This document shows positions 1 to 64,000 of a stretch of 64,000 nt of DNA, piece by piece. The position numbers were made by a program, and so were the translations under genes. The DNA is from a virus (taxonomy: Duplodnaviria > Heunggongvirae > Uroviricota > Caudoviricetes): positions 201,756-265,755 of IMG/VR virus record IMGVR_UViG_3300028888_000043; one strand, written 5' to 3'. The notes beneath the pieces were generated by a model. The model was not told where the DNA came from. It made no database searches and was given only the letters and a program-made list of their open reading frames with translations. Numbering within the stretch: the stretch's first letter is position 1; every line of letters begins with the position of its first letter.

Positions 1-401
1 TCATCTGTCATATAGAACCCTCCATTTTTAATGTAAGCATAGAACACTATCTTTTCATATGAGTGTTTGTTGTCCATATACTGGAGAAGTCTTTCCATAC
101 TTGCAAGTTCCTCAATAGTCAAACCTAACCATTCAGCATATTCTGGACAAAGGAATTTCTGGATGAATGTACCCATATATACATTATGTATATGATAGTA
201 TAACAAATCTTCTTTTGATATGTTTGCCCAACAGATATAATGAATATTGTCATCTTCTGGATCATGATACTGTGTTTCCAACCAATAGTCCGGGTCATCA
301 TGTATCAGAAGAATGTCTGTATCAGTTGTATAGTCTTCAAAATCTTTGTATCCAGTGAAGATTGCTCTTGAACCAATTATGAATCTTTTTACTTCTTTCA
401 T
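1..401 (-). CDS. Putative Pol-beta-superfamily nucleotidyltransferase (runs off window start; not in ORF track)
   Basis: Manual translation from ATG at 401: MKEVKRFIIGSRAIFTGYKDFEDYTTDTDILL...; hGS...DxD motif; open to position 1. Confidence 0.55.
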   Translation of the reverse strand, partial: MKEVKRFIIGSRAIFTGYKDFEDYTTDTDILLIHDDPDYWLETQYHDPEDDNIHYICWANISKEDLLYYHIHNVYMGTFIQKFLCPEYAEWLGLTIEELASMERLLQYMDNKHSYEKIVFYAYIKNGGFYMTD

Positions 402-404
402 ATT

Positions 405-1259
405 TTATTCTGGTATTGTAAGTTTTGAATATTTTGGATGTATGACGCCTCTTATATTATATTGATTATATTTGAAGGCAGTAGAAATCCAGATTTCATT
501 ACGGCTTGAAAATTCAGCTATATGTAAAAAAGATGCCTTTGAAGTACTGTATATATATTTATTATTTGATGTAGAATATCCAGTAGCGCTTGTTGATGAC
601 CATAGTCTAAAATAATCCAGTACATCTCCACCATCATTATGATCTATACCTGAAAATGTTAAAATATTACCATTTGTTTTTGATGTAAATGTTATAGTAT
701 ATACTTTCTTATTATATGTAGTATTAGTAACATAATTACTTCCCCATGTAGTGTTTGCAGAATTAATCAGTTCACTAAAGTCATCTGCTGTTGGGATACA
801 CCAAACTCCTCCAAATGTTTGCGTGATGATATCATCTTCTGGTTCAAGTATAACTTTATTATCAGCTAAACCATATTTTGTAAATCCATCATCAAGTCCA
901 TCCGATACATTTGATTGTTCTTTACCACCAAATTTATAATTTGTCCAATTGCTTGTTTCTTTATGCTCAAGTTCGCCCCAGGGTAAATAAATACCTTCAT
1001 TCCAACCCAATACAGTACTATCTTTATCTATATAAATTTGTTGAGCACCAAGATTTTTTGTCATCCACAATGTACCTGATGGAAGTCCCAAATCTACATA
1101 TTCAATATTATCTTTATATATATTGTATCTGTTGTAGGTTTTAATGTTCTGGTTATCAGTTGAATTTTTATCAACAACACCTATCCAAGGTTCTTGATAT
1201 TTTGTATCAAGAGCCGTGTTTAGTTCTTGTTCTGAATTGAAATAATGTAGATACTTCAT
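405..1259 (-). CDS. FISUMP/DUF1566-like (C-type lectin fold) protein
   Basis: EYVDLGLPSGTLWMTKNLGA, WCIPTADDFSEL, LWSST, NIRGV motifs. Confidence 0.7.
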   Translation of the reverse strand: MKYLHYFNSEQELNTALDTKYQEPWIGVVDKNSTDNQNIKTYNRYNIYKDNIEYVDLGLPSGTLWMTKNLGAQQIYIDKDSTVLGWNEGIYLPWGELEHKETSNWTNYKFGGKEQSNVSDGLDDGFTKYGLADNKVILEPEDDIITQTFGGVWCIPTADDFSELINSANTTWGSNYVTNTTYNKKVYTITFTSKTNGNILTFSGIDHNDGGDVLDYFRLWSSTSATGYSTSNNKYIYSTSKASFLHIAEFSSRNEIWISTAFKYNQYNIRGVIHPKYSKLTIPE

Positions 1260-1262
1260 ACC

Positions 1263-2261
1263 TTACTCTTCCTCTTCTCCACCACATTCACCATTTTCCA
1301 TCTCTGGATCATAATCCGGGTCATCCGGGTCATCACAAGACTTTTCACCAAACTTGTCATATTTGCAGGATTCCTTGATTGCGGCATAGTCCTCATAGAC
1401 AAACTCATCAAATGTCTTCACAGCATGCTCTGTGAATGATGTGATTTTGTAGATTGTAGAGTCAATAAGGGCAAAGAGTTCATCAATGGTTGAATTGATT
1501 TCACTGTGTTCACCCATTATATACTTGTTTGTTTCAATGAAGTTCTTCAAGTCAAGAAGATACTCTGATTCAGTCTTGTCATCGCCGATGATGCAGTTGA
1601 CAAATGGATCCTCAACCACACCATTGATACCCTGATACTGCTCGATGATATCATCAACAATATCAAGCGCTTTTTCATAGAACTCATTGAGTGCAACATG
1701 TACATGGTGCTTTCTTGTTTTGAGATGATATCTCCAAACAATGGATACACACTCCTGGATGGTACCGAAGAAGTTACCGATAGTCATAGCAGACTGTGTA
1801 GAACAGATGTCAGTAGGTGCTCCATCACAACATTCCGGACCTGGACAGGCATCACCAGGACAACCATCAATAGGTGTCTCATCACCCATTTCAGGAACGA
1901 CATCACTGACAACAGGTGCCGGTTCCTCTGGAAGTTCAACAGGAGTATCGCCAGGTGCAGGGATTACATCATCAGTAGGTGCAAGTGTCACATCTTCTGC
2001 TGGAGGAACAATAGGTTCAGTTACTGGTTTATCAGCATCGTGGACATCAAACACTGGTGGAACAATATCTGCCAGCGGAGCGTCAACTACTGGTTCAGCA
2101 GCAGGTTCAACTGATGGAACATCCTCTGGTTCAATTACAGTATTGTCATCTACCTGTTCCATATTTGGATTTTCATCTTCTGGATTTTCTACTACAACAT
2201 CCTTGACATCAATAGTATCATCTACTACTGGTTCAATTATTGTTTTCTCATCTTTTTCCAT
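1263..2261 (-). CDS. Ferritin/Dps-like domain protein with Pro/acidic N-terminal extension and Glu tail
   Basis: WRYHLKT..HVALNEFYE..DDIIEQYQG helical-bundle motif; low-complexity N-terminal ~150 aa; ends GGEEEE. Confidence 0.6.
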   Translation of the reverse strand: MEKDEKTIIEPVVDDTIDVKDVVVENPEDENPNMEQVDDNTVIEPEDVPSVEPAAEPVVDAPLADIVPPVFDVHDADKPVTEPIVPPAEDVTLAPTDDVIPAPGDTPVELPEEPAPVVSDVVPEMGDETPIDGCPGDACPGPECCDGAPTDICSTQSAMTIGNFFGTIQECVSIVWRYHLKTRKHHVHVALNEFYEKALDIVDDIIEQYQGINGVVEDPFVNCIIGDDKTESEYLLDLKNFIETNKYIMGEHSEINSTIDELFALIDSTIYKITSFTEHAVKTFDEFVYEDYAAIKESCKYDKFGEKSCDDPDDPDYDPEMENGECGGEEEE

Positions 2262-2281
2262 AATAATCTAAATTAAAATTC

Positions 2282-2539
2282 TTATTGCTGTTCGGTGATA
2301 TGAACATTACTTTTCTTGAAGATATATTTAATAGAACCTCTGTCAACAGAATAATCATTACTAATTGTAATCTTTGATGCATCAACATCAGTCCAACCGG
2401 TCAATTCATAATCTGTGAGAGTACTGGTTAAACCTGTAATAGTAATATCTGCATTACTTGATGATGAATCATTATAATGTAAAGTAACATCAAATGTTTC
2501 ACCAGGAACATCATGCTTAAGATTAATTATGTAAGCCAT
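2282..2539 (-). CDS. Small virion protein consisting only of the shared fibre N-terminal domain
   Basis: Start moved to ATG 2539 (MAYIINLKH), which lies downstream of the late promoter at 2566-2573; paralogous to N-termini of 3477-5852 and 5869-7041. Confidence 0.65.
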   Translation of the reverse strand: MAYIINLKHDVPGETFDVTLHYNDSSSSNADITITGLTSTLTDYELTGWTDVDASKITISNDYSVDRGSIKYIFKKSNVHITEQQ

Positions 2540-2565
2540 ATTTATAATAATTTGTTTATGTATAT

Positions 2566-2573
2566 TATTTATG
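2566..2573 (-). promoter_or_regulatory. Late promoter CATAAATA
   Basis: Variant of T4 late box TATAAATA, recurrent upstream of structural genes. Confidence 0.7.
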
Positions 2574-2580
2574 AAAATTT

Positions 2581-3468
2581 TCAATAGACAATGTTCACAT
2601 CATTCAGTCCGAGCGCTTTCAGAAGCATAAATCCCATATAACAATTAGAATGAGGGATATATGAACCATCGACAGAATTTTCACCATAGAACATATATAT
2701 TTCCATTTCATCAGTGTCTATACCGACAGGAAATCCAGCTACCCTGCTGATTGTTGAACAATATTCCGGATGATTCACTCTGTCAAATCCTGCATCACAT
2801 GGATCATCGCCATGGAATAAAAACTGTTGTCCATAAGAACTACTTAATCCAAAATAATGTCTGTATTCATGTATGAGTGCTGGAATTTGTGAATTGCTGG
2901 CATTATATAGAACTATTTTACCTTTATATCCCTCACAATATCCTCCTGAACCAAAAGTTGCACTATCTGGATCAATGTAAAACTTTGCTGAAAAATATGT
3001 TCCATCATTATATGGATGTGGTGTCCTTGCTTCTGTTACCTTATAGTCATAACCAACTGCAATCATCCTGGCCTTAAATTCATTCACAAGTTCATCCATC
3101 GCTTCTTGTGTGGTAGAACCTGATAACACACCATAGTCTTTGAATTCAAAATCTCCAAGAGATACAGTTGTAAATTCCTTTTGACTTGTTTCAGAAGGAA
3201 TACTACTATCTCCTTTTTCTGTGACTACAAGTTTTATCTGATATGTGGTGTTCGGTTCCAATCCATCCAAATCATAAAGTAATGTTTTTGCCCGGAATAA
3301 AGGGAACTCATTTGTCTGGAATGAACTCATCGGACCTTCTTCTGTATAAGTACTAACACCTTTTTTCCGATACAAGATTTTCCATTTTGTTTGTATATTA
3401 TTTACTCTTGCAACTATTTTAATTCTTATCACAGCACAAGTTGCACCTGGAATAATTGAAATGTCCAT
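2581..3468 (-). CDS. FN3-like domain plus HExxH zinc metallopeptidase-like protein
   Basis: LDGLEPNTTYQIKL (FN3 signature); LIHEYRHYFG. Confidence 0.55.
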   Translation of the reverse strand: MDISIIPGATCAVIRIKIVARVNNIQTKWKILYRKKGVSTYTEEGPMSSFQTNEFPLFRAKTLLYDLDGLEPNTTYQIKLVVTEKGDSSIPSETSQKEFTTVSLGDFEFKDYGVLSGSTTQEAMDELVNEFKARMIAVGYDYKVTEARTPHPYNDGTYFSAKFYIDPDSATFGSGGYCEGYKGKIVLYNASNSQIPALIHEYRHYFGLSSSYGQQFLFHGDDPCDAGFDRVNHPEYCSTISRVAGFPVGIDTDEMEIYMFYGENSVDGSYIPHSNCYMGFMLLKALGLNDVNIVY

Positions 3469-3476
3469 AATTGATA

Positions 3477-5852
3477 TTAATTTATTGTTATAATAAATCC
3501 ATCATGGCGGTTACCGTCAGATTCATATTTTTGTGTGGATTTGAAGGTATATGTGAGTCTTGTATTGATTGAAAAATGATTTGACTCTGTAAGAGTAACC
3601 TCATCACCATAAAGACTTGTTACAGTAATTTTATCCTTAATGTCTTGACCCAATAAACATATCTTAAAGTTATCAGATCTTTGTGAAAGGTTTATATTGT
3701 ATGAATGGCCATGATCGGATAAGTCAATTTCTGAAATGACATATGCACAATTGTTGTATTGATAAGCGATATTGGAATAAACACATCTTATATTCTGTGA
3801 TTCTTGAATTACAAAATATCTACAGTTTGTTGGATATAAACTGATGACACCAAATTTTAATCTATCCAAATTATTTGGAAGTATTGAAAATCTCAAATGT
3901 GAATATTTCCTTGCAAGTTCATATGTTATATTTTGAAACATTGATACACTATCAAATGCTATGGTTTTTTGTGTGGAGTATATTCCAGAACCATTATAAT
4001 ATCTGTAATAATTTAAGCATTCAAAGGTGACTTCATTGGATGGATAATCCTTTCCTTCATTATAGTCTCCAGTGTAAAATTTTATTGTATTTCCATCTAT
4101 TACAGCAGCACCATCATCAGCACCAATAAATTCAAGGTCTATATTTGTATTATTGGTACTATATGGAATTATATCAACATTACAGAATATTCCAGAATAA
4201 CTTCTGAATCTTATATTACTATAATGTTCAGAATTACCTGATGCATCAACTTTAATTTCTATATCTTCTGATTTTTCAGAATGTATGGTAAATGTACCAG
4301 TAGTATCAACCATCTCATGAGATGTCATACCATATGCGCCTCGTGTTGCTATGAATATTGAATATTCATTACCGATGTTAATTTGAGAACTACATAAACT
4401 GAAATCTCTCTTTTTTCCTGTATAACCTCCTCTATGCTCACTGGTTACAGATACTGTATAATCAAGTAATTGGTGTTTATCATTTGATATTATTATTGGG
4501 AAATAACCTCTCTCTTGATACAAATGTGTTTGTGTACCATCAGTTTCATTATATGATGAAGGCAATGCCATAGCACTGAGGACAACAGTATCATTCAATA
4601 CAACTGTTATGTTCTCATTTACAGTTCCATCTATTGCAACAATCTGGTCAGTATAGTTTTCAGCAGATACCTTTATCCATAATTTTGATAATGGAGTATA
4701 GAACTTATTGTTTCCTGTGAATGTACCATCTTCTGATGTAACTGGTGTCTCACAAGTTTCATCCTTGTACCACTCTATGGTTGCATTTTCATCTGCTGGA
4801 TCAATGGTTATCTCATAAGAGAAATATTCCTTTTCCAGAATTACATCTTTTGTTGATTCATTTTGTGTGAGATGAACTTTGGTAGGTTTGTAAAAACCAT
4901 CAACATGATATGTTACAACTGCCCATACTTCATTTTTAGATGAGTATAGGGTACCAGCTGGGTCATCCTGTGACAAGAACTTATTATTTTCTGTACAGTC
5001 TTCATTAGTATACCAATCTACTGAATAATTATATATATCCATTGGATCTGTTTCATCTGGTTTATATACATTCAAAGTATATTTGTTTGCACCTGATATG
5101 TAAACTTCTGCCCAAGGTAAATCCTTTGTTATTTTTCCAGATGAAGGGGTTACTGTGAAATTATCTATTGGTTCTAACTTGAACCACACTTCTTCATATA
5201 ATGTTTGGTCTAATGAATTTGACCAGATATGTCCATCTACTCCATCTATAATTCTATGTGATTCATCCAAATCGGAATTACTATACCAGGTCAATTCCAT
5301 TGATTTCATAAGTATTAAATCAATGTCTTCTGGGAAGATGGCATAAGAATATTCTTCTACTTCATGGACAGTACCATTAATATTTACTTCAACCTCTTCA
5401 ATTTCAATGGTACCATCAATATGGACTTCAACTTCTTCCTTCTTTACTGTACCTTCAATGTTTACCTCAACATCTTCTTTCTTGACAGTACCCTCAATGT
5501 TTACTTCAATTTCTTCCTTTCTGATACTACCATTGATATTGACTTCAATCTCCTCTTTCTTGACAGTACCCGTGATTTCAACATTCTGTTCTATTGTTTC
5601 TACTACACTTGCAATGTTGAGATTACCTACAATATATACTTTATTACCTTCATTGATTGAACCTTCAATCTTTACTTTATTGGGATCAATGAATCCACGT
5701 ATGGCGTCCCATCCAGTCAGTTCAACTACCTGGAAAGTATCAGACATATTAACCCCAATAACAGGGAGGTTTAATGAAGGGTCATCATACCTCAAAGTCA
5801 AAGGGAATACCTTGTTTGGAACTTTATGTCTGATTCTTATTTTGTAAGTCAT
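3477..5852 (-). CDS. Putative tail fibre/receptor-binding protein
   Basis: 791 aa, beta-rich, 13-aa repeats, Ig-like segments, downstream of baseplate genes. Confidence 0.5.
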   Translation of the reverse strand: MTYKIRIRHKVPNKVFPLTLRYDDPSLNLPVIGVNMSDTFQVVELTGWDAIRGFIDPNKVKIEGSINEGNKVYIVGNLNIASVVETIEQNVEITGTVKKEEIEVNINGSIRKEEIEVNIEGTVKKEDVEVNIEGTVKKEEVEVHIDGTIEIEEVEVNINGTVHEVEEYSYAIFPEDIDLILMKSMELTWYSNSDLDESHRIIDGVDGHIWSNSLDQTLYEEVWFKLEPIDNFTVTPSSGKITKDLPWAEVYISGANKYTLNVYKPDETDPMDIYNYSVDWYTNEDCTENNKFLSQDDPAGTLYSSKNEVWAVVTYHVDGFYKPTKVHLTQNESTKDVILEKEYFSYEITIDPADENATIEWYKDETCETPVTSEDGTFTGNNKFYTPLSKLWIKVSAENYTDQIVAIDGTVNENITVVLNDTVVLSAMALPSSYNETDGTQTHLYQERGYFPIIISNDKHQLLDYTVSVTSEHRGGYTGKKRDFSLCSSQINIGNEYSIFIATRGAYGMTSHEMVDTTGTFTIHSEKSEDIEIKVDASGNSEHYSNIRFRSYSGIFCNVDIIPYSTNNTNIDLEFIGADDGAAVIDGNTIKFYTGDYNEGKDYPSNEVTFECLNYYRYYNGSGIYSTQKTIAFDSVSMFQNITYELARKYSHLRFSILPNNLDRLKFGVISLYPTNCRYFVIQESQNIRCVYSNIAYQYNNCAYVISEIDLSDHGHSYNINLSQRSDNFKICLLGQDIKDKITVTSLYGDEVTLTESNHFSINTRLTYTFKSTQKYESDGNRHDGFIITIN
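5361..5588 (-). repeat. About 6 x 39-bp coding tandem repeat (EVNIEGTVKKEEV)
   Basis: Visible in translation aa ~89-164 of 3477-5852. Confidence 0.85.
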
Positions 5853-5868
5853 ATATCAATGATTTATT

Positions 5869-7041
5869 TTAGTTGCTTGTGAACAATGAATCTGGAAGTC
5901 CCCATTTGTTCTGCTTTGCCTGATTGTATACATCTGAATAAATACCATGATTATGATTATCATTGAAGACAACAATCTTCAGGATATTATCAGAATAAAG
6001 AGGCATTGTTACATAGTGGTTACCAAGAGTTTGCCAGTCTGTCATACTCATAAATGAGATACCATCAGCAGTGATAACATATTGTCTTCCCTTTTCAAGT
6101 CTTACTCTTACAAATGTATCATTGCTCAAAATCTTTACACCATCAACATAGATGTTACCTTTACATGGTCTGAAAGATGTACTTGATTCAGTATAATCTG
6201 GTGCAAAAGTGATTGATAACACATCTGCATTTTCATCAGGACCATCATAAACATTTACTATTGTATCAGTCTTGTCAGGTATTCTGATGTCAATAGTACA
6301 CAATCTATATTCACGTCTTAATAATCCATAAGAAGCAGAACCATTCTTTCTTCCTTCTTCATTGATAGATTGGGATCCAACAATTGCTTTTTCCCAAGTC
6401 TGAAATCTTGCATACTGTGAGTTTGCTTCAAGAAGAATACTATTAAAATAAATAGAACCATAAGTTATTCTTCCCTTATATCCAGAAGGTGTTCTTTGAC
6501 CAAGAAATGCACCCTTCATAATTGTACCATATTCTGCTGCAAAATCATCATCATTTGGGTAATGAGTTGAATTATAAGTAGTGTTTCTAATAGAATATGT
6601 TATATCATAAAGATGTTTTGATTCATCTTCACAAATCAATTGTCCAATTGCTGTATTGTAATTTCCAGTTGAATAACTTGAATTAAATTCAGCAATAATA
6701 GCTTCTTGATTACTTTGTACAGATGTATCAATAGATACTTCTTCATTCATTGCCTCATCAATAACTTCTTGGTCAGAAGTATATGCGCCTTTACCAATAT
6801 TGATACCTACAGATTCAATAACATAAATTTTGTCATTGATTTCATACTGTGGTTCTCTAATCTTTATTTTTTCAATATCAAGACCTTCATCACCAGGTTC
6901 CCAACCAACTAATTGAATAGTTTGTGGTTGGTCAGTCAATGTGATAGGGATTTCAGGGAAATTATCATTTGATTCATATTTCAAATGTAAATCCATACTT
7001 ACACCTTCAATGTTGTGTTTAATGTTTATTCTGTAAGCCAT
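5869..7041 (-). CDS. Putative tail fibre/baseplate-associated protein
   Basis: Shared N-terminal domain MAYRINIKH...QLVGW; operon context. Confidence 0.45.
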   Translation of the reverse strand: MAYRINIKHNIEGVSMDLHLKYESNDNFPEIPITLTDQPQTIQLVGWEPGDEGLDIEKIKIREPQYEINDKIYVIESVGINIGKGAYTSDQEVIDEAMNEEVSIDTSVQSNQEAIIAEFNSSYSTGNYNTAIGQLICEDESKHLYDITYSIRNTTYNSTHYPNDDDFAAEYGTIMKGAFLGQRTPSGYKGRITYGSIYFNSILLEANSQYARFQTWEKAIVGSQSINEEGRKNGSASYGLLRREYRLCTIDIRIPDKTDTIVNVYDGPDENADVLSITFAPDYTESSTSFRPCKGNIYVDGVKILSNDTFVRVRLEKGRQYVITADGISFMSMTDWQTLGNHYVTMPLYSDNILKIVVFNDNHNHGIYSDVYNQAKQNKWGLPDSLFTSN

Positions 7042-7064
7042 ATTATTAAATTATTTTATTGCAT

Positions 7065-10000
7065 TTAATTATTTTCTTCAAGTGTTCCGTCAACATCAAC
7101 TGGGATTGTTTCAGTACCGGAGTCTATTGTACCGTCAACATCAACTGGAATTACTTCAGTACCAGAATCTATTGTGCCATCAACTGTGACAGGTATTGTT
7201 TCAGTACTGGAGTCTATTGTACCATTAACATCAACCGGGATTGTTTCAGTACCAGAATCTATTGTTCCATCAACATCAACAGGGATTACTTCTGAACCAG
7301 ATTCCAAAGTACCATCAACATCAACTGGGATTATAGTATAGTTAATTTTAACAGTACCATCAATATTGACATCTACCTCTTCTTTTATAGTACCATCAAT
7401 ATTGACATCTACATCAAGAGTATCTGTATTGAATATAGTACCCTCAACATCAATGTTTACAGTTTCTTCTCCTGGTTCTGGCTCATATCTCACTGAACCG
7501 GTGATAGTAACATCATGTTCTGTTGGTGGTGTAGTAATATCTCTTACAGTACCTTCAATACCAACTTCAATTTCTTCTCTTAATGTACCTTCAATACCAA
7601 CTTCAACCTCATCAAGTTTACGTCTTACACGTCCATGGAGAGATACTTGTCTTTGTCTCTGTTCAAATCTGACTTTACCGGTAATGGTTACATCATGTTG
7701 TTTAGGATGCTCCCTGACTGAACCATAAATAGAGACCACAGTGATTGGTGTCAAATTCTCTTCATCAGCTGGAACAATATAATCCGGGTCATCATTATAG
7801 AATGAATTGAATTCATTGAGTTCTTTGAGAAGATTCTGTTCAAGAAGATAGTCATAATCCTTCTTGAATGTCTGGTATAACTTATAGTTTGCAGCCTTGT
7901 CAACTACAATTATGTTTCTTGACAATGTGTACTTGTTTCCAAGTTTATCCTCAAGGTCAAGAGTAACAGTGTAGTTTCCTTCTTTCTTTAACAACAGTGT
8001 AAGGTATCTACCACCTTTATTGTTTTGGTCTTTTGGCCATCTTTTTTCAATACCTGTTGTATTGTTTTTTATTCTCCATTGTGGATTGACCTTACCTGCA
8101 ATCTTACTGTATTCATATCCGAGAATGAACCAGGTGTATGGTTTCACATCAACACCATTCCTGATGTATCTGGTGTATTTTGTGAGAGGTACCAGTTTTG
8201 ACATTTCCCAGGTGATGTTGTCTGCCATATACCATTCATCGTCCACATTCTCATTGTAATATGGACCAGTGTTGGTCATATGACCTTCTGCATCATATAA
8301 AGGAACAGACATATCATCAGGATATGTAAAATCAGTTCTTTCAGATACTGCCCAACCATACATCTTCTCAATATTCTTCTGGATGAAACTGTACATCTGA
8401 CTGTCTGCATCAAGAGGATATTTGATGTTCTTTGGAAGTTCACGGATGTCATAGTAGAATCCAAGCATTTCAATGTTATATGGTTCTACCTTGATACACT
8501 TTTTCTTTGTTCTCTTCTGTCCATGTACCTCCATTGTGACATCATAGTAACCAATATAAGGAAGTTCAAGGAAGAATTGACCTGTCCTGTCAGTGTCAGT
8601 CCAAACCTTTTCAAAATCTTTGTGTTCATACTGTAAGGTAATTCCGGCAACTTTTAGGTCATCATCATATTGATTGTCAGGTTCTGACATCTTCACAGTC
8701 CATTTGATTAAATTGAGGTCATATACATATTCAATGTTATCAAATGTGTAATGTTGTATATTGTTATAATTTGTAGTACCCTCATCATAATATGTTTGTA
8801 ACCCACCAGGAGTCTGTTCCATTGGGGTTTCAAAGTCCATAGCATGACCATCAGATGTTGATGTCGGATAGTTTGGCTGACCATTACTGTCAGTGTCTGT
8901 ATAATTATAAGTTGTACAATCAAATTTCAGGTCACTGTTGTCAAATGTAATCGTAGAATAATCATTACATCTCAAAACCACCTTGGCAGAGAATCTTTCT
9001 GCATCAGAATAATAAGCATATTCTTCATTATCAAGGTTTTTATAATCATATGTGTAATCATCATTGTCCTCTATTTCCTTGAACATTGTATGATTCTCAC
9101 AGGTGTCTTCATAGAATTTGAGATAATAATCACACAACTGTGTATTTGACAATGATGCCATAGCATAGGTATGATTATTCAAATACACATTATTAGTATT
9201 CAAATAATCATTGACAGAATCATTCAACAGGTCAGAAAGCATCTGATTCTGTAAAGGAACATTGTCTTGACCTTCATTTTTCTTGATACTGATGTATCTG
9301 TTGAAATACTCATTATCAGTGATATGCGCATATTTTTTAGGATAGACATTGAAGTCAATATCCCAATCACTCACTGTTGTGTCAATGTCAGAAAATTCAC
9401 CTACCTTATAGATGGACTGGATACCGAAATAGTTACCCTCACCTATGATGTCAATAATCCTGCTGGATCCAGGCATAAACTCCTTGTTGAGTTTTTTCCT
9501 GAGGGCAAACAACTTGATGAGAGCTTCCTCTATGGTGTAGGTAAATTGTTCCTTCACCTTTGGAAGTTCCCATTCATCAATCTCTCCTGTTGGCTTGTTG
9601 ATGTCATAGACAAGGGCAAGGGCATTGACTTTCCTGTAATCCTTGTTTGGAAGTACGATTCGTCTCGCACCGATGGTTAATGCCTCTTTCTTTTTGAGAC
9701 TGTATCTTGAACTGTGATATATCTTACCGAAATTCTCATCATTCCTGTTGATGTTCCTCCAGTACTCAATGATGTTCAGGTTGTCATAACCGAAGAACTT
9801 GATGGCATTGATGATAGCCTTGTATGAACCTATATATGGATAGATGTTACTACCTTCCAGCATCAACTCCTTTCTCTTCTCATTGAGAAGGATATAGTCA
9901 GGCATATATTCCTTGATGTCACTCTTGTAGAACATTATAGTGTCTTCCGGAGTGATGTTGTAACCAAGGTTGGCATTCCATATCTTCAACCTTTCATCTT

Positions 10001-10535
10001 CCTCCACAGTCTCTGCATAGAACTTTATCCTGGCGATTGTCTTGTTGTTGTAAGACATAACCAGAGTCCTTGTGTAAGTGGTGGCATCATGCTTTTCATT
10101 TGCCCTGAATGCTATATGAACAGGAAGTGCCTTTGGAGTAAGATTGTTATCAAGATATACATCATATGTATCAAACCTGTTGATAATAAGTGTATTACAG
10201 TCCGGACCATCATTAGGTGTATAGATAAGTGCAGATGTTTCTTTGATGGTATAAGTCTCATCAAAGTTGAACATAAAGAACTCATCAACAAAGGTATTCT
10301 GTGTATCCCAACTGAATGTTATCTTACCAGGACCGGAAGGAAAACTGAACTCATTGGAGAATGTATCATCATTATTGGGTGTCTCTTCAAGAATATAGAT
10401 GGTTGTATTGGCATATAGACCTACACTGACCTTGGGAAGATAAATCATACCTTCCCAGTATCCCTGTCTACTATTCCAATCAAAGTTAAGATTGTAACCG
10501 TTATAGTTGAAAAATTGTAACTTCCTTACATCCAT
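7065..10535 (-). CDS. Baseplate wedge protein (gp7-like) with PKD-like segments and C-terminal repeat tail
   Basis: IGSYKAIINAIKFFG resembles gp7/P2-I motif; GNYTVTLDLED PKD-like; follows gp6. Confidence 0.55.
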   Translation of the reverse strand: MDVRKLQFFNYNGYNLNFDWNSRQGYWEGMIYLPKVSVGLYANTTIYILEETPNNDDTFSNEFSFPSGPGKITFSWDTQNTFVDEFFMFNFDETYTIKETSALIYTPNDGPDCNTLIINRFDTYDVYLDNNLTPKALPVHIAFRANEKHDATTYTRTLVMSYNNKTIARIKFYAETVEEDERLKIWNANLGYNITPEDTIMFYKSDIKEYMPDYILLNEKRKELMLEGSNIYPYIGSYKAIINAIKFFGYDNLNIIEYWRNINRNDENFGKIYHSSRYSLKKKEALTIGARRIVLPNKDYRKVNALALVYDINKPTGEIDEWELPKVKEQFTYTIEEALIKLFALRKKLNKEFMPGSSRIIDIIGEGNYFGIQSIYKVGEFSDIDTTVSDWDIDFNVYPKKYAHITDNEYFNRYISIKKNEGQDNVPLQNQMLSDLLNDSVNDYLNTNNVYLNNHTYAMASLSNTQLCDYYLKFYEDTCENHTMFKEIEDNDDYTYDYKNLDNEEYAYYSDAERFSAKVVLRCNDYSTITFDNSDLKFDCTTYNYTDTDSNGQPNYPTSTSDGHAMDFETPMEQTPGGLQTYYDEGTTNYNNIQHYTFDNIEYVYDLNLIKWTVKMSEPDNQYDDDLKVAGITLQYEHKDFEKVWTDTDRTGQFFLELPYIGYYDVTMEVHGQKRTKKKCIKVEPYNIEMLGFYYDIRELPKNIKYPLDADSQMYSFIQKNIEKMYGWAVSERTDFTYPDDMSVPLYDAEGHMTNTGPYYNENVDDEWYMADNITWEMSKLVPLTKYTRYIRNGVDVKPYTWFILGYEYSKIAGKVNPQWRIKNNTTGIEKRWPKDQNNKGGRYLTLLLKKEGNYTVTLDLEDKLGNKYTLSRNIIVVDKAANYKLYQTFKKDYDYLLEQNLLKELNEFNSFYNDDPDYIVPADEENLTPITVVSIYGSVREHPKQHDVTITGKVRFEQRQRQVSLHGRVRRKLDEVEVGIEGTLREEIEVGIEGTVRDITTPPTEHDVTITGSVRYEPEPGEETVNIDVEGTIFNTDTLDVDVNIDGTIKEEVDVNIDGTVKINYTIIPVDVDGTLESGSEVIPVDVDGTIDSGTETIPVDVNGTIDSSTETIPVTVDGTIDSGTEVIPVDVDGTIDSGTETIPVDVDGTLEENN
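7068..7335 (-). repeat. 6 x 45-bp coding tandem repeat (TIPVDVDGTIDSGTE)
   Basis: C-terminal translation; looser VxIxGTV units continue upstream to ~7745. Confidence 0.9.
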
Positions 10536-10819
10536 TAGTCAATGCGTTTGTAATCTTTTCTGACAGCATAGTTATTGAAGTTCCTCAAATACTTTACACT
10601 GTTGATGAGATGGGACATTATCCTGTTGAGATAAGGAAAGAACTGTCTCATCATAGGGTTCTTTTGGAGATACCTACTGGTGTTGTCTTCCATCAGTGTG
10701 TTCTCATATTTGTAACCCTCATTCTTTGTTTCCCATCTACTCTCATTTATCTTGTCATAGATGGAGTTGAAACCTTTGTACTTAATGATGTTCAAATCAG
10801 TATTCTTTGAAGTATCCAT
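10535..10819 (-). CDS. Hypothetical protein in baseplate operon
   Basis: ORF tightly packed between gp6 and gp7-like genes. Confidence 0.6.
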   Translation of the reverse strand: MDTSKNTDLNIIKYKGFNSIYDKINESRWETKNEGYKYENTLMEDNTSRYLQKNPMMRQFFPYLNRIMSHLINSVKYLRNFNNYAVRKDYKRID

Positions 10820-10822
10820 CTA

Positions 10823-12598
10823 TTAGTAGTTGTTTTTTAATAATGTATTGAGTTTTCTCTGCATAGCAAGATTATAAGCAGAACTATCTACCTTGTCAAT
10901 GAAGAAGATGTTGAGAGGTCCGAGCTTTCCTTCTTCTGGAGTCTCTGTGTAGTAGTTTCCATCCCTGTCTTTCCATCCACCCTTTGGGATGAAGATTTCA
11001 TATTCATTGACTTTGAGATTACCGAAATTGTCAAATCCAATCCTTGGGTCTTCATCATAACCCACATAGACCTTCTGTCTCTTCTCTATGTATTCAAGAC
11101 CATCCCAGGTCATCTCATTCTCATAATAGTAACCATTGACGATTGCCCTTTCATTCTCTTCATTGACAAAGAATACATCACATGTATCTACACCGTCAAT
11201 ACCCTCCACAAGGGAGATGATGTCAGAGAGAGGAACAATGTCATTCCTGTTGATGTTGAGGAAATACTGACCGAGACGCTTCCTGATACTTGCCCTGATA
11301 CTTGTCCTGTCAATGTCCTCGAAGTAGCGGATAATGATGTTGATGACAAACCTCTTCACAGTGGGGTCGACAATCTGGACTTCAGCATTGACAAGCATCC
11401 TTCCTGAATCATCCAATGCACTGATGATGGAATTCTTCTCATATTCACTCAAAGTGAACTCATTTGCCGGAAGTTCAAAGTAGTCTTGATTACTGGAAAG
11501 TTTCTTCTTCATATTAGGGATGATTTTCAGATAGACTACATTGTCATCATAGATGTCCGCATCATCCTTTGTGTTATAAGCATATATGAAGGAATACTGG
11601 TTATACTTTGAGAGATAACTGACATAGTTTTCAGGTGTTGCAAGTACAAATGACTTACTGGCCTTCGGAGCAATCATCTTTGTGAATTCAGGATCCTCAA
11701 AGTCACTACCCAACATAGGTGGTGCTACTGTCTCCACTATAAGTACATCATTGAGATTCACTTCATTACCATATTCATCAACACCAGTATCATCAAAGAG
11801 ATAGGTGAGATGAGATGTGTTTGCATTACCTTCTGAACCGGTTGTCCTGATGTATGTCACTTCTATCAATGAACCTGCTGGCGGAATCTTTCCGAATTCA
11901 CCATTTCCAAAGAAAATTGAGAGACCAACATTGACTGATGACTTGGCAATGAAGCATTCCGAACTCTCACTGATGTCATCATCGGCAGGCATATCATAAA
12001 GACTGTTAACTCTTTTCCATACTTTTCCATTGACAGAGACAGCCACATTGTCATTGTCAGTCATATTCTTGATAATGGGATTGAAGGACTGGAGTGGTGT
12101 TCCATCTGATGTGAAGGTCTGCGTTTCAGGAATTCCCTGAATAAAATTCACATTGGTAAACGTTGTATCTGCAACATTGAGTCTAATATAATCAGAAGGA
12201 AGGTTCAAGAAGTAAGTACATCCTGTTTCTGCAATTGTGAACTTTGTGAAATTATTGATAGTAACAAAGTTACCTTCAATCAAATCTGATGAAGTGTTAA
12301 GTTTCAATGCCATCATACCATAGGCACTTCCACCCCTGTAAGCATCATGTCCTGTCATCTGGGCCAGACCATAGATTGTCTCTATATTCTGGGCAGTCTT
12401 GATATTAAGTTCTTCTGCTGTATGAGCAATATATGTGAATATGAGTTCAGCCATATTTGATACAACAATAAGTAGTTGTCCAAATGGAGAAGCAGATGTA
12501 AATACATGTGCTGCTTGATTATATTTGTTATGTAGGAACACAACTGCTTGTTCCATCAAATCACTGGCTTTGAGCCTTGTTCTGGATAAAAATCCCAT
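10823..12598 (-). CDS. gp6: Baseplate wedge subunit gp6-like
   Basis: IFFGNGEFGKIPPAGSLIEVTYIRTTGSEGN; TAQNIETIYGLAQMTGH; size and neighbour gp25. Confidence 0.85.
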   Translation of the reverse strand: MGFLSRTRLKASDLMEQAVVFLHNKYNQAAHVFTSASPFGQLLIVVSNMAELIFTYIAHTAEELNIKTAQNIETIYGLAQMTGHDAYRGGSAYGMMALKLNTSSDLIEGNFVTINNFTKFTIAETGCTYFLNLPSDYIRLNVADTTFTNVNFIQGIPETQTFTSDGTPLQSFNPIIKNMTDNDNVAVSVNGKVWKRVNSLYDMPADDDISESSECFIAKSSVNVGLSIFFGNGEFGKIPPAGSLIEVTYIRTTGSEGNANTSHLTYLFDDTGVDEYGNEVNLNDVLIVETVAPPMLGSDFEDPEFTKMIAPKASKSFVLATPENYVSYLSKYNQYSFIYAYNTKDDADIYDDNVVYLKIIPNMKKKLSSNQDYFELPANEFTLSEYEKNSIISALDDSGRMLVNAEVQIVDPTVKRFVINIIIRYFEDIDRTSIRASIRKRLGQYFLNINRNDIVPLSDIISLVEGIDGVDTCDVFFVNEENERAIVNGYYYENEMTWDGLEYIEKRQKVYVGYDEDPRIGFDNFGNLKVNEYEIFIPKGGWKDRDGNYYTETPEEGKLGPLNIFFIDKVDSSAYNLAMQRKLNTLLKNNY

Positions 12599-12625
12599 AT
12601 ACTTGATGTGTATATATTATATAAG

Positions 12626-12633
12626 TATTTATG
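12626..12633 (-). promoter_or_regulatory. Late promoter CATAAATA
   Basis: 27 nt upstream of gp6 start. Confidence 0.75.
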
Positions 12634-12686
12634 GTTTATAGTATTTGTACCACCAAAAAAGTTTGTACCACCTTTTTTAGTGGTAC

Positions 12687-12714
12687 AAAAAAAGAGATGA
12701 CTTAATGTCATCTC
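12687..12714 (-). terminator. Intrinsic terminator after gp25
   Basis: GAGATGAC-ttaat-GTCATCTC stem with U-tract on minus strand. Confidence 0.7.
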
Positions 12715-13074
12715 CTATACCAAGTATGATGCAACCTTTTTGTTGTTTATCACCAAATCGACGATCATTGCCACATTCAGTTTCCATCTGACAAACTGCA
12801 CATCAACATCAACACTGTATGAACCGTCAAGATAGATGAAACTCCTAATCTGATTCATAATGATGTTCTTTATCATACTTTCATTGTATGTTGTGTCAAA
12901 CAGATACCTTCCAAGACCACATCCAAATTCAGGCATGCACAGAACATCACCTTTATTGGTGAACAGAATCATATCAACCTGCTGTATGATTTCATCCAGT
13001 TCACCGGTGATTTCAAGTACATTGTCCTTATATCTTGGTTCCTCTTCAGGAATGGCATAGATGTCTTTTAACAT
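12715..13074 (-). CDS. gp25: Baseplate wedge subunit gp25-like
   Basis: ILFTNKGDVLCMPEFGCGLGRYLFD. Confidence 0.85.
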   Translation of the reverse strand: MLKDIYAIPEEEPRYKDNVLEITGELDEIIQQVDMILFTNKGDVLCMPEFGCGLGRYLFDTTYNESMIKNIIMNQIRSFIYLDGSYSVDVDVQFVRWKLNVAMIVDLVINNKKVASYLV

Positions 13075-14360
13075 TACTGAATTTCATTTACATTTGTCTT
13101 CTCCACATCATCATCAATCTCTGCCATAGATATGATGACTGTTGTGTTCCTCAGTGAACCGCCTTTCATGGATCCTCCCATCTTACCGAGCTGACCGGAT
13201 ACATTACAGTCTTTCAACTTGATGTTCCTGCTGATGAAAGAATCCCTGATCTTACAGTCCTTGCAGTCAGCATAACCGAAGAGATTACTCTTGATGATGG
13301 ATGACTTCTCAATCTTTGTGTCATACACATCACAGTCCCTGATGGTACAGTTGGTGAGTTCACTATCAACAATGTCAACACCATTGATGTGATAACACTT
13401 CTTGATTTCCAGGTTTTTCAACTGGAGTTTGGAGATGTCTGAATCATAGTTGATTTCAGCTTCCTTGATACCACTCTTAATAACAATGTCAAAAAGTTTG
13501 TCCTTTATGGAAGGGAAGATGACATCAATTTCCATACTGTCATTGTTGAGGTCTTTGGTGAACTTGATTTTTTTGTATCTCTCCCTGAACAGTTCATAAC
13601 ATGAGAATGCTCCGGCAATATCCTTATATGTCTTGTCAAGTTCATCCAACTTCTTTGTTTCTTCTTCCGTGAAGTCATATGATACACAGGAATTGTAAAG
13701 GGTGATGATTGTATGGTTCATACATTTCAGAAGTTCTTCCCATTTGTTCCTGTAATTGATTTCCCTTGCATATGTGAAGGTGATGTAACCAAGTTTGATG
13801 GTACTGAAATCAATACCATATATATCTTCATAATCAGTGAATTTCAATACATCCATTCTCTTCCTGATAGTGTCAGAACATGATTCCAGGTTCAATGGTT
13901 TGATGTCAGTGAGTTTTTCAAAACTACCATCCAGTGTCAAATCAGTAATATGCTTCAAGATATAATCCTCATTGAATTCAAGGACAAACTTCATTACATT
14001 GATCTGGGATACATCACAGAACCCATCATTGAATCCGATTCTGAAATAGAGATAGGAGTTCTTCTCATCTTTGAGACCTTTCAACAGTTCAAGGATTTTA
14101 GGAAGGATGAATAATGCCTCGAAATAACTGTATTGTGGAGTCTTCACTTCACACATCTTACCATCAATGGTCATCACTGCATGACTGTCAGTGGGTTCAA
14201 GGAGTTTATACTTGATATTGGAGAATGACACATCTCTGTTGAGAATATCTTTCAGTTTTGTCAACAATATATTTTCATCATCTTTGAACAGACCTTTGAA
14301 CTCAAATCCTATCGTTGAGTTACCTGTAATATGGTCATTCTGAAATAAGTTATTGTTCAT
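13074..14360 (-). CDS. Degenerate amidoligase-like domain plus C-terminal beta-helix
   Basis: IGFEFK and CEVKTP resemble GxExE and ExxTP motifs; C-terminal SxIxxC-type repeats. Confidence 0.4.
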   Translation of the reverse strand: MNNNLFQNDHITGNSTIGFEFKGLFKDDENILLTKLKDILNRDVSFSNIKYKLLEPTDSHAVMTIDGKMCEVKTPQYSYFEALFILPKILELLKGLKDEKNSYLYFRIGFNDGFCDVSQINVMKFVLEFNEDYILKHITDLTLDGSFEKLTDIKPLNLESCSDTIRKRMDVLKFTDYEDIYGIDFSTIKLGYITFTYAREINYRNKWEELLKCMNHTIITLYNSCVSYDFTEEETKKLDELDKTYKDIAGAFSCYELFRERYKKIKFTKDLNNDSMEIDVIFPSIKDKLFDIVIKSGIKEAEINYDSDISKLQLKNLEIKKCYHINGVDIVDSELTNCTIRDCDVYDTKIEKSSIIKSNLFGYADCKDCKIRDSFISRNIKLKDCNVSGQLGKMGGSMKGGSLRNTTVIISMAEIDDDVEKTNVNEIQ

Positions 14361-14380
14361 AAGTATACACTATTATAAGG

Positions 14381-14388
14381 TATTTATG
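14381..14388 (-). promoter_or_regulatory. Late promoter CATAAATA
   Basis: 20 nt upstream of ATG 14360. Confidence 0.75.
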
Positions 14389-14417
14389 AAAAAAGGAATG
14401 ACCTGGGTCATTCCTTT
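14389..14417 (-). terminator. Intrinsic terminator downstream of gp55 and the tRNA-like element
   Basis: AAAGGAATGACC-tg-GGTCATTCCTTT inverted repeat with U-tract. Confidence 0.7.
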
Positions 14418-14447
14418 GAGGTTATATATTTGTTGTTCAAATTAATG

Positions 14448-14580
14448 AGGATATAGAAGGATTGGAACCAACATTCATAATGCAAGAGGATTCGAACCTA
14501 CTATCCCTACCGCTATTAGCCTCGGATTTCCTAAACCATTAGAAGATACATTTGTCTTAACCATTTTAGACGATATATCC
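14448..14580 (-). ncRNA. Nested tRNA-like RNA (tRNA-like insert in anticodon loop of an outer tRNA-like cloverleaf)
   Basis: Two D-arms (GTCT/AGAC, TTCT/AGGA with TGG loops), two T-arms (GGTTCGAATCC, GGTTCCAATCC), acceptor GGATATA/TATATCC. Confidence 0.6.
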
Positions 14581-14622
14581 TCATTATTGACAACTGATAT
14601 ATAATTACTCATTCTGTTTCAA

Positions 14623-15309
14623 TTAGATGTTGTACAAATCGAATGGTTTTCCATTTTCATCCAGACAGGAGATGGAAATCGTTCCATTGTACTTCTTGGG
14701 ATGCAGGATTCTGTGTGCCCCAGCAATTCCAAAATAGGCAATCTGTGAACAGAAAGCAAATGCACTGTTACTTTTTCCATTCAAATCAATGGGTTCATAC
14801 TTCCAGAAATTTGAACAGAGGTCCAGGACTGCATTGGCCTTACAGTCCTGTCCGTCATCTGGGTTAGACCAGTAGAAACTTCTTGAAATGTTTTCTACTA
14901 TGAGTTGAAACATCTTTGCGAGTCTGTCACTGACAATGGGTTTCCTCATCTGGATATCAAGTTTCAGGGCATCCTCCTTGGTCATCTCTCCATTCCTGAC
15001 CATTTCATCGATAACATCCTTGTCATATTCCCTGATCATTCTAACCCAATATGACCTTTCAGGCATATACCCATTCTTTATAGCAAGATTATATTTCTCA
15101 ATCATCTCACTATTGTTACTTGTGAATTTGAATCCGATAGGAAATACAGTCGTTTCTTCATCCTCATCAGATTCACTACCCGGATATGCCCACACTGGAA
15201 GTGATGGATCAAATCCATTAGCAACTGCCTTTTCATAACCATCAGTTATGCATTTTAAAATCTCATCCCTTAATTCTACATTACTTAAATAATTTTTCTT
15301 TTTGGCCAT
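14623..15309 (-). CDS. gp55: Late-transcription sigma factor, T4 gp55-like
   Basis: N-term KKKNYLSNVEL; C-term SAFAFCSQIAYFG matching gp55 NPFAYFTQI; T4-like late boxes across window. Confidence 0.75.
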   Translation of the reverse strand: MAKKKNYLSNVELRDEILKCITDGYEKAVANGFDPSLPVWAYPGSESDEDEETTVFPIGFKFTSNNSEMIEKYNLAIKNGYMPERSYWVRMIREYDKDVIDEMVRNGEMTKEDALKLDIQMRKPIVSDRLAKMFQLIVENISRSFYWSNPDDGQDCKANAVLDLCSNFWKYEPIDLNGKSNSAFAFCSQIAYFGIAGAHRILHPKKYNGTISISCLDENGKPFDLYNI

Positions 15310-15337
15310 TATTAGTTAAAGGAGATATTGTATATAA

Positions 15338-15350
15338 TAAATATAACAAA
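15338..15350 (-). promoter_or_regulatory. Early/middle promoter motif TTTGTTATATTTA
   Basis: Upstream of gp55; same motif precedes replication genes. Confidence 0.6.
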
Positions 15351-15355
15351 ATTAA

Positions 15356-15387
15356 AAATGTGGGGATTCATATCAATCCCCACATTT
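15356..15387 (-). terminator. Intrinsic terminator
   Basis: AAATGTGGGGATT-catatc-AATCCCCACATTT directly after stop of 15388-15663. Confidence 0.75.
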
Positions 15388-15663
15388 CTACACATCTATC
15401 TGTAGATTCTTTTTCTGTGTGATGAGTTCTTCATCATCCTTATAACAAGTCACAAATGATTCCGGATCCAGTTGACCGAACTCCGTTGCTGAAACCAATA
15501 CCTTGTCACCTTTTTTGAGACCCTTTACCGGTACCACTACGGTAACTTCGGTATAACCATTTTTCATCATCTTCTTCTTGTTGTGGTTGAGAAGTTCCGC
15601 ATCGGCAGGATTTTCAAGGAAGGTTTCATTGATAAACTCTTTGAAACACTTTACCCTTTCCAT
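15388..15663 (-). CDS. Small putative head-internal protein
   Basis: N-terminus VKCFKEFINE resembles T4 capsid-targeting sequence. Confidence 0.5.
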   Translation of the reverse strand: MERVKCFKEFINETFLENPADAELLNHNKKKMMKNGYTEVTVVVPVKGLKKGDKVLVSATEFGQLDPESFVTCYKDDEELITQKKNLQIDV

Positions 15664-15667
15664 AATC

Positions 15668-17248
15668 TTACTCTACATATGTTTCCTGAAGTTCCTTCTC
15701 GAACTTTCTGATTTCACCTTCAACAAGGTCAAGGGCTGACTTCACCTGCTCATTGTTATTGGTCTGCTGAAGACCTTCAATGAGCTGAGCCCTCTTCTCT
15801 GAAAGGAAAGCAAGTGTTTCCTTGATTTCATTTCTCTTTGACTCAATGATAGCATTCTTAATACCTTCTGCCTGAAGTTTCTCTGAAAGGATTTCAGTTG
15901 CATCATACTTCATAAAGTCCCTGATAGCATCAAGTGCCTCCTTGGCAGTATTGTAGTGAACCATCTCATTGATGTGGAGAGGAATGTTGACCTTATTCAC
16001 ATATACACCTTCCTGGACATTGATGATAGTCACAAAGAGTCCGGCAATCTTGTTGCTCTGGATGGTAGTGATAGGACTGTCAAGTTCAACAAGGATGTCC
16101 TTTGATTCAAAGAACTTCACGAGTTTCTCGCAGTTTCCGATAGTCTCCCTGTCAAAGATACCACATCTCTTCAATGTCTCATTGATGTCAATGATGGACA
16201 TCTCATTGATGTTATCCACACCGGTAAGAGAGAGTTCATCTGTCTGGCAGTTGTATTCAAGAACCATATTGTTCTTACCATAGTAAACAAGTCTGTCCTT
16301 GTCTGCCTCATACTTCAAGATTGAAAGACCTTCAAGAACATTGATGTATTTCCTGTCAGTGACTGTTGCCTCTTCAAGGGTGTTACCATCAAAAATGTAG
16401 TTCTTTCCATTGAGGTGGAAAACTTTCTTGTTCTCATCAACAATGAGTGGTGAGAAGTTCTTTCTTACTGAACAGTTGGAGTTCTCATATACACTGGTGT
16501 TGATTTCACCCTGTTCTGCCTTTTCCTCTGCTACGATAGAAGAAAGGAGAGACTTTGCATCCGCATTCCAGGAGTTCTCAAGAAGAACATCTTTAAGTGC
16601 AAGTCTCACATTGTCCTCATCAATGAGGACATCAAGAAGACTTTCATAAAGGTTGGCGAATGAAGGGTTTGAAGACTGTCCAGCAAGACTGTTGGCAAAG
16701 TTTGCTGCAACATAACTCCATTTGTCGCCAACAAATGTTTCAGCAATCATATTCCTGAAATCAGAAACAGGCATAATCCAGTCATACTGTGTGAGAACCT
16801 TATAAAGACTTTCAGCAACAGTGTATTTCAAAATTGGATTCACGAGTGTGTCATCAATCTTGTAACCAGCCTTGATTTTTTCCTCCATCACAGTCTTGTC
16901 ATCCTTTGTCATCTGAAGCTGTGCCATAGCATTCTCAATAATCTGCTTTGCACTGGATGCAGAGAAACCAAGACTGTTGTCAGACATCATCTCTTCAAGA
17001 GCCTCGATGGTCTTTTGAGACTGAGTGTGCAATTTTTCAAGTGTTAGTTTCATATCTTTATTTTCTTTTACGATGTTTATGTCCTTGTTAATCTGTGCAG
17101 TATGTTTGTTATAATAGTCCAGGTGTGCTTCCACAATCTCTGGAATCATACCTAACTGCCACATACACTGCTTTATAACCTCATCAGACTGACCGGTCTT
17201 TTTATAAGAAGCGATCAGGTTGATTAAGTTCTGATTCAAATTATCCAT
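15668..17248 (-). CDS. Hypothetical late (virion) protein with coiled coils
   Basis: 526-aa ORF behind CATAAATA. Confidence 0.6.
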   Translation of the reverse strand: MDNLNQNLINLIASYKKTGQSDEVIKQCMWQLGMIPEIVEAHLDYYNKHTAQINKDINIVKENKDMKLTLEKLHTQSQKTIEALEEMMSDNSLGFSASSAKQIIENAMAQLQMTKDDKTVMEEKIKAGYKIDDTLVNPILKYTVAESLYKVLTQYDWIMPVSDFRNMIAETFVGDKWSYVAANFANSLAGQSSNPSFANLYESLLDVLIDEDNVRLALKDVLLENSWNADAKSLLSSIVAEEKAEQGEINTSVYENSNCSVRKNFSPLIVDENKKVFHLNGKNYIFDGNTLEEATVTDRKYINVLEGLSILKYEADKDRLVYYGKNNMVLEYNCQTDELSLTGVDNINEMSIIDINETLKRCGIFDRETIGNCEKLVKFFESKDILVELDSPITTIQSNKIAGLFVTIINVQEGVYVNKVNIPLHINEMVHYNTAKEALDAIRDFMKYDATEILSEKLQAEGIKNAIIESKRNEIKETLAFLSEKRAQLIEGLQQTNNNEQVKSALDLVEGEIRKFEKELQETYVE

Positions 17249-17272
17249 ATAATGAGATATTTATTATATTAT

Positions 17273-17280
17273 TATTTATG
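17273..17280 (-). promoter_or_regulatory. Late promoter CATAAATA
   Basis: 24 nt upstream of ATG 17248. Confidence 0.75.
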
Positions 17281-17285
17281 AAAGA

Positions 17286-18947
17286 TTAAAGATTGGCAAG
17301 AGGATTGTTATCTTCTTTCTCATTATCATTCTTTTCTTCTTCCTTTGGTTCTTCCTCAGACTTCTCATCTTCCTCATTTGAAGGTTCTTCCTCCTTCTTC
17401 TCCTCCTTCTTCACATCCTCTTTCTGGTCTTTCTCATCCTTCTTGTCCTCAGATTTTTCCTCTTTTTCTTTCTTTTCCTCTTTTTCCTCTCTTTCCTCTT
17501 CTTTTTCTTCCTGCTTCTTGACGGAACCTTTCAGCTTATCCATATCTTTCTGAAGGTCTTTAATCATATCCTCTATGGATTTGATTGCTTTCTGTTCCTT
17601 CTTTTCATTCTCTTCATCCTTGTCTTTCTTCTTGAAGTCTGCAAATGAGAGTGCCTGGATGGGTTGTCTTTCCTCTTCCTGTTTAGGCTGTACATTATCC
17701 TGTACATTTTTTACATCAAGTGTCATGATGTTTTTTGGATGTATGGTGTTCAGATAGGAAGAGAATGATAGGTCATTACCATCAGTCTTGTTTGAAATCT
17801 TGTCCTGTATCTTGTCAATGATACCATTGAAAATCCTTACAACACCTGGTGACATAACCAGTGATTTGTAGTCTTCCGGTTTCTTTGCCTTGAAACTGCC
17901 AAGCAGTGTCTTGAAGATGGATTTGTATTCCGGATTGTCTTTCAGGAGTTTCTTTGTTGTCTCATTGGAGATTTCATCAAGGTTGACATCAAAGTCAACA
18001 TCAATGGACTCCTTCACTATGTCATTGGTGTCCACATCGAAATCTTCAAGTTGTGACTTCTTGTATTTGATATACCTGTTGAACAATCTGTAAAACAATT
18101 CAAGGTATCTCTGACTCTCATCATCACCATGCAGAAGGATTGAATCCATATCCTGTCCTGCCATAAAGACAGCAAAATCAGACAACAGAACATCAGTATT
18201 GTCCTTGAATCCCTTGTTAGACTTGTTCTTCAATATGATATTGGTCATATAAGGGTCAATGAGCTTTGCCGATACCGGCTTTGTGATTCCGTCATCTGAT
18301 ATGAACTTGAATATGAATCCGTCAATGGGTGAATCAAAACCATCATTTTGATAAAGTGAATGGGTAAGGTTAGGATTCAGCAATGTGATTATAAACCTGG
18401 CGAATGATTCCTTTGTGGATCCGCTCTTTAAATAATCATACAACCTTTCCTTCTGATACTGTGTGAGATACCCTCTGAATACAGGCTCCTGGTAAGCAAT
18501 GTCAAACATCTCTGCCCAGGGTCTCAAATCTTCCACGTCCTCAATCTTTGTACCACCGGATGTGATGATACAAGAAAGAACCAAGTTGTTCTTCGGTAAG
18601 ACCGAATAATTGATGAAACTTGGTTGATGATTAGGGAAATACTTACAGACAAAAGTCCAGTTACTTGGAATCTTGTCTATGATGATTTTACTTAAATTAC
18701 TCAAATATGTCATACCACTGGAATAGAAGTTAGTCATAACCCTATCCGCTATGGTTATCTCTCTTTTGTTAACACCTGAACCCTTGTAGAAGGTCAGTTT
18801 CCTGTTCAGGTCTGTCTCGGATGTTGCCTTCTTCTGAAATGAGAGTGTTGCAGCATTGAGTTTTTCATTGACCACAACCTCTTTGTTCAAAAGGTTATCC
18901 AAAAATTCCTGACCTTCAGAGTTAAGTATGTTTTGTAAACTTATCAT
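17286..18947 (-). CDS. RNA-ligase-like nucleotidyltransferase-fold protein with Lys/Glu-rich tail
   Basis: NEKLNA (motif I-like), IDGFIFK (IV-like), SAKLID (V-like). Confidence 0.45.
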   Translation of the reverse strand: MISLQNILNSEGQEFLDNLLNKEVVVNEKLNAATLSFQKKATSETDLNRKLTFYKGSGVNKREITIADRVMTNFYSSGMTYLSNLSKIIIDKIPSNWTFVCKYFPNHQPSFINYSVLPKNNLVLSCIITSGGTKIEDVEDLRPWAEMFDIAYQEPVFRGYLTQYQKERLYDYLKSGSTKESFARFIITLLNPNLTHSLYQNDGFDSPIDGFIFKFISDDGITKPVSAKLIDPYMTNIILKNKSNKGFKDNTDVLLSDFAVFMAGQDMDSILLHGDDESQRYLELFYRLFNRYIKYKKSQLEDFDVDTNDIVKESIDVDFDVNLDEISNETTKKLLKDNPEYKSIFKTLLGSFKAKKPEDYKSLVMSPGVVRIFNGIIDKIQDKISNKTDGNDLSFSSYLNTIHPKNIMTLDVKNVQDNVQPKQEEERQPIQALSFADFKKKDKDEENEKKEQKAIKSIEDMIKDLQKDMDKLKGSVKKQEEKEEEREEKEEKKEKEEKSEDKKDEKDQKEDVKKEEKKEEEPSNEEDEKSEEEPKEEEKNDNEKEDNNPLANL

Positions 18948-18977
18948 TCTCTGTCAAATTAAGATTTTAATACTCTA

Positions 18978-18985
18978 TATTTATG
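18978..18985 (-). promoter_or_regulatory. Late promoter CATAAATA
   Basis: 30 nt upstream of ATG 18947. Confidence 0.75.
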
Positions 18986-18995
18986 GTATTATTGA

Positions 18996-19904
18996 TTACT
19001 TGATTTTTCTTCTTAATATCAAATCCTCTTTCAAGTCCTTTTGTTTCAGGTCATCCAAAGACCTGACTCTCATAGGGACCTTATGTGTGTTGGACTTCAA
19101 TGTGGGATCCTCAATATTGTCTGCATATGTTGATTCCACAATCTCTTCCATAACACCACCGGCTCTCATACCATAGACACCGAATTCATCAGGTCTGTAC
19201 TCAATGATACCCTTGGCATCTTTTGGTACTTGGAGAAGGAGTTCATCAATCTCACAAAGGAGAAGTCCATGTTCAAAGGCTGGAATGAATGACTTCATCT
19301 CCACACTGAATGATGTGGAGAATTCTTTCTTCTCGTTCAGTCCGAATTCCTGAGGGAGTTCATGGTTGTAATCCGGAGGTACTGTGAGACAGGCATCAAC
19401 ATTGAACATACCGAAATCAACCTTGAAGTAGTTTGGGTTCTTGTATATCTTGGATACAATGGCCTCGGTCACTTTTAACAATTCAATGTTATTGGAACAA
19501 ATGACTCTGCAATCAAATGAAAGGGTGACAGGTATCCATTCCACATTCATATAGAGTGTCCTCAATATACCCTGACTTTCCCTGACAATCTTTGTCCTGT
19601 TATACTTGTTTGTCTGCTCTGCCTGGTTGACTCCGAAACTTGTGAGATTTACCATACATCTTGGTACTTTCTCATAGTCACCAAGAGCCTTACCCTGTGC
19701 CAGGGCATCATAATAGAATTCATCTTTCAGAAACCTTTCGCCTCCTGTTATGGAATAAAGACAAGGTATATCCACTTTTTGAACACTACCATCATCCATA
19801 CGGTTATAGATGTACAACTTCTTGTTCATTTCTGCAAGAAGGCATACTATCATACTGCGGATGAAGACATCATCCTTGTTGTATTTCTGATTATAATCAC
19901 TCAT
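18996..19904 (-). CDS. Tail completion/sheath stabiliser, gp15-like
   Basis: IPCLY...KVPRCMV...IPVTLSF...LKVTEAI pattern of gp15-family tail terminators. Confidence 0.6.
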   Translation of the reverse strand: MSDYNQKYNKDDVFIRSMIVCLLAEMNKKLYIYNRMDDGSVQKVDIPCLYSITGGERFLKDEFYYDALAQGKALGDYEKVPRCMVNLTSFGVNQAEQTNKYNRTKIVRESQGILRTLYMNVEWIPVTLSFDCRVICSNNIELLKVTEAIVSKIYKNPNYFKVDFGMFNVDACLTVPPDYNHELPQEFGLNEKKEFSTSFSVEMKSFIPAFEHGLLLCEIDELLLQVPKDAKGIIEYRPDEFGVYGMRAGGVMEEIVESTYADNIEDPTLKSNTHKVPMRVRSLDDLKQKDLKEDLILRRKIK

Positions 19905-20383
19905 TACTCTTCTTCCTCTTCTGCATCAGGTTTCTCATAACCGGCATCATTAAGAGCCTTTTCAACCTTGTCAAGTGTCTTGTCATCATCAGGGTCAATA
20001 CCAAGAAGATTCTCAACATCACCAACCCTGTCATTGAGGTCAGCAATCTGCTCTTCAGGACTCATATCATCAAATCCCCTGTCTTTGTCCTGCTGGTCAA
20101 AATCTTCTTCATCAGTTTCATCATTGATATGGACATAACCTGTAATCTGCGGGTTGTAGTCGGCAATCATATTCTTGGTAAGGTAGTTGATGTAGAACTT
20201 GTTCTTACCATGCAGTTTGGTGTCCAACATTTCTCTCCAACCCATTTCTCGCTTTGCCCTGGATGTATTAAGATATTTGACAATATCTTTATCAAATGCA
20301 AGGTGTCTTGCCAAGTCTTTAACAATATCCTTGTCTGATTTTACCTCTAAAAGGAAATCACTGTAACTCTTTATATTGTTCAT
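19904..20383 (-). CDS. Hypothetical late protein with CTS-like N-terminus and EEEEE C-terminus
   Basis: MNNIKSYSDFLLE...; ends DAEEEEE. Confidence 0.6.
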   Translation of the reverse strand: MNNIKSYSDFLLEVKSDKDIVKDLARHLAFDKDIVKYLNTSRAKREMGWREMLDTKLHGKNKFYINYLTKNMIADYNPQITGYVHINDETDEEDFDQQDKDRGFDDMSPEEQIADLNDRVGDVENLLGIDPDDDKTLDKVEKALNDAGYEKPDAEEEEE

Positions 20384-20409
20384 ATAATTGATATGTACAT
20401 AGTATAGAG

Positions 20410-20417
20410 TATTTATG
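20410..20417 (-). promoter_or_regulatory. Late promoter CATAAATA
   Basis: 26 nt upstream of ATG 20383. Confidence 0.75.
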
Positions 20418-20419
20418 AT

Positions 20420-20451
20420 AAAAAAGACAGGACTCTTAAAAGTCCTGTCTT
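20420..20451 (-). terminator. Intrinsic terminator
   Basis: AAGACAGGACT-cttaaa-AGTCCTGTCTT with U-tract on minus strand. Confidence 0.7.
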
Positions 20452-20471
20452 CTGAATAACAAAAATACTAA

Positions 20472-20708
20472 CTAATTGAGTACACCGAGAATTTGTGTTT
20501 CCTTTACATTGGCAATTCTCCACTCTGCCATTGTGCCGTCATACTCTTTCTGTACAATCTTGTTGGCCTCTTCTGTGGTCTTTGCATGGACAAGCCATTT
20601 CTCCTGCCACTTCTTGATTTTAGGATTCCCAGCACGGTCTTCCACATCAGTCTCCTCCTGGAGTTTCACAGTTACTTCAAAGTAATTGATTTCAACATCT
20701 TTTGCCAT
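20472..20708 (-). CDS. DUF4494-like protein
   Basis: YFEVTVKL...KKWQEKWLVHAKTTEEA pattern of the Bacteroidetes DUF4494 family. Confidence 0.55.
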   Translation of the reverse strand: MAKDVEINYFEVTVKLQEETDVEDRAGNPKIKKWQEKWLVHAKTTEEANKIVQKEYDGTMAEWRIANVKETQILGVLN

Positions 20709-20710
20709 AA

Positions 20711-21292
20711 TTAAAATAATTTAACATTGTTATTAAGAATCTCATTAGGTAGTTTGCTTACTTCTTTCAGGTCTTCCAGAATCTGTATCTGCAAGTAGGT
20801 ACTCAATCTTTTCCACATTGTCTGTAGTCCTACACCGCAGTATTCACAAACAAGGACAAATATCTTGGCCATCGAGTAATCCTGTTTCAACTTTGGATAA
20901 CAGTATATGATGATGTCATTGATGACCTGATAGTTTACTGTGACTTTCTCTTCCCCGAGAAGGAGTTCCTTGTATTTGGAGTTTTCAATGATTTTCTGGA
21001 ATGCCTTTTCAAATTCTACATCCTCATAGGAGGAGTTATATTGATAGCTGTGAGGGTCAATGGTTATTTTCTCGTTACTGAAATCTTCCGTGAAGTCAAC
21101 CTGGTTCCATTTGTTGTTTTTTATTTTCAGTGACCTGGAAGTTTTTATTCTTTCCTCAACAGTCTTTTCTCCTGATTTCTTTGAGAATATGTCCACACCG
21201 TTTTCATCAAGGAATGTTCTCTTGTCAACGGCAATGTCATCATCTTCAATCAAGTCATTATCGAGATTTCTGGTCTCATTCTTATCACTCAT
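20711..21292 (-). CDS. Hypothetical protein
   Basis: 193-aa ORF preceded by TTTGTTATTTTTA at 21320-21332 (-). Confidence 0.6.
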   Translation of the reverse strand: MSDKNETRNLDNDLIEDDDIAVDKRTFLDENGVDIFSKKSGEKTVEERIKTSRSLKIKNNKWNQVDFTEDFSNEKITIDPHSYQYNSSYEDVEFEKAFQKIIENSKYKELLLGEEKVTVNYQVINDIIIYCYPKLKQDYSMAKIFVLVCEYCGVGLQTMWKRLSTYLQIQILEDLKEVSKLPNEILNNNVKLF

Positions 21293-21319
21293 TTTTAATT
21301 AGACATTCATTATATATGA

Positions 21320-21361
21320 TAAAAATAACAAATTATTTTCAAATGGATTTTGTTATATTTG
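21320..21361. promoter_or_regulatory. Divergent pair of early/middle promoter motifs
   Basis: TTTGTTATTTTTA (-, 21320-21332) and TTTGTTATATTTG (+, 21349-21361). Confidence 0.6.
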
Positions 21362-21408
21362 TTTTGAACTAAATCCAGCTTCTAAACTGGATATAAAATT
21401 ATGTATGT

Positions 21409-24348
21409 ATGCTACTTGATATTATCCAAGACAAATCAAATTTACAGGTATCTTACTGGGGTCCTGACGGGAAAACACACATTGAAATCATTCCTATTCC
21501 AGATGAAGAGCAGTACATCTGGCTCACCAGTCAAAAAGACAAAACTGACCTGAAAGTAAAGAATGTCCATAATTGGAATGGAAAGGCTGTATATAAACAC
21601 AGGGTCAATCCCTTCAATGAGAAACTTAACCGTTACAGGCAGTATGAAATACTTGATTCTCAACCAGATGAAATAAAGGAGAAAATCTTCTCTTATAACC
21701 TTCCTGATTTGTTTTTCATAGATATTGAAAATGAAATGCAGGATGGAAAACCCAATCCTGAAAAACCTGACAAACCAATTACTGTCATAGGTGTATGTTG
21801 TCCTAATGATAGTGTGATGGTTCTTTCTGGCGGATATAACCTTACAGAGAAGGAACAGGTCAGTATCCAGGAAAGGATTGATGAACACTTCAAGCAGGTG
21901 AACAGACACTTCAAGTTTGTGTTCAGGTATTTCAAGACTGAATATGACCTTCTTTATTTCTTCTTCTCAATGCTCATCCCAAAGATGGCGATGATGACAG
22001 GATGGAACTTTGAGGACTATGACTGGAGGTATATGTATAACCGTGCCAAACTCCTTGGTATAGACCCATCACTTGCATCACCTACAAGGATTCTTACCGG
22101 ACCTGTTGACAGACCGGCCCATGTTGGTCTCATTGACTACCTTAAAGCATACAAAAAGTGGACCTGGAACTCCAATGAGAATTACAGGTTGGACACCATT
22201 GGTGAGAAGTTGTGTAAAATTAAGAAAGTACAGCATGCAGAGTCTCTTGATGACATGCTTCACAACAACTTTGAGAAGTATGTTTATTACAATGCAATTG
22301 ACTGTTGTCTTGTAAAACTCATCCATGAGGCATGTAATGCATTGACCTGTGGCCTTACTACTGCCTGGTTGGGTAGGATTAAGGCTATGGATTGTTTCTC
22401 CACGACTTATATTCCTGAAAACCTGTTGAGGGCATCATTCTCTGGTGACCATAAGGTTCTGGGTGTAGACCCGTTCGCCAAAAAGAAGACAGGTGAGAAG
22501 TATGAGGGTGCATTTGTGAAGCAGCCTATTCCAGGACTTCATAAGTTCTGTACCTGTAATGACTATGCATCTCTGTATCCAACACTGATGAGGCAGTTCA
22601 ATATTGGTCCGGAAACACTGGTGACACTTCTCCCTGAAAAGGATGAAGTACTCAAACAACAGTGGAGGGACAAGGGTTATATTGTCTGTGCATCGGGGGC
22701 AGTCTATCAGAAGAAGGATGGTCATCTTAAGAACATCATCACTGACCTTTACTTCAAGAGAAAGGCATATAAGAAGACTTCCTTCAAGTTCACCCAGATT
22801 TATTATGACCTGAAAGACTTCCTCCATGCCAATGCATCCCCGGAAGAGATTGAAGATTATCTCAACAAAAATGACTTTGCCGGCAGAAAGGCAAGTGAGG
22901 TCAATGAGATTATGTCCTACTGCCAGGTACAGGCAGACATTTACAACAACTTCCAACTTGGAACAAAGGTTGTCATCAATGGTATCTATGGTGCATTTGG
23001 ATTCTCCGGATTCTATTTCTACAATCCCGTGATTGCCGAATCTGTCACCAAGCAGGGAAAGGATGCCATTCTGAATGCAGAAAGACTCATCAATCTCTGG
23101 GCAAACAAGATTTGGCAGAAGGATTCAAAGACACATCTTGCTATGGGTATCAAGATTACTGATCCAGAAAAGGACATCAAACCTATCACCAGATACATTG
23201 ATACCGATTCCATCTACACTTCTTATGATGATATCATCAGGGTGACAGACTGGTTTGATCATGATGTGTGGAGACTGACTAAAATCAACAAGCAGAATGA
23301 CCAGAAGGATTTCACCTATGTATCAATGGGAGGTTATCCCACTGAAGATGATGCAAAGAAATATTTTGATACTGATTCCATAGATACTACGAAGTATGAC
23401 TGGCATATTGACACCATTGAACCTGAAGGAAGGGAGTTCTGCCTTACTATTAATAGGGTGTTTATGTCCAACTATTTGAAGAAAATTCATGAGGAGTATG
23501 CCAAGAAGAATGGTACCCCTGCACTTCTTGACTTTGAGTTGGAAGCATACAATGAGGCGGGTATCTGGCTTGCCAAGAAGAAGTACATCAAGAATATGAC
23601 CTGGGCTGAACCAAATGTCTATTATGATTCCTGTTCCAAGATTAAGGCAACAGGTGTCGAGATTGCACAGACAAGTAGTTCACAGTGGGTGAAGAATCAG
23701 TTGATTGATTTGGTGAAGTGGATTTTCCAGCAGGAGGAGTTTGTCCTTGACAGTTTTGTGAAAAAATTGGCAGGTGTTAAAAAACAATTTATGCTCCAGA
23801 GTCCTGAAACTATCAGTGTTAATAAGGGTATGAACAAATACAGTGATTATGTGTTGAGTGATACTGGGGAAATTGACATGAATTCCAAGGCGATGATAAC
23901 AGTTCAGGGCGCTGCACTTTATAATTATATCTTGAACAGTAATGAGAAGTTCAAGAGGAGATACAGTCCTCTGTTTGATGCAGATAAACTTTGTGTTGTC
24001 TATGTGAAACCAACTTCAAAATACAAGTATTGGAAAAAGGAGACTAATGTTCCTGTGAAGGAATATAACAAGAATCCTGATATGTATAAACTTATAAGTG
24101 ATACAAAATCAATAATCAGTACACAGTCTGGTTCATATGAGGTATATAATGATATTATGAGTAATCAGTTCTGTGAAGCATTTAGTTATCCTGCTGGTAT
24201 GTACCCTATGGATATGGCATCAAACCTGGAGATTGACAAGAACAAGATGTTTGATCTCCTCATTTTGAGTCCTGTAAACAGGATTGTTGAGGCTATGGGT
24301 TATCAACCTATTGATATTTCTATGACAACTGAGACTGGATTGTGGTAA
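21409..24348 (+). CDS. gp43: DNA polymerase family B (gp43-like)
   Basis: ExoI FIDIE, ExoII GWNFEDYD, ExoIII YNAID; DYASLYP, KVVINGIYG, YIDTDS, KKKY. Confidence 0.95.
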   Translation: MLLDIIQDKSNLQVSYWGPDGKTHIEIIPIPDEEQYIWLTSQKDKTDLKVKNVHNWNGKAVYKHRVNPFNEKLNRYRQYEILDSQPDEIKEKIFSYNLPDLFFIDIENEMQDGKPNPEKPDKPITVIGVCCPNDSVMVLSGGYNLTEKEQVSIQERIDEHFKQVNRHFKFVFRYFKTEYDLLYFFFSMLIPKMAMMTGWNFEDYDWRYMYNRAKLLGIDPSLASPTRILTGPVDRPAHVGLIDYLKAYKKWTWNSNENYRLDTIGEKLCKIKKVQHAESLDDMLHNNFEKYVYYNAIDCCLVKLIHEACNALTCGLTTAWLGRIKAMDCFSTTYIPENLLRASFSGDHKVLGVDPFAKKKTGEKYEGAFVKQPIPGLHKFCTCNDYASLYPTLMRQFNIGPETLVTLLPEKDEVLKQQWRDKGYIVCASGAVYQKKDGHLKNIITDLYFKRKAYKKTSFKFTQIYYDLKDFLHANASPEEIEDYLNKNDFAGRKASEVNEIMSYCQVQADIYNNFQLGTKVVINGIYGAFGFSGFYFYNPVIAESVTKQGKDAILNAERLINLWANKIWQKDSKTHLAMGIKITDPEKDIKPITRYIDTDSIYTSYDDIIRVTDWFDHDVWRLTKINKQNDQKDFTYVSMGGYPTEDDAKKYFDTDSIDTTKYDWHIDTIEPEGREFCLTINRVFMSNYLKKIHEEYAKKNGTPALLDFELEAYNEAGIWLAKKKYIKNMTWAEPNVYYDSCSKIKATGVEIAQTSSSQWVKNQLIDLVKWIFQQEEFVLDSFVKKLAGVKKQFMLQSPETISVNKGMNKYSDYVLSDTGEIDMNSKAMITVQGAALYNYILNSNEKFKRRYSPLFDADKLCVVYVKPTSKYKYWKKETNVPVKEYNKNPDMYKLISDTKSIISTQSGSYEVYNDIMSNQFCEAFSYPAGMYPMDMASNLEIDKNKMFDLLILSPVNRIVEAMGYQPIDISMTTETGLW

Positions 24349-24350
24349 AA

Positions 24351-24363
24351 TTTGTTATGTTTG
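24351..24363 (+). promoter_or_regulatory. Early/middle promoter motif TTTGTTATGTTTG
   Basis: Contains TAnnTTTG, ends 4 nt before ATG 24368. Confidence 0.55.
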
Positions 24364-24367
24364 TATT

Positions 24368-25132
24368 ATGATAGATGTATTAGAATTCAACATACCAAAG
24401 GATGTACTTGAAATTCTTTTGAAGGACAGGACTACGGGTAACAATATCCTGTGGGGTACTGACCAGTATGGATATGATCCAAAGTCCGAGATTCAGGTTG
24501 ACCAGATTATCTCTGGTGATGTAATTAAACCAAGAGTTTTGAAATCTCAGGAAACCCAGAAGTCCAGGACCGATTCAAAGGCCGAGGTCTACACCCCCAT
24601 TGAAATTATCAAGAAGATGAATGACTCTGTTGATACGGAAGAACCAGATACTGAAAAGTATATCAGAAAGAAAGTCCTTGAAGTGACTTGTGGCGAAGCC
24701 CCTTATCTGGTATCCAGGTATGATGTGTCAACTGGTAAGATGATTCCTTTGTCAGAGAGACAGGGACTTCTTGACAGGAAGATGAGAAGAATCAATGGAT
24801 TACAGGTGACAAGTGACTGTAAACATTGGTATCTTTGTACCTGTTATGCCCTTGAATCTACTTATGGATATGAATGGCAAGGTGATTCCCTTCTTCTGGC
24901 AAGGGAGAATATCCTGTATGACGTGATTGACTGGTATGAAGAAAAGTTCCAGAGAGCACCTGCACCAAGTATTGTTGAAGAACTTGCTGAAATTATTTCC
25001 TATAATATCTTCCAGATGGATGGAGTGACAATGTGTATTCCTTATTCAGATGTTCCTGCAAAGGTGATGAACTGGGAACTGGATGAAATGGAAAGATTTG
25101 ATGGGAAGCCTGAAGAATTGTCATTATTTTAG
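24368..25132 (+). CDS. Restriction-modification methyltransferase-related protein (SAM-binding part)
   Basis: KAEVYTP, LEVTCGEAPYL (motif I-like), YGYEWQGDSLLLAREN; no NPPY/DPPY. Confidence 0.65.
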   Translation: MIDVLEFNIPKDVLEILLKDRTTGNNILWGTDQYGYDPKSEIQVDQIISGDVIKPRVLKSQETQKSRTDSKAEVYTPIEIIKKMNDSVDTEEPDTEKYIRKKVLEVTCGEAPYLVSRYDVSTGKMIPLSERQGLLDRKMRRINGLQVTSDCKHWYLCTCYALESTYGYEWQGDSLLLARENILYDVIDWYEEKFQRAPAPSIVEELAEIISYNIFQMDGVTMCIPYSDVPAKVMNWELDEMERFDGKPEELSLF

Positions 25133-25138
25133 TGATTT

Positions 25139-25151
25139 TTTGTTATTTTTA
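25139..25151 (+). promoter_or_regulatory. Early/middle promoter motif TTTGTTATTTTTA
   Basis: Intergenic, upstream of 25183. Confidence 0.55.
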
Positions 25152-25182
25152 TTGTAAGAAACATCTTTAAGTTTAATATAGT

Positions 25183-26040
25183 ATGAAGAAAATTGTTTTA
25201 AAGAATTGTGATGTAAAGGAGTTTAATACCCTCATCAAGAGAAGTGCGTCTCTGGACAACTTCATTTTTATCAATCTCCATGGCAGTAAGTTTGAATCAA
25301 CTGCCTATAACAAGAACAAGTCAGCATTGAAGTCCATCACCGCAGACCTCACCAAGTACTGTGAGGCATTTGTCAGTGATTGTGGGGATGAACTTGTCAA
25401 GATTCAGTTTACCAATGCAGGTAAGCTCATCTCTGTCCTTGGTCTTGTAGGTACAGAGGGTGTTGATGTCACCTTCTTCATCGAGGACAATGGTTATGCC
25501 AAGAAAGTTGTTGTTGAGAACACCGAAGTCAATCTCACCGTTCCCGCTGCTGACAAGGATGCTCTGGCATTCCTTGAGATTCCTGACCATGCCCGTCACA
25601 CCATCTTTGAGGATACCACCACCCTGGAGTACAAGGTTGGTATTTCTGAAAATGAGTTCAAGTATCTGTCACAACTCTTTGCCCTTAACAAGGAGTCTTG
25701 CAGGGTCTGCTTCTCCATCAGTAATGATGTTGTGACTGTCTCCGAAATTGAGAGTACTGATGAGAATGTCCGTGAGATTGTCAATGGTTATCTCTCTGAT
25801 GGTAACATTCCTGAATTTGATGCCTTTGACAAGTTGTATTCCAAGAAGCTCACCTATGAGTCTTTTGAGAATTTCAGCGAGGAAGGTTATCTCCGCTGCT
25901 TCAACAAGTCATACTTTGTCTGGATTGATTCCGATGAGCACTATGACATTGAGTTCCACAGCAACAAGATCAAGTTTATCTCTGTTGATGAAAAGGGAAC
26001 AAAGACATATGTGGTACTTACTCCAGTACCGTTTGCATAA
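25183..26040 (+). CDS. Probable DNA sliding clamp (gp45-like)
   Basis: Size, acidic two-repeat alpha/beta pattern, proximity to PolB; no diagnostic motif. Confidence 0.45.
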   Translation: MKKIVLKNCDVKEFNTLIKRSASLDNFIFINLHGSKFESTAYNKNKSALKSITADLTKYCEAFVSDCGDELVKIQFTNAGKLISVLGLVGTEGVDVTFFIEDNGYAKKVVVENTEVNLTVPAADKDALAFLEIPDHARHTIFEDTTTLEYKVGISENEFKYLSQLFALNKESCRVCFSISNDVVTVSEIESTDENVREIVNGYLSDGNIPEFDAFDKLYSKKLTYESFENFSEEGYLRCFNKSYFVWIDSDEHYDIEFHSNKIKFISVDEKGTKTYVVLTPVPFA

Positions 26041-26066
26041 ACAAATTTTTAAGGTTGAACAATGTG

Positions 26067-26097
26067 AAAAGAGAGAGGTCAGAACCTCTCTCTTTTT
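26067..26097. terminator. Bidirectional terminator
   Basis: AAAAGAGAGAGGT-caga-ACCTCTCTCTTTT between convergent genes. Confidence 0.8.
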
Positions 26098-26665
26098 ATT
26101 TATCCTTTACCAATCTCACACAGAGTTTTGCTGTTCTGTCTGTGTCTATTATATCCATTATACTGTAATGATTAGTTAATGGTGTATAAAGGACATCATT
26201 ATCAGTAATGATAAAACAATGTACCGTTGAACCGGCGCTAACTTCTTCAGATGTCCAGCCCCAGTACTCTGTAAGATATGTGACTACTTCATTTCCATGA
26301 GTTACTGATGTATTGTAAATCATACCATTTCTATTGAATGTGAGGCCTTGAGATTTATTTGTAAAATATAAATAATCTTTGTTAGATTTCAGAACACAAT
26401 ATCTATCTAATTCATCAATATCTTTCCTTGTCGGTAATCTCCATCCTGAATTTTGAATCAATTCTTTGATTTCATCAAACAAGAAATGTATTTTTCCGTC
26501 ATATTTTAAATCTGCATCAGCCCAGTAGATAGACCCTCCCATATCAACAGGTTTCAGTTTGTGTAGGTTTTCTATCTCATCTTCCTTCCTGATGGCATCT
26601 CCATTACTTCTCTTGTGAATGTCCGCCCAGACAGATTCAGTTAATATGTTACTTAACTTTTTCAT
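26096..26665 (-). CDS. SVWADIH-tag protein with FISUMP/DUF1566-like cargo
   Basis: Tag at 26638-26579; VDMGGSIYWAD, GWRLPT, YWGWTS, CVRLVKD. Confidence 0.75.
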   Translation of the reverse strand: MKKLSNILTESVWADIHKRSNGDAIRKEDEIENLHKLKPVDMGGSIYWADADLKYDGKIHFLFDEIKELIQNSGWRLPTRKDIDELDRYCVLKSNKDYLYFTNKSQGLTFNRNGMIYNTSVTHGNEVVTYLTEYWGWTSEEVSAGSTVHCFIITDNDVLYTPLTNHYSIMDIIDTDRTAKLCVRLVKDK

Positions 26666-27447
26666 AATTCATCATCGTCTTCATCATCTATATCATCTGT
26701 TCTCTGCGCACCTTCTTTCAGTTTAAGAAAGCATAAATCATCTGCACCAGATGGACTCTCGAATGGATCCATCTCATGGTTTGTAGATTCAACCCATCCA
26801 AGATTTGTATATGCTTCCCTTAAATCATTTTCAAGTTCCTCACGCCAGCCGTCTATGACAGGATAGAATATGGTATTGGCATCCAATATGTCATTTTTGT
26901 CATATTCAACATCATCAGGACAGTAATCTATACCTGCACTTACTTCAAAGCAGATGTTACTTAAGAAGTCAGATGTTGATAAGTCATTGAGGACAAATTC
27001 AGCATACTCCGACATATGGTTGTCAGTATATATCTTCTTTAAGTAATCTTCAAGTATCTTCTGGATTGGGTGATTGTTCATAGTGTCAACATATCCCTTT
27101 TCCATCATTTCCTTGATGTGTTCTTCAGGAGTTTTTTCAATATATTGGCGAAGTACATATATGTCATGGTTGTCCCGGCAGTACTCGCCATGTCCTACAA
27201 ACTCGCAGTTGTTTTCAAGTCTGATGGTGTTATCTGATGATTTGTCAAATCCAAAACCATCCCATTCCATCTCATAATCTTCAACATAATCTTCACCAAG
27301 TGTCATTACTTCCCTGGTGATGTTGTACTTGACACCATCAATAGTTACAAGAATACCAACATCTTCTTTTCTGAATTCATCACCATTACTTCTGCGGTGC
27401 ATGTCAGACCAGACAGATTCTTTCAGTATGTTACTTAATTTCTTCAT
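26662..27447 (-). CDS. SVWADIH-tag protein, acidic unknown cargo
   Basis: Tag at 27420-27361. Confidence 0.7.
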   Translation of the reverse strand: MKKLSNILKESVWSDMHRRSNGDEFRKEDVGILVTIDGVKYNITREVMTLGEDYVEDYEMEWDGFGFDKSSDNTIRLENNCEFVGHGEYCRDNHDIYVLRQYIEKTPEEHIKEMMEKGYVDTMNNHPIQKILEDYLKKIYTDNHMSEYAEFVLNDLSTSDFLSNICFEVSAGIDYCPDDVEYDKNDILDANTIFYPVIDGWREELENDLREAYTNLGWVESTNHEMDPFESPSGADDLCFLKLKEGAQRTDDIDDEDDDEL

Positions 27448-27454
27448 ATCATTA

Positions 27455-28372
27455 TTATTTATCTTTTACAAGGAATACATATAATCTGGTTTGGTGGATA
27501 TTGGAAGAATCAATGTTGAATTTTGACATATTGTCATATCCATAATCATATGCAAGGTTCTGCCATTTCTCATGTCTGTCTTTTGTCCAGGCATGGAATC
27601 CATAGATACTTTCTTCTGTCTTGATTCTCAATGTACCATTAGGGTATTCAAGCCATACATATCCAGTTCCATCATCATCTCTGTACCAACGTTTCCGGAC
27701 ATGTCTGAAATCAACCTGTTTCACCTCTTCAAGTGTAGGAAGCCTCCATCCATTGTTGTTGTAGTTCTCTACATCTTCAAAATAGAACTTATTTTTCCCA
27801 TCAATATCAAGAGCATCCTTGGCCCAGTAAACAGTTGTGTTCTCACCGAAGTCAACATATTCAGGATTGAATTTGTCTTCCTTTCTCTCTTGTTCACCAT
27901 TACTTCTCTTGTGTATGTCAGACCAGACAGATTCTTTTATATCAACTATGTCAATGTTATGAAGGATGAAATTCACAAGGTTCAAGAAAGTGTTGTTTGA
28001 AATTGTACCATCCTTTTCCTTAATCCTGAATGTTGTAGTGTTTATTTTTTCAATGTTGAAATTATCTGCAATCACAACAGTTTCCAATCCAACATTATCA
28101 AGGAGGTCAATGAGGATGTTATATATCTTGTCATTTGAAAAGTTTATTGACACTTCAAGACCCATAACTATTTCAACATTGACATGCTTTGTATTTTGCC
28201 CTTCCATAAAGTTGACATACTCAACCTTATCCTTATAGTTTGAATTGGTATATTCATACAACTGTTCCGGGTCAAAAAGATTGACATCATCTTCCTTTTT
28301 AACCTGTTCTCCATTACTCCTCTTGTGTATATCAGCCCATACAGACTCATCTATTTTACTTAATTTTTTCAT
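27455..28372 (-). CDS. Two-module SVWADIH-tag protein
   Basis: Tags at 28348-28289 and 27934-27875; second module FISUMP-like (GWRLPTLEE). Confidence 0.75.
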   Translation of the reverse strand: MKKLSKIDESVWADIHKRSNGEQVKKEDDVNLFDPEQLYEYTNSNYKDKVEYVNFMEGQNTKHVNVEIVMGLEVSINFSNDKIYNILIDLLDNVGLETVVIADNFNIEKINTTTFRIKEKDGTISNNTFLNLVNFILHNIDIVDIKESVWSDIHKRSNGEQERKEDKFNPEYVDFGENTTVYWAKDALDIDGKNKFYFEDVENYNNNGWRLPTLEEVKQVDFRHVRKRWYRDDDGTGYVWLEYPNGTLRIKTEESIYGFHAWTKDRHEKWQNLAYDYGYDNMSKFNIDSSNIHQTRLYVFLVKDK

Positions 28373-29001
28373 ATGCTTCTCAATATACCATAAGAATCCA
28401 CAAGGTCATCAATGGGTTTTATATTGTTATAATCAAGTTCATTCTCCTTGCAGTACTTCCAGAAAGGACATCTCTCTATGTCAGGATCTTGGGTCTTGTT
28501 CTCAATGAATGCCTTTATCATATCATCCTTTTTGGCATTTCCCTTTCCTGACAGTCTCTTCTTTCCTTCTGTTGGTGAGATGATGACCAGACAGTCCTCC
28601 CCAAAGTACTCCAGGAGTTTGATTCTCAAAAATGAGTTGAACAATACCAGGTCAATGGTGGAGGAAGAGATACTTCCATATGAGAATCCTTCCAATCCTA
28701 TTATGACACTATCATCACCTACAATCTCTACAAGTCTGTTGGAGATTTTGTGTGCGATCATCTCCGCAGCCGCCATCTTGGTCTTCTGTTCCTCCCTGTA
28801 ATCTTTCTTGTCTATATGCCTGGTGTAAGGATTCATCTCCATGAACTTGTTCAGTTCCCTGTGATAGTTGAATGTTTTCATCTTTCCACCTTCCCAGTCC
28901 TTACCATAATCATCAAAGAAGGAGATGAAAGAATACTCTCCATCTTTATAAACACATATCGCCGGGGATATGAGACTGAAATCTATACCTATCTTTATCA
29001 T
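28369..29001 (-). CDS. RuvC-like Holliday junction resolvase/RNase H-fold nuclease
   Basis: IGIDFSL, GLEGFSYGS, GKGNAKKDDM, DDLVDSY. Confidence 0.75.
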   Translation of the reverse strand: MIKIGIDFSLISPAICVYKDGEYSFISFFDDYGKDWEGGKMKTFNYHRELNKFMEMNPYTRHIDKKDYREEQKTKMAAAEMIAHKISNRLVEIVGDDSVIIGLEGFSYGSISSSTIDLVLFNSFLRIKLLEYFGEDCLVIISPTEGKKRLSGKGNAKKDDMIKAFIENKTQDPDIERCPFWKYCKENELDYNNIKPIDDLVDSYGILRSI

Positions 29002-29984
29002 TTTAGCAATATACCTTTTTCACCTTCATATTCAGGATCTTCTCTCAATATATATCCTTTCTTTGAACCGTATAAATTATATTTATATAAATAGAATGTT
29101 TTGTTCTCCAATCTATATCTTATACCCCTCTTTTCTCCCAAAGTCATTTTTGCCCATGTTATTGGAGTATATGATCTACCTCCATTAACATTCAATGAAT
29201 ATATATCACTACCATATGGAGTTATATGTTCTATTTGGAGTCTCCAATAATGTTCATTTTTAAAATATATATCCACCTTTTCAGGCCAATCATCTTTTGT
29301 TATTTTTCTGATTTTGTTTATCACAAATTCATATGCTATATCAAGACCCCTTAACTGTTCTTTTGTATATTTTGGTGCTTGTGGTAATGCTATAATTGCC
29401 CACCAGTGTTCTGGGTTCTGTTCTGGAAGGTCTTCCTTTCTGAACATACTTCCATTACTTCTACGGTGAATATCTGCCCAGACTGATTCATTCATATTAT
29501 CATTTTTAACAAGTATCCTCGTAAAGAAAACATTTGTATTTTCCAAAAGGAAATTTATAATTTCAATGAAGAACTTATTTGATGATTTACCAGTCTTAGG
29601 TGTAATCAAAAAATTATCAGTAAAATTTCTGTGTATGTGATACTTTTTGACATTATATTTTCTCCTGATCTTGTCAAATAATTTATCATCTTTATTCAGG
29701 AAATGATCCCAGATAAGTACTGAATTATCAGTGCAGTCATATTGTATGAACCAAGTTGATTTTGTACCAAGTTCAGTCTCAAACATAGGAACAGTTATAA
29801 CATCATTCAAATCTTTAAAGATATAGAAATCAGTATCTACATTTTTATAGAGGTCTCGAAGATATTCAACAAAACCTTGTGCATCAAGAATATTAGGGTC
29901 ATCTTCTTTTCTTGTCTGCTTTCCATTACTCCTCTTGTGCATATCTGCCCATACAGATTCATCTATTTTACTTAACCTTTTCAT
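28998..29984 (-). CDS. Two-module SVWADIH-tag protein
   Basis: Tags at 29960-29901 and 29489-29430. Confidence 0.75.
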   Translation of the reverse strand: MKRLSKIDESVWADMHKRSNGKQTRKEDDPNILDAQGFVEYLRDLYKNVDTDFYIFKDLNDVITVPMFETELGTKSTWFIQYDCTDNSVLIWDHFLNKDDKLFDKIRRKYNVKKYHIHRNFTDNFLITPKTGKSSNKFFIEIINFLLENTNVFFTRILVKNDNMNESVWADIHRRSNGSMFRKEDLPEQNPEHWWAIIALPQAPKYTKEQLRGLDIAYEFVINKIRKITKDDWPEKVDIYFKNEHYWRLQIEHITPYGSDIYSLNVNGGRSYTPITWAKMTLGEKRGIRYRLENKTFYLYKYNLYGSKKGYILREDPEYEGEKGILLK

Positions 29985-30733
29985 GCATTAAACCAGTCTC
30001 TTGTGTATTCTCTGTATTTCTTGAAGTTGACAAGGTTGTTGAGATTGGCAGGAAGTGCTATGCTACATCCATCATAGAATGTCCAACCAACAAAATCCTC
30101 ATCCCTCAATTCCGGGAAGTCGTCACATATGGAGTCTATGAATTCCTCAATTTCAAAGCCATCATTGTCACAGGCATATGAATATACATCTCCCTCATCA
30201 ATGAGTTTTAACAGATAATCTCCACCATAATCACATTTCCTGTCAGCTGCACCGATGATGATTGATTTTGTAGAAGGTGCATGACTGAAATACTGTCCTA
30301 CTTCCTTTAACTTGGTAGCAATACCTCTGCATAGTGAGATATAATCCTCTTCTGATACCTCATTGGCAATATCCTCTTCATATTCAACAAGGTTATCATA
30401 TGTGTAGAAATCCGCTATAAGTGAATCTCCATGTTTGCTATCATATATGAGATAGTCATATGGTGCTTTCCAATTTGATATATTTACCATCTCATCAGGA
30501 GAGAAATTCATATATCTTGCATTGTCAATGGAAACACCATAAGTGAGGTTGGGATTCTTCTCCAATATTTCTTTTATCCAATAATCATATCTACAGGATG
30601 AGTCCTTGATGATGATATCCACTCCAAGACAAGTGGAGACTTTCTTTCCGTCTTCCTTTCTGATGACATCTCCATTGCTTCTCCTGTGTATGTCTGCCCA
30701 GACGGATTCATCAACTTTACTTAATTTCTTCAT
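29981..30733 (-). CDS. SVWADIH-tag protein, unknown cargo
   Basis: Tag at 30709-30650; first gene behind late promoter 30757-30764. Confidence 0.75.
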   Translation of the reverse strand: MKKLSKVDESVWADIHRRSNGDVIRKEDGKKVSTCLGVDIIIKDSSCRYDYWIKEILEKNPNLTYGVSIDNARYMNFSPDEMVNISNWKAPYDYLIYDSKHGDSLIADFYTYDNLVEYEEDIANEVSEEDYISLCRGIATKLKEVGQYFSHAPSTKSIIIGAADRKCDYGGDYLLKLIDEGDVYSYACDNDGFEIEEFIDSICDDFPELRDEDFVGWTFYDGCSIALPANLNNLVNFKKYREYTRDWFNA

Positions 30734-30756
30734 ATTTTTTAAAATAACAGATATAA

Positions 30757-30781
30757 TATTTATGAGGTTTTGTTATATTTA
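30757..30781. promoter_or_regulatory. Back-to-back late (CATAAATA, -) and early/middle (TTTGTTATATTTA, +) promoters
   Basis: 30757-30764 and 30769-30781. Confidence 0.7.
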
Positions 30782-30819
30782 GATTGTTGAAAGACATTAA
30801 ATCTTAAAGTTATATAAGT

Positions 30820-31614
30820 ATGTTTGAAAAAGTAAATCCAATGCATCCTGATAAGGTTGCTGACCGTATTGCAGGTGCTCTTGTTGACCTTGCCTATGCC
30901 AACCAGGAAAATCCGAAGGTCGCAGTTGAAGTACTTCTTGGTCATGGTAAATGTACCATCATCACAGAGTCCAGTTTCAAGTACACAAAGGAGAATGTCC
31001 TTCCAATCGTTCAGAGAATTGCAGGAGATGAAGTGAAACTTGATCTCAAGGCAGTTCCTCAGGATGAACATCTTGCTCATAATCAGGATGGTCAGGTCCG
31101 TTGTGGTGATAACGGTATCTTCAAGGGTATGCCTCTCACCAATGAGGAAATGGAACTGTCTGAAATCGCCCAGAAGATTTATGAGATGTATCCAACCGAT
31201 GGCAAGTACATCATTGATGATGACACCAATACTCTCATTGTGTGCCAGAGTTGCTGTAACTCTGATGAACTCAAGAATGAACTGGAGTATCTGTATCCTG
31301 ATTACAAGGTGATTGTCAACCCTCTGGGTGACTGGACCGGAGGTACCAATGTGGACACCGGCTGCACCAACAGGAAACTTGGTTCTGATATGGGACGCTC
31401 TGTCACAGGTGGTGGACTTCATGGAAAGGATGTATCAAAGGCGGATGTATCTGTGAATATCTATGCCTACCTCCATTCTCCACAGGAACTGTTTTGCGCC
31501 ATTGGTGATACTGATGTGAATGGTATTCCTTATTCACAGATTGTCCAGGAGGCCAAGGAATATATTGATTCCATTGGTGGGTTTGAGGCACTGGCTGAAT
31601 GGGGACTTATCTAA
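30820..31614 (+). CDS. metK: S-adenosylmethionine synthetase, compact form
   Basis: HPDKVADRI, GDNG, GCTNRKL, GGGLHGKDVSKAD. Confidence 0.9.
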   Translation: MFEKVNPMHPDKVADRIAGALVDLAYANQENPKVAVEVLLGHGKCTIITESSFKYTKENVLPIVQRIAGDEVKLDLKAVPQDEHLAHNQDGQVRCGDNGIFKGMPLTNEEMELSEIAQKIYEMYPTDGKYIIDDDTNTLIVCQSCCNSDELKNELEYLYPDYKVIVNPLGDWTGGTNVDTGCTNRKLGSDMGRSVTGGGLHGKDVSKADVSVNIYAYLHSPQELFCAIGDTDVNGIPYSQIVQEAKEYIDSIGGFEALAEWGLI

Positions 31615-31661
31615 TCCTGTAACTGATTGTCAATGAAGGGGGTGAGATAATTACCTCCTTT

Positions 31662-31674
31662 GTTGTTATATTTA
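31662..31674 (+). promoter_or_regulatory. Early/middle promoter motif GTTGTTATATTTA
   Basis: Ends 4 nt before ATG 31679; follows a hairpin at ~31636-31661. Confidence 0.5.
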
Positions 31675-31678
31675 ATAT

Positions 31679-32740
31679 ATGGAAAATAGAAAGATTTGGC
31701 TTATTGCTGACACACATTTTGGATATAAGGGAGATGATGAGGAGTGGCTTGATGACTATGCTGGTTACTTTGAGGATGTTCTGATTCCACTTATGAAGGA
31801 AGAGGCAGGGAAAGATGATATCCTTGTCCACTGCGGTGATGTGTTTGACAACCGGTCTATCCTTGGACTCAACACCATCAACAGGGTGATTTCCATATTT
31901 GAGAAATTTTCTGAAATATTCAGTGACATCAGGATTACTGTCGGTAACCATGATATGCTGAAAAAGTCAAGTACTTATACCACATCTGTCAATATCCTGA
32001 AATACATCCCACATGTAAAGGTCTATTATACACCACAGGTGGATGTGATAGATGGGAAGACAATCCTGTTCAATCCCTGGATTGAAGACCCGGAAAAAGA
32101 ACATGAGGTTCTTACTGGTGTCAATGTTGATTATGTGTTTGGTCATCTTGAAATCGGAGGTTCATTGATGTCCAACAGGTCAGGTGTGAAGGTGAAACTC
32201 GGAAGCGGGGTCAAGAAAAGTGACTTCAAGAATGCACAGGTCTATGCTGGTCATATCCACATCAAACAGGATGATAAGAACATCCATTATATAGGAAACC
32301 CTTATCACAAGGACAGGGGAGATCGTGAGAATGTGAAGGGTATTACTGTTCTTGACATCAAGACTGGTGAGACAAGGTTCATTGAGAATACCATATCTCC
32401 AAGGTTTATGAAGGAATCCATCTATGATATTATGAATTTAACTGTTGGAGACCTTAAAGAGAGATGGAACAATAACAGGATAGAGTTACATATAAAGAGT
32501 AATGAGATTGTGAAATGTACTTTTGATGCACTTTCATCTGCCCTTAATTATTGTTATAGGAGTTTTAGTGTCATTGGTGATGATGTGGTAATGGAACTTG
32601 ATACATCTGGAACTGTGAGTTTTGATGATGCCAAGAGTAGTGATGACTATATAGTTGATTTCCTTCAAAATCAGGATCTCACAGATGAGATGATGAAGAG
32701 TGTGCAGGATAAGATGAATGAATACAAGGAAAGGTTATGA
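31679..32740 (+). CDS. gp47: Recombination nuclease subunit gp47 (SbcD/Mre11-like)
   Basis: ADTHFG, GDVFD, GNHD, GHLE, GHIH metallophosphoesterase motifs. Confidence 0.88.
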   Translation: MENRKIWLIADTHFGYKGDDEEWLDDYAGYFEDVLIPLMKEEAGKDDILVHCGDVFDNRSILGLNTINRVISIFEKFSEIFSDIRITVGNHDMLKKSSTYTTSVNILKYIPHVKVYYTPQVDVIDGKTILFNPWIEDPEKEHEVLTGVNVDYVFGHLEIGGSLMSNRSGVKVKLGSGVKKSDFKNAQVYAGHIHIKQDDKNIHYIGNPYHKDRGDRENVKGITVLDIKTGETRFIENTISPRFMKESIYDIMNLTVGDLKERWNNNRIELHIKSNEIVKCTFDALSSALNYCYRSFSVIGDDVVMELDTSGTVSFDDAKSSDDYIVDFLQNQDLTDEMMKSVQDKMNEYKERL

Positions 32741-33006
32741 TAAAGTTTCAGGCTGTAAATGATACTATCATATTGATAAAGGACAAGGGTGTGAATGATT
32801 CTCCTCTTATTCTTCCACAACAGCAATCACAGAATATGTATGAGATACCTGAACCATACACAGGAATCATAGACAGTGTTGGAATGGAGAATGAATGGAA
32901 GAAAGGAGACCATATTGCTTTCTGTGACATTGGTGGCGTCTATATGAAAGTAGATGATGTTGAGTATGTGGTGATCACCCCGGAGATGGTTATAGGAAGA
33001 CTGTAA
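32737..33006 (+). CDS. GroES-like co-chaperonin
   Basis: QAVNDTIIL, LILP, GIIDSVG..KKGD, YVVI..EMVIG. Confidence 0.7.
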   Translation: MIKFQAVNDTIILIKDKGVNDSPLILPQQQSQNMYEIPEPYTGIIDSVGMENEWKKGDHIAFCDIGGVYMKVDDVEYVVITPEMVIGRL

Positions 33007-33046
33007 CATTTGGATTTATTGAAAAAAATCATTATATTTGTATTGT

Positions 33047-33190
33047 ATGTATAAGCAAATGTATGGTAAGACATTTCAATCAAAAAGAGAGTTTTTCAAA
33101 TGGCTTGAACAGAATGAAGACAAGATTGATTGGGATGAGGATGTTGAGTTAGGATGGTATTATAAAGAAGAGGAGGAAGACGAAGAATGA
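33047..33190 (+). CDS. 47-aa acidic protein (not in ORF track)
   Basis: MYKQMYGKTFQSKREFFKWLEQNEDKIDWDEDVELGWYYKEEEEDEE; TATATTTG at 33033-33040; ATGA overlap with next gene. Confidence 0.6.
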   Translation: MYKQMYGKTFQSKREFFKWLEQNEDKIDWDEDVELGWYYKEEEEDEE

Positions 33191-34053
33191 ATTTAGATGA
33201 GATATTTGGTAACTCTTTTGAGAAGAAAATGACTGACGAGAATGTCATCAAGGAAAAGGTGAGTTCTTGTAGGTCTCTCATATTGGAGAAGTTCGGGGAC
33301 ATCAAGTTTCTTGAAGAGGGACATCAGTATTTTATTGGTGAGCAGGAATATATACCTGTGAGTCACATCATCAAGGAATATGAACCTGTTGTGGATTGGG
33401 ACCAGAAGGCCACAGATTATGCGGCAAAGTGGCACAAGAAGAAAGAGGATGTACAGAGGGACTGGAAACTGAACAACCTGAAATCAACCATCTCCGGGAC
33501 AAGGACTCACTATTTTGGTGAAAGTTATACCAATCTTCTCATCGGTCATCCTGAACTCATCTGTGAGCAGAACAAACCACAGTACATCAAGGAGTACAAC
33601 ACGATGGTACCCACCTATCCAAAGGAGGAGGCTGTGGTCAAGTTCTACAATGAACTGTCAAGTAACCTTCATCCTGTCGGGGCGGAATTCAAACTATCGA
33701 CCGAGTACATTCAGGATGCCAGACATATTTGCGGTACCTGTGACCTTCTGTTCTACAACAGTGAACTGGATGGTTTTGTCATTGGTGACTGGAAGACTAA
33801 CAAATCCTTGATTAAGGAATATTCCAGGTCTTACGGGATTATGATGGAGGGAGTGATGTCCAAGTACTATGATGAACCGCTTTCGCATTACATCCTTCAG
33901 TTCAACATCTACCAGAGACTGTTGGAATCTATTGGTATCAAAATCATTGACAGGATGCTCTTGTGGTTGAAGGATGATGGGACATATGAACAGATTTGGA
34001 TAGAAAAGATACCAGACCAGGTGATTGATAAAATCCTGAAAGGCGTGAAGTAA
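33187..34053 (+). CDS. PD-(D/E)XK superfamily exonuclease
   Basis: GTRTH, AEFKL, GTCDLL, IGDWKT, LQFNIY. Confidence 0.85.
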   Translation: MNLDEIFGNSFEKKMTDENVIKEKVSSCRSLILEKFGDIKFLEEGHQYFIGEQEYIPVSHIIKEYEPVVDWDQKATDYAAKWHKKKEDVQRDWKLNNLKSTISGTRTHYFGESYTNLLIGHPELICEQNKPQYIKEYNTMVPTYPKEEAVVKFYNELSSNLHPVGAEFKLSTEYIQDARHICGTCDLLFYNSELDGFVIGDWKTNKSLIKEYSRSYGIMMEGVMSKYYDEPLSHYILQFNIYQRLLESIGIKIIDRMLLWLKDDGTYEQIWIEKIPDQVIDKILKGVK

Positions 34054-34065
34054 TTCACGCCTTTT
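34039..34065 (+). terminator. Intrinsic terminator
   Basis: AAAGGCGTGAA-gtaa-TTCACGCCTTTT. Confidence 0.75.
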
Positions 34066-34067
34066 CT

Positions 34068-34075
34068 CATAAATA
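34068..34075 (+). promoter_or_regulatory. Late promoter CATAAATA
   Basis: Upstream of the 1029-aa tag polyprotein. Confidence 0.75.
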
Positions 34076-34091
34076 CCAGTATAAGTGACAC

Positions 34092-37000
34092 TTGTTTATG
34101 AAGACTGTTGAAAGACATAAGAAGACTGATTTCGGTGATGTATGGTATGTAAATGCTATTGATGGAACTTATAGGTTCGCTGTGTACAAGTATGATGATG
34201 ACGATGATACCATTTATCTGTCTAATGTGTTTGTCAAGGAAGACAGTAGGAGACAGGGTTATGGTAATGAGATTCTTGCTGCTGCGGAAGATTATGCCAA
34301 TAGACTCGGTGCAAGTGTCATATGTTTGAAGGTGTTGAGTGGATCCGATGTACACAGGTGGTACAAGAGACATGGTTATGAAGACCTGGAAAAGGATGAG
34401 GAAGAAAGAGGATATATGTGGATGAAGAAGGAGTTGAAGAGAGTGAATGAATCAATTTGGGCAGATATACACCGCAGGAGTACAGGTGAACAGGTCAAGA
34501 AGGAAGATGAGATGACTCAAAAAGACCTTGATGACCTTGATAAGTATATTATGCATTTTGCAAGTGAAGTGGTATATGGTCAGGGTATGGGTGAAGAGGC
34601 TGCTACCCTTGACAATTTCTGTGACCATATAAGACAGGACTATGATGTCAATTCAGACAAGGACAAAATCATTGAATATGTAAAAAAAGTATGGTTTGAT
34701 GAATTGTGTGATGATGTGACCGGTACAATAGAACAGGTACAGAAAGAGTATAATCAGGATATGTATGAATCAGTCTGGGCTGACATACATAAGAGAAGTA
34801 ATGGTGAACAGGTAAGGAAAGAGGATGATGTAAATATTCTTGACCTTGAGGAATTTTATGAATATATTAAAAAACATTATAAGAACAAGGTTGAATATAT
34901 TGACCTGGAATCAATGGGTGGAGGAAATGGAGATGTTCTTGGAGTTGACATTACAGAAAACATTATATTATTCTACAAGCCCAAAAGGGGTCATATCCTA
35001 TTAAGTTGGTCAAAGGTAAAAATACCCATGCCTTTTTTTGATGAATTTGCTGACAGATTTAAGATAGAGAATCCAAATGCAATGAGGAGAATAATAACTG
35101 AAAATGATGGGAGTTGTACAAACAAGACATTCATAGATGTCATTGATTTCTTCCTTAATCATAAGGAAAGTTTGATTAATGAATCTGTCTGGGCTGACAT
35201 ACATAAGAGAAGTAATGGTGATGTTGTAAGAAAGGAAGATGATGTCAATCTTCTTGATAAAGATGGCTTATATGAATATCTGATATCACATTATAAACCA
35301 GTTGAAGGTATAGATATTAAAAGTTATATATTTTGTGGTAATAGTTATATAAATTTGTGTGTATTTACATATCCTACAGAGACAAGATATTCAATACTTT
35401 TAGATATATTGAATTTTAGGGTAAAAGTAAGAACTCCTTATATAAAAAGATGGCCTGCTAATCTTCTTGATATGATATACAAAAAATATAATAGAGAAGA
35501 TATTATTGATAAAAATAGAGACCATATGACTTTTATTACACCAAAAGAGGGTAAAGGAAACAATCAATTTTATATTGATTTTTTGGATATGATATTGAAT
35601 AATGTTGATAAACCATTGTTGAAGAAAGCAATCAATGAATCCATCTGGGTTGACATACATAAGAGAAGTAATGGTGAGGCCATCCGTAAGGAAGATGAGA
35701 ATCTGTCTGATGAAGATTGTGATTTCTTGGATGACTGCCTTATGGAGTTTGCTTCAAGGGTTGTATGGGATGGTGAGAAAGCCAGCCGGGAGAAATTATC
35801 CAATTGTATCAGGAAACAGTCTAATACATATAAGGACATTGATGTAGAAAAGGTCATAAAATATGTTGAAGACCATTGGGGTGAAGTATCTAAAGAACTT
35901 GATAGTCTTATTGCACAGGAAGAAAAAGAAAAGAGAAACGGTATGTATGAATCCGTTTGGAAAGATATGCACCAGAGAAGTAATGGTGACCAGGTAAGGA
36001 AAGAGGATGATTGCTTAATTGATGAAAATGAATTGGATCAGGATTCTTTAATATGCATCAGCAGGTATGCTATACTGTCAGTCTATTATGATAAGTATGA
36101 TGGAAAACCTGAAACTTTCTTAAAGTGTATTGAAAATTGGGATGACAATATATCTATCAGAGCTCAATTATATGATAAAAAGAAAGGTGAATATGTTGAT
36201 CCGGTAAAAGTGATACCTCCATTCATCAAGAAAAATTGGAAAACAGGTAAATCATATGAATCAGATGTCAATAAGAAAGTATCTGATGTGGAGGATGAAA
36301 TTAGAAAGACCGGATTTATAAAGAAACCAGGAGAGAGTATAAATGATACTTTATCAAAATGGTTTGATGATAATAAGGATCTTATTTCGGAAGAATATTG
36401 TGATTCTATTGAAGAATATGCCGAGACATATTATAGTGAAGGTGGTTCAAGGTTTACAGAAGTTGGTGTAGAAGAATGGTGGGATAGTTTGGAATATATT
36501 GATCAGGTAAAAATATATCAGGAACATATGAAAAACACAAATGAGTCTGTCTGGAAAGATATTCATCAGAGAAGTACAGGTGAGCAGGTAAGGAAAGAGG
36601 ATGAATTGCTGAATGACAAGGAAAACCAGATACTCAAACAGACTGCAAAGATGTTCAAGAATGCAGTTCGGGTATCAAAGTATAATGATGATGAAGAAGG
36701 TTATGATTACAGTGACTCCAAGGAGGATTTCATATATTATATTGAACAAAGGAAGGGAGAGATGTTCTGGACAGGTGTGAAGGAAGATGTATATGACAAA
36801 ATCATAGACTATGTGAACAAGAAGTGGACAGATGGTTGCAATGGTATAGATGAATTTATAAGTGAATATATATATGAGTGTGATGGCGTCCCTGGTGGAA
36901 TCACTCCCGCTGATGTTGGAGGTATGGGTGCAATCTCCTTCCCTGGTGCAGATGGTACTCCAGGTTCAGGAGACATCCCTATGCCGACAGGTCATGTCTA

Positions 37001-37181
37001 TCAACAGGTTGCCCCGTTTGGTATTTTCATCAGGGCAAAGAAAGGAAAGAAGAGAAAGAAGAAGTTCAGGAAGGAAGATGAACCTTGTGCTCATTCACCA
37101 AATGCGAAGGTCTATGACTATGTGGATGACTACCGTGAATATGTGGACAGGACATACAACAATATGGATAGAAGAAAGTAG
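34092..37181 (+). CDS. GNAT acetyltransferase domain plus six SVWADIH-tagged modules (putative polyprotein; ATG start probably 34098)
   Basis: GNAT: LSNVFVKEDSRRQGYG..WYKRHGY; tags start at 34449, 34767, 35181, 35637, 35949, 36543. Confidence 0.8.
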   Translation: MFMKTVERHKKTDFGDVWYVNAIDGTYRFAVYKYDDDDDTIYLSNVFVKEDSRRQGYGNEILAAAEDYANRLGASVICLKVLSGSDVHRWYKRHGYEDLEKDEEERGYMWMKKELKRVNESIWADIHRRSTGEQVKKEDEMTQKDLDDLDKYIMHFASEVVYGQGMGEEAATLDNFCDHIRQDYDVNSDKDKIIEYVKKVWFDELCDDVTGTIEQVQKEYNQDMYESVWADIHKRSNGEQVRKEDDVNILDLEEFYEYIKKHYKNKVEYIDLESMGGGNGDVLGVDITENIILFYKPKRGHILLSWSKVKIPMPFFDEFADRFKIENPNAMRRIITENDGSCTNKTFIDVIDFFLNHKESLINESVWADIHKRSNGDVVRKEDDVNLLDKDGLYEYLISHYKPVEGIDIKSYIFCGNSYINLCVFTYPTETRYSILLDILNFRVKVRTPYIKRWPANLLDMIYKKYNREDIIDKNRDHMTFITPKEGKGNNQFYIDFLDMILNNVDKPLLKKAINESIWVDIHKRSNGEAIRKEDENLSDEDCDFLDDCLMEFASRVVWDGEKASREKLSNCIRKQSNTYKDIDVEKVIKYVEDHWGEVSKELDSLIAQEEKEKRNGMYESVWKDMHQRSNGDQVRKEDDCLIDENELDQDSLICISRYAILSVYYDKYDGKPETFLKCIENWDDNISIRAQLYDKKKGEYVDPVKVIPPFIKKNWKTGKSYESDVNKKVSDVEDEIRKTGFIKKPGESINDTLSKWFDDNKDLISEEYCDSIEEYAETYYSEGGSRFTEVGVEEWWDSLEYIDQVKIYQEHMKNTNESVWKDIHQRSTGEQVRKEDELLNDKENQILKQTAKMFKNAVRVSKYNDDEEGYDYSDSKEDFIYYIEQRKGEMFWTGVKEDVYDKIIDYVNKKWTDGCNGIDEFISEYIYECDGVPGGITPADVGGMGAISFPGADGTPGSGDIPMPTGHVYQQVAPFGIFIRAKKGKKRKKKFRKEDEPCAHSPNAKVYDYVDDYREYVDRTYNNMDRRK
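34449..36602 (+). repeat. Six dispersed 60-bp coding repeats (ESVWADIHKRSNGEQVRKED)
   Basis: Copies 2 and 3 share an identical 35 nt (34773-34807 = 35187-35221). Confidence 0.95.
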
Positions 37182-37202
37182 GATTAACACTCCTACTTTT
37201 TT
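37175..37202 (+). terminator. Intrinsic terminator
   Basis: AAAGTAGGA-ttaacac-TCCTACTTT followed by T-run. Confidence 0.7.
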
Positions 37203-37210
37203 CATAAATA
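37203..37210 (+). promoter_or_regulatory. Late promoter CATAAATA
   Basis: 26 nt upstream of rimK-like start. Confidence 0.75.
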
Positions 37211-37236
37211 CTATATTAAAATACAGATAGTATATT

Positions 37237-39000
37237 ATGAATTATAAAAGTAAAGGATATGCCCCTCTCAATGAGAGTAAAAAGGCAAAGAATATTCAGG
37301 TTGTTTTCCTGTCCAGTAGGGCAGAAAAGACAACAAAAAGTTCTAATTCAATGTTCTTCTTTGAGGATGCTGCAAAGAAGGCCGGATTGAAGATGATTAC
37401 AATCGACCCTTCTTCATCAGTCATTACAAAGAGTTCGGAAGAAGTTTACAGTGTTGTTGAGAATGGCGAGAACAAGAAAACATATGAGTTGAGTCCAACC
37501 AACACCATCATTGTTCCACGTCGTACTGTTTTAAAGAACATTGAGTCCAGGGATTTCCTCACAGAACTCCAGAATGATGGATTCTTTGTGTTGAATACAT
37601 TGGATGCCATTGACAACTGTGAGGATAAGTTCATCACCTATAAGAAACTGAAAGCTGCCGGCGTACCTACTCCGAGAACTGCTGTTGTGACCAGTTCTTC
37701 TATGAACAAGTTGGATGATAAGATCAATTCTGTCGGAGGTAATTTCCCTCTCATCATCAAGATTACAAAGGGAACACAGGGTATCGGTGTTGCACAGGTG
37801 GATTCCAAGATTTCCCTTAAATCTGTTCTCCAGGCTTTCTTTGCTATGACTCCGAAGGCGGATATCCTTCTTCAGGAGAAAATCAACTCTGATTATGATT
37901 TGAGAATCCATGTTCTCTACAAGGGATTTGAAAGGATGACTCCTGGTATTGAGAACTTTGAGATTATCGGTTGTATGAAGAGAAACCAGTTGGAGGGAGA
38001 CTTCCGTTCCAACTATTCCCTTGGATCAACCGCAGAGAAGGGTACTCTCACATCAGAACAGGAGAAGATTGCCAAGCAGGCATGCAAGGCAACAGGTTGC
38101 CGCTGGGCAGGTGTTGATATGATTATGGATTCCAGGACCAAGCAGTCTTATGTCATTGAGGTGAACTCATCTCCTGGTACCAAGGGTATCACAACCGCAG
38201 CTGGTGATGATGTGGTCGGTACATTGATGGATATGTTCAAGGACTTCAAGTACACCAAGTATGATTCTGACCAGATTGGCAGATATGAGACTGTCACATT
38301 GAAGGACCTCAATGATGGTGTTGATGCACCTATGAAGTTTGATGACAACAAGACTTTCACTGAGTTGCAGTGCAGTTCTGTCAATGCCAAGGATGATGAT
38401 GTCACTTTTGTGTTCAATGGTGTCACCTATACTCTTGAACTGTCAGGTATGAGGAAGGGAGACCCTATGGTTGAATTGAACATCAGGTTCAATGGTACTG
38501 TTTATAAGAATGAATTGGTTGTCTTGAAGACTGTCAATGACAATATCAACAAGAATATTGCAGTTGGTGGTAGCAAGCTCCTTCACAGGATTTCAGATAA
38601 GGCTGTTGTGGTTGAGAACTCATTTATCCTTACTGACAATACTACTGATTTTGAAGTACCTGTTGAGAAAGTTGAAGAGAGTGTTTCTCTCAATGAAAGC
38701 AAGGCGGTTGCCCTTTATGAGGACATCAGGCTTGGAGGATTGAAGAAACTCATCACCAGATACATCCAGGGCAGGCAGAATGAATATGAGAATGACAACT
38801 GGAAGATTTCAGGTCTCAATGAGGATAGGGATACCTGGACATTGAGTTATAATGGTGTCGATGTTGTTGACTGCAAGGAGAACTATGCATACTTTATCAA
38901 TGACTCTCTCTCTTATGAGGATGCCTGTAAGGTGGCAGGTGTTGTCGAGGCATTCTATGGACATGAGGTTGATTTGTCCAAGTATAAAAATGTAGAATAA
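37237..39000 (+). CDS. rimK: RimK-family ATP-grasp ligase fused to degenerate RimK-associated protease domain
   Basis: DKFITY..GVPTPRT, PLIIK..GTQGIGV, LLQEKI, DLRIHV, DFRSNYSLG, AGVD, IEVNSSPG; then IGRYE..MKFDD lacking DTG. Confidence 0.85.
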   Translation: MNYKSKGYAPLNESKKAKNIQVVFLSSRAEKTTKSSNSMFFFEDAAKKAGLKMITIDPSSSVITKSSEEVYSVVENGENKKTYELSPTNTIIVPRRTVLKNIESRDFLTELQNDGFFVLNTLDAIDNCEDKFITYKKLKAAGVPTPRTAVVTSSSMNKLDDKINSVGGNFPLIIKITKGTQGIGVAQVDSKISLKSVLQAFFAMTPKADILLQEKINSDYDLRIHVLYKGFERMTPGIENFEIIGCMKRNQLEGDFRSNYSLGSTAEKGTLTSEQEKIAKQACKATGCRWAGVDMIMDSRTKQSYVIEVNSSPGTKGITTAAGDDVVGTLMDMFKDFKYTKYDSDQIGRYETVTLKDLNDGVDAPMKFDDNKTFTELQCSSVNAKDDDVTFVFNGVTYTLELSGMRKGDPMVELNIRFNGTVYKNELVVLKTVNDNINKNIAVGGSKLLHRISDKAVVVENSFILTDNTTDFEVPVEKVEESVSLNESKAVALYEDIRLGGLKKLITRYIQGRQNEYENDNWKISGLNEDRDTWTLSYNGVDVVDCKENYAYFINDSLSYEDACKVAGVVEAFYGHEVDLSKYKNVE

Positions 39001-39001
39001 T

Positions 39002-39166
39002 ATGGGATGTAATTGTTCAAAGGACAAAACCACCTTGACTTTGAAACAGAAGATAAGAAGGGATTTCAAGCAGAAGGTGGCGGATGTGAAGAAAATCTGG
39101 CAGGATACATCAGAGAAGAAAATCACATCTACAAAAGATGAATTAGGATTCAAACCAAAAGAGTAA
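39002..39166 (+). CDS. 54-aa basic peptide MGCNCSK... (not in ORF track)
   Basis: Fills the gap between ligase and protease genes with 1-nt spacers on both sides. Confidence 0.65.
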   Translation: MGCNCSKDKTTLTLKQKIRRDFKQKVADVKKIWQDTSEKKITSTKDELGFKPKE

Positions 39167-39167
39167 T

Positions 39168-39710
39168 ATGTTAAAGAAATTTGAAGAATATATAAGAGAC
39201 AAGGGAATGAAGTCAGAGGCTTTCATTCCTGAAACTCCTGTACATTCATCAACCAAGGAAACACATGACGGAAAGGAAGTCTCTGGATTCAAGGAGGTTA
39301 TTGAAGTTGAAGGACTTGGAAAAATGAAAGCAAAACTTGATACAGGAAACACTGCCTATAATGCCATCATTGTCCAGGACTGTAAAGAAAAGGATGGAAA
39401 GGTTTCTTTTGAGTTCAATGGTGAAGAGAAGGAGTTTGATATTGTGAAGCATATCAAAATTTGGCATCATGGAAAGGCAACTGAAAGACCTGTGATAAAG
39501 GTCAACCTGAAATTCAATGGAAAGGAATATAAGGATGAACTTGTTGACTTGAAGATTTCAGACCTTACCGGTTCAAAGAATTACAGATCCAGGATGCTTC
39601 TTTGTAAAGATTTTATGTCCAGGGCCAAGATTGTGGTTGACCCAAGTAAGGAATTCAAACTGACTGACAAGAAAGAAATTAAGAAAAAGAAGAAAAAGAG
39701 TGAGAGTTAA
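39168..39710 (+). CDS. RimK-associated retropepsin-like protease (RimB-like)
   Basis: KAKLDTGN, ERPVI, MLLCKDFM. Confidence 0.8.
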   Translation: MLKKFEEYIRDKGMKSEAFIPETPVHSSTKETHDGKEVSGFKEVIEVEGLGKMKAKLDTGNTAYNAIIVQDCKEKDGKVSFEFNGEEKEFDIVKHIKIWHHGKATERPVIKVNLKFNGKEYKDELVDLKISDLTGSKNYRSRMLLCKDFMSRAKIVVDPSKEFKLTDKKEIKKKKKKSES

Positions 39711-39721
39711 TCCCACTCTTT

Positions 39722-39734
39722 TTTGTTATATTTA
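39722..39734 (+). promoter_or_regulatory. Early/middle promoter motif TTTGTTATATTTA (adjoins terminator ~39694-39724)
   Basis: Upstream of uvsX. Confidence 0.6.
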
Positions 39735-39760
39735 GTGTATAAATTTTAATTAGTTATTAT

Positions 39761-40984
39761 ATGGCAAAAGGCGGAGAATTCAGTTTTGCTGATTTGAATA
39801 AAGAAATGTCCAAGAACTCCAAGTGGGGAGGTCTGATGTCTGATGGTGCTGGTGTGTCTGCCATCACAGATTACATTCCTGTGGGTAATTACATCTGTAA
39901 TGCCTGTCTGACTGGTAGTCTGTTTGGTGGTATTCCCAATAACAGGTCTATATGTATCTCCGGTGAATCAGGTGTTGGTAAGACTTACCTTCTTCTGAAC
40001 ATTGCCAGGGAGGCACAGAAGAAAGACATCTTTGTCATTTGGTATGATTCTGAGAACTCCATTGAACAGGCGCAGTTGAAGCAGTTCGGTGTGGATCCCA
40101 GGAAGTTCCGTTATGAACCTGTTGGTACTGTCCAGGAGTTCAAGACCAACATCACCCAGACTGTTGACCTTCTTATTGAAAAGAAGGAAGCAGGTATGAC
40201 CATCCCGAAGATGCTGTTCATCCTTGATTCCGTAGGTAACCTGGCCACCCAGAAGGAAATTGATGATGCCAAGTCAGGTAATGACAAGTCTGATATGACC
40301 AGGGCCAAGCAGATCAGGTCTATCTTCAGAATCTTGATGCAGAAGATGGGTATCATTGGAGGAACATTTGCTTTCTCCAACCATGTGTATGCTGCTACTG
40401 ATGCTTATGTACCTACCAATATCCAGTCTGGTGGTAAGGGACTTGTCTATGGTGCAAGTATCATTCTCAATCTTTCCAAGGCCAAGTTGAAGGAAGGAAC
40501 TGACAACACCCAGACAGGTATCATTGTCACTGGTATGCCAGAGAAGAACAGGTTCTGTAAACCTGTCAAGGTGAAGTTCTACATTTCCTATGTGAATGGT
40601 ATGAATCCTTATGTTGGTCTGGAAGAGTACATCTCCTTTGAGAGGTGTGGTGTACAGAGAGGTAAGTTCATCACTGAGAAGGAATACTTGAAGAATCCGA
40701 GTGATGACTATATCAGGTGTGAGAACAATGGTGTCGTCCAGTACTTTGTTCCTTCTGAAACTGCCAGGGGATTCTGCCTTGATGATGGTACAACAGTTTC
40801 TCTCAACCAACTGTTCACTCCAAAGGTGTTCACCAAGGAGAGACTGGAAAGACTGGATGAATATATCAGGTCAGAGTTCAAGTATGCAGAGAGCAATGGT
40901 GTTGAGGAAGTGTTTGAGGAAGATGATGTCCCTGATGAAACTGATTCCATCGGAGATTTGATTAGCAGTCAGCTTGACAATTAA
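39761..40984 (+). CDS. uvsX: RecA-like recombinase UvsX
   Basis: GESGVGKT, YDSE, LDSVGNL, DMTRAK, SNHVY, SGGKG. Confidence 0.92.
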   Translation: MAKGGEFSFADLNKEMSKNSKWGGLMSDGAGVSAITDYIPVGNYICNACLTGSLFGGIPNNRSICISGESGVGKTYLLLNIAREAQKKDIFVIWYDSENSIEQAQLKQFGVDPRKFRYEPVGTVQEFKTNITQTVDLLIEKKEAGMTIPKMLFILDSVGNLATQKEIDDAKSGNDKSDMTRAKQIRSIFRILMQKMGIIGGTFAFSNHVYAATDAYVPTNIQSGGKGLVYGASIILNLSKAKLKEGTDNTQTGIIVTGMPEKNRFCKPVKVKFYISYVNGMNPYVGLEEYISFERCGVQRGKFITEKEYLKNPSDDYIRCENNGVVQYFVPSETARGFCLDDGTTVSLNQLFTPKVFTKERLERLDEYIRSEFKYAESNGVEEVFEEDDVPDETDSIGDLISSQLDN

Positions 40985-41017
40985 AAAAAGAGTGAGGGTT
41001 GAACCTCACTCTTTTTT
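40983..41017. terminator. Bidirectional terminator
   Basis: A-run-GAGTGAGG-gttgaa-CCTCACTC-T-run between convergent genes. Confidence 0.85.
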
Positions 41018-41019
41018 GT

Positions 41020-44000
41020 TTATTCATTTTCAATCAGGTAGTCTTCAAATGTAAGAACATCTTCTTTACTTTCAAGGATTAGATTGTCATATTCATATTC
41101 TGTATCCTCATCATATTCTTCATTGAAGAACTCTTCAATCAACAGGTCGAAGTCTGTGTAGTGTTCAAGTTCCTCATTCTTATGATTCTTATTGAAGTCC
41201 ACAGACTTGAACATCTTTCTCTTGTTGTCTGACAGGTAATCCCAGATGACCTCGACCAGATCCTTGAAGGTGTTGTGGAGTTGTTCTTCATCCTTGAAGA
41301 GATTCTTGAACCAACCCAGTTTCTCACCCTGGACACCCTGGTCTTTGAGAAGTTGTGTGAGCTGGTATTCATCATCCTTTGCAAAGGTCTTCTCCGGTCT
41401 GAAAAGGAATGGTTTGAGAACCTTGATTACATCCTTGTTGAGTTTCACATTGTTCTCTTCATCTTCCTTGTAGAGCATCTTCTTGAACTTCTTGTCATCA
41501 ACAAGTTTCTTGTAGAGTTCACCCTTCTTCAAGAGAGGAACAATCCTGATGTCAACGAAGTCATAGGTCTTCTTTCTCTTGTTTGCATCAAGGAATTTCT
41601 TGGAAGCCCTCTTGTAGTATTCCTTGTCATCACCCTTCACGAATGAAGGTTTGACAGGTTTCTTACCATTCTTTCCATCCTTCTCCCATTTTGCCACCTT
41701 CTTCTTCCAGTCATCCATAGCTTCCCTGTAAGATTCTTTGGACACCCTGTAATACTTTATGTTCTCAATGGTTGATTCATCCTTTATTGCAACCCTTGAC
41801 TTTATGTTACCATCTGCATCCTTCTTGATGGATACCTTTGATGCAAATGAACCATCAAGGAAGTCATATGCAATCTTGTTGTTTGAACTCTTGTCAGACA
41901 TAATTTCAACAAGTTCCTTCGGTGAGAAGTTACCAAGTTCAAACAATGCCTTGTTAGGCATAACCTTCTTGTCACCACCAACTATTGTTTCCCTCAAAGA
42001 GCAGTTGACTTTCTTGTCCTTTATTTCTGAATCAATGTATTTCTTACCCATACCATAAAGGACGCACTGTGATGCAAGGGTCTTCATTGTCTGACCGAGA
42101 GTCTGTCTGATGTAATCCTTTGTGTCATTGTCATTATTCTCCAAAGGTCTGAATGAGAGTCTTGAAAGGAGACCTTTCATAAAGTAAGGCTGTGGTCTCT
42201 TCCTGATTTCAACAGACTTGTTGAAGTTACATACATCAGCAGCCATCATTGTGAGTGTGTCAAAGATTACACCTATACCCACATTCTTTTCCTCTTCCTT
42301 GTCACTGTCAGATTCGGATTCGGATTCAGAACCTTCATCATCCTTGAGTTTGTCTTCCTTATGACCAGTATCATCATTGACCCTGATATAGAAAGCGATA
42401 TATTGAGGTTCTTCAATCTTCTTTCCCTCTTTCTCTTCCTTTTCCTCCTTGCTTTCATTGACCTCATTGTCACCAAACAATGACTTGTACTCATCCCAGG
42501 CATTCTTGTGAAGAGTCTTCAATGTGTCAAATGCAGGACTTGTTTCCTCAATGTCTTCTTCTTTAAGCATTTCAACCTTGTCAACCACATAAGCTGCGGA
42601 TCCTCTTGTTGAAGATGCAAAGCGGAGTTTGTATTCACCCCATTTCTTGTCATCAAAGAATGGCATCACCATAGGAAGGAAAGGTACATTAGGTGCAAGG
42701 GCATCAAACATACCATCAATCTTTGTGGTTACTGTGATGATGTCAGCGATAGAACCTGTACCATAGGTGTGGAGTTGGAGGGTGTCCAGATCCTTTCCTG
42801 CAAATTCAGCAGCCTTCTGGAAAATCTTATGTGCCCATTCCTTATTGACACCGGTAAGATAGGAAGCAAAACCATACTGACCGCCAGATGTGGCCTGTGT
42901 TGCTGTTGAACCGAGTGTTCCAAGGATGGCTGATTCAGGGAGTTGGTCTTTATAGAACTCCATTGCCTTGATGATTGGTCCGGAACCACCCCACTTTGAG
43001 GTATCAAACACATTGACCAGAGGAAGGTTTGCATTGTCCTTGAATACTGAAAGAGCATCATAGACGGCAGATGTACCTTCTGCATCATTAGGTGCTGAAA
43101 GGAACTGTTCAAGGGCATTGACATTGGCATCTGATGCACCAGGCATATCCTTTACAGCGGCAATGACATCATCCTTTGATTTGATGAGGTCATTTCCCCT
43201 GAAGTCACCACCATAGTTTTTCAATTGTTCACTGACCTCACTGAAACCACCTTCCTGGAATGCAGCCTTTGGACTTATCTTCTTGGTGATGTTATATACA
43301 AATTCACCAAACTTACTCATATCATCACCACCAGTCCATCCCATAGTGTTGCAGATTTCTCTCATAAGTGGGCCGAAGGTCTTGATGAAGGTTGCCATAC
43401 TGAACACATTGGCAATGAGTGCCAGGCCAAAGAAGATAGCAGTCTTCTTGTTAAAGAACCTTTCACCTTCTTTCCTTTCCCTGTTTCTTCTATAAATGAG
43501 TTTCAGCATACCGATACCATTCCAGGTCACACCTACCAATGCTGCGATGAATGTTGCGAGAGCACCGCCAAGTCCGGCAAGAAGGAGAACCTTCGGAAGA
43601 AGCCATACAATGAGAGATGCACAGATACCAATAAGGAGGCACTTCCACCAACTCATCTTTGTGCCGTCAGATTTGTAACCGGCAAGCCAGGCAATGAACT
43701 TATTGTCAACTATTGATTCTTCAAGATAAGATTCAGTCATCAACTTGGTTGCATTCTCCTTATCCTTGGAAAGCATTGCCTCAACCCTTAAAATGATATT
43801 GTTGATGAATGACCTTTCTGATCTCTTTTCTGCATTCTTGTAGATACCTTCTGAATCCTCAAGGTCAATGGTGGCGGGTTCTTCACCTTCTTCCATTTTG
43901 AGACCTCCAAGTTTCTTGACGACATCGACAAGGTTGTCACCAAGTGATGTGAACACATCAAGAATCTTGTCAATGAATTTCTGGATAGTGTCTACACCCT

Positions 44001-44592
44001 TCTTTACAATGTCATTTACCAGTTCTTTTAGAGCATTGTATTTCTCCTCAAAGTCTTTCTTTGCTTCCTTGGCCCAGGTAACAAGATCATCCTTCTTTGC
44101 CTTGACCACATCAACAGTCTTCACAGAGATGTCCTTTGCTCCATTGATGACACTTTTTGTCACATTGATGAGACCTTCCTTACCTTTCTTCAAGAGGTCT
44201 TTGAGTTTACCTTCATCAAGTGAAAGTGTATTGGCAAGTGTTTCAGAATCATATTCAACACCTTCTTCAAGGACTGAATCCTGATTGATGATTGCCTCAT
44301 AGATGGAAAGTTCATCCTTCATATTTTCCTCAAACTGATTGAGCATTTCATTGAAGATACAAGAGGCTGCAATTTTTTCCTCCCTGTTGAAGCGGATGTC
44401 TTTCCTGTATGCCTTTTTTGCAGATTCATTGAGACTACTTGATTCAAGAGCAATATTCCTTTTCACAAAGAAAGTGAGTTTGTCCATCATGGAAGCAATG
44501 GCATCAGAATATTGGTGAGATTCATTTAACTGTCCCAGCTCATTGAAATTGATATCAGAGATAGACTGATAATCTCTAAATGTTAAAATCAT
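41020..44592 (-). CDS. Large late protein with central transmembrane helices (putative virion ejection/membrane protein)
   Basis: Hydrophobic stretches around aa 316-405; several L/I-x-E sites; late promoter. Confidence 0.55.
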   Translation of the reverse strand: MILTFRDYQSISDINFNELGQLNESHQYSDAIASMMDKLTFFVKRNIALESSSLNESAKKAYRKDIRFNREEKIAASCIFNEMLNQFEENMKDELSIYEAIINQDSVLEEGVEYDSETLANTLSLDEGKLKDLLKKGKEGLINVTKSVINGAKDISVKTVDVVKAKKDDLVTWAKEAKKDFEEKYNALKELVNDIVKKGVDTIQKFIDKILDVFTSLGDNLVDVVKKLGGLKMEEGEEPATIDLEDSEGIYKNAEKRSERSFINNIILRVEAMLSKDKENATKLMTESYLEESIVDNKFIAWLAGYKSDGTKMSWWKCLLIGICASLIVWLLPKVLLLAGLGGALATFIAALVGVTWNGIGMLKLIYRRNRERKEGERFFNKKTAIFFGLALIANVFSMATFIKTFGPLMREICNTMGWTGGDDMSKFGEFVYNITKKISPKAAFQEGGFSEVSEQLKNYGGDFRGNDLIKSKDDVIAAVKDMPGASDANVNALEQFLSAPNDAEGTSAVYDALSVFKDNANLPLVNVFDTSKWGGSGPIIKAMEFYKDQLPESAILGTLGSTATQATSGGQYGFASYLTGVNKEWAHKIFQKAAEFAGKDLDTLQLHTYGTGSIADIITVTTKIDGMFDALAPNVPFLPMVMPFFDDKKWGEYKLRFASSTRGSAAYVVDKVEMLKEEDIEETSPAFDTLKTLHKNAWDEYKSLFGDNEVNESKEEKEEKEGKKIEEPQYIAFYIRVNDDTGHKEDKLKDDEGSESESESDSDKEEEKNVGIGVIFDTLTMMAADVCNFNKSVEIRKRPQPYFMKGLLSRLSFRPLENNDNDTKDYIRQTLGQTMKTLASQCVLYGMGKKYIDSEIKDKKVNCSLRETIVGGDKKVMPNKALFELGNFSPKELVEIMSDKSSNNKIAYDFLDGSFASKVSIKKDADGNIKSRVAIKDESTIENIKYYRVSKESYREAMDDWKKKVAKWEKDGKNGKKPVKPSFVKGDDKEYYKRASKKFLDANKRKKTYDFVDIRIVPLLKKGELYKKLVDDKKFKKMLYKEDEENNVKLNKDVIKVLKPFLFRPEKTFAKDDEYQLTQLLKDQGVQGEKLGWFKNLFKDEEQLHNTFKDLVEVIWDYLSDNKRKMFKSVDFNKNHKNEELEHYTDFDLLIEEFFNEEYDEDTEYEYDNLILESKEDVLTFEDYLIENE

Positions 44593-44622
44593 ATCTTTTA
44601 TCTTATTATATAAAGTATAAGT

Positions 44623-44667
44623 TATTTATGGATTCCCAGAAATATCCTATGTTTTTTGTTATTTTTA
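44623..44667. promoter_or_regulatory. Divergent late (CATAAATA, -, 44623-44630) and early/middle (TTTGTTATTTTTA, +, 44655-44667) promoters
   Basis: Both motifs in the divergent intergenic gap. Confidence 0.7.
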
Positions 44668-44689
44668 TGCTGATAAGATTTGCTTTATT

Positions 44690-44956
44690 ATGAGAAATAT
44701 TGACAAGGATAAAGTAGAGGTAAAATACATCACCGGTCTCAACAAATGTTTACCTGGGTATCCTAAACCCTTGGACATACTGTATGAGAGTTGTATTGAA
44801 AGTGCAGACAGTAACCTTTTTTCAGAAGCCAAAATGGAAAACAAGTATAACCTGGATGAAGAGGGAATTTCAAAGATTATTGAAACCCTTGAAAGTCAGG
44901 GTTATATCAAGAAAAATAATACAAGATATAAAATCATCAACACACCATGGGATTAA
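44690..44956 (+). CDS. Small winged-helix-like protein
   Basis: ISKIIETLESQGYIKK pattern; overlaps helicase start. Confidence 0.45.
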   Translation: MRNIDKDKVEVKYITGLNKCLPGYPKPLDILYESCIESADSNLFSEAKMENKYNLDEEGISKIIETLESQGYIKKNNTRYKIINTPWD

Positions 44957-46284
44957 AGACAAGTATAGACCAGGAGAAAATAATCTTTGCACATGCATTG
45001 AAGAAACCCCAATATCTTATGTATATGGGGGGAGACTTTTTTACCAATCCTGAACTCCAGTATCTGGCCAACAATGCAAAGCTGTTCTTTCAGGAATACA
45101 AGGAATCTCCTACTTGCGAGCAGATGAAATCCATTATCAAGGGTGACAAGAAAGAACTGTCACCAGAGATTGTGGACAGTCTGTATGACATAGAGATTTC
45201 AGCATATGAAAGTGAGTGGCTTTCCAATATCACGGAAGGGTGGATCCGTTTCAGGACACTGAACCACAATATGTTCGCTGCTGCTACCCTTATGAAGACC
45301 ACAGACATCTCACTTGAAAATGTCAATGAGATTGTGGAGAAGGCTGCATCTATGGTTGGTGATACCAACCTACTTAACTTTGACAGGGATCTTGGTGATG
45401 ACTTCTGGGATGTTGATAGTCACAGGAATCTGAAAGCGGAGAAAGTACCATCAAGTTGGGAATACTGGAACAAGGTTTCACATGGCGGTCTTGACAGGAA
45501 GACTCTTACCTGTTATATTGGAGGCACCAATGTTGGTAAGTCCATCATCCTTTGTAATGAGGCTGCCAACTATGTGAGGATGGGTAAGAATGTTCTGTTT
45601 GTCACTTGTGAGATGGCAAAGGAGAAGGTGACCAGACGTATTTCTGCCAACCTGTTTGATATGAACTTGGAGGACTATGACAAACTGGTTGAGAACCCTG
45701 CCAAGGTCAAGAAGAAGATAAATAATTTCAGGAGTTCCAGTTTCTTTGAACCAGGTAAACTTCGTATCAAGGAACTACCTACTGGTCAGGGTACAGTCCT
45801 GGATGTTGAGAGATATATCAAGGAGGTTGAGGAGACATATAAGTATAAGGTGGATGTTGTCATCATTGACTATATCAACATTATGTGTAACTACCGTCAA
45901 CCCAACTCTGAGAACACTTATTTGAAAATCAAGACTCTGGCAGAGGATTTGAGAGGTCTTGCAGTCAAGTATGATGTACTTATGATTACTGCATCCCAGA
46001 TTGGTAGGAGTGCCCTTGACAGTTCTGACATCAATATCACCGATGTGTCCGAGTCAATGGGACTCATGCACACTGTTGACAACTGTATCGGTATCATCCA
46101 GACAGAAGAGATGAGAATAGGGGAACTGATTGAAGGTGTTGCTGTTCCATATTATTGGTTCAAGATTCTGAAAATCAGGGAAGGTGAAGGAAAGGACACA
46201 AAGTTCAGGGTTGACATTGCATATAACAAGATGAAACTCATTGAAAGAACTGATTGTGTCAATACAAATGAACATATTGCTTAA
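44947..46284 (+). CDS. gp41: Replicative DnaB-like helicase (gp41)
   Basis: GGTNVGKS, VTCEM, IIDYINI, LAEDLR, TASQIGR, SESMG. Confidence 0.92.
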   Translation: MGLKTSIDQEKIIFAHALKKPQYLMYMGGDFFTNPELQYLANNAKLFFQEYKESPTCEQMKSIIKGDKKELSPEIVDSLYDIEISAYESEWLSNITEGWIRFRTLNHNMFAAATLMKTTDISLENVNEIVEKAASMVGDTNLLNFDRDLGDDFWDVDSHRNLKAEKVPSSWEYWNKVSHGGLDRKTLTCYIGGTNVGKSIILCNEAANYVRMGKNVLFVTCEMAKEKVTRRISANLFDMNLEDYDKLVENPAKVKKKINNFRSSSFFEPGKLRIKELPTGQGTVLDVERYIKEVEETYKYKVDVVIIDYINIMCNYRQPNSENTYLKIKTLAEDLRGLAVKYDVLMITASQIGRSALDSSDINITDVSESMGLMHTVDNCIGIIQTEEMRIGELIEGVAVPYYWFKILKIREGEGKDTKFRVDIAYNKMKLIERTDCVNTNEHIA

Positions 46285-46287
46285 TAT

Positions 46288-47403
46288 ATGGTTGAAGTAA
46301 AGATTGGAAACAAGAGAAAGGATTTGTCCAACTGTCTGTTTGTAAGGTCAAACACAAGTAATATTGATCCGGACTATTGGTATGCGGAACTGTTTGACAA
46401 TTTTCCTATATATCAGGTTGCTGTTGAAATAGACAGGGAGGATGATGAAGAAGATTTTGACATTTACAACAAGATATTTGAAGACCTTGTTACTTCCGGT
46501 GAGTTCACTCCATTGAAGTGTGAGTACAGCAGGGACAAGAAAAAGGATGAGAATGGTGATGTTTCAAAATATGAAACTTATTCCGACAGATATTATATTG
46601 TACACAATGAAGAACCGTTTATGATTCTTTATGAATTTGGTTCACTTACTGTCACTTCATATCTTGGTGTGGATAAACTCAATGCCTTTGTTGAAAAATA
46701 TCTGATGAAGTACAGTCAGGATTATGAGAGTGTGAAGTGCAGTATCATTGTAAAGGACTCCAAACTGTATCTTGAAGAGTTTGATATTGACATCAAGGGT
46801 GACCTTGACTTTGATATGTACAACAAGGGATTTGACAAGGTACATAAGACCATTGTTGATTCAATAAAGAATGATAACAATGGACTTTACTTCCTGTATG
46901 GAAAGGCAGGTACAGGAAAGACAACATATATCAGGCATCTCATCAAGGAGTGTGGGACTGATAAGAGGAAGTTCATCTATGTTCCAACCAAGTTATTTGA
47001 GGATTTCACTGATCCTGGTATCCTCCCATTCCTTATGGAGAACAAGGGTTGTGTCTATATCATCGAGGACTGTGAAAGTCTGGTGACTATTGATGACGGG
47101 ATGAGGAATGAAAGCATTGCAGACCTACTCAATATGACAGACGGACTTCTTGCGGATGCTCTGAATATCAAGATTATCTGTACTTTCAACAGTGATTATG
47201 ACAAGATTGACAATGCCCTTTTGAGACCAGGAAGATGCAGGTGCAAGTATGAGTTTGACCTGTTGGACAAGGATAGGGCGAACAAGGTTGCCAAGAAACT
47301 GAATTTGAAGAAAGTTGACAAGGATGTCTCTTTGGCGGAACTTTTCAATCCTGATATAGAGAAGTTTGAAGAAAAGAAGAAGAGGATTGGATTTTCCAAT
47401 TAA
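46288..47403 (+). CDS. AAA+ ATPase
   Basis: GKAGTGKT, IIEDCE, LLNMTDG, ALLRPGR, RIGF tail. Confidence 0.88.
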   Translation: MVEVKIGNKRKDLSNCLFVRSNTSNIDPDYWYAELFDNFPIYQVAVEIDREDDEEDFDIYNKIFEDLVTSGEFTPLKCEYSRDKKKDENGDVSKYETYSDRYYIVHNEEPFMILYEFGSLTVTSYLGVDKLNAFVEKYLMKYSQDYESVKCSIIVKDSKLYLEEFDIDIKGDLDFDMYNKGFDKVHKTIVDSIKNDNNGLYFLYGKAGTGKTTYIRHLIKECGTDKRKFIYVPTKLFEDFTDPGILPFLMENKGCVYIIEDCESLVTIDDGMRNESIADLLNMTDGLLADALNIKIICTFNSDYDKIDNALLRPGRCRCKYEFDLLDKDRANKVAKKLNLKKVDKDVSLAELFNPDIEKFEEKKKRIGFSN

Positions 47404-47456
47404 AATATTTGGAAATACCACAAAAATGTTGTATATTTGTAGTAGAAATCTGAGTT

Positions 47457-48248
47457 ATGAGAATTATTGATAATAAGAAAGACTACTATGATTACCTGGC
47501 AGGTGTCTGGGGAATAGATGAGTATATCACCTATGATCGTAGAAACTCCAAGCGCCTGTTCAATAAGGCCGGAGACATAATGTCAGACAGATACCCTATG
47601 GGTTATGGTAATATCTTCTGCCCTTGGAAGAATGGGAATGACCCCAAGAGAGAGGGATATCCTGTTGAGATTTATGACTGGGATAACGGTATACCCAACC
47701 AGGGTTGGAGATACAGGAAATATGGTAATGGCTGGGCTCCCCAGAATTCCCAGAAGTTCCCTGATGCCTATAATGTGAAAACCAATTTCTTCACCATCAT
47801 CATCGGTTCTGTCGTCTATGATTTCATCGTGTATCGTGTCCTTCAGAACCAGACAGACAAGGAGGTGAAGATTATACCAAAACTCTGGAAAAAATACACC
47901 ATCAACAGGTCATTGACTGAATCCAAGGCACCAATCCTGATTGGTGATTTGTACTATGACAAGAGGAACATTCGTTGGAGGTCTTGTTTTGACAGGGATG
48001 AGGAATATTATAGGCATCTCTCACAGTTTGGTTATGTAAAACCTGGCAACAATGGTGAGTATATGGAGAATCCAATCCTGGATGGTACTTGGATTCCTTC
48101 TATGATTCCTGCAACGGAAGTATGGAACAATATCACTGATTATCTCCTGTCCATCAAGGAACCGAAGATTGTTGATAACAGGACTGATGTCCAGCATCTG
48201 GAGTCCCATGGATTTGATAAGAAGACTTCTTTCAGAAATGTGAAGTAA
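47457..48248 (+). CDS. Hypothetical protein
   Basis: 263-aa ORF preceded by TATATTTG at 47432-47439. Confidence 0.65.
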   Translation: MRIIDNKKDYYDYLAGVWGIDEYITYDRRNSKRLFNKAGDIMSDRYPMGYGNIFCPWKNGNDPKREGYPVEIYDWDNGIPNQGWRYRKYGNGWAPQNSQKFPDAYNVKTNFFTIIIGSVVYDFIVYRVLQNQTDKEVKIIPKLWKKYTINRSLTESKAPILIGDLYYDKRNIRWRSCFDRDEEYYRHLSQFGYVKPGNNGEYMENPILDGTWIPSMIPATEVWNNITDYLLSIKEPKIVDNRTDVQHLESHGFDKKTSFRNVK

Positions 48249-48332
48249 ACTTTATCCATAATCTTTTTTCTTTGTTGTTTTTCTCCCATCTATAAATACT
48301 TATAGGTGGGAGGTTTTTTATATAGTTAAGTT

Positions 48333-49172
48333 ATGGATTTTCAACCGATAATCAAGTGGGTGGGAAGTAAAAGAATTCAAAGTGAAGAGATAATATCTTA
48401 CTTCCCTGATTATATCAGCACATATTATGAACCGTTTTGTGGGGGATGTTCTGTCCTCTTCCAGCTCCTCAAATCCAAAAATCATCAGGTAAACAGGTAT
48501 GTCTGTTCTGACATCAATGGTGATTTGATAGACCTGTGGAACACCATCAAGAGAGATCCTGATGGTCTTTTCGATGAGTACACAAGGATGTGGACTGAGA
48601 TGCATGGGATGGAAGACAGACAGGATATGAGGAGGTATTTTGAGATGGTCAGGGAGGAATTCAATCAGACCAGGAGTCCTTATTGTTATTTCTTCCTGAT
48701 GAGGACATGTACCAATGGTATTCCAAGATACAACAAGTATGGAGAGTTCAACAATTCATTTCATATCACCAGGGATGGTATCAAACCGAAGAGACTCAAA
48801 AAGGTGATAGATTACTGGAGCGGGGCATTGAACAAGAGCAATGTTATATTTAAAAGGTGTGATTACAGAATGATGCTGGAAGCAATGGACCTGGATGATT
48901 TTGCTTATCTTGACCCACCTTATGAGATGACCAGGAGTACAGGAAAGTACTTTGGAAAAATTGATTATTTTGACTTGTTTGACAGGATTAGAGTCCTTGC
49001 TGACAGGGGAATACATTTCAGTTTGAGTTTTGATCCGAAGGATGAGATGTTGATGGTCCCGGAAGACTGTTATGAGAACATGGTGAATATTGCAACCAGG
49101 CCTGGTGGATACAGGAGAACCCTGTTGAAGATGGATAATAAGGACAAGTATGAAAATTTGTACATCAACTGA
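48333..49172 (+). CDS. dam: DNA adenine methyltransferase, Dam/D12 class
   Basis: KWVGSK, YYEPFCGG, SDIN, YLDPPY. Confidence 0.88.
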   Translation: MDFQPIIKWVGSKRIQSEEIISYFPDYISTYYEPFCGGCSVLFQLLKSKNHQVNRYVCSDINGDLIDLWNTIKRDPDGLFDEYTRMWTEMHGMEDRQDMRRYFEMVREEFNQTRSPYCYFFLMRTCTNGIPRYNKYGEFNNSFHITRDGIKPKRLKKVIDYWSGALNKSNVIFKRCDYRMMLEAMDLDDFAYLDPPYEMTRSTGKYFGKIDYFDLFDRIRVLADRGIHFSLSFDPKDEMLMVPEDCYENMVNIATRPGGYRRTLLKMDNKDKYENLYIN

Positions 49173-49177
49173 TGTTT

Positions 49178-49185
49178 CATAAATA
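49178..49185 (+). promoter_or_regulatory. Late promoter CATAAATA
   Basis: 30 nt upstream of ATG 49216. Confidence 0.75.
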
Positions 49186-49215
49186 CCTTATATTATATAA
49201 CTACAACAATAAGAT

Positions 49216-51171
49216 ATGATAAAAAAGTTCAAAAATTTTGACGTTGATGAATATCTTGAAAATAAGAATGCTGTCAGAGAAGCAGTAGAAGATGTCGTTG
49301 ATGATGAGACTCCTGCCGCAGAGGTGAAGGAAGAAGATGTCATTGATGGTGTTGCTGTTTATGACAATCCATTCATATTGAAGATTTCAAATATTGTAGG
49401 TAAGAAGTTGAAATCGGCTGGTATCGGTGAGTTCGGTATCTACCATGATGTTGTTTATCTGAATGGTGTTCCTGGTGTCTGGTTCTATGGTTTGGATGAT
49501 AATCAGAAGAATATCGTCTGCTGCCGTGACACTAATGTGAAGACCATTTCTATTTTCAATGAGTTTGACATTAATGGTACTTACAGTGCATTGGTTACAT
49601 ATACTACTCAGAAACTTGGTTTCAAGGACATGCTTGACCAGTTGGTTGATGACTTGAAACAGAGTGCTGGTGTCAATGAGGAATTTATCAATGAGGCAAC
49701 CAGATATGGTGATGGTTATACCATTGATTATGTAAGAAGGTTTGAAAAACTTTCCACTGATGACAAGAATTTTGTCTATCAGTTCATCCGTGATTTCGGT
49801 AAGAAGAGAGCCATTGATGAGTTCTATGATTTGATTTCAAGTTCTGACCCACAGGCAACAAGAATTCTTAAAACATATGTTGGCAAGGATTTGTCTGCCG
49901 GCGATGGTCAGTCAAGGTATCTTATGAGTCTTGCAGACCATGTTGTAAGTGCTGCATCTGGTGCAGTTCCTACTGCTGGTTCATTCAAGAAGGCCATTGA
50001 TGATGGTGTCCTTGACAACCTTATTTCAGAATACAAGGGTGCCGGTCCTGCCATTGTCACATCTTCCGGTGATGAATTTGAAGTTGCAGATGATGATGCT
50101 ACTTTGGATCTCATCGCAACCCGTGAGGCAGCGAAGAAAAAGGCATTGGAAGAGGATACCAAGAAGTATGAGAAGACCCTCAGGAAATTGAGAATTATGA
50201 CAGAGGCAATGTGCCATTATGTAAAACAGAATGGTAAGTTGGATGAAGATGACCAGTCTGCTATGATTAAGAGAGGTATCTTCCTCACAGGTAAGGGTGG
50301 TATCGGTAAGTCATATACAGTTGAACAGTGTCTTGAAGAGAACCATATGGTCCAGGGTCGTGACTATGTGAACATCAGTAGCGGTTCAACCACAGCAGAG
50401 AGTATCTTCAATTATCTCTATCAGTACAATGACAAACTCATCATCTTTGATGACTCCCCGGATTTGTTCTCTGAACCAAAGAAGATTGCTGTTTGGAAGT
50501 CAGCCCTTCAGTCAGATGGTACTGAATCACTTGTTTCCTATCCTCTTCAGAACACCAAGGATACAACATCCAAGTTGTACAGGACTGGTGCCATCACAAG
50601 ACAGGACAGGTACTTCAAGGAGATGGGTCGTAAATCCACGACAGAGAAGATTGCCTATGAAGAGAAGAGACTTAAGGAACTCCAGAAGGAACTTGGTAAG
50701 GACTATGACAAGTCAACAGCCAAGTTGATGGTTGCCGATGAGTGGAAGGAACTCCAGGCAGAGACTGTTCCTTTGATGCCGGACAGATATGTATATAATG
50801 GTGTTGTCATTGTTATTGGTAATGATACCAGGGAAGTATTGAGAAAGACTGTCGGTGAGGGTCACTGGAGTGCAATTGTTGACCGTTTCCAGGATTTTGA
50901 CCTTTCTCCTATGTCAGAGTCTGTATGGGAGGTTATCAAGAAGAAGATTATGGATGAATATGGTAATACCAAGATTCCTGATTCTCTCTGTATCATTCCA
51001 AGAGATCTCACAGAAGAATTTGTTGAAGAGGTTGACAAGTTGATTGTACAACCACAGTACAAGACAATGACTTGGCGTGTCATCAAGGCTTACAGTAAGA
51101 AACTTCGTGGTAAGTATGGTCTTGAGGATTGGAAGGAAGACCTCAAGAATGACATGAACACCAATAAGTAA
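49216..51171 (+). CDS. P-loop/AAA-like ATPase, late
   Basis: LTGKGGIGKS, IIFDDS; CTS-like N-terminus MIKKFKNF. Confidence 0.7.
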   Translation: MIKKFKNFDVDEYLENKNAVREAVEDVVDDETPAAEVKEEDVIDGVAVYDNPFILKISNIVGKKLKSAGIGEFGIYHDVVYLNGVPGVWFYGLDDNQKNIVCCRDTNVKTISIFNEFDINGTYSALVTYTTQKLGFKDMLDQLVDDLKQSAGVNEEFINEATRYGDGYTIDYVRRFEKLSTDDKNFVYQFIRDFGKKRAIDEFYDLISSSDPQATRILKTYVGKDLSAGDGQSRYLMSLADHVVSAASGAVPTAGSFKKAIDDGVLDNLISEYKGAGPAIVTSSGDEFEVADDDATLDLIATREAAKKKALEEDTKKYEKTLRKLRIMTEAMCHYVKQNGKLDEDDQSAMIKRGIFLTGKGGIGKSYTVEQCLEENHMVQGRDYVNISSGSTTAESIFNYLYQYNDKLIIFDDSPDLFSEPKKIAVWKSALQSDGTESLVSYPLQNTKDTTSKLYRTGAITRQDRYFKEMGRKSTTEKIAYEEKRLKELQKELGKDYDKSTAKLMVADEWKELQAETVPLMPDRYVYNGVVIVIGNDTREVLRKTVGEGHWSAIVDRFQDFDLSPMSESVWEVIKKKIMDEYGNTKIPDSLCIIPRDLTEEFVEEVDKLIVQPQYKTMTWRVIKAYSKKLRGKYGLEDWKEDLKNDMNTNK

Positions 51172-51201
51172 TAAATATAAAAGATATAACTATTAGATAT
51201 T

Positions 51202-53994
51202 ATGACACTTGAACAATTATTAAGTCCTGCTGTAGCAGAATGGTATGAAAAATTCAAGAAAAATTTGAATGAAAGTAATACGACTTTGACTCCGGAGCAG
51301 ATGGAGGAAGAGTTTGATAAGTGGCTCATTGAGAATGAACAACTTGTCAATCAGTCTGTTGATGAGAACAAGGAATCTATCAATGAATCTATCAATGCAG
51401 GAATCGAGGCGCTTAAATCATTGAATGAGGGTATATTTGATGATGATGCGTTTGCAGAGGATGCAGAAGAAAGTATAGTAAAAGGTGATGATGTAGAAGA
51501 TGAACCTATTTCAGGAGAAGTTGAGGGTGAGGAAGAGGCAGCTGCTGCCGAAGAACTCCCAAAGACTCTGACTGGTGCAATCAGACTCAGTTCTCACAGT
51601 AAAGGTGAACCTAAGAGAAATGTATTTGTTGCCTGTAATGCCCTTTATGACTTCTTGAAGAAGAAAGGTATCCAGCAGGAAGAGAACTCTCTTTATTACC
51701 GTAAATTGAATGTGTCTGATGTAAGGGATATGTCTGCTCTCTGGGCATTTGCTGATATTGCCAATGCTGATTTGAGCAGCTGGGACACAGGCAGTGTCAT
51801 CCATATGGAAGGTATGTTCTATAAGTCATCATTCAACAATGACAGTATCTGTAATTGGAATGTGTCAAGTTGCGCTGACTTCAAGAATATGTTCTCCTTC
51901 TCAAAGTTCAATCAGTCACTTAAAAAATGGACTCCTAAATTCATTGAGGTCATTGAAAGAGATGCTGATGGTCATGCAGTGAGAGATGCTTCAGGTTCTC
52001 CTGTCAAGAAGTCTGTCCGTGCTGAACTTCCTCTTATCGGTGCTGCCGCTGATGAAGAAAGTGAGCTCCTTGCACAACATTGGAATAATATTTTTGCAGA
52101 TATGGAAAAAGAAGAAGTAAAGGAAAACAAGATGAATCATGTTATTGACTTTGATACCTTTGTCAATGAAGGTAAGGTCAAGGATTTCATCAACAAGGGT
52201 ATTGAGAAGGTAAAGGGATTCTTCCAGTCAATCGCCTTGAAGTTTGGAAAGATTGTTGCTTTCTTTAAGGAAGATGGTGAGATGTATCCTGCTATCAGTG
52301 CTTACACATCCCTCAATACAGTTGCTGCCGGCGAAGTTCCTGGTGTTTCTGCTTTCTGTGCTGTTGAAAGTCCTTATCTTGAAGGTGTTGAGAAATCAGC
52401 CAACATTGTTGAGAGTCCTGAATACTATGGTATCATTGATAAGGACAGTATCGAGTACAAGAACTATGAGACCTTCAAGGGTATGATTAATGAGCATTAT
52501 GCCAAGTATGGTAATACTGGTTGTCTTGAAATGATCAATGAGGAGAATTTCAAGAGAGTTGGTTTTAGTGCAGAAGAAGGTGGTTTGAGAGATATTCCTG
52601 ATATCAACTCAAAGCAGTTGGGTATGATTCTGGAAGATGCCATCAAGAATGTTCCTGCTTACAAGGGTGACAAGTCTGGTGGTTCAGTCCTTATTTGGGG
52701 TGCTCCTGGTATTGGTAAGTCAAGTATCCCTAAGAGTGTCATCAGAAACTGGAATGAGAAACAGGACAAGTTCCACAAGAAGGCCTTGATGGTTGTTGAG
52801 TGTGGTGACTTGACAGTTGATGGTTTCACCCTTCCTATTCCTATTGACAAGAGTGTTTCTGACTATCTTGATGATAGACCCCTTGTCAGTGATGTGATTA
52901 AGGCTTCCGGTGTTTCTACTGACAATATCGAGAGAATCAAGAGGAATATGCACAAGGTTTCAACAGAAGCCCCTAAGACCTGGTTGCCTTGCTTCCGTGT
53001 CTCCACCAATCAGGATGAGGTTAATATCCTCAATGATATTGCCAATGGTCATGTGGAGAAGAAGAACAAGGGTGGTCTCCTGGTTGTCAATGAGACAACA
53101 GAAGGAGGTATCCTCCTTATGGATGAGTTCTTCCGTGCAGATGAGATGATTTTCAAGATTTTGATGCAGCTCCTCCTCACCAGAACTTACAATGATGAGT
53201 TTATGCTTGGTAACAAGTGGGCAATTGTCTGCTGCTCCAACCGTCCTAATGATGATGAGGAAGTTGAAAGAGGTTTTACCTCAACCGGTGCTGTGGTTGG
53301 TACCCGTTTCCTTGGTGGTCAGTACAACTTCATCCCTTCGTTCGATGACTGGAAGAAGTGGGCTGTCAAGGAAGGTGGATTTGATGATGTCACTCTTGAA
53401 TTCCTTATGTTTGAGAAGTCTCCGGAAGGTGAATATACCAACTGGCACACAATCAGACCTGAAGAGTACACAAAGGGTAAGTCAGGTTGGCCTACACCTC
53501 GTACCTGGTCTGCTCTTATGAATGAGTTGAATCTTTATAAGGAGAACCATGGATATGCAGAGATTTCTGACATTCCTTCTGATGAGATCCGTTTGAAGGC
53601 AGATGCTATCATCGGTGCAGAGATGTCAAAGAAGTATGTCTCATTCCTTGAGAGTCATTCAAAGACTGCTGTTAATGTTAATAAGATTTTGGAAGATGCT
53701 GAATATAAGATTCCTTCCAGTGCCAAATGTTCAGAGGTTTGTAGAAGGGTTGAGAACTCAATCAAGGTTATGTACTCACCTGACAATCTCCCAGAGGTTG
53801 ATAAACTTATGAACCTTTTCAATACACTCAACAGGACTTATTCAGAGACAAAGGATAATGTGGTTAAGATTATGCATGTCAATATCATCAAGTTCCTTGA
53901 TGTTATGAACAACAAGTCATCCCGTATTGCTTTGAAGGATTATCTCCAGGCTGTTGACAAGAGATTCCATCTTGAAGAGGCTGATTTGAAATAA
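51202..53994 (+). CDS. MoxR-like AAA+ ATPase with N-terminal BspA/DUF285-like repeats
   Basis: WDTGSVIHMEGMF/WNVSSCADFKNMF repeats; WGAPGIGKS, LLMDEFFRA, PTPRTW. Confidence 0.8.
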   Translation: MTLEQLLSPAVAEWYEKFKKNLNESNTTLTPEQMEEEFDKWLIENEQLVNQSVDENKESINESINAGIEALKSLNEGIFDDDAFAEDAEESIVKGDDVEDEPISGEVEGEEEAAAAEELPKTLTGAIRLSSHSKGEPKRNVFVACNALYDFLKKKGIQQEENSLYYRKLNVSDVRDMSALWAFADIANADLSSWDTGSVIHMEGMFYKSSFNNDSICNWNVSSCADFKNMFSFSKFNQSLKKWTPKFIEVIERDADGHAVRDASGSPVKKSVRAELPLIGAAADEESELLAQHWNNIFADMEKEEVKENKMNHVIDFDTFVNEGKVKDFINKGIEKVKGFFQSIALKFGKIVAFFKEDGEMYPAISAYTSLNTVAAGEVPGVSAFCAVESPYLEGVEKSANIVESPEYYGIIDKDSIEYKNYETFKGMINEHYAKYGNTGCLEMINEENFKRVGFSAEEGGLRDIPDINSKQLGMILEDAIKNVPAYKGDKSGGSVLIWGAPGIGKSSIPKSVIRNWNEKQDKFHKKALMVVECGDLTVDGFTLPIPIDKSVSDYLDDRPLVSDVIKASGVSTDNIERIKRNMHKVSTEAPKTWLPCFRVSTNQDEVNILNDIANGHVEKKNKGGLLVVNETTEGGILLMDEFFRADEMIFKILMQLLLTRTYNDEFMLGNKWAIVCCSNRPNDDEEVERGFTSTGAVVGTRFLGGQYNFIPSFDDWKKWAVKEGGFDDVTLEFLMFEKSPEGEYTNWHTIRPEEYTKGKSGWPTPRTWSALMNELNLYKENHGYAEISDIPSDEIRLKADAIIGAEMSKKYVSFLESHSKTAVNVNKILEDAEYKIPSSAKCSEVCRRVENSIKVMYSPDNLPEVDKLMNLFNTLNRTYSETKDNVVKIMHVNIIKFLDVMNNKSSRIALKDYLQAVDKRFHLEEADLK

Positions 53995-54012
53995 TGATAT
54001 TTAATATCATTG

Positions 54013-54044
54013 AAAAGGAAGTGATTAAAGTCACTTCCTTTTTT
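54013..54044 (+). terminator. Intrinsic terminator
   Basis: AAAAGGAAGTGA-ttaaag-TCACTTCCTTTT. Confidence 0.75.
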
Positions 54045-54049
54045 GTATT

Positions 54050-54057
54050 CATAAATA
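54050..54057 (+). promoter_or_regulatory. Late promoter CATAAATA
   Basis: Upstream of 54073. Confidence 0.75.
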
Positions 54058-54072
54058 CCATATATTATTAAT

Positions 54073-56274
54073 ATGTATTTTATGAACAGTTGGATATTGA
54101 ATGAAGCTGTTTCTGGTTATGATGCCGCATCAGGTAATGAAGACATCATTGAGAGGCTTGGTGAAATTAGTGTGTATGATTATAAGACCAAGGATTTTAC
54201 CAAGGTAAAGACATCATCTATTATCAAGGTTGTCAATGACGGTGTATATAAGATGCAGAGGGATTATCCTTATTTGTATCAGTTCATGGCAAAATGTAAG
54301 ATAATGTACATACCTACTTATCCAAGTGAGATTTGTGACACTATGTGTGTTGATAACTATAACAATCTTTGGATAAGTTGTTCATATGTTTATAATGAAT
54401 GTCTTATGGACAGTAACCGTGTGTTTGGTGTACTTTTCCATGAGATGTTCCATGTCTTCTTTGATCACCTTATGAGGTTCAATGAGATGTATCCTGCTGA
54501 TATGTTTGCTGGTGGACTTGAAGGTGCAAGGAAGAAGGCCAATATGAAGGCCAACATATGTATGGACTATGAGGTGAATGCATCAATGGCAGAAGATGGT
54601 ATTGTTGATGATGGATTCTTCAAGAGGATGAATATGCTCTATAAGAAGGAATACACCGGTCTCACCTGGGAGGAGATTATGAATAAGGCCGGAGACTTTG
54701 AATACAAGGACTGGTTGTCAAGGAATGGTTTCAATCTTGATGATATTGAATTGAAACTTCTTGATGCTATTGAAAAGGCATCCAAGGTTTTGATGGATCC
54801 AGCAGCGGAAGATGAAGAAAAGAGAGCTGCCAGAAGGGAACTTCAAAAGACTATTGATGACCTTCTTGGAAAGGAATCCAGTGGTGAAAAGGGTATTCAG
54901 GAAATGATGGAAGACCTTGCAAAGTCAAAATTGGGTGACATCGGTGACTTGTCTATGGATATGGATGAACTTGTTGATGACCTGTATAAGAATCCGGCAT
55001 CTATGACTGATGAGGAACTGGATGAGACTTTGAAGCATATTGACAAGTTTATGGATGACCTTACTGAAAATTCAAGTGAGGTTGGAGAACAGTTTGGTAA
55101 GAGTTCGGAAGAAGTATCCAATGATGCTGCCAAGGCAAGGGAGTCTTTCAAGGAGGCAATGAAGAAGATGAAGGAAGGTGGTCTTTCAAAGGAAGAAAAA
55201 CAGGACTTGATTGACAAGGCAAAGGATGACCTGGAAGATATCATCTCTGATGATGTTGAGAAAGAGAAGTTGAAGAAGAAGAGAGAGGAAAGGGATGCCA
55301 AGAAGAGAGAAGAGAGAAAGGAGAAGTTCAAGAAGACTCATCCTATCAGGAGTCTTATCATCATAATGAAGAATTTTGCGGGATTGAAGCAGTTTGGTGT
55401 TGTTTCTGAGAAGACTGTCAAAACTGCTGAAAAATGTATGGAAGTACTTGAACCATTGACTGAACTGAAATTCAGTGAGATGAAGAAATCTGACTTTGAT
55501 GATCCTATCACTTATTTCACCGAGTTGAAAGATTGCTTCCTTCCTGATTTGGTTGCATTGATTGATAATGAGACCATTCTTAATAAGACAGAGGATGATA
55601 TGAAGAGACTCCTTGATGGTGTGTTTGACTTTGTGTTCAAGGCATTTGACACTGCCCTCAACAATGACCTTGATGAGGATGCAAGAGGTTCACTTATGAA
55701 GACTGCTGCCCAGAAGATGAGAATCATCGGTAAGGTGTTGAAGACCCAGAAAGTATGGAGAACCAGCGAGGAATTCAAGGAGGCCTATATTGAAGAGATG
55801 AAGAGGATGATGGAGATGTACAAGAATGGTGAGGTTGAAGAACTTATGAAAGAACTCATTGATAAGGGTGTCCTCAATCCTATGTTCCTTGATGAAAAGA
55901 GTAGAGATATTTATCATAAGGTTATGGGTAAAGATGATGATAGAGAAACTGAAATCAAGGATGAAGAAATCAAGAGTTACACTGAAATGATGGATGGTCT
56001 TGAACCATATGAAGGTAAAGTTTATTATAACCTTTATAGTGGTGATGATTCTGAAACAATACTTGAACTTTCAGATATATCCAATGGATTGGAGGATAGT
56101 GATTTTGAGAAGTTTGGAGTTAGGTTTGAAAAGGATTTCCCTGAATATAGTGTTGGAGAACTTATGGAATCTGTTTTTGAAGTCTATTATAAAGATACAT
56201 ATGACTATGTTGACATTGATGACTTGAGGGAAAAACTGGAAAGTAATCCTGATTATGAAATCGGTGAGTGGTAA
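54073..56274 (+). CDS. DUF2201-N-like HExxH metallopeptidase with long helical C-terminus
   Basis: TMCVD, LFHEMFHVFFDH, ANICMDYEVN. Confidence 0.75.
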   Translation: MYFMNSWILNEAVSGYDAASGNEDIIERLGEISVYDYKTKDFTKVKTSSIIKVVNDGVYKMQRDYPYLYQFMAKCKIMYIPTYPSEICDTMCVDNYNNLWISCSYVYNECLMDSNRVFGVLFHEMFHVFFDHLMRFNEMYPADMFAGGLEGARKKANMKANICMDYEVNASMAEDGIVDDGFFKRMNMLYKKEYTGLTWEEIMNKAGDFEYKDWLSRNGFNLDDIELKLLDAIEKASKVLMDPAAEDEEKRAARRELQKTIDDLLGKESSGEKGIQEMMEDLAKSKLGDIGDLSMDMDELVDDLYKNPASMTDEELDETLKHIDKFMDDLTENSSEVGEQFGKSSEEVSNDAAKARESFKEAMKKMKEGGLSKEEKQDLIDKAKDDLEDIISDDVEKEKLKKKREERDAKKREERKEKFKKTHPIRSLIIIMKNFAGLKQFGVVSEKTVKTAEKCMEVLEPLTELKFSEMKKSDFDDPITYFTELKDCFLPDLVALIDNETILNKTEDDMKRLLDGVFDFVFKAFDTALNNDLDEDARGSLMKTAAQKMRIIGKVLKTQKVWRTSEEFKEAYIEEMKRMMEMYKNGEVEELMKELIDKGVLNPMFLDEKSRDIYHKVMGKDDDRETEIKDEEIKSYTEMMDGLEPYEGKVYYNLYSGDDSETILELSDISNGLEDSDFEKFGVRFEKDFPEYSVGELMESVFEVYYKDTYDYVDIDDLREKLESNPDYEIGEW

Positions 56275-56302
56275 AATAAGAATTAAACATTGTAATTAAG
56301 AT

Positions 56303-58144
56303 ATGATAACTTTATTGGAAAAATTGGACAATCTTTTGAAGTCCATCAATGAAGCAGAAGAACCAGATGTTGTCAAGGAGGAAAAACCAAAGGTGAAGGC
56401 AATTCCTATCAATCCAGAAATGATGACAGATGAACAAGGAAGACAGAAGGCATATGAAAAGATTGTAAAACTTTTCTATGACCTTTCAACTGGAGGTATG
56501 GGTCCTTCTGGTCCTTCTGTAAAGGATGATATTGAACTTCCAGATGATTTCATTGATCCCAAGTTAAAGGGTAAGATGGAGGGTCCTATGAAGGACACGG
56601 AGTTTGAGAAGAACAAGGTTATCTGGGACCAGGATGAGTTGGACAAGATAAATAAGGATGTTGAAATCAATACATCTGGAGAGGATGATGATTTTGATGA
56701 CTTTAATTATAGGGACAATGAGTTTGGTGATGATGCTGACACTTCTGAACTTGACACTGAAGATATGGACAGCAGTGGTGGAGGTGGTTCAAGTGATGAT
56801 TCCGAGAAGTCTGAAAGTGAAAGATTGAAGGATGCCATTGACAAGGCCATTGACAAGATGAGGGATGACAAGCAATCCGGTGGTGGTGATGGTTCAAAGG
56901 GAGATATGAGTTCAGGTGACAAGAACAGTGATGGTTCATCAAAAGGTTCATCAGATGGTAGTGACTCTTCCAGTGATGGTTCATCAAGTGGTAGTTCCGG
57001 TAGTGAATCGCAGGAAGGTGATGGTTCAGGTGGACCCAACATTGGCGGTAGTGCTGATGGTACAGATTTGAAACCTGGTAAACCTATGTCTGCAAAGGAC
57101 AGGAAGTTGAAGGAACTCAAAGATGCGCTTGAAAGAGGTGATGAGAGCGGATTTGATCATGCAGCAGATGAACTTAAAGAAGGTGAGGATGGAACTGGAA
57201 AACTGGCCGGTGAACATAGGGATTCTGTAAGTAATGAAGACCTTGAAAAGGATATGAAGAATGCCGGACTTTCTGAAAAGGATATCAAGGAAATGATTAA
57301 GACCAAAGACCATGATACTTCAAAGGATTACTCCGATGAAGAGATTGAGGAAATCAAGAAGGAAGTTGTGGATGGTCTTGAAAAGAAATGTAAGAAGAGA
57401 GGTGGTTCTGCTCTTGCCAAGACTGTTGTCAAGAATGCCTTGAAGGCAAAGATTGAGAATGATGAGTGGAAAGAGATGTTGAAACTCTTCTTGAAAGCCA
57501 AGTCCATTATGAAGGGAAGTACCAGTAAGGCAAAGAATAAGACGGTCTATGGTAATAAGAATCATCTTTGGAGAGATTCTGTCCTTCCAACCAGGACATA
57601 TGGAAAAGGTGAGATACAGAAGATTTACTGTTTTGTTGACTTCTCCGGTTCTGTGAATCAGGATTTGGTTTACACTTTCCTTGGTAGGGTCATTGACTTG
57701 TGTCAGGAACTTTCTTACACTGATGTCGTGGTGTATGGATTCGGTGATCAGATTGTTCTCCCAAGGAAAATCAATGGAAAGATGCTCAAGGCCCAGGGTA
57801 GGGATGTTGTTCTTTCACAGACCTGGGATTACATCCAGAGTCAGAATCCTGGTGGTGGTTCGGAGAATTTTGAGGATGTGGCACATGAAATCAACCAGAT
57901 TAGGAGAAAGGACAAGGATTCAGTGTTCTTGATTTTCGGTGATGCCCTTTGGAGTAACTATGGTAATGCACATCCGCCACTCTTCCTGAAGGAAGTATGT
58001 GGAACAAAGGTTCTTGAAGATATATGTGTATTGACTTATTACATGTATGAAAACAGTACATATGCAGGTGAGATTGCCTATTTGAGAGAATTGGTAGGAC
58101 TGAAATCAGTCATCACAACGAAGGCATCAAGTATCAGGGAATAA
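56303..58144 (+). CDS. vWA (MIDAS) domain protein with Ser/Gly/Asp linker
   Basis: FVDFSGSV, GGGSE, IFGD. Confidence 0.8.
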   Translation: MITLLEKLDNLLKSINEAEEPDVVKEEKPKVKAIPINPEMMTDEQGRQKAYEKIVKLFYDLSTGGMGPSGPSVKDDIELPDDFIDPKLKGKMEGPMKDTEFEKNKVIWDQDELDKINKDVEINTSGEDDDFDDFNYRDNEFGDDADTSELDTEDMDSSGGGGSSDDSEKSESERLKDAIDKAIDKMRDDKQSGGGDGSKGDMSSGDKNSDGSSKGSSDGSDSSSDGSSSGSSGSESQEGDGSGGPNIGGSADGTDLKPGKPMSAKDRKLKELKDALERGDESGFDHAADELKEGEDGTGKLAGEHRDSVSNEDLEKDMKNAGLSEKDIKEMIKTKDHDTSKDYSDEEIEEIKKEVVDGLEKKCKKRGGSALAKTVVKNALKAKIENDEWKEMLKLFLKAKSIMKGSTSKAKNKTVYGNKNHLWRDSVLPTRTYGKGEIQKIYCFVDFSGSVNQDLVYTFLGRVIDLCQELSYTDVVVYGFGDQIVLPRKINGKMLKAQGRDVVLSQTWDYIQSQNPGGGSENFEDVAHEINQIRRKDKDSVFLIFGDALWSNYGNAHPPLFLKEVCGTKVLEDICVLTYYMYENSTYAGEIAYLRELVGLKSVITTKASSIRE

Positions 58145-58177
58145 AAAAAGGGGATGGTTCTAAACCATCCCTCTTTT
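58144..58177. terminator. Bidirectional terminator
   Basis: GGGATGGT-tctaa-ACCATCCC flanked by A and T runs. Confidence 0.8.
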
Positions 58178-58898
58178 ATTTATCATTCCAATCTCTTAGT
58201 TTTTTTATCACTTTCGGTATAATTGGATTTCTAACAACTTCATCATCGTTGAAGTGGCAGTAACCTATATAATTCTCTTCTTTGAAAATTTCAATAATAT
58301 GTTGAAGTGCGGACTGTTTCCTTTTCTTCTCCTGGTCAAAATCCACCTGTTCGGTGTCTCCGAGGAATACCATCTTACTGTCATCTCCGATTCTTGTTAT
58401 TATTGACTTGAAGAGATTCATAGTGATGTTCTGAGACTCGTCTATGATGATATAAGATTTGTCCAATGTAACACCTCTGATGTATGCAAGCGGTAGAACT
58501 TCCACTTTCTTTTCCTTGAACAACCTATCAACATTGTCTTCATTGTTGACCATCTTTTTCATATTGCCTTTATAGGACATTATGTGAGGTTCCATTTTTT
58601 CCTCTATTGTTCCAGGAATGTATCCGATGTCTTCATTAGGGGTTGAAATAACAGACTTACATAAAATTAGTTTGTCATACTGTTTTGAAAGAACCCCAAG
58701 GAGACCTTCATATAAGGCAATGTAGGTTTTACCAGACCCTGCGATTCCATCGCAAATTGTTATGTCATGGTTTCTGATTTCAGTCACAAAGTGTTTTTGT
58801 TTCTGATTCCTACATTTAAGGGGGAGAAGTGTAATCGGATTTTTGTCTACCACTATTTCGGGTATTTGGAAATCATCAGATTTTTTCTTTTTTGGCAT
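58176..58898 (-). CDS. phoH: PhoH-family ATPase
   Basis: GIAGSGKT, IGYIPG, LAYIRG, IIDESQN, TRIG, GDTEQVD, VRNP. Confidence 0.93.
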   Translation of the reverse strand: MPKKKKSDDFQIPEIVVDKNPITLLPLKCRNQKQKHFVTEIRNHDITICDGIAGSGKTYIALYEGLLGVLSKQYDKLILCKSVISTPNEDIGYIPGTIEEKMEPHIMSYKGNMKKMVNNEDNVDRLFKEKKVEVLPLAYIRGVTLDKSYIIIDESQNITMNLFKSIITRIGDDSKMVFLGDTEQVDFDQEKKRKQSALQHIIEIFKEENYIGYCHFNDDEVVRNPIIPKVIKKLRDWNDK

Positions 58899-58960
58899 AC
58901 TGAATATTATTATGGTATATCAAATGAAAAGAGTGAGACAAAAGTCCCACTCTATTCATT

Positions 58961-59545
58961 TTACTGATAGACAGGAAGACCTACGGTCTGATCATCCCAA
59001 CCGTCACACTGGAAGGTCATTGAAATCTCATTTGCCTCGTTACCAGCATCATAACTTCTGTCATTCATACCTGTAGGCTGGCCAGGGATAACATTCCAGC
59101 AGGTGATTTTTCTCCAGATTGAACCATCACGGTTGTACTCTACGATGACCATTGAACCACAATATTCTTTCTTCAAACCATACTGACCTGTTGCAGGGTT
59201 GAAAGACTTGTTGTACCATTTACGGAGAGTTGTATAGATGTAGTTCTCGTTTGAATCATTCAAGTTCAGGGAGAAGGTCATTGCCAACTCGAGGTGGGTC
59301 TGCTCCGGAACGCCAAGGTAAACTCTTTCAGCCTGTTTGAATTTCTGGATGACTGTACCCATAGGAGGGTTGATTCCGTCAAGACCAGAGATTGATCTAA
59401 CATGCTCAAGAAGAAGCTGTGTAGTCTTGTCATCTTGCTGACCGTCAAGGGTAGGAGGGAGGATGGTGACCTCAAAGAACGCTGGGTTCACGACTTCCCA
59501 CTTATTGACAGCGGCATGTGAATTCTTAAAGTGACTAAGTGCCAT
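58961..59545 (-). CDS. gp19: Tail tube protein gp19-like
   Basis: LRKWYN..NPATG..KKEY, EYNRDG, MTFQCDGW; adjacent to sheath. Confidence 0.8.
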   Translation of the reverse strand: MALSHFKNSHAAVNKWEVVNPAFFEVTILPPTLDGQQDDKTTQLLLEHVRSISGLDGINPPMGTVIQKFKQAERVYLGVPEQTHLELAMTFSLNLNDSNENYIYTTLRKWYNKSFNPATGQYGLKKEYCGSMVIVEYNRDGSIWRKITCWNVIPGQPTGMNDRSYDAGNEANEISMTFQCDGWDDQTVGLPVYQ

Positions 59546-59600
59546 ATCTCGTGTTTTTGTTTATTTTTGTATGCTGTGAAGACTCCGCCTTCACTTATAT

Positions 59601-59658
59601 TATTTATGAAAATGAATGGACTTCATATTTTATGGTTGGAATTGGTTTTACATAAATA
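59601..59658. promoter_or_regulatory. Divergent late promoters CATAAATA (-, 59601-59608; +, 59651-59658)
   Basis: Between tube and sheath genes. Confidence 0.75.
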
Positions 59659-59687
59659 CCTTATAAATATAATAAAAAGTTAAAATT

Positions 59688-62612
59688 ATGGCTTTAGATG
59701 CAGAATTGATTAATTTGAAATCAGCTGGAACTTATCGCTTTGAGAGGGATAAGTCTGAAATTTCAAATGAAGTGGCAACTATCTCTAATTTGAGACTTGT
59801 TGCTGGTTTTAGCAAGACAGGTCCATTCAATACAGTCAAGTTGGTGACTTCTACTGCACAGTTCATCAAGTTGTATGGAAACATCGACCGTTCTCTTGAG
59901 AAGAAAGGTTCATTCTTCCATAGAAGTGCCTTGGTGGCTTTGAGTACCGGTCCTATCCTTTGCTTGAACCTCTTGAACCTTGACCCTGACAGAGACCAGG
60001 TTGTTGAGAAATCATTCTCAGTAAGTTCAGGTGAAGTGAATGCCAAGTCCGTGACCCTTCCTTTACAGTCACTCTATAACACAGACAAGTTCTGGTTTGC
60101 AAGTGACGAGGCATATCTTGATGCCATTGAGAAGAGTCTTGGTAATGGTAACACAACAAGTGGTATTAATGGTGAAAATACAAAAGAAGCATGGAATGAC
60201 AAAATCCTCCACTTCTCCAATGTAGGTAAGAAACCTGTTTCCATCTTGGTGAAAAAGGCAAGTGATTACTCTTCAAAGGGTTTCCAGCTCACACTCAATG
60301 AGTTCTATGGTGAAGGTAATGTTCCTGAATACCTCAATGGTACTTCATATGTAAGTGATTATCTTGTAGAGGTTTATGTTGTTGGTGGTGACTTCGGTCC
60401 TGCTCTCACAGGTAGTACATTCGCTTCTTCACTTGATTTGGATGATGACAATCTTGAAGGTAGCGGTGATGTCCTTACCAAGTATGACATCTATAAGGAT
60501 GAGACAACACAGCAGGAACTTCCTTACAAGAGGTTTGCTTCCGATATTGTTTACCAGTCATTCTATGATGAGAAGGGTTTCATCAGAGGTGTTGATGACT
60601 CAAATCTCGCCAAGTTCTTGAACCTTCCATCAGTTGACCTCCGTGCCAAGTATGTAGGTTCATTGATTCCTAACTTCGTTGACAAGCTTGGTAGGAACAT
60701 CTGGATCCAGAAGTTGGTCAATGATGACACCGATACCATCGGTCTTATCTGTACAGAGAATATCTCTCTCCTTGAGGATGTTGATTTTGATCATGACTTC
60801 ATTGATGAGAAGATTGACCTCATTGGACACAGTGTTTATAACAACCTTGACAATGAGGAAGAGAACACCATTCCTGATATGTCATTTGAGTTCCTCAGCT
60901 ACAAGTTTGACTATAAGGATGAACCACAGGAAGTCAAGGTTGGTCAGGATGTTTACAGAAGTACTCCTGATGCTAATACTGATGCAACAGAAGTTCCGGC
61001 AGAGCATCCATTTGCTTGGGTAAATGTTGAGAATGAGGAAGATATCATCTTTGCTGATGCCAGTTATTTGAAAGTTGGTGCAAAGGTTTATAAGAAAGCA
61101 GTTGAGGAACAGCAGCCTATGTTGTTGAGTGCATCTGCTGATTCTGATTCAGATGTTGATTATGATGAACTCACAGTTGATGAGATTGTGAAGGATGTCA
61201 ATCCATTGGTCACTGAAATTGTGTTTCTTGACAATGAGGACTTGTTCCTTGATGCAAACAATGAAAAGGCATACATCCCAAGGGACAATGAGGTTATCCT
61301 TGACAAGGCTGCCAATGTTGTTGTAGGTGACTATCTCCTTTCAGACTTCTATAATGATGATGAGGGTAAGAAGCATTCAAGACTCACAAGGGTTGTCGAG
61401 GTAAGGAATGTCTATGGTGAGAAGGCAAATGACAGACCTGGTAAGAAGGCTGGTATCCTTGTAATTTGTGCTGATAAGATTTCCAAGACTCGTGGTTCAC
61501 AGGACAATATTGTCATCAAGGTTACCCCTATCGACAAGGTTGCTGACCACTTCCAGTGGATTTGCCTCAATGGTTTCCAGGTAAGTAAGGAAGCAATGCC
61601 AGATGGTACCAACAGGCGTCAGAATGAGATTCTTGATATGATCCGTGAATATCCTGAATTCCCTTCAACCAAGTCCAACCTCTTCTCTGCGCTTATCGAC
61701 CGTGACTATGTACAGTGGAGATACCTGGTTGACACCTTTGGTCTCGGTATCGAGGAAGAGTGTAAGAAGGTTTACACCATCCTTTGCCAGGCCAGGAAGA
61801 GTGCATTCGCAATCGTGAACTGCCCGTCACAGCTTGACTTCAAGAAGAGTCATGATCCTTGGTTCACCAACAAGAATGGTGGTGTCGAGGTTGAATTCAT
61901 CGCCAAGGGTGGTGACCTTTCAAGGAATCCTTCCTTCCTCTTCACACTTCCTAAGATTGAGAACGGTGCATCCTGGGGTGCTTACTACTATCCATATTTG
62001 AGAATCACTGACCTCAGTGCTCCTAAGTCAGTACCTCCGGCAGCATATGTCTCAAATCTTTACATCCAGAAGTACAACAGAGGATTTGCTTGGTCAATCG
62101 TCGCTGGTCAGAAGAGGGGTGTCATCTCCGGTAACCAGGTTGTCGGTGTCGAGGCTACCCTTGTCCATGAGAACAGGGATTGGCTTGAACCAATGGGTAT
62201 CAATGCCATCATCTGGGAGCAGGGTGTCGGTGTCGAGGTTTATGGTAACAAGACTGCAAAGCAGACTCCTGTTTCTGCACTGTCTTCAATCCATGTCCGT
62301 GAGGCTGCTATCTACATCCAGGATAATGTTGAGACAATCCTCAGGAGATATGTCTTTGAGTTCAATACTGCACAGGCAAGAATGGAAATCAAGACATTGG
62401 TTGATGAGTTCCTTGAGAATATGAAGAACAATGGTGGTCTCTATGATTACAGGACTGTTATGGATACAACCAACAACACTCCTGAAGTCATTGACAACAA
62501 TATGGGTGTCATTGACATCTATGTTGAGATTGTCAGGGGTCTTGAAATCATTGCCCAGAGACTTACAATCCTCAGGACTGGTGCTATTGCTGCTGGTGGA
62601 TTTGATGAATAA
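59688..62612 (+). CDS. gp18: Contractile tail sheath protein gp18-like
   Basis: GFSKTGPFN, YYYPYL, VPPAA, GINAI, GNKT, LSSIHVR, YVFEFN, DTTNNTPEVID. Confidence 0.93.
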   Translation: MALDAELINLKSAGTYRFERDKSEISNEVATISNLRLVAGFSKTGPFNTVKLVTSTAQFIKLYGNIDRSLEKKGSFFHRSALVALSTGPILCLNLLNLDPDRDQVVEKSFSVSSGEVNAKSVTLPLQSLYNTDKFWFASDEAYLDAIEKSLGNGNTTSGINGENTKEAWNDKILHFSNVGKKPVSILVKKASDYSSKGFQLTLNEFYGEGNVPEYLNGTSYVSDYLVEVYVVGGDFGPALTGSTFASSLDLDDDNLEGSGDVLTKYDIYKDETTQQELPYKRFASDIVYQSFYDEKGFIRGVDDSNLAKFLNLPSVDLRAKYVGSLIPNFVDKLGRNIWIQKLVNDDTDTIGLICTENISLLEDVDFDHDFIDEKIDLIGHSVYNNLDNEEENTIPDMSFEFLSYKFDYKDEPQEVKVGQDVYRSTPDANTDATEVPAEHPFAWVNVENEEDIIFADASYLKVGAKVYKKAVEEQQPMLLSASADSDSDVDYDELTVDEIVKDVNPLVTEIVFLDNEDLFLDANNEKAYIPRDNEVILDKAANVVVGDYLLSDFYNDDEGKKHSRLTRVVEVRNVYGEKANDRPGKKAGILVICADKISKTRGSQDNIVIKVTPIDKVADHFQWICLNGFQVSKEAMPDGTNRRQNEILDMIREYPEFPSTKSNLFSALIDRDYVQWRYLVDTFGLGIEEECKKVYTILCQARKSAFAIVNCPSQLDFKKSHDPWFTNKNGGVEVEFIAKGGDLSRNPSFLFTLPKIENGASWGAYYYPYLRITDLSAPKSVPPAAYVSNLYIQKYNRGFAWSIVAGQKRGVISGNQVVGVEATLVHENRDWLEPMGINAIIWEQGVGVEVYGNKTAKQTPVSALSSIHVREAAIYIQDNVETILRRYVFEFNTAQARMEIKTLVDEFLENMKNNGGLYDYRTVMDTTNNTPEVIDNNMGVIDIYVEIVRGLEIIAQRLTILRTGAIAAGGFDE

Positions 62613-62631
62613 TCTTATCGCAAAAATAATC

Positions 62632-62666
62632 AAAGAGAGAGTGGAGAAATCTGCTCTCTCTTTTTG
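62632..62666 (+). terminator. Intrinsic terminator
   Basis: AAAGAGAGAGTGGA-gaaa-TCTGCTCTCTCTTT with T-run. Confidence 0.7.
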
Positions 62667-62670
62667 TTAT

Positions 62671-62678
62671 CATAAATA
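62671..62678 (+). promoter_or_regulatory. Late promoter CATAAATA
   Basis: Upstream of 62696. Confidence 0.75.
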
Positions 62679-62695
62679 CTATATATTATCTCTAT

Positions 62696-62995
62696 ATGAA
62701 TATGGTACAGAAATATAATGATTTCTTCAATGAGGAAATTCAATTGAATGAATCGGAAGAAAAGATGGTGAATGAAGCAGCGGAGAAGATTGCAGAGAAA
62801 ATCAAGAATGGTGAAACCATTGATGAGGGATTGTTTGGTTCAGTTGTAGGTGGTCTTGCCGGCGCAACTATCGGTCCTGCTATCGGAAGGGCTATCTGTA
62901 AGGCATTGGGTATCACCAGTGGATTGCTTTATGATTTGTTCAACAGTAGGATGTTCACAACTGCTGTCGCAGCATATATAGGATACAAGAATTAA
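62696..62995 (+). CDS. Small glycine-zipper protein with acidic leader
   Basis: KYNDFFNE..LNE..IDE then GLFGSVVGGLAGATIGPAIG. Confidence 0.65.
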   Translation: MNMVQKYNDFFNEEIQLNESEEKMVNEAAEKIAEKIKNGETIDEGLFGSVVGGLAGATIGPAIGRAICKALGITSGLLYDLFNSRMFTTAVAAYIGYKN

Positions 62996-63002
62996 TTGAG
63001 AT

Positions 63003-63338
63003 ATGGCATTGACAGATAAGAAAATCCAGGGTAGTACACCTATCAGGGAGTTCCCTGACAAATATAATGGGCTCATAAATGATCTCATTGGAGAGTTGAA
63101 TAATAAAGAGACAAAAATTGCTACTTTGACAAGTAGGATTTCTGAACTTGAAAATGTCTTGGCGACTGAAAGGGCAAGGATAAGGGCGGAGTATCTTGCT
63201 ATGTATAATAAGTATGTATCTGACCTTGAAGAACAATTCAATGCCAAGATGAACTCATTTGAAACCAAGATGTCTTCATTTGAAAGGAGACTGACTGAAA
63301 AATTTGAAGATGAATTTGTTAAAAAAACTGATATTTAA
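63003..63338 (+). CDS. Coiled-coil virion protein
   Basis: Heptad-rich 111-aa ORF in late operon. Confidence 0.6.
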   Translation: MALTDKKIQGSTPIREFPDKYNGLINDLIGELNNKETKIATLTSRISELENVLATERARIRAEYLAMYNKYVSDLEEQFNAKMNSFETKMSSFERRLTEKFEDEFVKKTDI

Positions 63339-63340
63339 TT

Positions 63341-64000
63341 ATGGCTGATAGAATCATTTTACTCAAAGACTCTGATATCCTATCCGAGTCAATGCATAAG
63401 ATAAATTATAATTTCAAACTTCTTGAAAATGATACCGCCGTTAATGATTACAGGTGGCAGCAGTATGTCAATTCCATTGACAAGAAGATTGATGGTCTTA
63501 AGAATGCCACTGATTCCAGGGAGAATGCCTTGGCAAGAAATCTTGACAGTTTGCAGGATTTGATTGATTCTATGGCAACCAAGGAAGACATCCAAAATCA
63601 GATTAACAATGCTCTCCAGAATGCCAATGATGAATTGAGGGGATTTATCTCAACAGCGGTTGGTCAGCAGGTCAGTAAGGCATATGGTACTTTTGCCACA
63701 ACATCTCAATTATATGAAGAACTTGGAAAACTTGATTATGCCAGGTCTGATGCCTTTGATGTATTTGAAGCCAAGGTGAATGAAAGGGTGGCATCAGCAT
63801 CAAGGATTGTTGCCAACAGTAAGTTTGCGGAACAGGATGGGCATCTTGTATATACTGATAATACAGTTTCACCATATACAAGTATTGATGATTATTGGAA
63901 TTCATTGGATTCTGCAACAAAAGCAAGTTTGGACCCACAAGGAAATGGTTTGAAAGACCCGGAAGTCCTTGAAGCATTTATGAATTATTGTGAGAGAAAA
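63341..64000 (+). CDS. Putative fibre/whisker protein, N-terminal part (runs off window end; not in ORF track)
   Basis: Manual translation MADRIILLKDSDILSESMHKINYNFKLLE...; KINxNF motif of T4-like gp9/gp10-type attachment domains, then coiled coil. Confidence 0.55.
   Translation, partial: MADRIILLKDSDILSESMHKINYNFKLLENDTAVNDYRWQQYVNSIDKKIDGLKNATDSRENALARNLDSLQDLIDSMATKEDIQNQINNALQNANDELRGFISTAVGQQVSKAYGTFATTSQLYEELGKLDYARSDAFDVFEAKVNERVASASRIVANSKFAEQDGHLVYTDNTVSPYTSIDDYWNSLDSATKASLDPQGNGLKDPEVLEAFMNYCERK

What the first reader, a model, noticed from the sequence alone, without database searches (positions are those of the whole stretch)
14443..14586. tRNA inside a tRNA: nested cloverleaf RNA downstream of the late sigma gene
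Seen on the minus strand: GGATATA TC GTCT-AAAATGGTTA-AGAC A [AATGTA TC TTCT-AATGGTTT-AGGA A ATCC-17 nt-GGAT AGTAGG-TTCGAAT-CCTCT TGCATT] ATGAAT GTTGG-TTCCAAT-CCTTC TATATCC. The outer element (14580-14448) has acceptor, D and T arms. Its anticodon stem AATGTA/TGCATT doubles as the acceptor stem of a 74-nt inner tRNA-like unit (14552-14479) with its own D arm and a canonical T loop. The outer stem extends to a perfect 13-bp inverted repeat (14443-14455/14574-14586); no CCA is encoded, both T stems are imperfect and the inner anticodon arm is non-canonical. It lies between the gp55 stop and a terminator, so it is probably transcribed. Inference: a structured ncRNA, for example a decoy for anticodon nucleases, an RNase P/Z processing element controlling gp55 mRNA, or a relic of one tRNA inserted into another.
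Basis: partly seen in the sequence, partly recalled or inferred. Interest (0 to 1): 0.82.

Follow-up and report, generated by a model that had tools for sequence, protein, structure and literature searches.

The report
Mobile nested tRNA-like RNA cassette
The "tRNA inside a tRNA" is real: it is a roughly 190-base mobile DNA cassette, found after unrelated genes in several gut and rumen phages, that encodes a conserved RNA built from two concentric tRNA-shaped units whose function is unknown.

Summary
Standard detectors (ARAGORN default, Rfam) find nothing in the window, but both units are beyond chance. The outer unit is the only extra ARAGORN call in the 411-kb phage genome once the threshold drops 2% in intron mode. 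The inner unit is the top hit in the 64-kb window (19 bits, E about 1e-3) for a model built from the phage's own tRNAs.

Six close relatives of this jumbo phage lack the element. There the terminator follows the gp55-like stop codon directly, so the element is an insertion. I found homologues in:
- a 59-kb Bacteroidales siphophage (93% identical, perfect 8-bp target duplication, empty sites in its relatives);
- a Paludibacteraceae MAG contig;
- a second jumbo-phage lineage (77% identical, both T stems perfect).

The inner unit also occurs alone in the tRNA array of a related jumbo phage, beside a GIY-YIG homing endonuclease, where it passes Rfam's tRNA threshold.

Both "acceptor" helices keep pairing through compensatory changes, and every wobble is G·U on the sense strand.

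Verdict: a MITE-like cassette carrying a two-layer, non-decoding tRNA mimic, not a gp55-specific regulator. The RNA's function is unknown. Earlier AI notes of this scan describe nested tRNAs on other DNA (CPR bacteria and some phages); this family is a different variant.

The parts
14623..15309 (-). Upstream gene, gp55-like late sigma factor (228 aa). The element lies in its 3' untranslated region.
   Evidence: ORF. Weak PHROG hit to 'late sigma transcription factor' (phrog_234, E 3e-4); no Pfam hit. 70-75% identical orthologues in six related phage contigs.
14611..14618 (-). Left copy of a putative 8-bp target-site duplication (AACAGAAT).
   Evidence: Matches 6 of 8 bases of AAAGGAAT on the other side of the element. 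It is absent from the empty site of relatives (TAATT-CAC-AAAGGAGT...). In L275 the equivalent repeat is perfect.
14418..14610 (-). The whole inserted cassette (193 nt, ends GAG...CTC).
   Evidence: Absent from six relatives. 92.7% identical to L275:5794-5985, which sits in an unrelated 59-kb phage. Single copy in this genome.
14589..14610 (-). Left terminal inverted repeat (GAGTAATTATATATCAGTTGTC).
   Evidence: Inverted repeats I1 and I2. Homologous to the L275 end GGGAACTATATATCAGTTGTCC, which matches its partner end at 17 of 22 positions (my count from the two end sequences printed).
14418..14438 (-). Right terminal inverted repeat (GAACAACAAATATATAACCTC).
14574..14580 (-). Outer unit, acceptor stem 5' strand (GGATATA). 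It pairs with 14449-14455.
   Evidence: Perfect 7 bp. 100% paired in homologues, with 3 double and 4 single compatible changes across the 9-pair helix.
14554..14571 (-). Outer unit D arm (GTCT-AAAATGGTTA-AGAC).
   Evidence: Perfect 4-bp stem. It appears in the minimum-free-energy and centroid folds and in the ARAGORN drawing. The stem is invariant in homologues.
14479..14552 (-). Inner tRNA-like unit: acceptor AATGTA/TGCATT, D arm TTCT/AGGA, an irregular 'anticodon' arm, and T arm AG(T)AGG-TTCGAAT-CCTCT.
   Evidence: 19.2 bits, E 1e-3 with the own-tRNA model R1, top hit in the window. 100 bits with the family model R2. Homologous to the free-standing unit L277:9830-9906, which scores 36.3 bits against Rfam tRNA (gathering score 29).
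14503..14527 (-). Inner 'anticodon' arm: ATCC / GAG-GCT-AAT-AGC-GGTAG / GGAT. This is the most conserved block of the family.
   Evidence: Nearly invariant in all homologues; only two loop positions vary. tRNA models skip it as a local end. The minimum-free-energy fold of the solo unit gives a 4-bp stem, an internal loop and a 3-bp mini-hairpin.
14456..14472 (-). Outer unit T arm (GTTGG-TTCCAAT-CCTTC). It has two U-U mismatches here.
   Evidence: The same arm is a perfect 5 bp (GAAGG/CCTTC) in L238 and L312.
14449..14455 (-). Outer unit acceptor stem 3' strand (TATATCC). No CCA follows.
14392..14417 (-). Resident intrinsic terminator of the gp55-like gene (AAAGGAATGACC-CA-GGTCATTCCTTT, then a T run). 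Its first 8 bases are the right copy of the target duplication.
   Evidence: 12-bp perfect inverted repeat I4. An equivalent hairpin plus T run, with different stem sequences, follows the stop codon directly in all six relatives. The terminator scanner missed it because its loop is only 2 nt.

Best explanation
The feature is a small non-autonomous mobile DNA cassette of about 190 bp, MITE-like, with 22-nt imperfect terminal inverted repeats and an 8-bp target duplication. It inserted between the stop codon and the terminator of the gp55-like gene of this 411-kb jumbo phage.

Its cargo is a conserved RNA gene built from two concentric tRNA-shaped units. The inner unit descends from an odd tRNA-family gene that sits in the tRNA arrays of related jumbo phages. 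It has normal acceptor, D and T arms but a non-decoding 'anticodon' arm. That unit sits where the anticodon arm of a paralogous outer unit should be, so the inner acceptor helix continues the outer D/anticodon stack.

Shown: the cassette is an insertion, it has moved between unrelated phages, it always lies in the sense orientation just after a gene, and its two long-range helices are kept by compensatory changes.

Inferred:
- It is transcribed by read-through from the upstream gene.
- The RNA folds as a double cloverleaf.
- The host's tRNA-maturation enzymes (RNase P at the 5' side, RNase Z or exonucleases at the 3' side) probably cut it out.
- The released product would then be a stable tRNA mimic that cannot decode.
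- What the mimic does is not known. It could titrate or decoy a tRNA-binding factor, or only help the cassette to be tolerated.
For: (1) Insertion. Six relatives (gp55 70-75% identical) have the terminator 4-8 nt after the stop codon and no element.

(2) Mobility.
- The same element at 92.7% identity sits in a 59-kb, 55% GC siphophage between a 260-aa gene and a ParB_N gene, although the element itself is only 37% GC.
- There it is flanked by a perfect 8-bp repeat, AAACAATA. Three relatives of that phage have the empty site, with 2-8 nt between the stop codon and the ATG.
- A further copy lies directly after a stop codon in a Paludibacteraceae MAG contig.
- A 77% identical copy lies in a second jumbo-phage lineage, and homologues of its neighbouring gene lack it.

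(3) tRNA likeness. See ARAGORN near threshold, own-tRNA model R1 and Rfam tRNA at 36.3 bits for the free-standing homologue.

(4) RNA-level selection.
- 92-93% of cells are paired, and 7-8 pairs carry changes on both sides, against 3-4 in shuffles and 0-4 in slid controls.
- The outer acceptor helix is 100% paired.
- All wobble cells in the two acceptor helices are G·U or U·G on the sense strand, none A·C.
- Both T stems are perfect in L238.

(5) Orientation. The element is co-oriented with the flanking genes, or with the tRNAs, in all five contexts.

(6) Not protein-coding. Two indels shift the frame of the overlapping 45-aa ORF in L238 while the nucleotides between them stay conserved.
Against: - No transcript or processing data exist.
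- There are only four independent sequence types (five with the L312 variant), so the covariation rests on few events.
- The D and T stems are invariant and therefore uninformative.
- In the window copy the outer T stem has two U-U mismatches, and neither Rfam nor default ARAGORN sees a tRNA.
- The whole-element fold energy is not exceptional.
- The element is single-copy in this genome, unlike classical MITEs, and no transposase with matching ends was found.
- The window's target duplication is imperfect (6 of 8).
- The L238/L312 copies lack the outer 15 nt of the terminal repeat, so transposition is not proven for them.
- The long basal stem that pairs leader with trailer could hinder RNase P.
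- The 4-bp stem of the inner 'anticodon' arm is broken in L238 (U-C) and in L312 (C-A).
Confidence: 0.6

Rival explanations
1. Selfish relic. The nest is only the scar of a 'disrupt and replace' event, in which a homing-endonuclease-linked tRNA-like cassette landed in a paralogous tRNA-like gene. It was later caught between two inverted end motifs. It now spreads or hitch-hikes as junk DNA, and the RNA has no function.
For: - The free-standing inner-type unit lies 22 nt upstream of a GIY-YIG homing endonuclease in the tRNA array of a related phage.
- The window copy has degenerate features: U-U mismatches in the outer T stem, a 6-bp inner acceptor, no canonical anticodon arm.
- Close relatives do without it.
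- It is single-copy.
Against: - A dead shell should decay. Instead the outer acceptor helix is 100% paired across 77%-identical copies, with three double compensatory changes and only G·U wobbles, and the outer T stem is perfect in L238/L312.
- The inner 'anticodon' block is nearly invariant while the stems change.
- Sense orientation is kept in five of five contexts.
Confidence: 0.22
2. Cis-acting mRNA end element. The tRNA-like fold is used in place, as in plant mitochondrial t-elements or MALAT1/mascRNA. RNase P/Z cleavage there would define or stabilise the 3' end of the upstream mRNA (here gp55), so the benefit goes to the host gene.
For: The element is always found 0-19 nt after a stop codon. 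In the window and in L238/L312 it lies upstream of an intrinsic terminator. tRNA-like t-elements are reported to contribute to mRNA 5' and 3' end formation in plant mitochondria (title and abstract of PMC1920247, as listed).
Against: The upstream genes are unrelated: a gp55-like sigma factor, a 260-aa protein, a 281-aa secreted-type protein and a 74-aa or longer ORF. Relatives of each carrier manage without the element and end the same genes at an ordinary terminator or at the next start codon. This does not explain why two nested units are kept.
Confidence: 0.1
3. Decoding or suppressor tRNA in disguise. The inner unit is a working tRNA with an expanded 8-nt anticodon loop. ARAGORN reads CUAA in the solo unit and UUCA in the G001 orthologue. 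Such a tRNA could be a stop-codon or quadruplet reader, delivered by the cassette.
For: - Below its default threshold (95% for the G001 orthologue, 90% for the solo unit), ARAGORN draws both orthologous genes with 8-nt loops and 4-base anticodons.
- The only variable positions of the conserved block fall in that loop.
- The C-A break of the 4-bp stem in L312 is harmless under this fold.
Against: - In the inner unit that anticodon stem has only three Watson-Crick pairs flanked by mismatches.
- U33 is missing.
- The nested copies have 4-6-bp acceptor stems that open with mismatches.
- Long ORFs in the window read normally under code 11.
Confidence: 0.05
4. Chance resemblance, or a small protein gene (the 45-aa ORF at 14475-14612).
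For: The default detectors are silent and the fold z-score is only -1.1. An ATG-started 45-aa ORF overlaps the element.
Against: Homologues are conserved at the nucleotide level but not the protein level. Covariation is present. The free-standing homologue passes Rfam's tRNA threshold. The ORF matches no family.
Confidence: 0.03

Closest known systems
Bacterial MITEs (for example Correia elements of Neisseria) and the virus-borne 'vMITEs' (bioRxiv 10.1101/2024.01.18.576219)
   Same: Small size, no protein, terminal inverted repeats, short target duplication, intergenic insertion with filled and empty sites, co-transcription with neighbouring genes, and sharing between different genomes. The preprint abstract reports MITE counterparts in 2,798 viral sequences and a deeper analysis of the Bacteroidetes group.
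   Different: Classical MITEs are multi-copy in cellular genomes, and their interior is a long imperfect palindrome or a deleted IS. This element is single-copy per phage. I found it only on phage contigs and one unclassified MAG contig, and not in 150 other genomes of the order of that MAG. Its interior is a conserved double tRNA-like fold with covariation. No partner transposase is known.
Free-standing GIY-YIG homing endonucleases in phage tRNA clusters (T4 SegB; PMC2330249, PMC13096335)
   Same: The free-standing inner-type unit lies in a jumbo-phage tRNA array, immediately upstream of a GIY-YIG/Seg-like homing endonuclease (phrog_314, E 3e-36). Unit and endonuclease are present in one relative and absent from this genome.
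   Different: The nested cassette in the window has no endonuclease next to it, and this genome has no homologue of that endonuclease. It carries a target duplication and inverted ends, which homing does not produce.
tRNA-like elements used at mRNA ends: plant mitochondrial t-elements (PMC1920247), MALAT1 mascRNA (own knowledge)
   Same: A tRNA-shaped module embedded in a longer transcript just beyond the coding region, and a plausible substrate for RNase P and RNase Z.
   Different: Those are single cloverleaf-like modules fixed at one locus. This one has two layers, is mobile, and is dispensable for each carrier gene.
tRNA-mimic non-coding RNAs: bacterial and phage YrlA (Y RNA-like) and T4 stable RNA species 1 and 2 (own knowledge)
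   Same: Non-decoding RNAs that keep the acceptor, T and D architecture of a tRNA and are encoded by phages or next to tRNA genes.
   Different: YrlA is circularly permuted relative to a tRNA and carries a Ro-binding helix. No Rfam family other than tRNA matches here. None of these is nested or mobile.
Earlier AI notes of this scan on 'matryoshka' tRNA genes in Patescibacteria and some phages (e1-1548212, e1-5215347, e1-5286830)
   Same: One tRNA-type unit sits where the anticodon arm of a second, related unit should be, clamped by complementary arms, with links to small hairpin-ended cassettes and GIY-YIG genes.
   Different: In those notes an intact decoding tRNA replaces a resident tRNA gene of the same isotype, at a tRNA locus. 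Here neither unit is a canonical tRNA. The whole nest is the mobile unit, and it lands in the 3' UTRs of protein genes. Those notes are unverified leads.
tRNA genes interrupted in the anticodon loop by group I introns (bacteria) or bulge-helix-bulge introns (archaea)
   Same: An insertion within the anticodon region of a tRNA-shaped gene. ARAGORN's intron mode models the outer unit that way.
   Different: The insert is 62-74 nt, too short for a group I ribozyme (own knowledge), and there is no group I hit in Rfam. ARAGORN places the insert before the anticodon rather than at the canonical position just after it, and the 'anticodon loop' it builds has a pyrimidine at position 37. The phage carries a tmRNA, which points to a bacterial host.

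Membership tests
tRNA (Rfam RF00005 / ARAGORN) | Score at or above the curated threshold of a tRNA covariance model or detector | tested here: not met
   Window copy: no Rfam tRNA hit even at E<=10, and no ARAGORN call at default settings. The own-tRNA model gives 19.2 bits, against 33-86 bits for the real tRNAs. The free-standing homologue L277:9830-9905 does pass Rfam (36.3 bits, gathering score 29).
tRNA (Rfam RF00005 / ARAGORN) | Acceptor stem, D arm with a GG loop, and T arm with a TTCRANY loop in the canonical order | tested here: met
   Both units have them. The inner T loop is TTCGAAT. The outer is TTCCAAT, with a pyrimidine at position 57.
tRNA (Rfam RF00005 / ARAGORN) | 5-bp anticodon stem with a 7-nt loop (U33, purine 37) | tested here: not met
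   The models replace the arm by a local end in every family member. By hand I found no 5-bp stem closing a 7-nt loop in any register of the solo unit's arm (sequence). The alternatives are a 4-bp stem plus a 17-nt loop, or 3 Watson-Crick pairs plus an 8-nt loop.
MITE (non-autonomous transposon) | Small, non-coding, with terminal inverted repeats | tested here: met
   193 nt. The ends are 22-nt imperfect inverted repeats. The overlapping ORF is not conserved as a protein.
MITE (non-autonomous transposon) | Target-site duplication, with filled and empty sites | tested here: met
   L275 has a perfect 8-bp AAACAATA on both sides, present once in the empty sites of L297, L299 and L301. The window has AACAGAAT / AAAGGAAT (6 of 8) and empty sites in six relatives.
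MITE (non-autonomous transposon) | Multiple copies per genome and a related autonomous IS or transposase with the same ends | tested here: not met
   Single copy in G000. No IS was found. The 22-nt end motif recurs three more times only in MAG G007, without the cargo. A full search for a transposase was not possible.
Intron-containing tRNA (group I or bulge-helix-bulge) | Insert at or near the canonical anticodon-loop position, with a ribozyme core or a bulge-helix-bulge motif, leaving a functional tRNA after removal | tested here: not met
   After removing the inner unit, 59 nt remain with no anticodon arm, and ARAGORN finds nothing in that sequence. No group I family hit. A bulge-helix-bulge motif was not specifically tested.
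Homing-endonuclease-borne tRNA cassette (SegB type) | A GIY-YIG or HNH endonuclease gene adjacent to the tRNA-type unit | tested here: not met
   Met only for the free-standing unit in G006. The neighbours in the window are the gp55-like gene and a 428-aa protein conserved in four of the six relatives, with no nuclease domains. This genome has no homologue of the endonuclease.
Structured RNA under selection | Base pairs kept through compensatory substitutions beyond the controls | tested here: met
   8 pairs with changes on both sides, against a shuffled mean of 3.0 (0 of 500 shuffles reach it) and 0-4 in slid controls. With L312 added: 7 pairs, 7 of 500 shuffles, slid controls 0-3. Only 4-6 sequences, so support is modest.

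The most novel reading that the evidence does not exclude
The element represents an undescribed class of phage-borne mobile RNA genes: a transposon-like cassette whose payload is a two-layer tRNA mimic. Inserted behind any expressed gene, it would use the host's own tRNA-processing enzymes to release a stable non-decoding tRNA-shaped RNA. That RNA could, for example, soak up a tRNA-targeting defence nuclease or another tRNA-binding factor. The conserved GAG/GGUAG internal loop would be the functional site. On this reading it is a portable anti-defence or translation-modulating RNA that moves between unrelated Bacteroidales phages.
Probability: 0.2. Interest if true: 0.88.

Novelty: new variant of a known kind. 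Interest (0 to 1): 0.72.

Why it matters
If the reading is right, phages exchange small structured RNA genes, not only protein 'morons', packaged as transposon-like cassettes that can be expressed from any 3' UTR. The family would give three things:
- a natural example of a tRNA scaffold reused as a non-decoding RNA;
- a rare case in which a nested, double-elbow tRNA architecture is kept by selection;
- a link between the odd tRNA-family genes and homing endonucleases of jumbo-phage tRNA arrays and a separate mode of mobility.

It is also a practical warning. tRNA-derived elements like this are invisible to default tRNA and Rfam annotation.

Tried and rejected
- ARAGORN at very relaxed thresholds (80%) is meaningless. 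It makes 791 calls in 411 kb. I used only the 96-98% result.
- BLASTN of the region against GenBank phages found no match.
- An exact 20-mer of the inner T arm found nothing in IMG/VR.
- A scan for two T-arm motifs 12-30 nt apart is confounded by class II tRNAs with anticodons CGA or CAA, whose anticodon loop mimics a T loop.
- A scan for tandem D-arm motifs returned only coding repeats.
- A pattern specific to the outer T arm returned one unrelated coding hit.
- A looser pattern (GGTAGGGA followed by a T arm) returned ordinary tRNAs plus L255.
- L256, which shares the 18-mer of the conserved block, has no tRNA-like surroundings and was treated as coincidence.
- I looked for a free-standing copy in this genome's own tRNA cluster and found none. 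The contig ends lie inside that cluster, so absence is not proven.
- I looked for the family in 150 other genomes of the order of the MAG that carries L274 and found none.
- I tested whether the 22-nt end motif flanks another cassette in MAG G007, contig C94. One of the two copies lies in the end of a coding region, so I do not claim a second cassette.
- Rejected as explanations: group I or archaeal intron, YrlA-type permuted tRNA mimic, attP/attB duplication (which would give tandem rather than nested halves), and a small protein gene.
Full report
**1. Observation**

The 13-bp perfect inverted repeat (14443-14455 / 14574-14586) is real. A second arm pair of 15 nt, 87% complementary, at 14422-14436 / 14590-14604 extends it.

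ARAGORN at default settings finds no tRNA anywhere in the window. Rfam finds nothing at gathering thresholds and no tRNA-clan hit even at E<=10 on the 600 nt around the element. The minimum free energy of the whole element is ordinary (z = -1.1). By the standard detectors, then, the finding would be dismissed.

**2. Is it more than chance?**

The window belongs to a 411,604-bp IMG/VR phage record with 39% GC. It carries 39 tRNA genes and a tmRNA, clustered at the contig ends about 200 kb from the element.

ARAGORN's intron mode at a strongly relaxed threshold is useless, giving 791 calls per genome. A threshold series is informative, however. At 98% and 96% of the default score the outer unit is the only call added to the 39 true tRNAs in the whole genome.

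I then built a covariance model (R1) from 27 class I tRNAs of the same phage and ran it without filters over the 64-kb window. The inner unit is the top hit at 19.2 bits (E about 1e-3). The next best hit scores 10.3 bits.

The 5' halves of the two units are more alike (score 10) than either is to any of the 39 tRNAs (best 8 and 5; about 0.2% of shuffles reach this score). The two layers therefore look like paralogues. Both units are beyond chance.

**3. It is an insertion**

The upstream ORF (14623-15309) is a weak match to the T4-type late sigma factor (phrog_234, E 3e-4; no Pfam hit).

Six viral contigs encode 70-75% identical orthologues. In all six the stop codon is followed within 4-8 nt by a terminator hairpin and T run. 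Each hairpin has a different but self-complementary stem. A conserved CATAAATAC motif comes next; the gene beyond it is the 428-aa orthologue in four of the six contigs and a different gene in L002 and L007. None of the six has the element.

The window has the same terminator (14392-17), the same motif and the 428-aa gene. The element is therefore a lineage-specific insertion of about 200 bp in the 3' UTR. It is single-copy in this genome and is absent from the five relatives' records searched.

**4. Homologues elsewhere**

Several exact-pattern scans failed or were confounded. A scan of metagenome contigs for the two T loops then found two real homologues among about 80 unrelated hits. Follow-up gave this family:

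(a) L275, L276 and L200 come from a 59-kb, 55% GC siphophage with ParB_N, PAPS-reductase-like, terminase and SPP1-type portal genes. The element is 92.7% identical to the window copy over 193 columns and has 37% GC. It fills the 206-nt gap between a 260-aa gene and the ParB_N gene.

(b) L274 is a contig of a yak-rumen Paludibacteraceae MAG. The element starts directly after a stop codon, and the contig ends inside it.

(c) L238 and L312 come from a second jumbo-phage lineage whose contigs reach 360 kb. The copy is 77-78% identical and sits between the stop codon of a 281-aa gene and a terminator.

(d) L255, L277 and G006 are a 153-kb fragment of a jumbo phage related to ours, with a nearly identical tmRNA tag peptide. 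Here only the inner unit is present. It is a free-standing gene inside the tRNA array on the tRNA strand, with a perfect 7-bp acceptor stem, TATGGTA/TACCATA.

That free-standing unit scores 35.5 bits with R1. It scores 36.3 bits with Rfam's tRNA model, above the gathering score of 29. ARAGORN does not call it at default settings. It lies 22 nt upstream of a 235-aa GIY-YIG/Seg-like homing endonuclease (Pfam weak; phrog_314 E 3e-36).

Another relative, G001, has an orthologous gene with the same acceptor and T arms but a different D arm and anticodon arm, the latter with an 8-nt loop.

Our genome has neither the free-standing unit nor the endonuclease. Its contig ends do fall inside the tRNA cluster, so absence is not proven.

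**5. Mobility**

In L275 the element runs from GGGAAC... to ...AATCCC. The two 22-nt ends match each other at 17 of 22 positions as inverted repeats (my count from the end sequences). The element is flanked by a perfect 8-bp direct repeat, AAACAATA.

Three relatives of that phage (ParB 84%, 70% and 67% identical) have the empty site. There is one copy of the target, and the next gene starts 2-8 nt after the stop codon.

In the window the ends are GAG...CTC, and the flanking octamers are AACAGAAT and AAAGGAAT (6 of 8 matching). The second octamer is part of the resident terminator stem. Removing the element and one octamer restores the arrangement seen in the relatives.

For the L238/L312 lineage, homologues of the upstream gene (49-62% identical) leave 10-70 nt before the next gene, and the family model finds nothing there. 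These copies lack the outer 15 nt of the terminal repeat, and I could not define a target duplication for them.

So there are two filled-versus-empty comparisons at syntenic sites (the window and L275). A third comparison is looser, because the neighbouring genes differ (L238/L312). There is also one clean duplication, and near-identical copies occur in genomes of 39%, 43% and 55% GC. That is the signature of a small non-autonomous transposable cassette.

I found no transposase. The 22-nt end motif recurs three more times, without the cargo and at gene ends, only in the MAG that carries L274. The reversed-pattern control gave about 0.03 hits per genome. That motif may be a native repeat of that phage or host, so recombination at such repeats remains an alternative route of spread.

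The family model R2 found no member in 150 other genomes of the order of that MAG.

**6. Structure and selection**

I aligned the nests and the free-standing unit (A2 and A4) and counted pairs for the double-cloverleaf structure.

- On A2, 92.7% of cells are paired. Eight pairs carry changes on both sides, against 3.0 in shuffles (0 of 500 shuffles reach this) and 0-4 when the partner column is slid.
- With L312 added (A4), 92.3% of cells are paired. Seven pairs carry double changes (7 of 500 shuffles reach this), and slid controls give 0-3.

The signal lies in the two long-range helices:

- The outer acceptor helix (9 pairs) is 100% paired, with three double and four single compatible changes.
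- The inner acceptor helix has three double changes. It reads AATGTA/TGCATT in the window, CACA/TGTG in L238 and TATGGTA/TACCATA in the solo unit.

All wobble cells in these helices are G·U or U·G on the sense strand, none A·C. That argues for selection on the RNA rather than on a DNA inverted repeat.

Both T stems are perfect in L238 and L312 (AGAGG/CCTCT and GAAGG/CCTTC). The window's inner T stem is perfect if T14500 is a bulge; that position is C in L312 and absent in L238 and the solo unit. The D and T stems never vary and so carry no information.

The element is co-oriented with its neighbours in all five contexts.

The overlapping 45-aa ORF is not a gene. In L238 a 2-nt deletion and a 1-nt deletion shift the frame across the block that is best conserved at the nucleotide level.

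**7. The inner 'anticodon' arm**

This is the most conserved part of the family: (A/G/U)UCC-GAG-GCU-NAN-AGC-GGUAG-GGA(U/C). tRNA models skip it.

The minimum-free-energy fold of the solo unit is a clean cloverleaf. In that fold the arm is a 4-bp stem, an asymmetric GAG/GGUAG internal loop and a 3-bp hairpin with a triloop. Positions 1 and 3 of the triloop are the only variable bases. One pair of the 4-bp stem covaries (A-U to G-C). The stem is broken in L238 (U-C) and in L312 (C-A).

ARAGORN's sub-threshold alternative is a 3-bp CCG/CGG stem with an 8-nt loop and a four-base 'anticodon' CUAA. I cannot decide between the two folds. Either way the arm is not a canonical decoding arm.

L238 and L312 share identical shells but differ at several positions inside the inner unit. 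This suggests exchange or conversion of the inner core between copies.

**8. Best explanation**

The feature is a MITE-like cassette whose cargo is a two-layer tRNA mimic. The mimic derives from an odd tRNA-family gene of jumbo-phage tRNA arrays.

Shown:
- It is an insertion.
- It has transferred between unrelated phages.
- It has inverted ends and a target duplication.
- It is always in sense orientation after a gene.
- Its two long-range helices are maintained by compensation.

Inferred:
- It is transcribed by read-through of the gp55-like gene. A terminator-like site at 15353-15390 lies upstream of that gene, so the gene and the element probably form their own transcription unit.
- It folds as a double cloverleaf.
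- RNase P and RNase Z release it.
- It acts as a non-decoding tRNA mimic.

The function of that RNA is unknown.

'Structured ncRNA' and 'one tRNA inserted into another' hold. 'Controls gp55 mRNA' is unlikely, because relatives lack the element and other carriers place it after unrelated genes. 'Anticodon-nuclease decoy' is untested and is not favoured in that exact form, because there is no canonical anticodon loop.

**9. Comparison with what is known**

The closest kinds are:
- bacterial and viral MITEs (abstract of the bioRxiv preprint);
- homing-endonuclease cassettes of phage tRNA clusters, namely T4 SegB (abstracts of PMC2330249 and PMC13096335);
- tRNA-like processing modules in mRNAs, such as plant mitochondrial t-elements (PMC1920247);
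- tRNA-mimic ncRNAs such as YrlA (own knowledge).

None of these combines a nested, covarying double tRNA fold with transposon-like mobility. My literature searches found no description of such an element, but they were limited.

Earlier AI notes of this scan describe nested tRNA genes in Patescibacteria and 'some phages'. They gave me the lead to check the ORF next to the free-standing unit. They differ from this case in that an intact decoding tRNA replaces a resident tRNA gene. I did not verify those notes.

**10. Verdict**

I classify the feature as a new variant of a known kind: a MITE-like cassette with a tRNA-mimic payload. Interest is 0.72. The evidence is limited by the small number of independent sequences and the lack of expression data.

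Noticed in passing
L279:1501-1572 (G001:C1:245039-245110): The related 344-kb phage has an orthologue of the free-standing unit, with the same acceptor and T arms and the same upstream flank. It has a well-paired 5-bp anticodon stem and an 8-nt loop, CAUUCAGU. ARAGORN at 95% of its default threshold reads a four-base anticodon UUCA, labelled 'Glu|SeC'. It may be an opal-suppressor-like or quadruplet-type phage tRNA.
   Followed up: partly
L033:6441-6513, L033:1424-1504, L033:5-61, L034:2881-2949, L034:4763-4823 (genome tRNA cluster, outside the window): The own-tRNA covariance model finds further tRNA-like genes in this phage's tRNA cluster at 24-53 bits that ARAGORN does not call. ARAGORN also reports odd members: a tRNA with a 4-base anticodon (tcgc), an 88-nt tRNA-Gln and an 80-nt tRNA-Met. 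A phage tmRNA lies at genome position 407229-407573.
   Followed up: no
L108 (IMGVR_UViG_3300020050_006487), reverse strand, about 110 nt upstream of reverse-complement position 4319 to about 60 nt downstream; also L106, L099, L070, L090: Other viral contigs carry tRNA genes with short inserts (23-66 nt) that ARAGORN's intron mode calls at its default threshold. In L108 a complete tRNA-like unit with a truncated anticodon arm sits just 5' of the T arm of an outer unit that has perfect acceptor, D and T stems. This may be a second, unrelated 'tRNA in tRNA'. L106 is a clean tRNA-His(GTG) with a 48-nt insert after the anticodon.
   Followed up: partly
L303 (G007:C100:592-613) and L306 (G007:C94:3238-3259, plus L306:1087-1108): The 22-nt end motif of the cassette (GGGAAYTATATAYNWGTTGTCC) recurs three more times in the Paludibacteraceae MAG that carries L274. 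Each copy is at a gene end and has no tRNA-like cargo. Only three other hits appeared in the 400 other genomes of the order, close to the control rate of about 0.03 per genome. It may be a repeat native to that phage or host, or the footprint of related cassettes.
   Followed up: partly
window 14362-14417 and the equivalent sites in L002-L007: The terminator hairpin after the gp55-like gene has a different but self-complementary stem in every relative, which is natural covariation. It is followed by an invariant TTTTTTCATAAATAC, which resembles the T4-type late promoter TATAAATA, upstream of the next gene.
   Followed up: no
L275:11720-12603: The 59-kb siphophage that carries the element encodes a 985-aa protein with an ADP-ribosyltransferase exotoxin-type domain (PF03496) immediately after its portal gene. 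Upstream it also has radical SAM, MazG, VRR-NUC and a sodium:solute symporter-family gene.
   Followed up: no
window 14623-15309: The 'gp55' label rests on a weak PHROG hit only (E 3e-4, no Pfam hit). The protein is 228 aa; T4 gp55 is 185 aa (own knowledge). The assignment is plausible from context but not firmly established here.
   Followed up: partly

Follow-up and report, generated by a model that had tools for sequence, protein, structure and literature searches.

A serine-initial tag in two gene classes of a T4-related jumbo phage, possibly part of a two-part address for head-internal cargo

Why should a phage place one strongly conserved peptide of 20 residues at the head of mostly unrelated protein modules? 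The question is raised by a window of 64,000 nucleotides (the whole stretch of DNA analysed), which belongs to the 411-kb genome of an uncultured gut/rumen phage related to T4. The peptide, or tag, has the consensus S-(V/I)-W-x-D-(I/M)-x-x-R-(S/G)-x-G-x-x-x-(R/K)-K-E-D (described length 20 residues); 14 of its 20 columns are invariant, and the payload after it is only about 30% identical. When all six frames are scanned with a 13-residue pattern that tolerates three substitutions at most, exactly 13 copies are found in the window and no spurious match, seven starting on the minus strand at 26638, 27420, 27934, 28348, 29489, 29960 and 30709, and six on the plus strand at 34449, 34767, 35181, 35637, 35949 and 36543. 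These are the 13 positions listed in an initial annotation of this DNA; its frame of two loci was too narrow, since the motif is genome-wide, with 43 copies in 30 genes at eight loci.

The synonymous differences from which the initial annotation deduced selection on the peptide are borne out across all 43 copies: on average they are 66% identical in nucleotides, the codon differs for 50% of identical residues, the longest exact nucleotide run between copies has a median of 9, and the first Ser is encoded by AGY in 20 copies and by TCN in 23. Because codons diverge, and because this Ser draws on both of its codon families, the tag is under constraint at the level of the peptide and is not a DNA repeat.

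On the minus strand, the tagged genes form an operon behind a late-type promoter, CATAAATA, at 30757..30764, 23 nt 5' of the ATG at 30733. Gene 1 (29981..30733, 250 aa) consists of the leader MKKLSKVDE, a tag (30650-30709) and a payload that matched no Pfam, PHROG or NCBIfam family. Gene 2 (28998..29984, 328 aa) continues from its leader and first tag (29901-29960) through a domain that we call module A to the site NMNE/S, where the slash marks the predicted cut, and thence to a second tag (29430-29489) and payload; gene 3 (27455..28372, 305 aa) is built likewise, with leader, tag (28289-28348), module A, the site DIKE/S, a second tag (27875-27934) and a lectin-like domain. Between these two lies an untagged gene for a RuvC-like resolvase (28369..29001; PHROG 159, E 1.5e-13). 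Gene 4 (26662..27447, 261 aa) places an acidic payload behind the leader MKKLSNILKE and a tag at 27361-27420, and gene 5 (26096..26665, 189 aa) a lectin-like payload, a paralog of gene 3's second module, behind MKKLSNILTE and a tag at 26579-26638. All five thus open with MK(K/R)LS(K/N)...E followed by the tag, as initially described.

On the plus strand, a second CATAAATA at 34068..34075, 22 nt 5' of the ATG at 34098, precedes a single gene (34098..37181) for a polyprotein of 1027 aa from the ATG, which comprises a GNAT domain, six units of tag (60 nt each) plus module, and a conserved C-terminal tail. It has no leader; its N-terminus is an untagged GNAT acetyltransferase domain (34098..34448; Pfam Acetyltransf_7, E 1.4e-8; the top NCBIfam match, RimI, is weak and under the cut-off), which ends in LKRVNE/S directly before the first tag. 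The tail (36879..37181) follows YIYE/C, again a hydrophobic-x-E site, and contains a poly-Lys run, a conserved end and, at 36912-37013, a copy of residues 65-104 of the phage's own capsid protein (BLASTP E 2e-6), which is its sole other match in the genome. Of the 150 best proteins of relatives, 25 end in the same tail, and two relatives (P0020 and P0039) have the same polyprotein architecture. Beside the polyprotein gene lie genes for a RimK-family ligase and a RimB-like protein (a weak match), an order retained in a relative. In most relatives the tags are spaced by about 150 residues, and orthologous modules that are fused in one phage occur as separate leader-bearing genes in another.

What is new in this analysis is the placement of the tag, which is always positioned so that its Ser can be residue 1, and the division of its genes into two classes. 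The first comprises 14 small genes that begin M-S(V/I)W; they are leaderless, and none of the 14 lies in a late transcription unit. The second comprises 17 genes of late units, in which every tag has hydrophobic-x-Glu ahead of it and sits either behind a short leader or inside a multi-tag protein; multi-tag genes are confined to late units. The residue before a non-initial tag (P1) is Glu in 29 of 29 cases in this genome, in 352 of 353 in 150 relatives' proteins and in 251 of 252 in 59 related loci; P3 is I, L, V, M or T in 345 of the 353 cases in the relatives' proteins, P2 is mostly Asn, and P1' is Ser. The x-x-E strings that had been noted before internal copies are seen in the window as RVNE, DMYE, LINE, AINE, GMYE, NTNE, DIKE and NMNE.

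The two classes also differ in their promoters. The octamer CATAAATA occurs 101 times in the genome, versus 17-37 times for other NATAAATA variants, and 78 of these copies have a called gene starting no more than 80 nt downstream, among them the genes for sheath, portal, protease-scaffold and baseplate wedge; the initial placement of both window loci behind late promoters thus holds. All 17 leader or multi-tag genes are found 0-5 co-directional genes downstream of a CATAAATA, and from this motif they are predicted to be expressed late, with the head genes. None of the genes starting M-S is downstream of CATAAATA; eight lie 1.8-4 kb downstream of TTTTGTTATATTTA, which precedes the genes for DNA polymerase, RecA, Mre11 and SAM synthetase, and for 5 of the 13 that were scored no copy of either motif is close by. 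As judged from promoter motifs, these genes are probably early or middle.

The head genes of the phage are of the T4 type: Peptidase_S77 is found in a 659-aa protease-scaffold fusion (PF03420, 37.3 bits, above the cut-off), adjoined by genes for a T4-type portal and a Gp23-family capsid protein. T4 gp21 cleaves after L/I-x-E (PMC9026906). The N-terminal region of the capsid protein has the same type of site as the tagged proteins (ILNE/A, FITE/S, ALNE/S), and the string LKRVNE/S occurs twice, before the first tag of the polyprotein and at the end of the protease domain, that is at the protease/scaffold junction. Outside the tags, [ILVM]NE[SA] is observed 35 times, versus 13.7 +/- 4.3 in shuffles; these sites are concentrated in late genes by the head module and in many cases lie 7-25 residues into the protein. 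Since the genes are late, the protease is of the gp21 family, hydrophobic-x-E precedes the tags, and the same site recurs in the capsid protein and at the protease/scaffold junction, it is plausible that cleavage exposes S(V/I)W as a new N-terminus. These elements of the first interpretation are supported by the sequence; its proposal of the tag as a packaging signal is not, for reasons given below, and 'effector' is at most a candidate function of the payloads.

The leaders point to the same machinery. In the T4 capsid targeting sequence, MKTYQEFIAE (PMC8442874), targeting falls to residues 4 and 7, processing to residues 8 and 10. The leader MIPDFKTYIGE reproduces the spacing of this sequence, with aromatic positions -6 and -3, Ile in position -2 and Glu in position 0; the pattern also fits the leader types MGTIKSFKKFIEE and MSKFYEHITE. 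Leaders of this pattern are found in 17 of 235 late-unit genes (11 of these 17 without a tag) versus 4 of 265 other genes. The aromatic pattern is not seen in MKKLSE and MKKLSKIDE, which are also short, and homologous module-A proteins carry different leader types ahead of the same tag. The two classes together with the matching sites and leaders therefore make the leader plus E/S the likely signal for head loading and cutting.

The explanation that we favor, at about an even chance, is that the products of the late tagged genes are cargo for the head interior of a T4-like jumbo phage and carry a two-part N-terminal address. The first part would be a short cleavable leader, of the MIPDFKTYIGE, MKKLSKI(D/T)E or MKKLSE type and always ending in hydrophobic-x-Glu, which would target the cargo to the assembling head and offer a cut site to the gp21-family prohead protease; in multi-module proteins the end of the preceding module would stand in for it. 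The second part, the tag, would stay on and become the mature N-terminus of each freed module, and in the 14 M-S(V/I)W proteins removal of the initiator Met would yield the same Ser N-terminus. Since the same tag heads 14 M-S proteins outside the late units, it is most likely not a packaging signal; it would more likely be a shared docking helix, functional only when N-terminal, that sends varied payloads to one partner. This putative partner would probably act in the infected cell, which the payloads would reach either pre-made from the injected head or through non-late expression. It is from the site consensus that we infer cleavage, encapsidation and injection; any binding by the tag is likewise putative. 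Taken further, the tag would be a docking motif active only at a free N-terminus, bringing more than 40 payloads per genome to a single hub by two delivery routes, with exposure by the head protease in injected cargo and by loss of Met in proteins synthesized inside the cell; this we offer as a tentative and rather unlikely extension. The invariant Ser could, as a simple alternative, be a helix cap.

Few payloads are recognizable: binding-type domains (lectin-like, DUF285, BspA-type LRR) and one GNAT. Such lectin-like, DUF285 and BspA-type LRR domains usually belong to surface adhesins, not to the phage proteins known to be injected. The C-terminal domain of gene 3 resembles C-type-lectin/FGE folds (Z 5-5.8, to Mtd, TvpA and FGE-like chains); the Lcl_C / DUF1566 domain had no Pfam match among the window proteins, and PF07603 is matched by three tagged proteins of relatives. 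An untagged lectin-like gene is located between the scaffold and capsid genes. The payload clusters are singletons in 28 of 32 cases, and the commonest payload is module A, with 10 copies in this genome; some of the small M-S proteins resemble its first helix. In two AF2 models the payload folds reach pLDDT above 90 and the tag appears as a low-confidence, unpacked short helix (pLDDT 35-53); in the model of gene 3 both tags are below 50 and module A is above 90. The models thus present the tag as a free short helix outside the payload fold, left unpacked on module A and on the lectin-like domain, which speaks against its being an integral element of that fold, a possibility that the initial annotation had raised.

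The packaging function considered initially returns in the proposal that the tag is itself a capsid-targeting element, binding scaffold or core and retained, with the leaders as mere caps and the M-S proteins packaged too. MKKLSE-like leaders are indeed too short for the 10-residue T4 signal, the polyprotein is tagged but leaderless, and the tag is conserved far above any leader; yet the M-S genes are leaderless and lie outside the late units, T4-pattern leaders stand on 11 untagged late genes, and a retained signal needs no exact position after M or after a protease-type site, so that we regard this proposal as unlikely. The tag or the tail may nevertheless help in head targeting, given that the aromatic pattern is not seen in the MKKLSE and MKKLSKIDE leaders and that the polyprotein is without a leader. 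Adhesin-like payloads (lectin/FGE-like folds, Lcl_C, DUF285, BspA-type LRR), the lectin-like gene beside the capsid gene and the capsid segment copied in the polyprotein tail would suit external decorations or adhesins, in which the tag anchors binding modules on capsid or fibers and the multi-tag proteins stay uncut. This is distinctly unlikely, as it leaves unexplained the invariant hydrophobic-x-E, and the Met in its place in non-late genes, and gives no account of the T4-type leaders, the GNAT domain or the 14 small non-late genes.

It is very unlikely that the tag is no address at all, being just the best-conserved N-terminal piece of an expanding module A family and passively shuffled: many payloads have no detectable mutual similarity, the tag is much better conserved than the module A domain, and AF2 packs it on neither of the modeled domains, even if the abundance of module A, the tag spacing of about 150 residues in most relatives and the M-S proteins that are like the first helix of module A would fit. 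The order GNAT-polyprotein, RimK-family ligase, RimB-like gene, kept in a relative, raises a further reading, by which the tag is a modification site: the RimI-like GNAT would act on the Ser N-terminus made by cleavage, and the RimK-family ligase together with the RimB-like protease on the new C-terminal Glu. Cleavage would indeed yield Ser N-termini and Glu C-termini, and RimK lengthens a tail of Glu at the C-terminus of RpsF (PMC7343187). Both the GNAT and the RimB match are weak, however, such neighbors occur at one of the eight tag loci, and the enzymes could equally act on the host ribosome; they might modify the new termini, but as an explanation of the tag this is scarcely probable. A graspetide-type RiPP precursor, suggested by the RimK-family ATP-grasp neighbor, would be a short peptide with repeated cores that a dedicated ATP-grasp ligase cross-links; this idea was set aside, the tags being on folded domains of 35-250 residues at eight loci and the ligase at one.

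The tag is as unlike described families as initially supposed: no Pfam, NCBIfam or PHROG family covers it in 25 tagged proteins of this genome, the sole overlap being PHROG 17132 (E 7.7e-4, one copy). Its profile matches 414 protein clusters in metagenomes; deposited phages, IMG/VR and 185,579 prokaryote genomes gave no match. If the model of head-internal cargo holds, the set is by far the largest predicted to be head-packaged on the T4 principle, with an address separable into two parts. The T4 capsid targeting sequence has already been used to load foreign proteins into heads, and the leader plus cut site would be usable for the same purpose in heads of this kind. The retained tag would indicate one hub, of the host or of the phage, for dozens of payloads; its identification would give a handle on the action of the clade in the first minutes of infection and help to account for the unannotated block of 414 family-less clusters. 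Were the docking reading true, an abundant clade of roughly 400-kb gut/rumen phages would run one modular effector library by two routes.

Exposure of an active N-terminus has a parallel in the IAP-binding motifs of Smac/DIABLO, which are active once processing exposes a new N-terminus; the logic is the same, but this is an analogy only, with no sequence or evolutionary relation to the tag. The polyvalent proteins described by Iyer et al. in 2017 are reportedly large proteins strung together from interchangeable modules, presumed to travel with the DNA and to be cut into parts, and are said to be enzyme-rich with peptidases of their own; the tagged proteins are likewise module chains, but of mostly small, binder-like or unassigned modules with one fixed separator peptide and, as predicted, processing by the head protease. 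Giant phages of the phiKZ type (phiKZ, 201phi2-1, SPN3US) contain many paralogous head-internal proteins, each polypeptide with multiple cuts after Glu (PMC9026906). They share with this phage a gp21-related protease that cuts after Glu, the cuts being predicted here, but theirs are sites of the form S/A-x-E, and they are not known to have a retained N-terminal tag in common; the tagged proteins found no match in deposited phage genomes that would relate them to phiKZ-like head proteins. The closest likeness is to the T4 capsid targeting sequence of IPI-III and Alt, which gp21 removes: both systems have a gp21-family protease, late genes, a short leader ending in hydrophobic-x-Glu, in one leader type here with the same aromatic/Ile/Glu spacing, and diverse payloads behind a conserved address. 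T4, however, conserves the leader only, whereas here an invariant 20-residue element follows the predicted cut and would be retained, is found also on leaderless genes outside the late units, and occurs up to seven times in one protein, giving some 30 late modules per genome versus the handful in T4.

The initial annotation had placed 13 copies of the 20-residue tag in the window; all of them are found there, with no spurious matches, and its account of the leaders, of the residues preceding the internal copies and of two boxes of the late-type promoter octamer CATAAATA agrees with the sequence. Across the whole virus record (411,604 bp, with the window covering bases 201,756-265,755), the tag occurs 43 times in 30 genes. 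The claim that selection acts on the peptide is borne out by the codons: Ser1 is encoded by AGY in 20 copies and by TCN in 23, different codons are used at half of the identical residues, and mean nucleotide identity is 66%; given this identity and a median exact run of 9 nt, the idea that the tag is conserved as a DNA repeat or a recombination site is rejected. The profile search that had been proposed was run with the 43 genomic copies against 1.84 billion representative proteins and yields 414 clusters (E ≤ 1e-3); the matched metagenome proteins bear at most seven tags each. The clade-wide invariant core comprises S1, W3, D5, R9, G12, R/K16, E18, and D19; the position of the tag histidine is Q, H, or R across the clade, so that a role as metal ligand is rejected. 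No Pfam, NCBIfam, or PHROG family spans the tag, and neither the window region 26000-38000 (megablast) nor a tagged protein (tblastn) has a match among 50,697 deposited phage genomes. A scan of IMG/VR with the tag alignment gives pattern matches, none confirmed apart from the source record, and a degenerate DNA pattern of the tag core gives five in the same database, all due to chance once translated; in 185,579 prokaryote species (one genome each), none of 31 pattern matches is confirmed, and a host-encoded or prophage copy was thus not found.

The window encodes a family-B DNA polymerase with distant likeness to those of T4-type phages, as well as tail sheath and baseplate wedge genes; just outside it lie a T4-type portal, a Gp23-family capsid protein, and a 659-residue fusion of a Peptidase_S77 (gp21-type) protease with a scaffold (4592-6571 in L034, a stretch of the same genome), whose long coiled coil contains repeated ...YLAE.MN... 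units. For this fusion protein over 5,600 relatives are found at E ≤ 1e-10; many are about 80% identical and come from contigs of 360-420 kb, and the phage is thus a member of an abundant uncultured clade. By their record names, related tagged loci come from rumen-type and human-gut metagenomes. Between the scaffold and capsid genes lies an untagged lectin-like gene with DUF1566-type motifs (L034:7140-7928), which is missing from this interval in the relative L092; its product may be a capsid decoration.

The tagged genes are of two kinds. The 14 of class I are small (55-173 residues) and lie at about 29 kb, 55-67 kb, and 286 kb of the genome; they start M-S(V/I)W, lack a leader and carry a single tag each. 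In the 17 genes of class II, the first tag comes after a leader, of the form MK(K/R)LS..E or MIPDF(K/R)TY..E, or after a long N-terminal stretch without a tag; eight of them have 2-6 tags. All 17 lie downstream of CATAAATA, 0-5 co-directional genes and at most 4.1 kb away, and none of the 14 class I genes is so placed. CATAAATA also stands ahead of the genes for sheath, portal, protease-scaffold protein, and baseplate. Another promoter-like motif, TTTTGTTATATTTA, is spread over the genome, with window occurrences upstream of 21409, 30820, 31679, and 39761; it often comes directly after a hairpin and precedes the genes for DNA polymerase, RecA, Mre11, and SAM synthetase. Since these are replication and recombination genes, it is probably an early or middle promoter. 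At 1.8-4 kb downstream of it are eight of the class I genes, with all intervening genes co-directional; their neighbors are non-structural (sigma factor, FKBP isomerase, RlaP-type nucleotidyltransferase).

Tags that are not at the start of their protein are directly preceded by Glu in 29 of 29 cases in this genome, in 352 of 353 in the best 150 relatives' proteins, and in 251 of 252 in 59 related loci. With this Glu as P1 of a predicted cut, P3 is I, L, V, M, or T in 345 of the 353, P2 is mostly Asn, and P1' is Ser; the T4 protease gp21 cleaves after L/I-x-E (PMC9026906). Within the N-terminal 53 residues of the phage's own capsid protein stand ILNE|A, FITE|S, and ALNE|S; of the three, ALNE|S lies closest to the counterpart of the T4 gp23 maturation site, and it is kept in one relative. 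The protease domain itself, which takes up the first ~175 residues of the fusion, ends in LKRVNE|S, invariant in 20 relatives, and this heptapeptide is found again ahead of the polyprotein's first tag. Outside tags, [ILVM]NE[SA] occurs 35 times, versus 13.7 ± 4.3 in shuffled sequences; these sites cluster in late genes surrounding the head module and are in many cases close to an N-terminus. Met takes the place of Glu exactly where no cut is needed, which is most simply explained if the tag has to present its Ser as residue 1. Cleavage after RKE|D, as an additional site, is rejected, since P3 would then be Arg, unlike at all predicted sites. At 238-274 kb of the genome (window 37237-64000 and beyond), [ILVM]NE[SA] sites cluster near the N-termini of late non-structural proteins, among them RimK, a 1190-residue protein and a MoxR-type ATPase; this pattern suggests that the head protease may also act on many untagged enzymes.

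The conserved C-terminal tail of multi-tag proteins (window 36879-37181) forms the final ~100 residues of the polyprotein, after the protease-type site YIYE|C. A 40-residue stretch of it is 50% identical to residues 65-104 of the phage's own capsid protein (E 2e-6), its only match elsewhere in the genome, and is followed by a poly-Lys run and an invariant end. Among the best 150 relatives' proteins, 25 end in this tail, in each case behind hydrophobic-x-E|C; we infer that it is a C-terminal head-association module. Capsid likeness recurs in a 65-residue protein starting M-S (758-952 in the genome stretch L009; genome 29257-29454), whose payload residues 32-64 are 39% identical to capsid residues 98-130 (E 2e-6) and which the Pfam Gp23 model also matches. 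The homologous stretch of T4 gp23 is the Gol region sensed by the Lit defence, and the protein could thus be a decoy or an assembly regulator.

Several rival readings of the tag have to be weighed. It might be a passive element of one protein family; the payloads of this genome form 32 clusters, 28 of which have a single member, and the commonest payload domain, module A, is present in ten copies. AF2 models of a 305-residue two-module and a 172-residue single-module protein both give module A an alpha+beta fold (pLDDT >90), while leader and tag have pLDDT 35-53; the tag forms a short helix (S1-S10) followed by a loop, unpacked against either payload. VIA-align gives matches too middling to assign the payload folds: the top neighbor of module A, not decisively, is the C-terminal double-wing domain of T4 MotA (Z 6.5, rmsd 3.0, 95 residues), and the C-terminal domain of the two-module protein resembles the C-type-lectin/FGE fold (Z 5-5.8). 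Foldseek against the PDB returns nothing at E ≤ 0.001, tag plus module A has no usable match in the ESM Atlas, and Pfam on 25 tagged proteins matches only GNAT. The tag might also anchor an external decoration; the recognizable domains in 60 relatives' proteins are DUF285 (6), GNAT (4), BspA-type LRR (3), and Lcl_C (3), and as these are mostly binder-type, the label 'effector' in the initial annotation is a guess. Modules that are fused in one phage have orthologs in another that are separate genes with leaders of their own, which fits a post-translational separation.

A further rival makes the tag a modification site. The polyprotein opens with a RimI-like GNAT (window 34098-34448; weak match), followed by genes for a RimK-family glutamate ligase (37237-39000; over the subfamily cut-off), with PLNE|S at residues 10-13, and a RimB-like retropepsin (39168-39710; weak match), an order kept in the relative L028; judged by these assignments, the three possibly form a ribosome-modifying or terminus-modifying kit. 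The tagged late operon also contains a RuvC-like Holliday junction resolvase (28369-29001) without leader or tag.

Finally, the tag itself might be the targeting signal. T4-pattern leaders precede 17 of 235 late-unit genes versus 4 of 265 others, and 11 of these 17 late genes are untagged; moreover, three leader types precede the same tag on homologous single-module proteins. This makes the leader an independent unit that can be swapped, distinct from the tag. The view is qualified by the MKKLS-type leaders, which are short and without the aromatic pattern, and by the leaderless polyprotein. The best-supported reading is that the late tagged genes encode T4-style head cargo on a much larger scale: leader and site would be cleaved off, and the tag would stay on the payload, requiring a free N-terminus to act on a putative partner. 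The leader MIPDFKTYIGE, with its final Glu counted as 0, has Ile at -2 and aromatics at -3 and -6, and this spacing is also that of the T4 sequence MKTYQEFIAE (PMC8442874). In T4, residues at positions 4 and 7 function in targeting, and those at 8 and 10 in processing.
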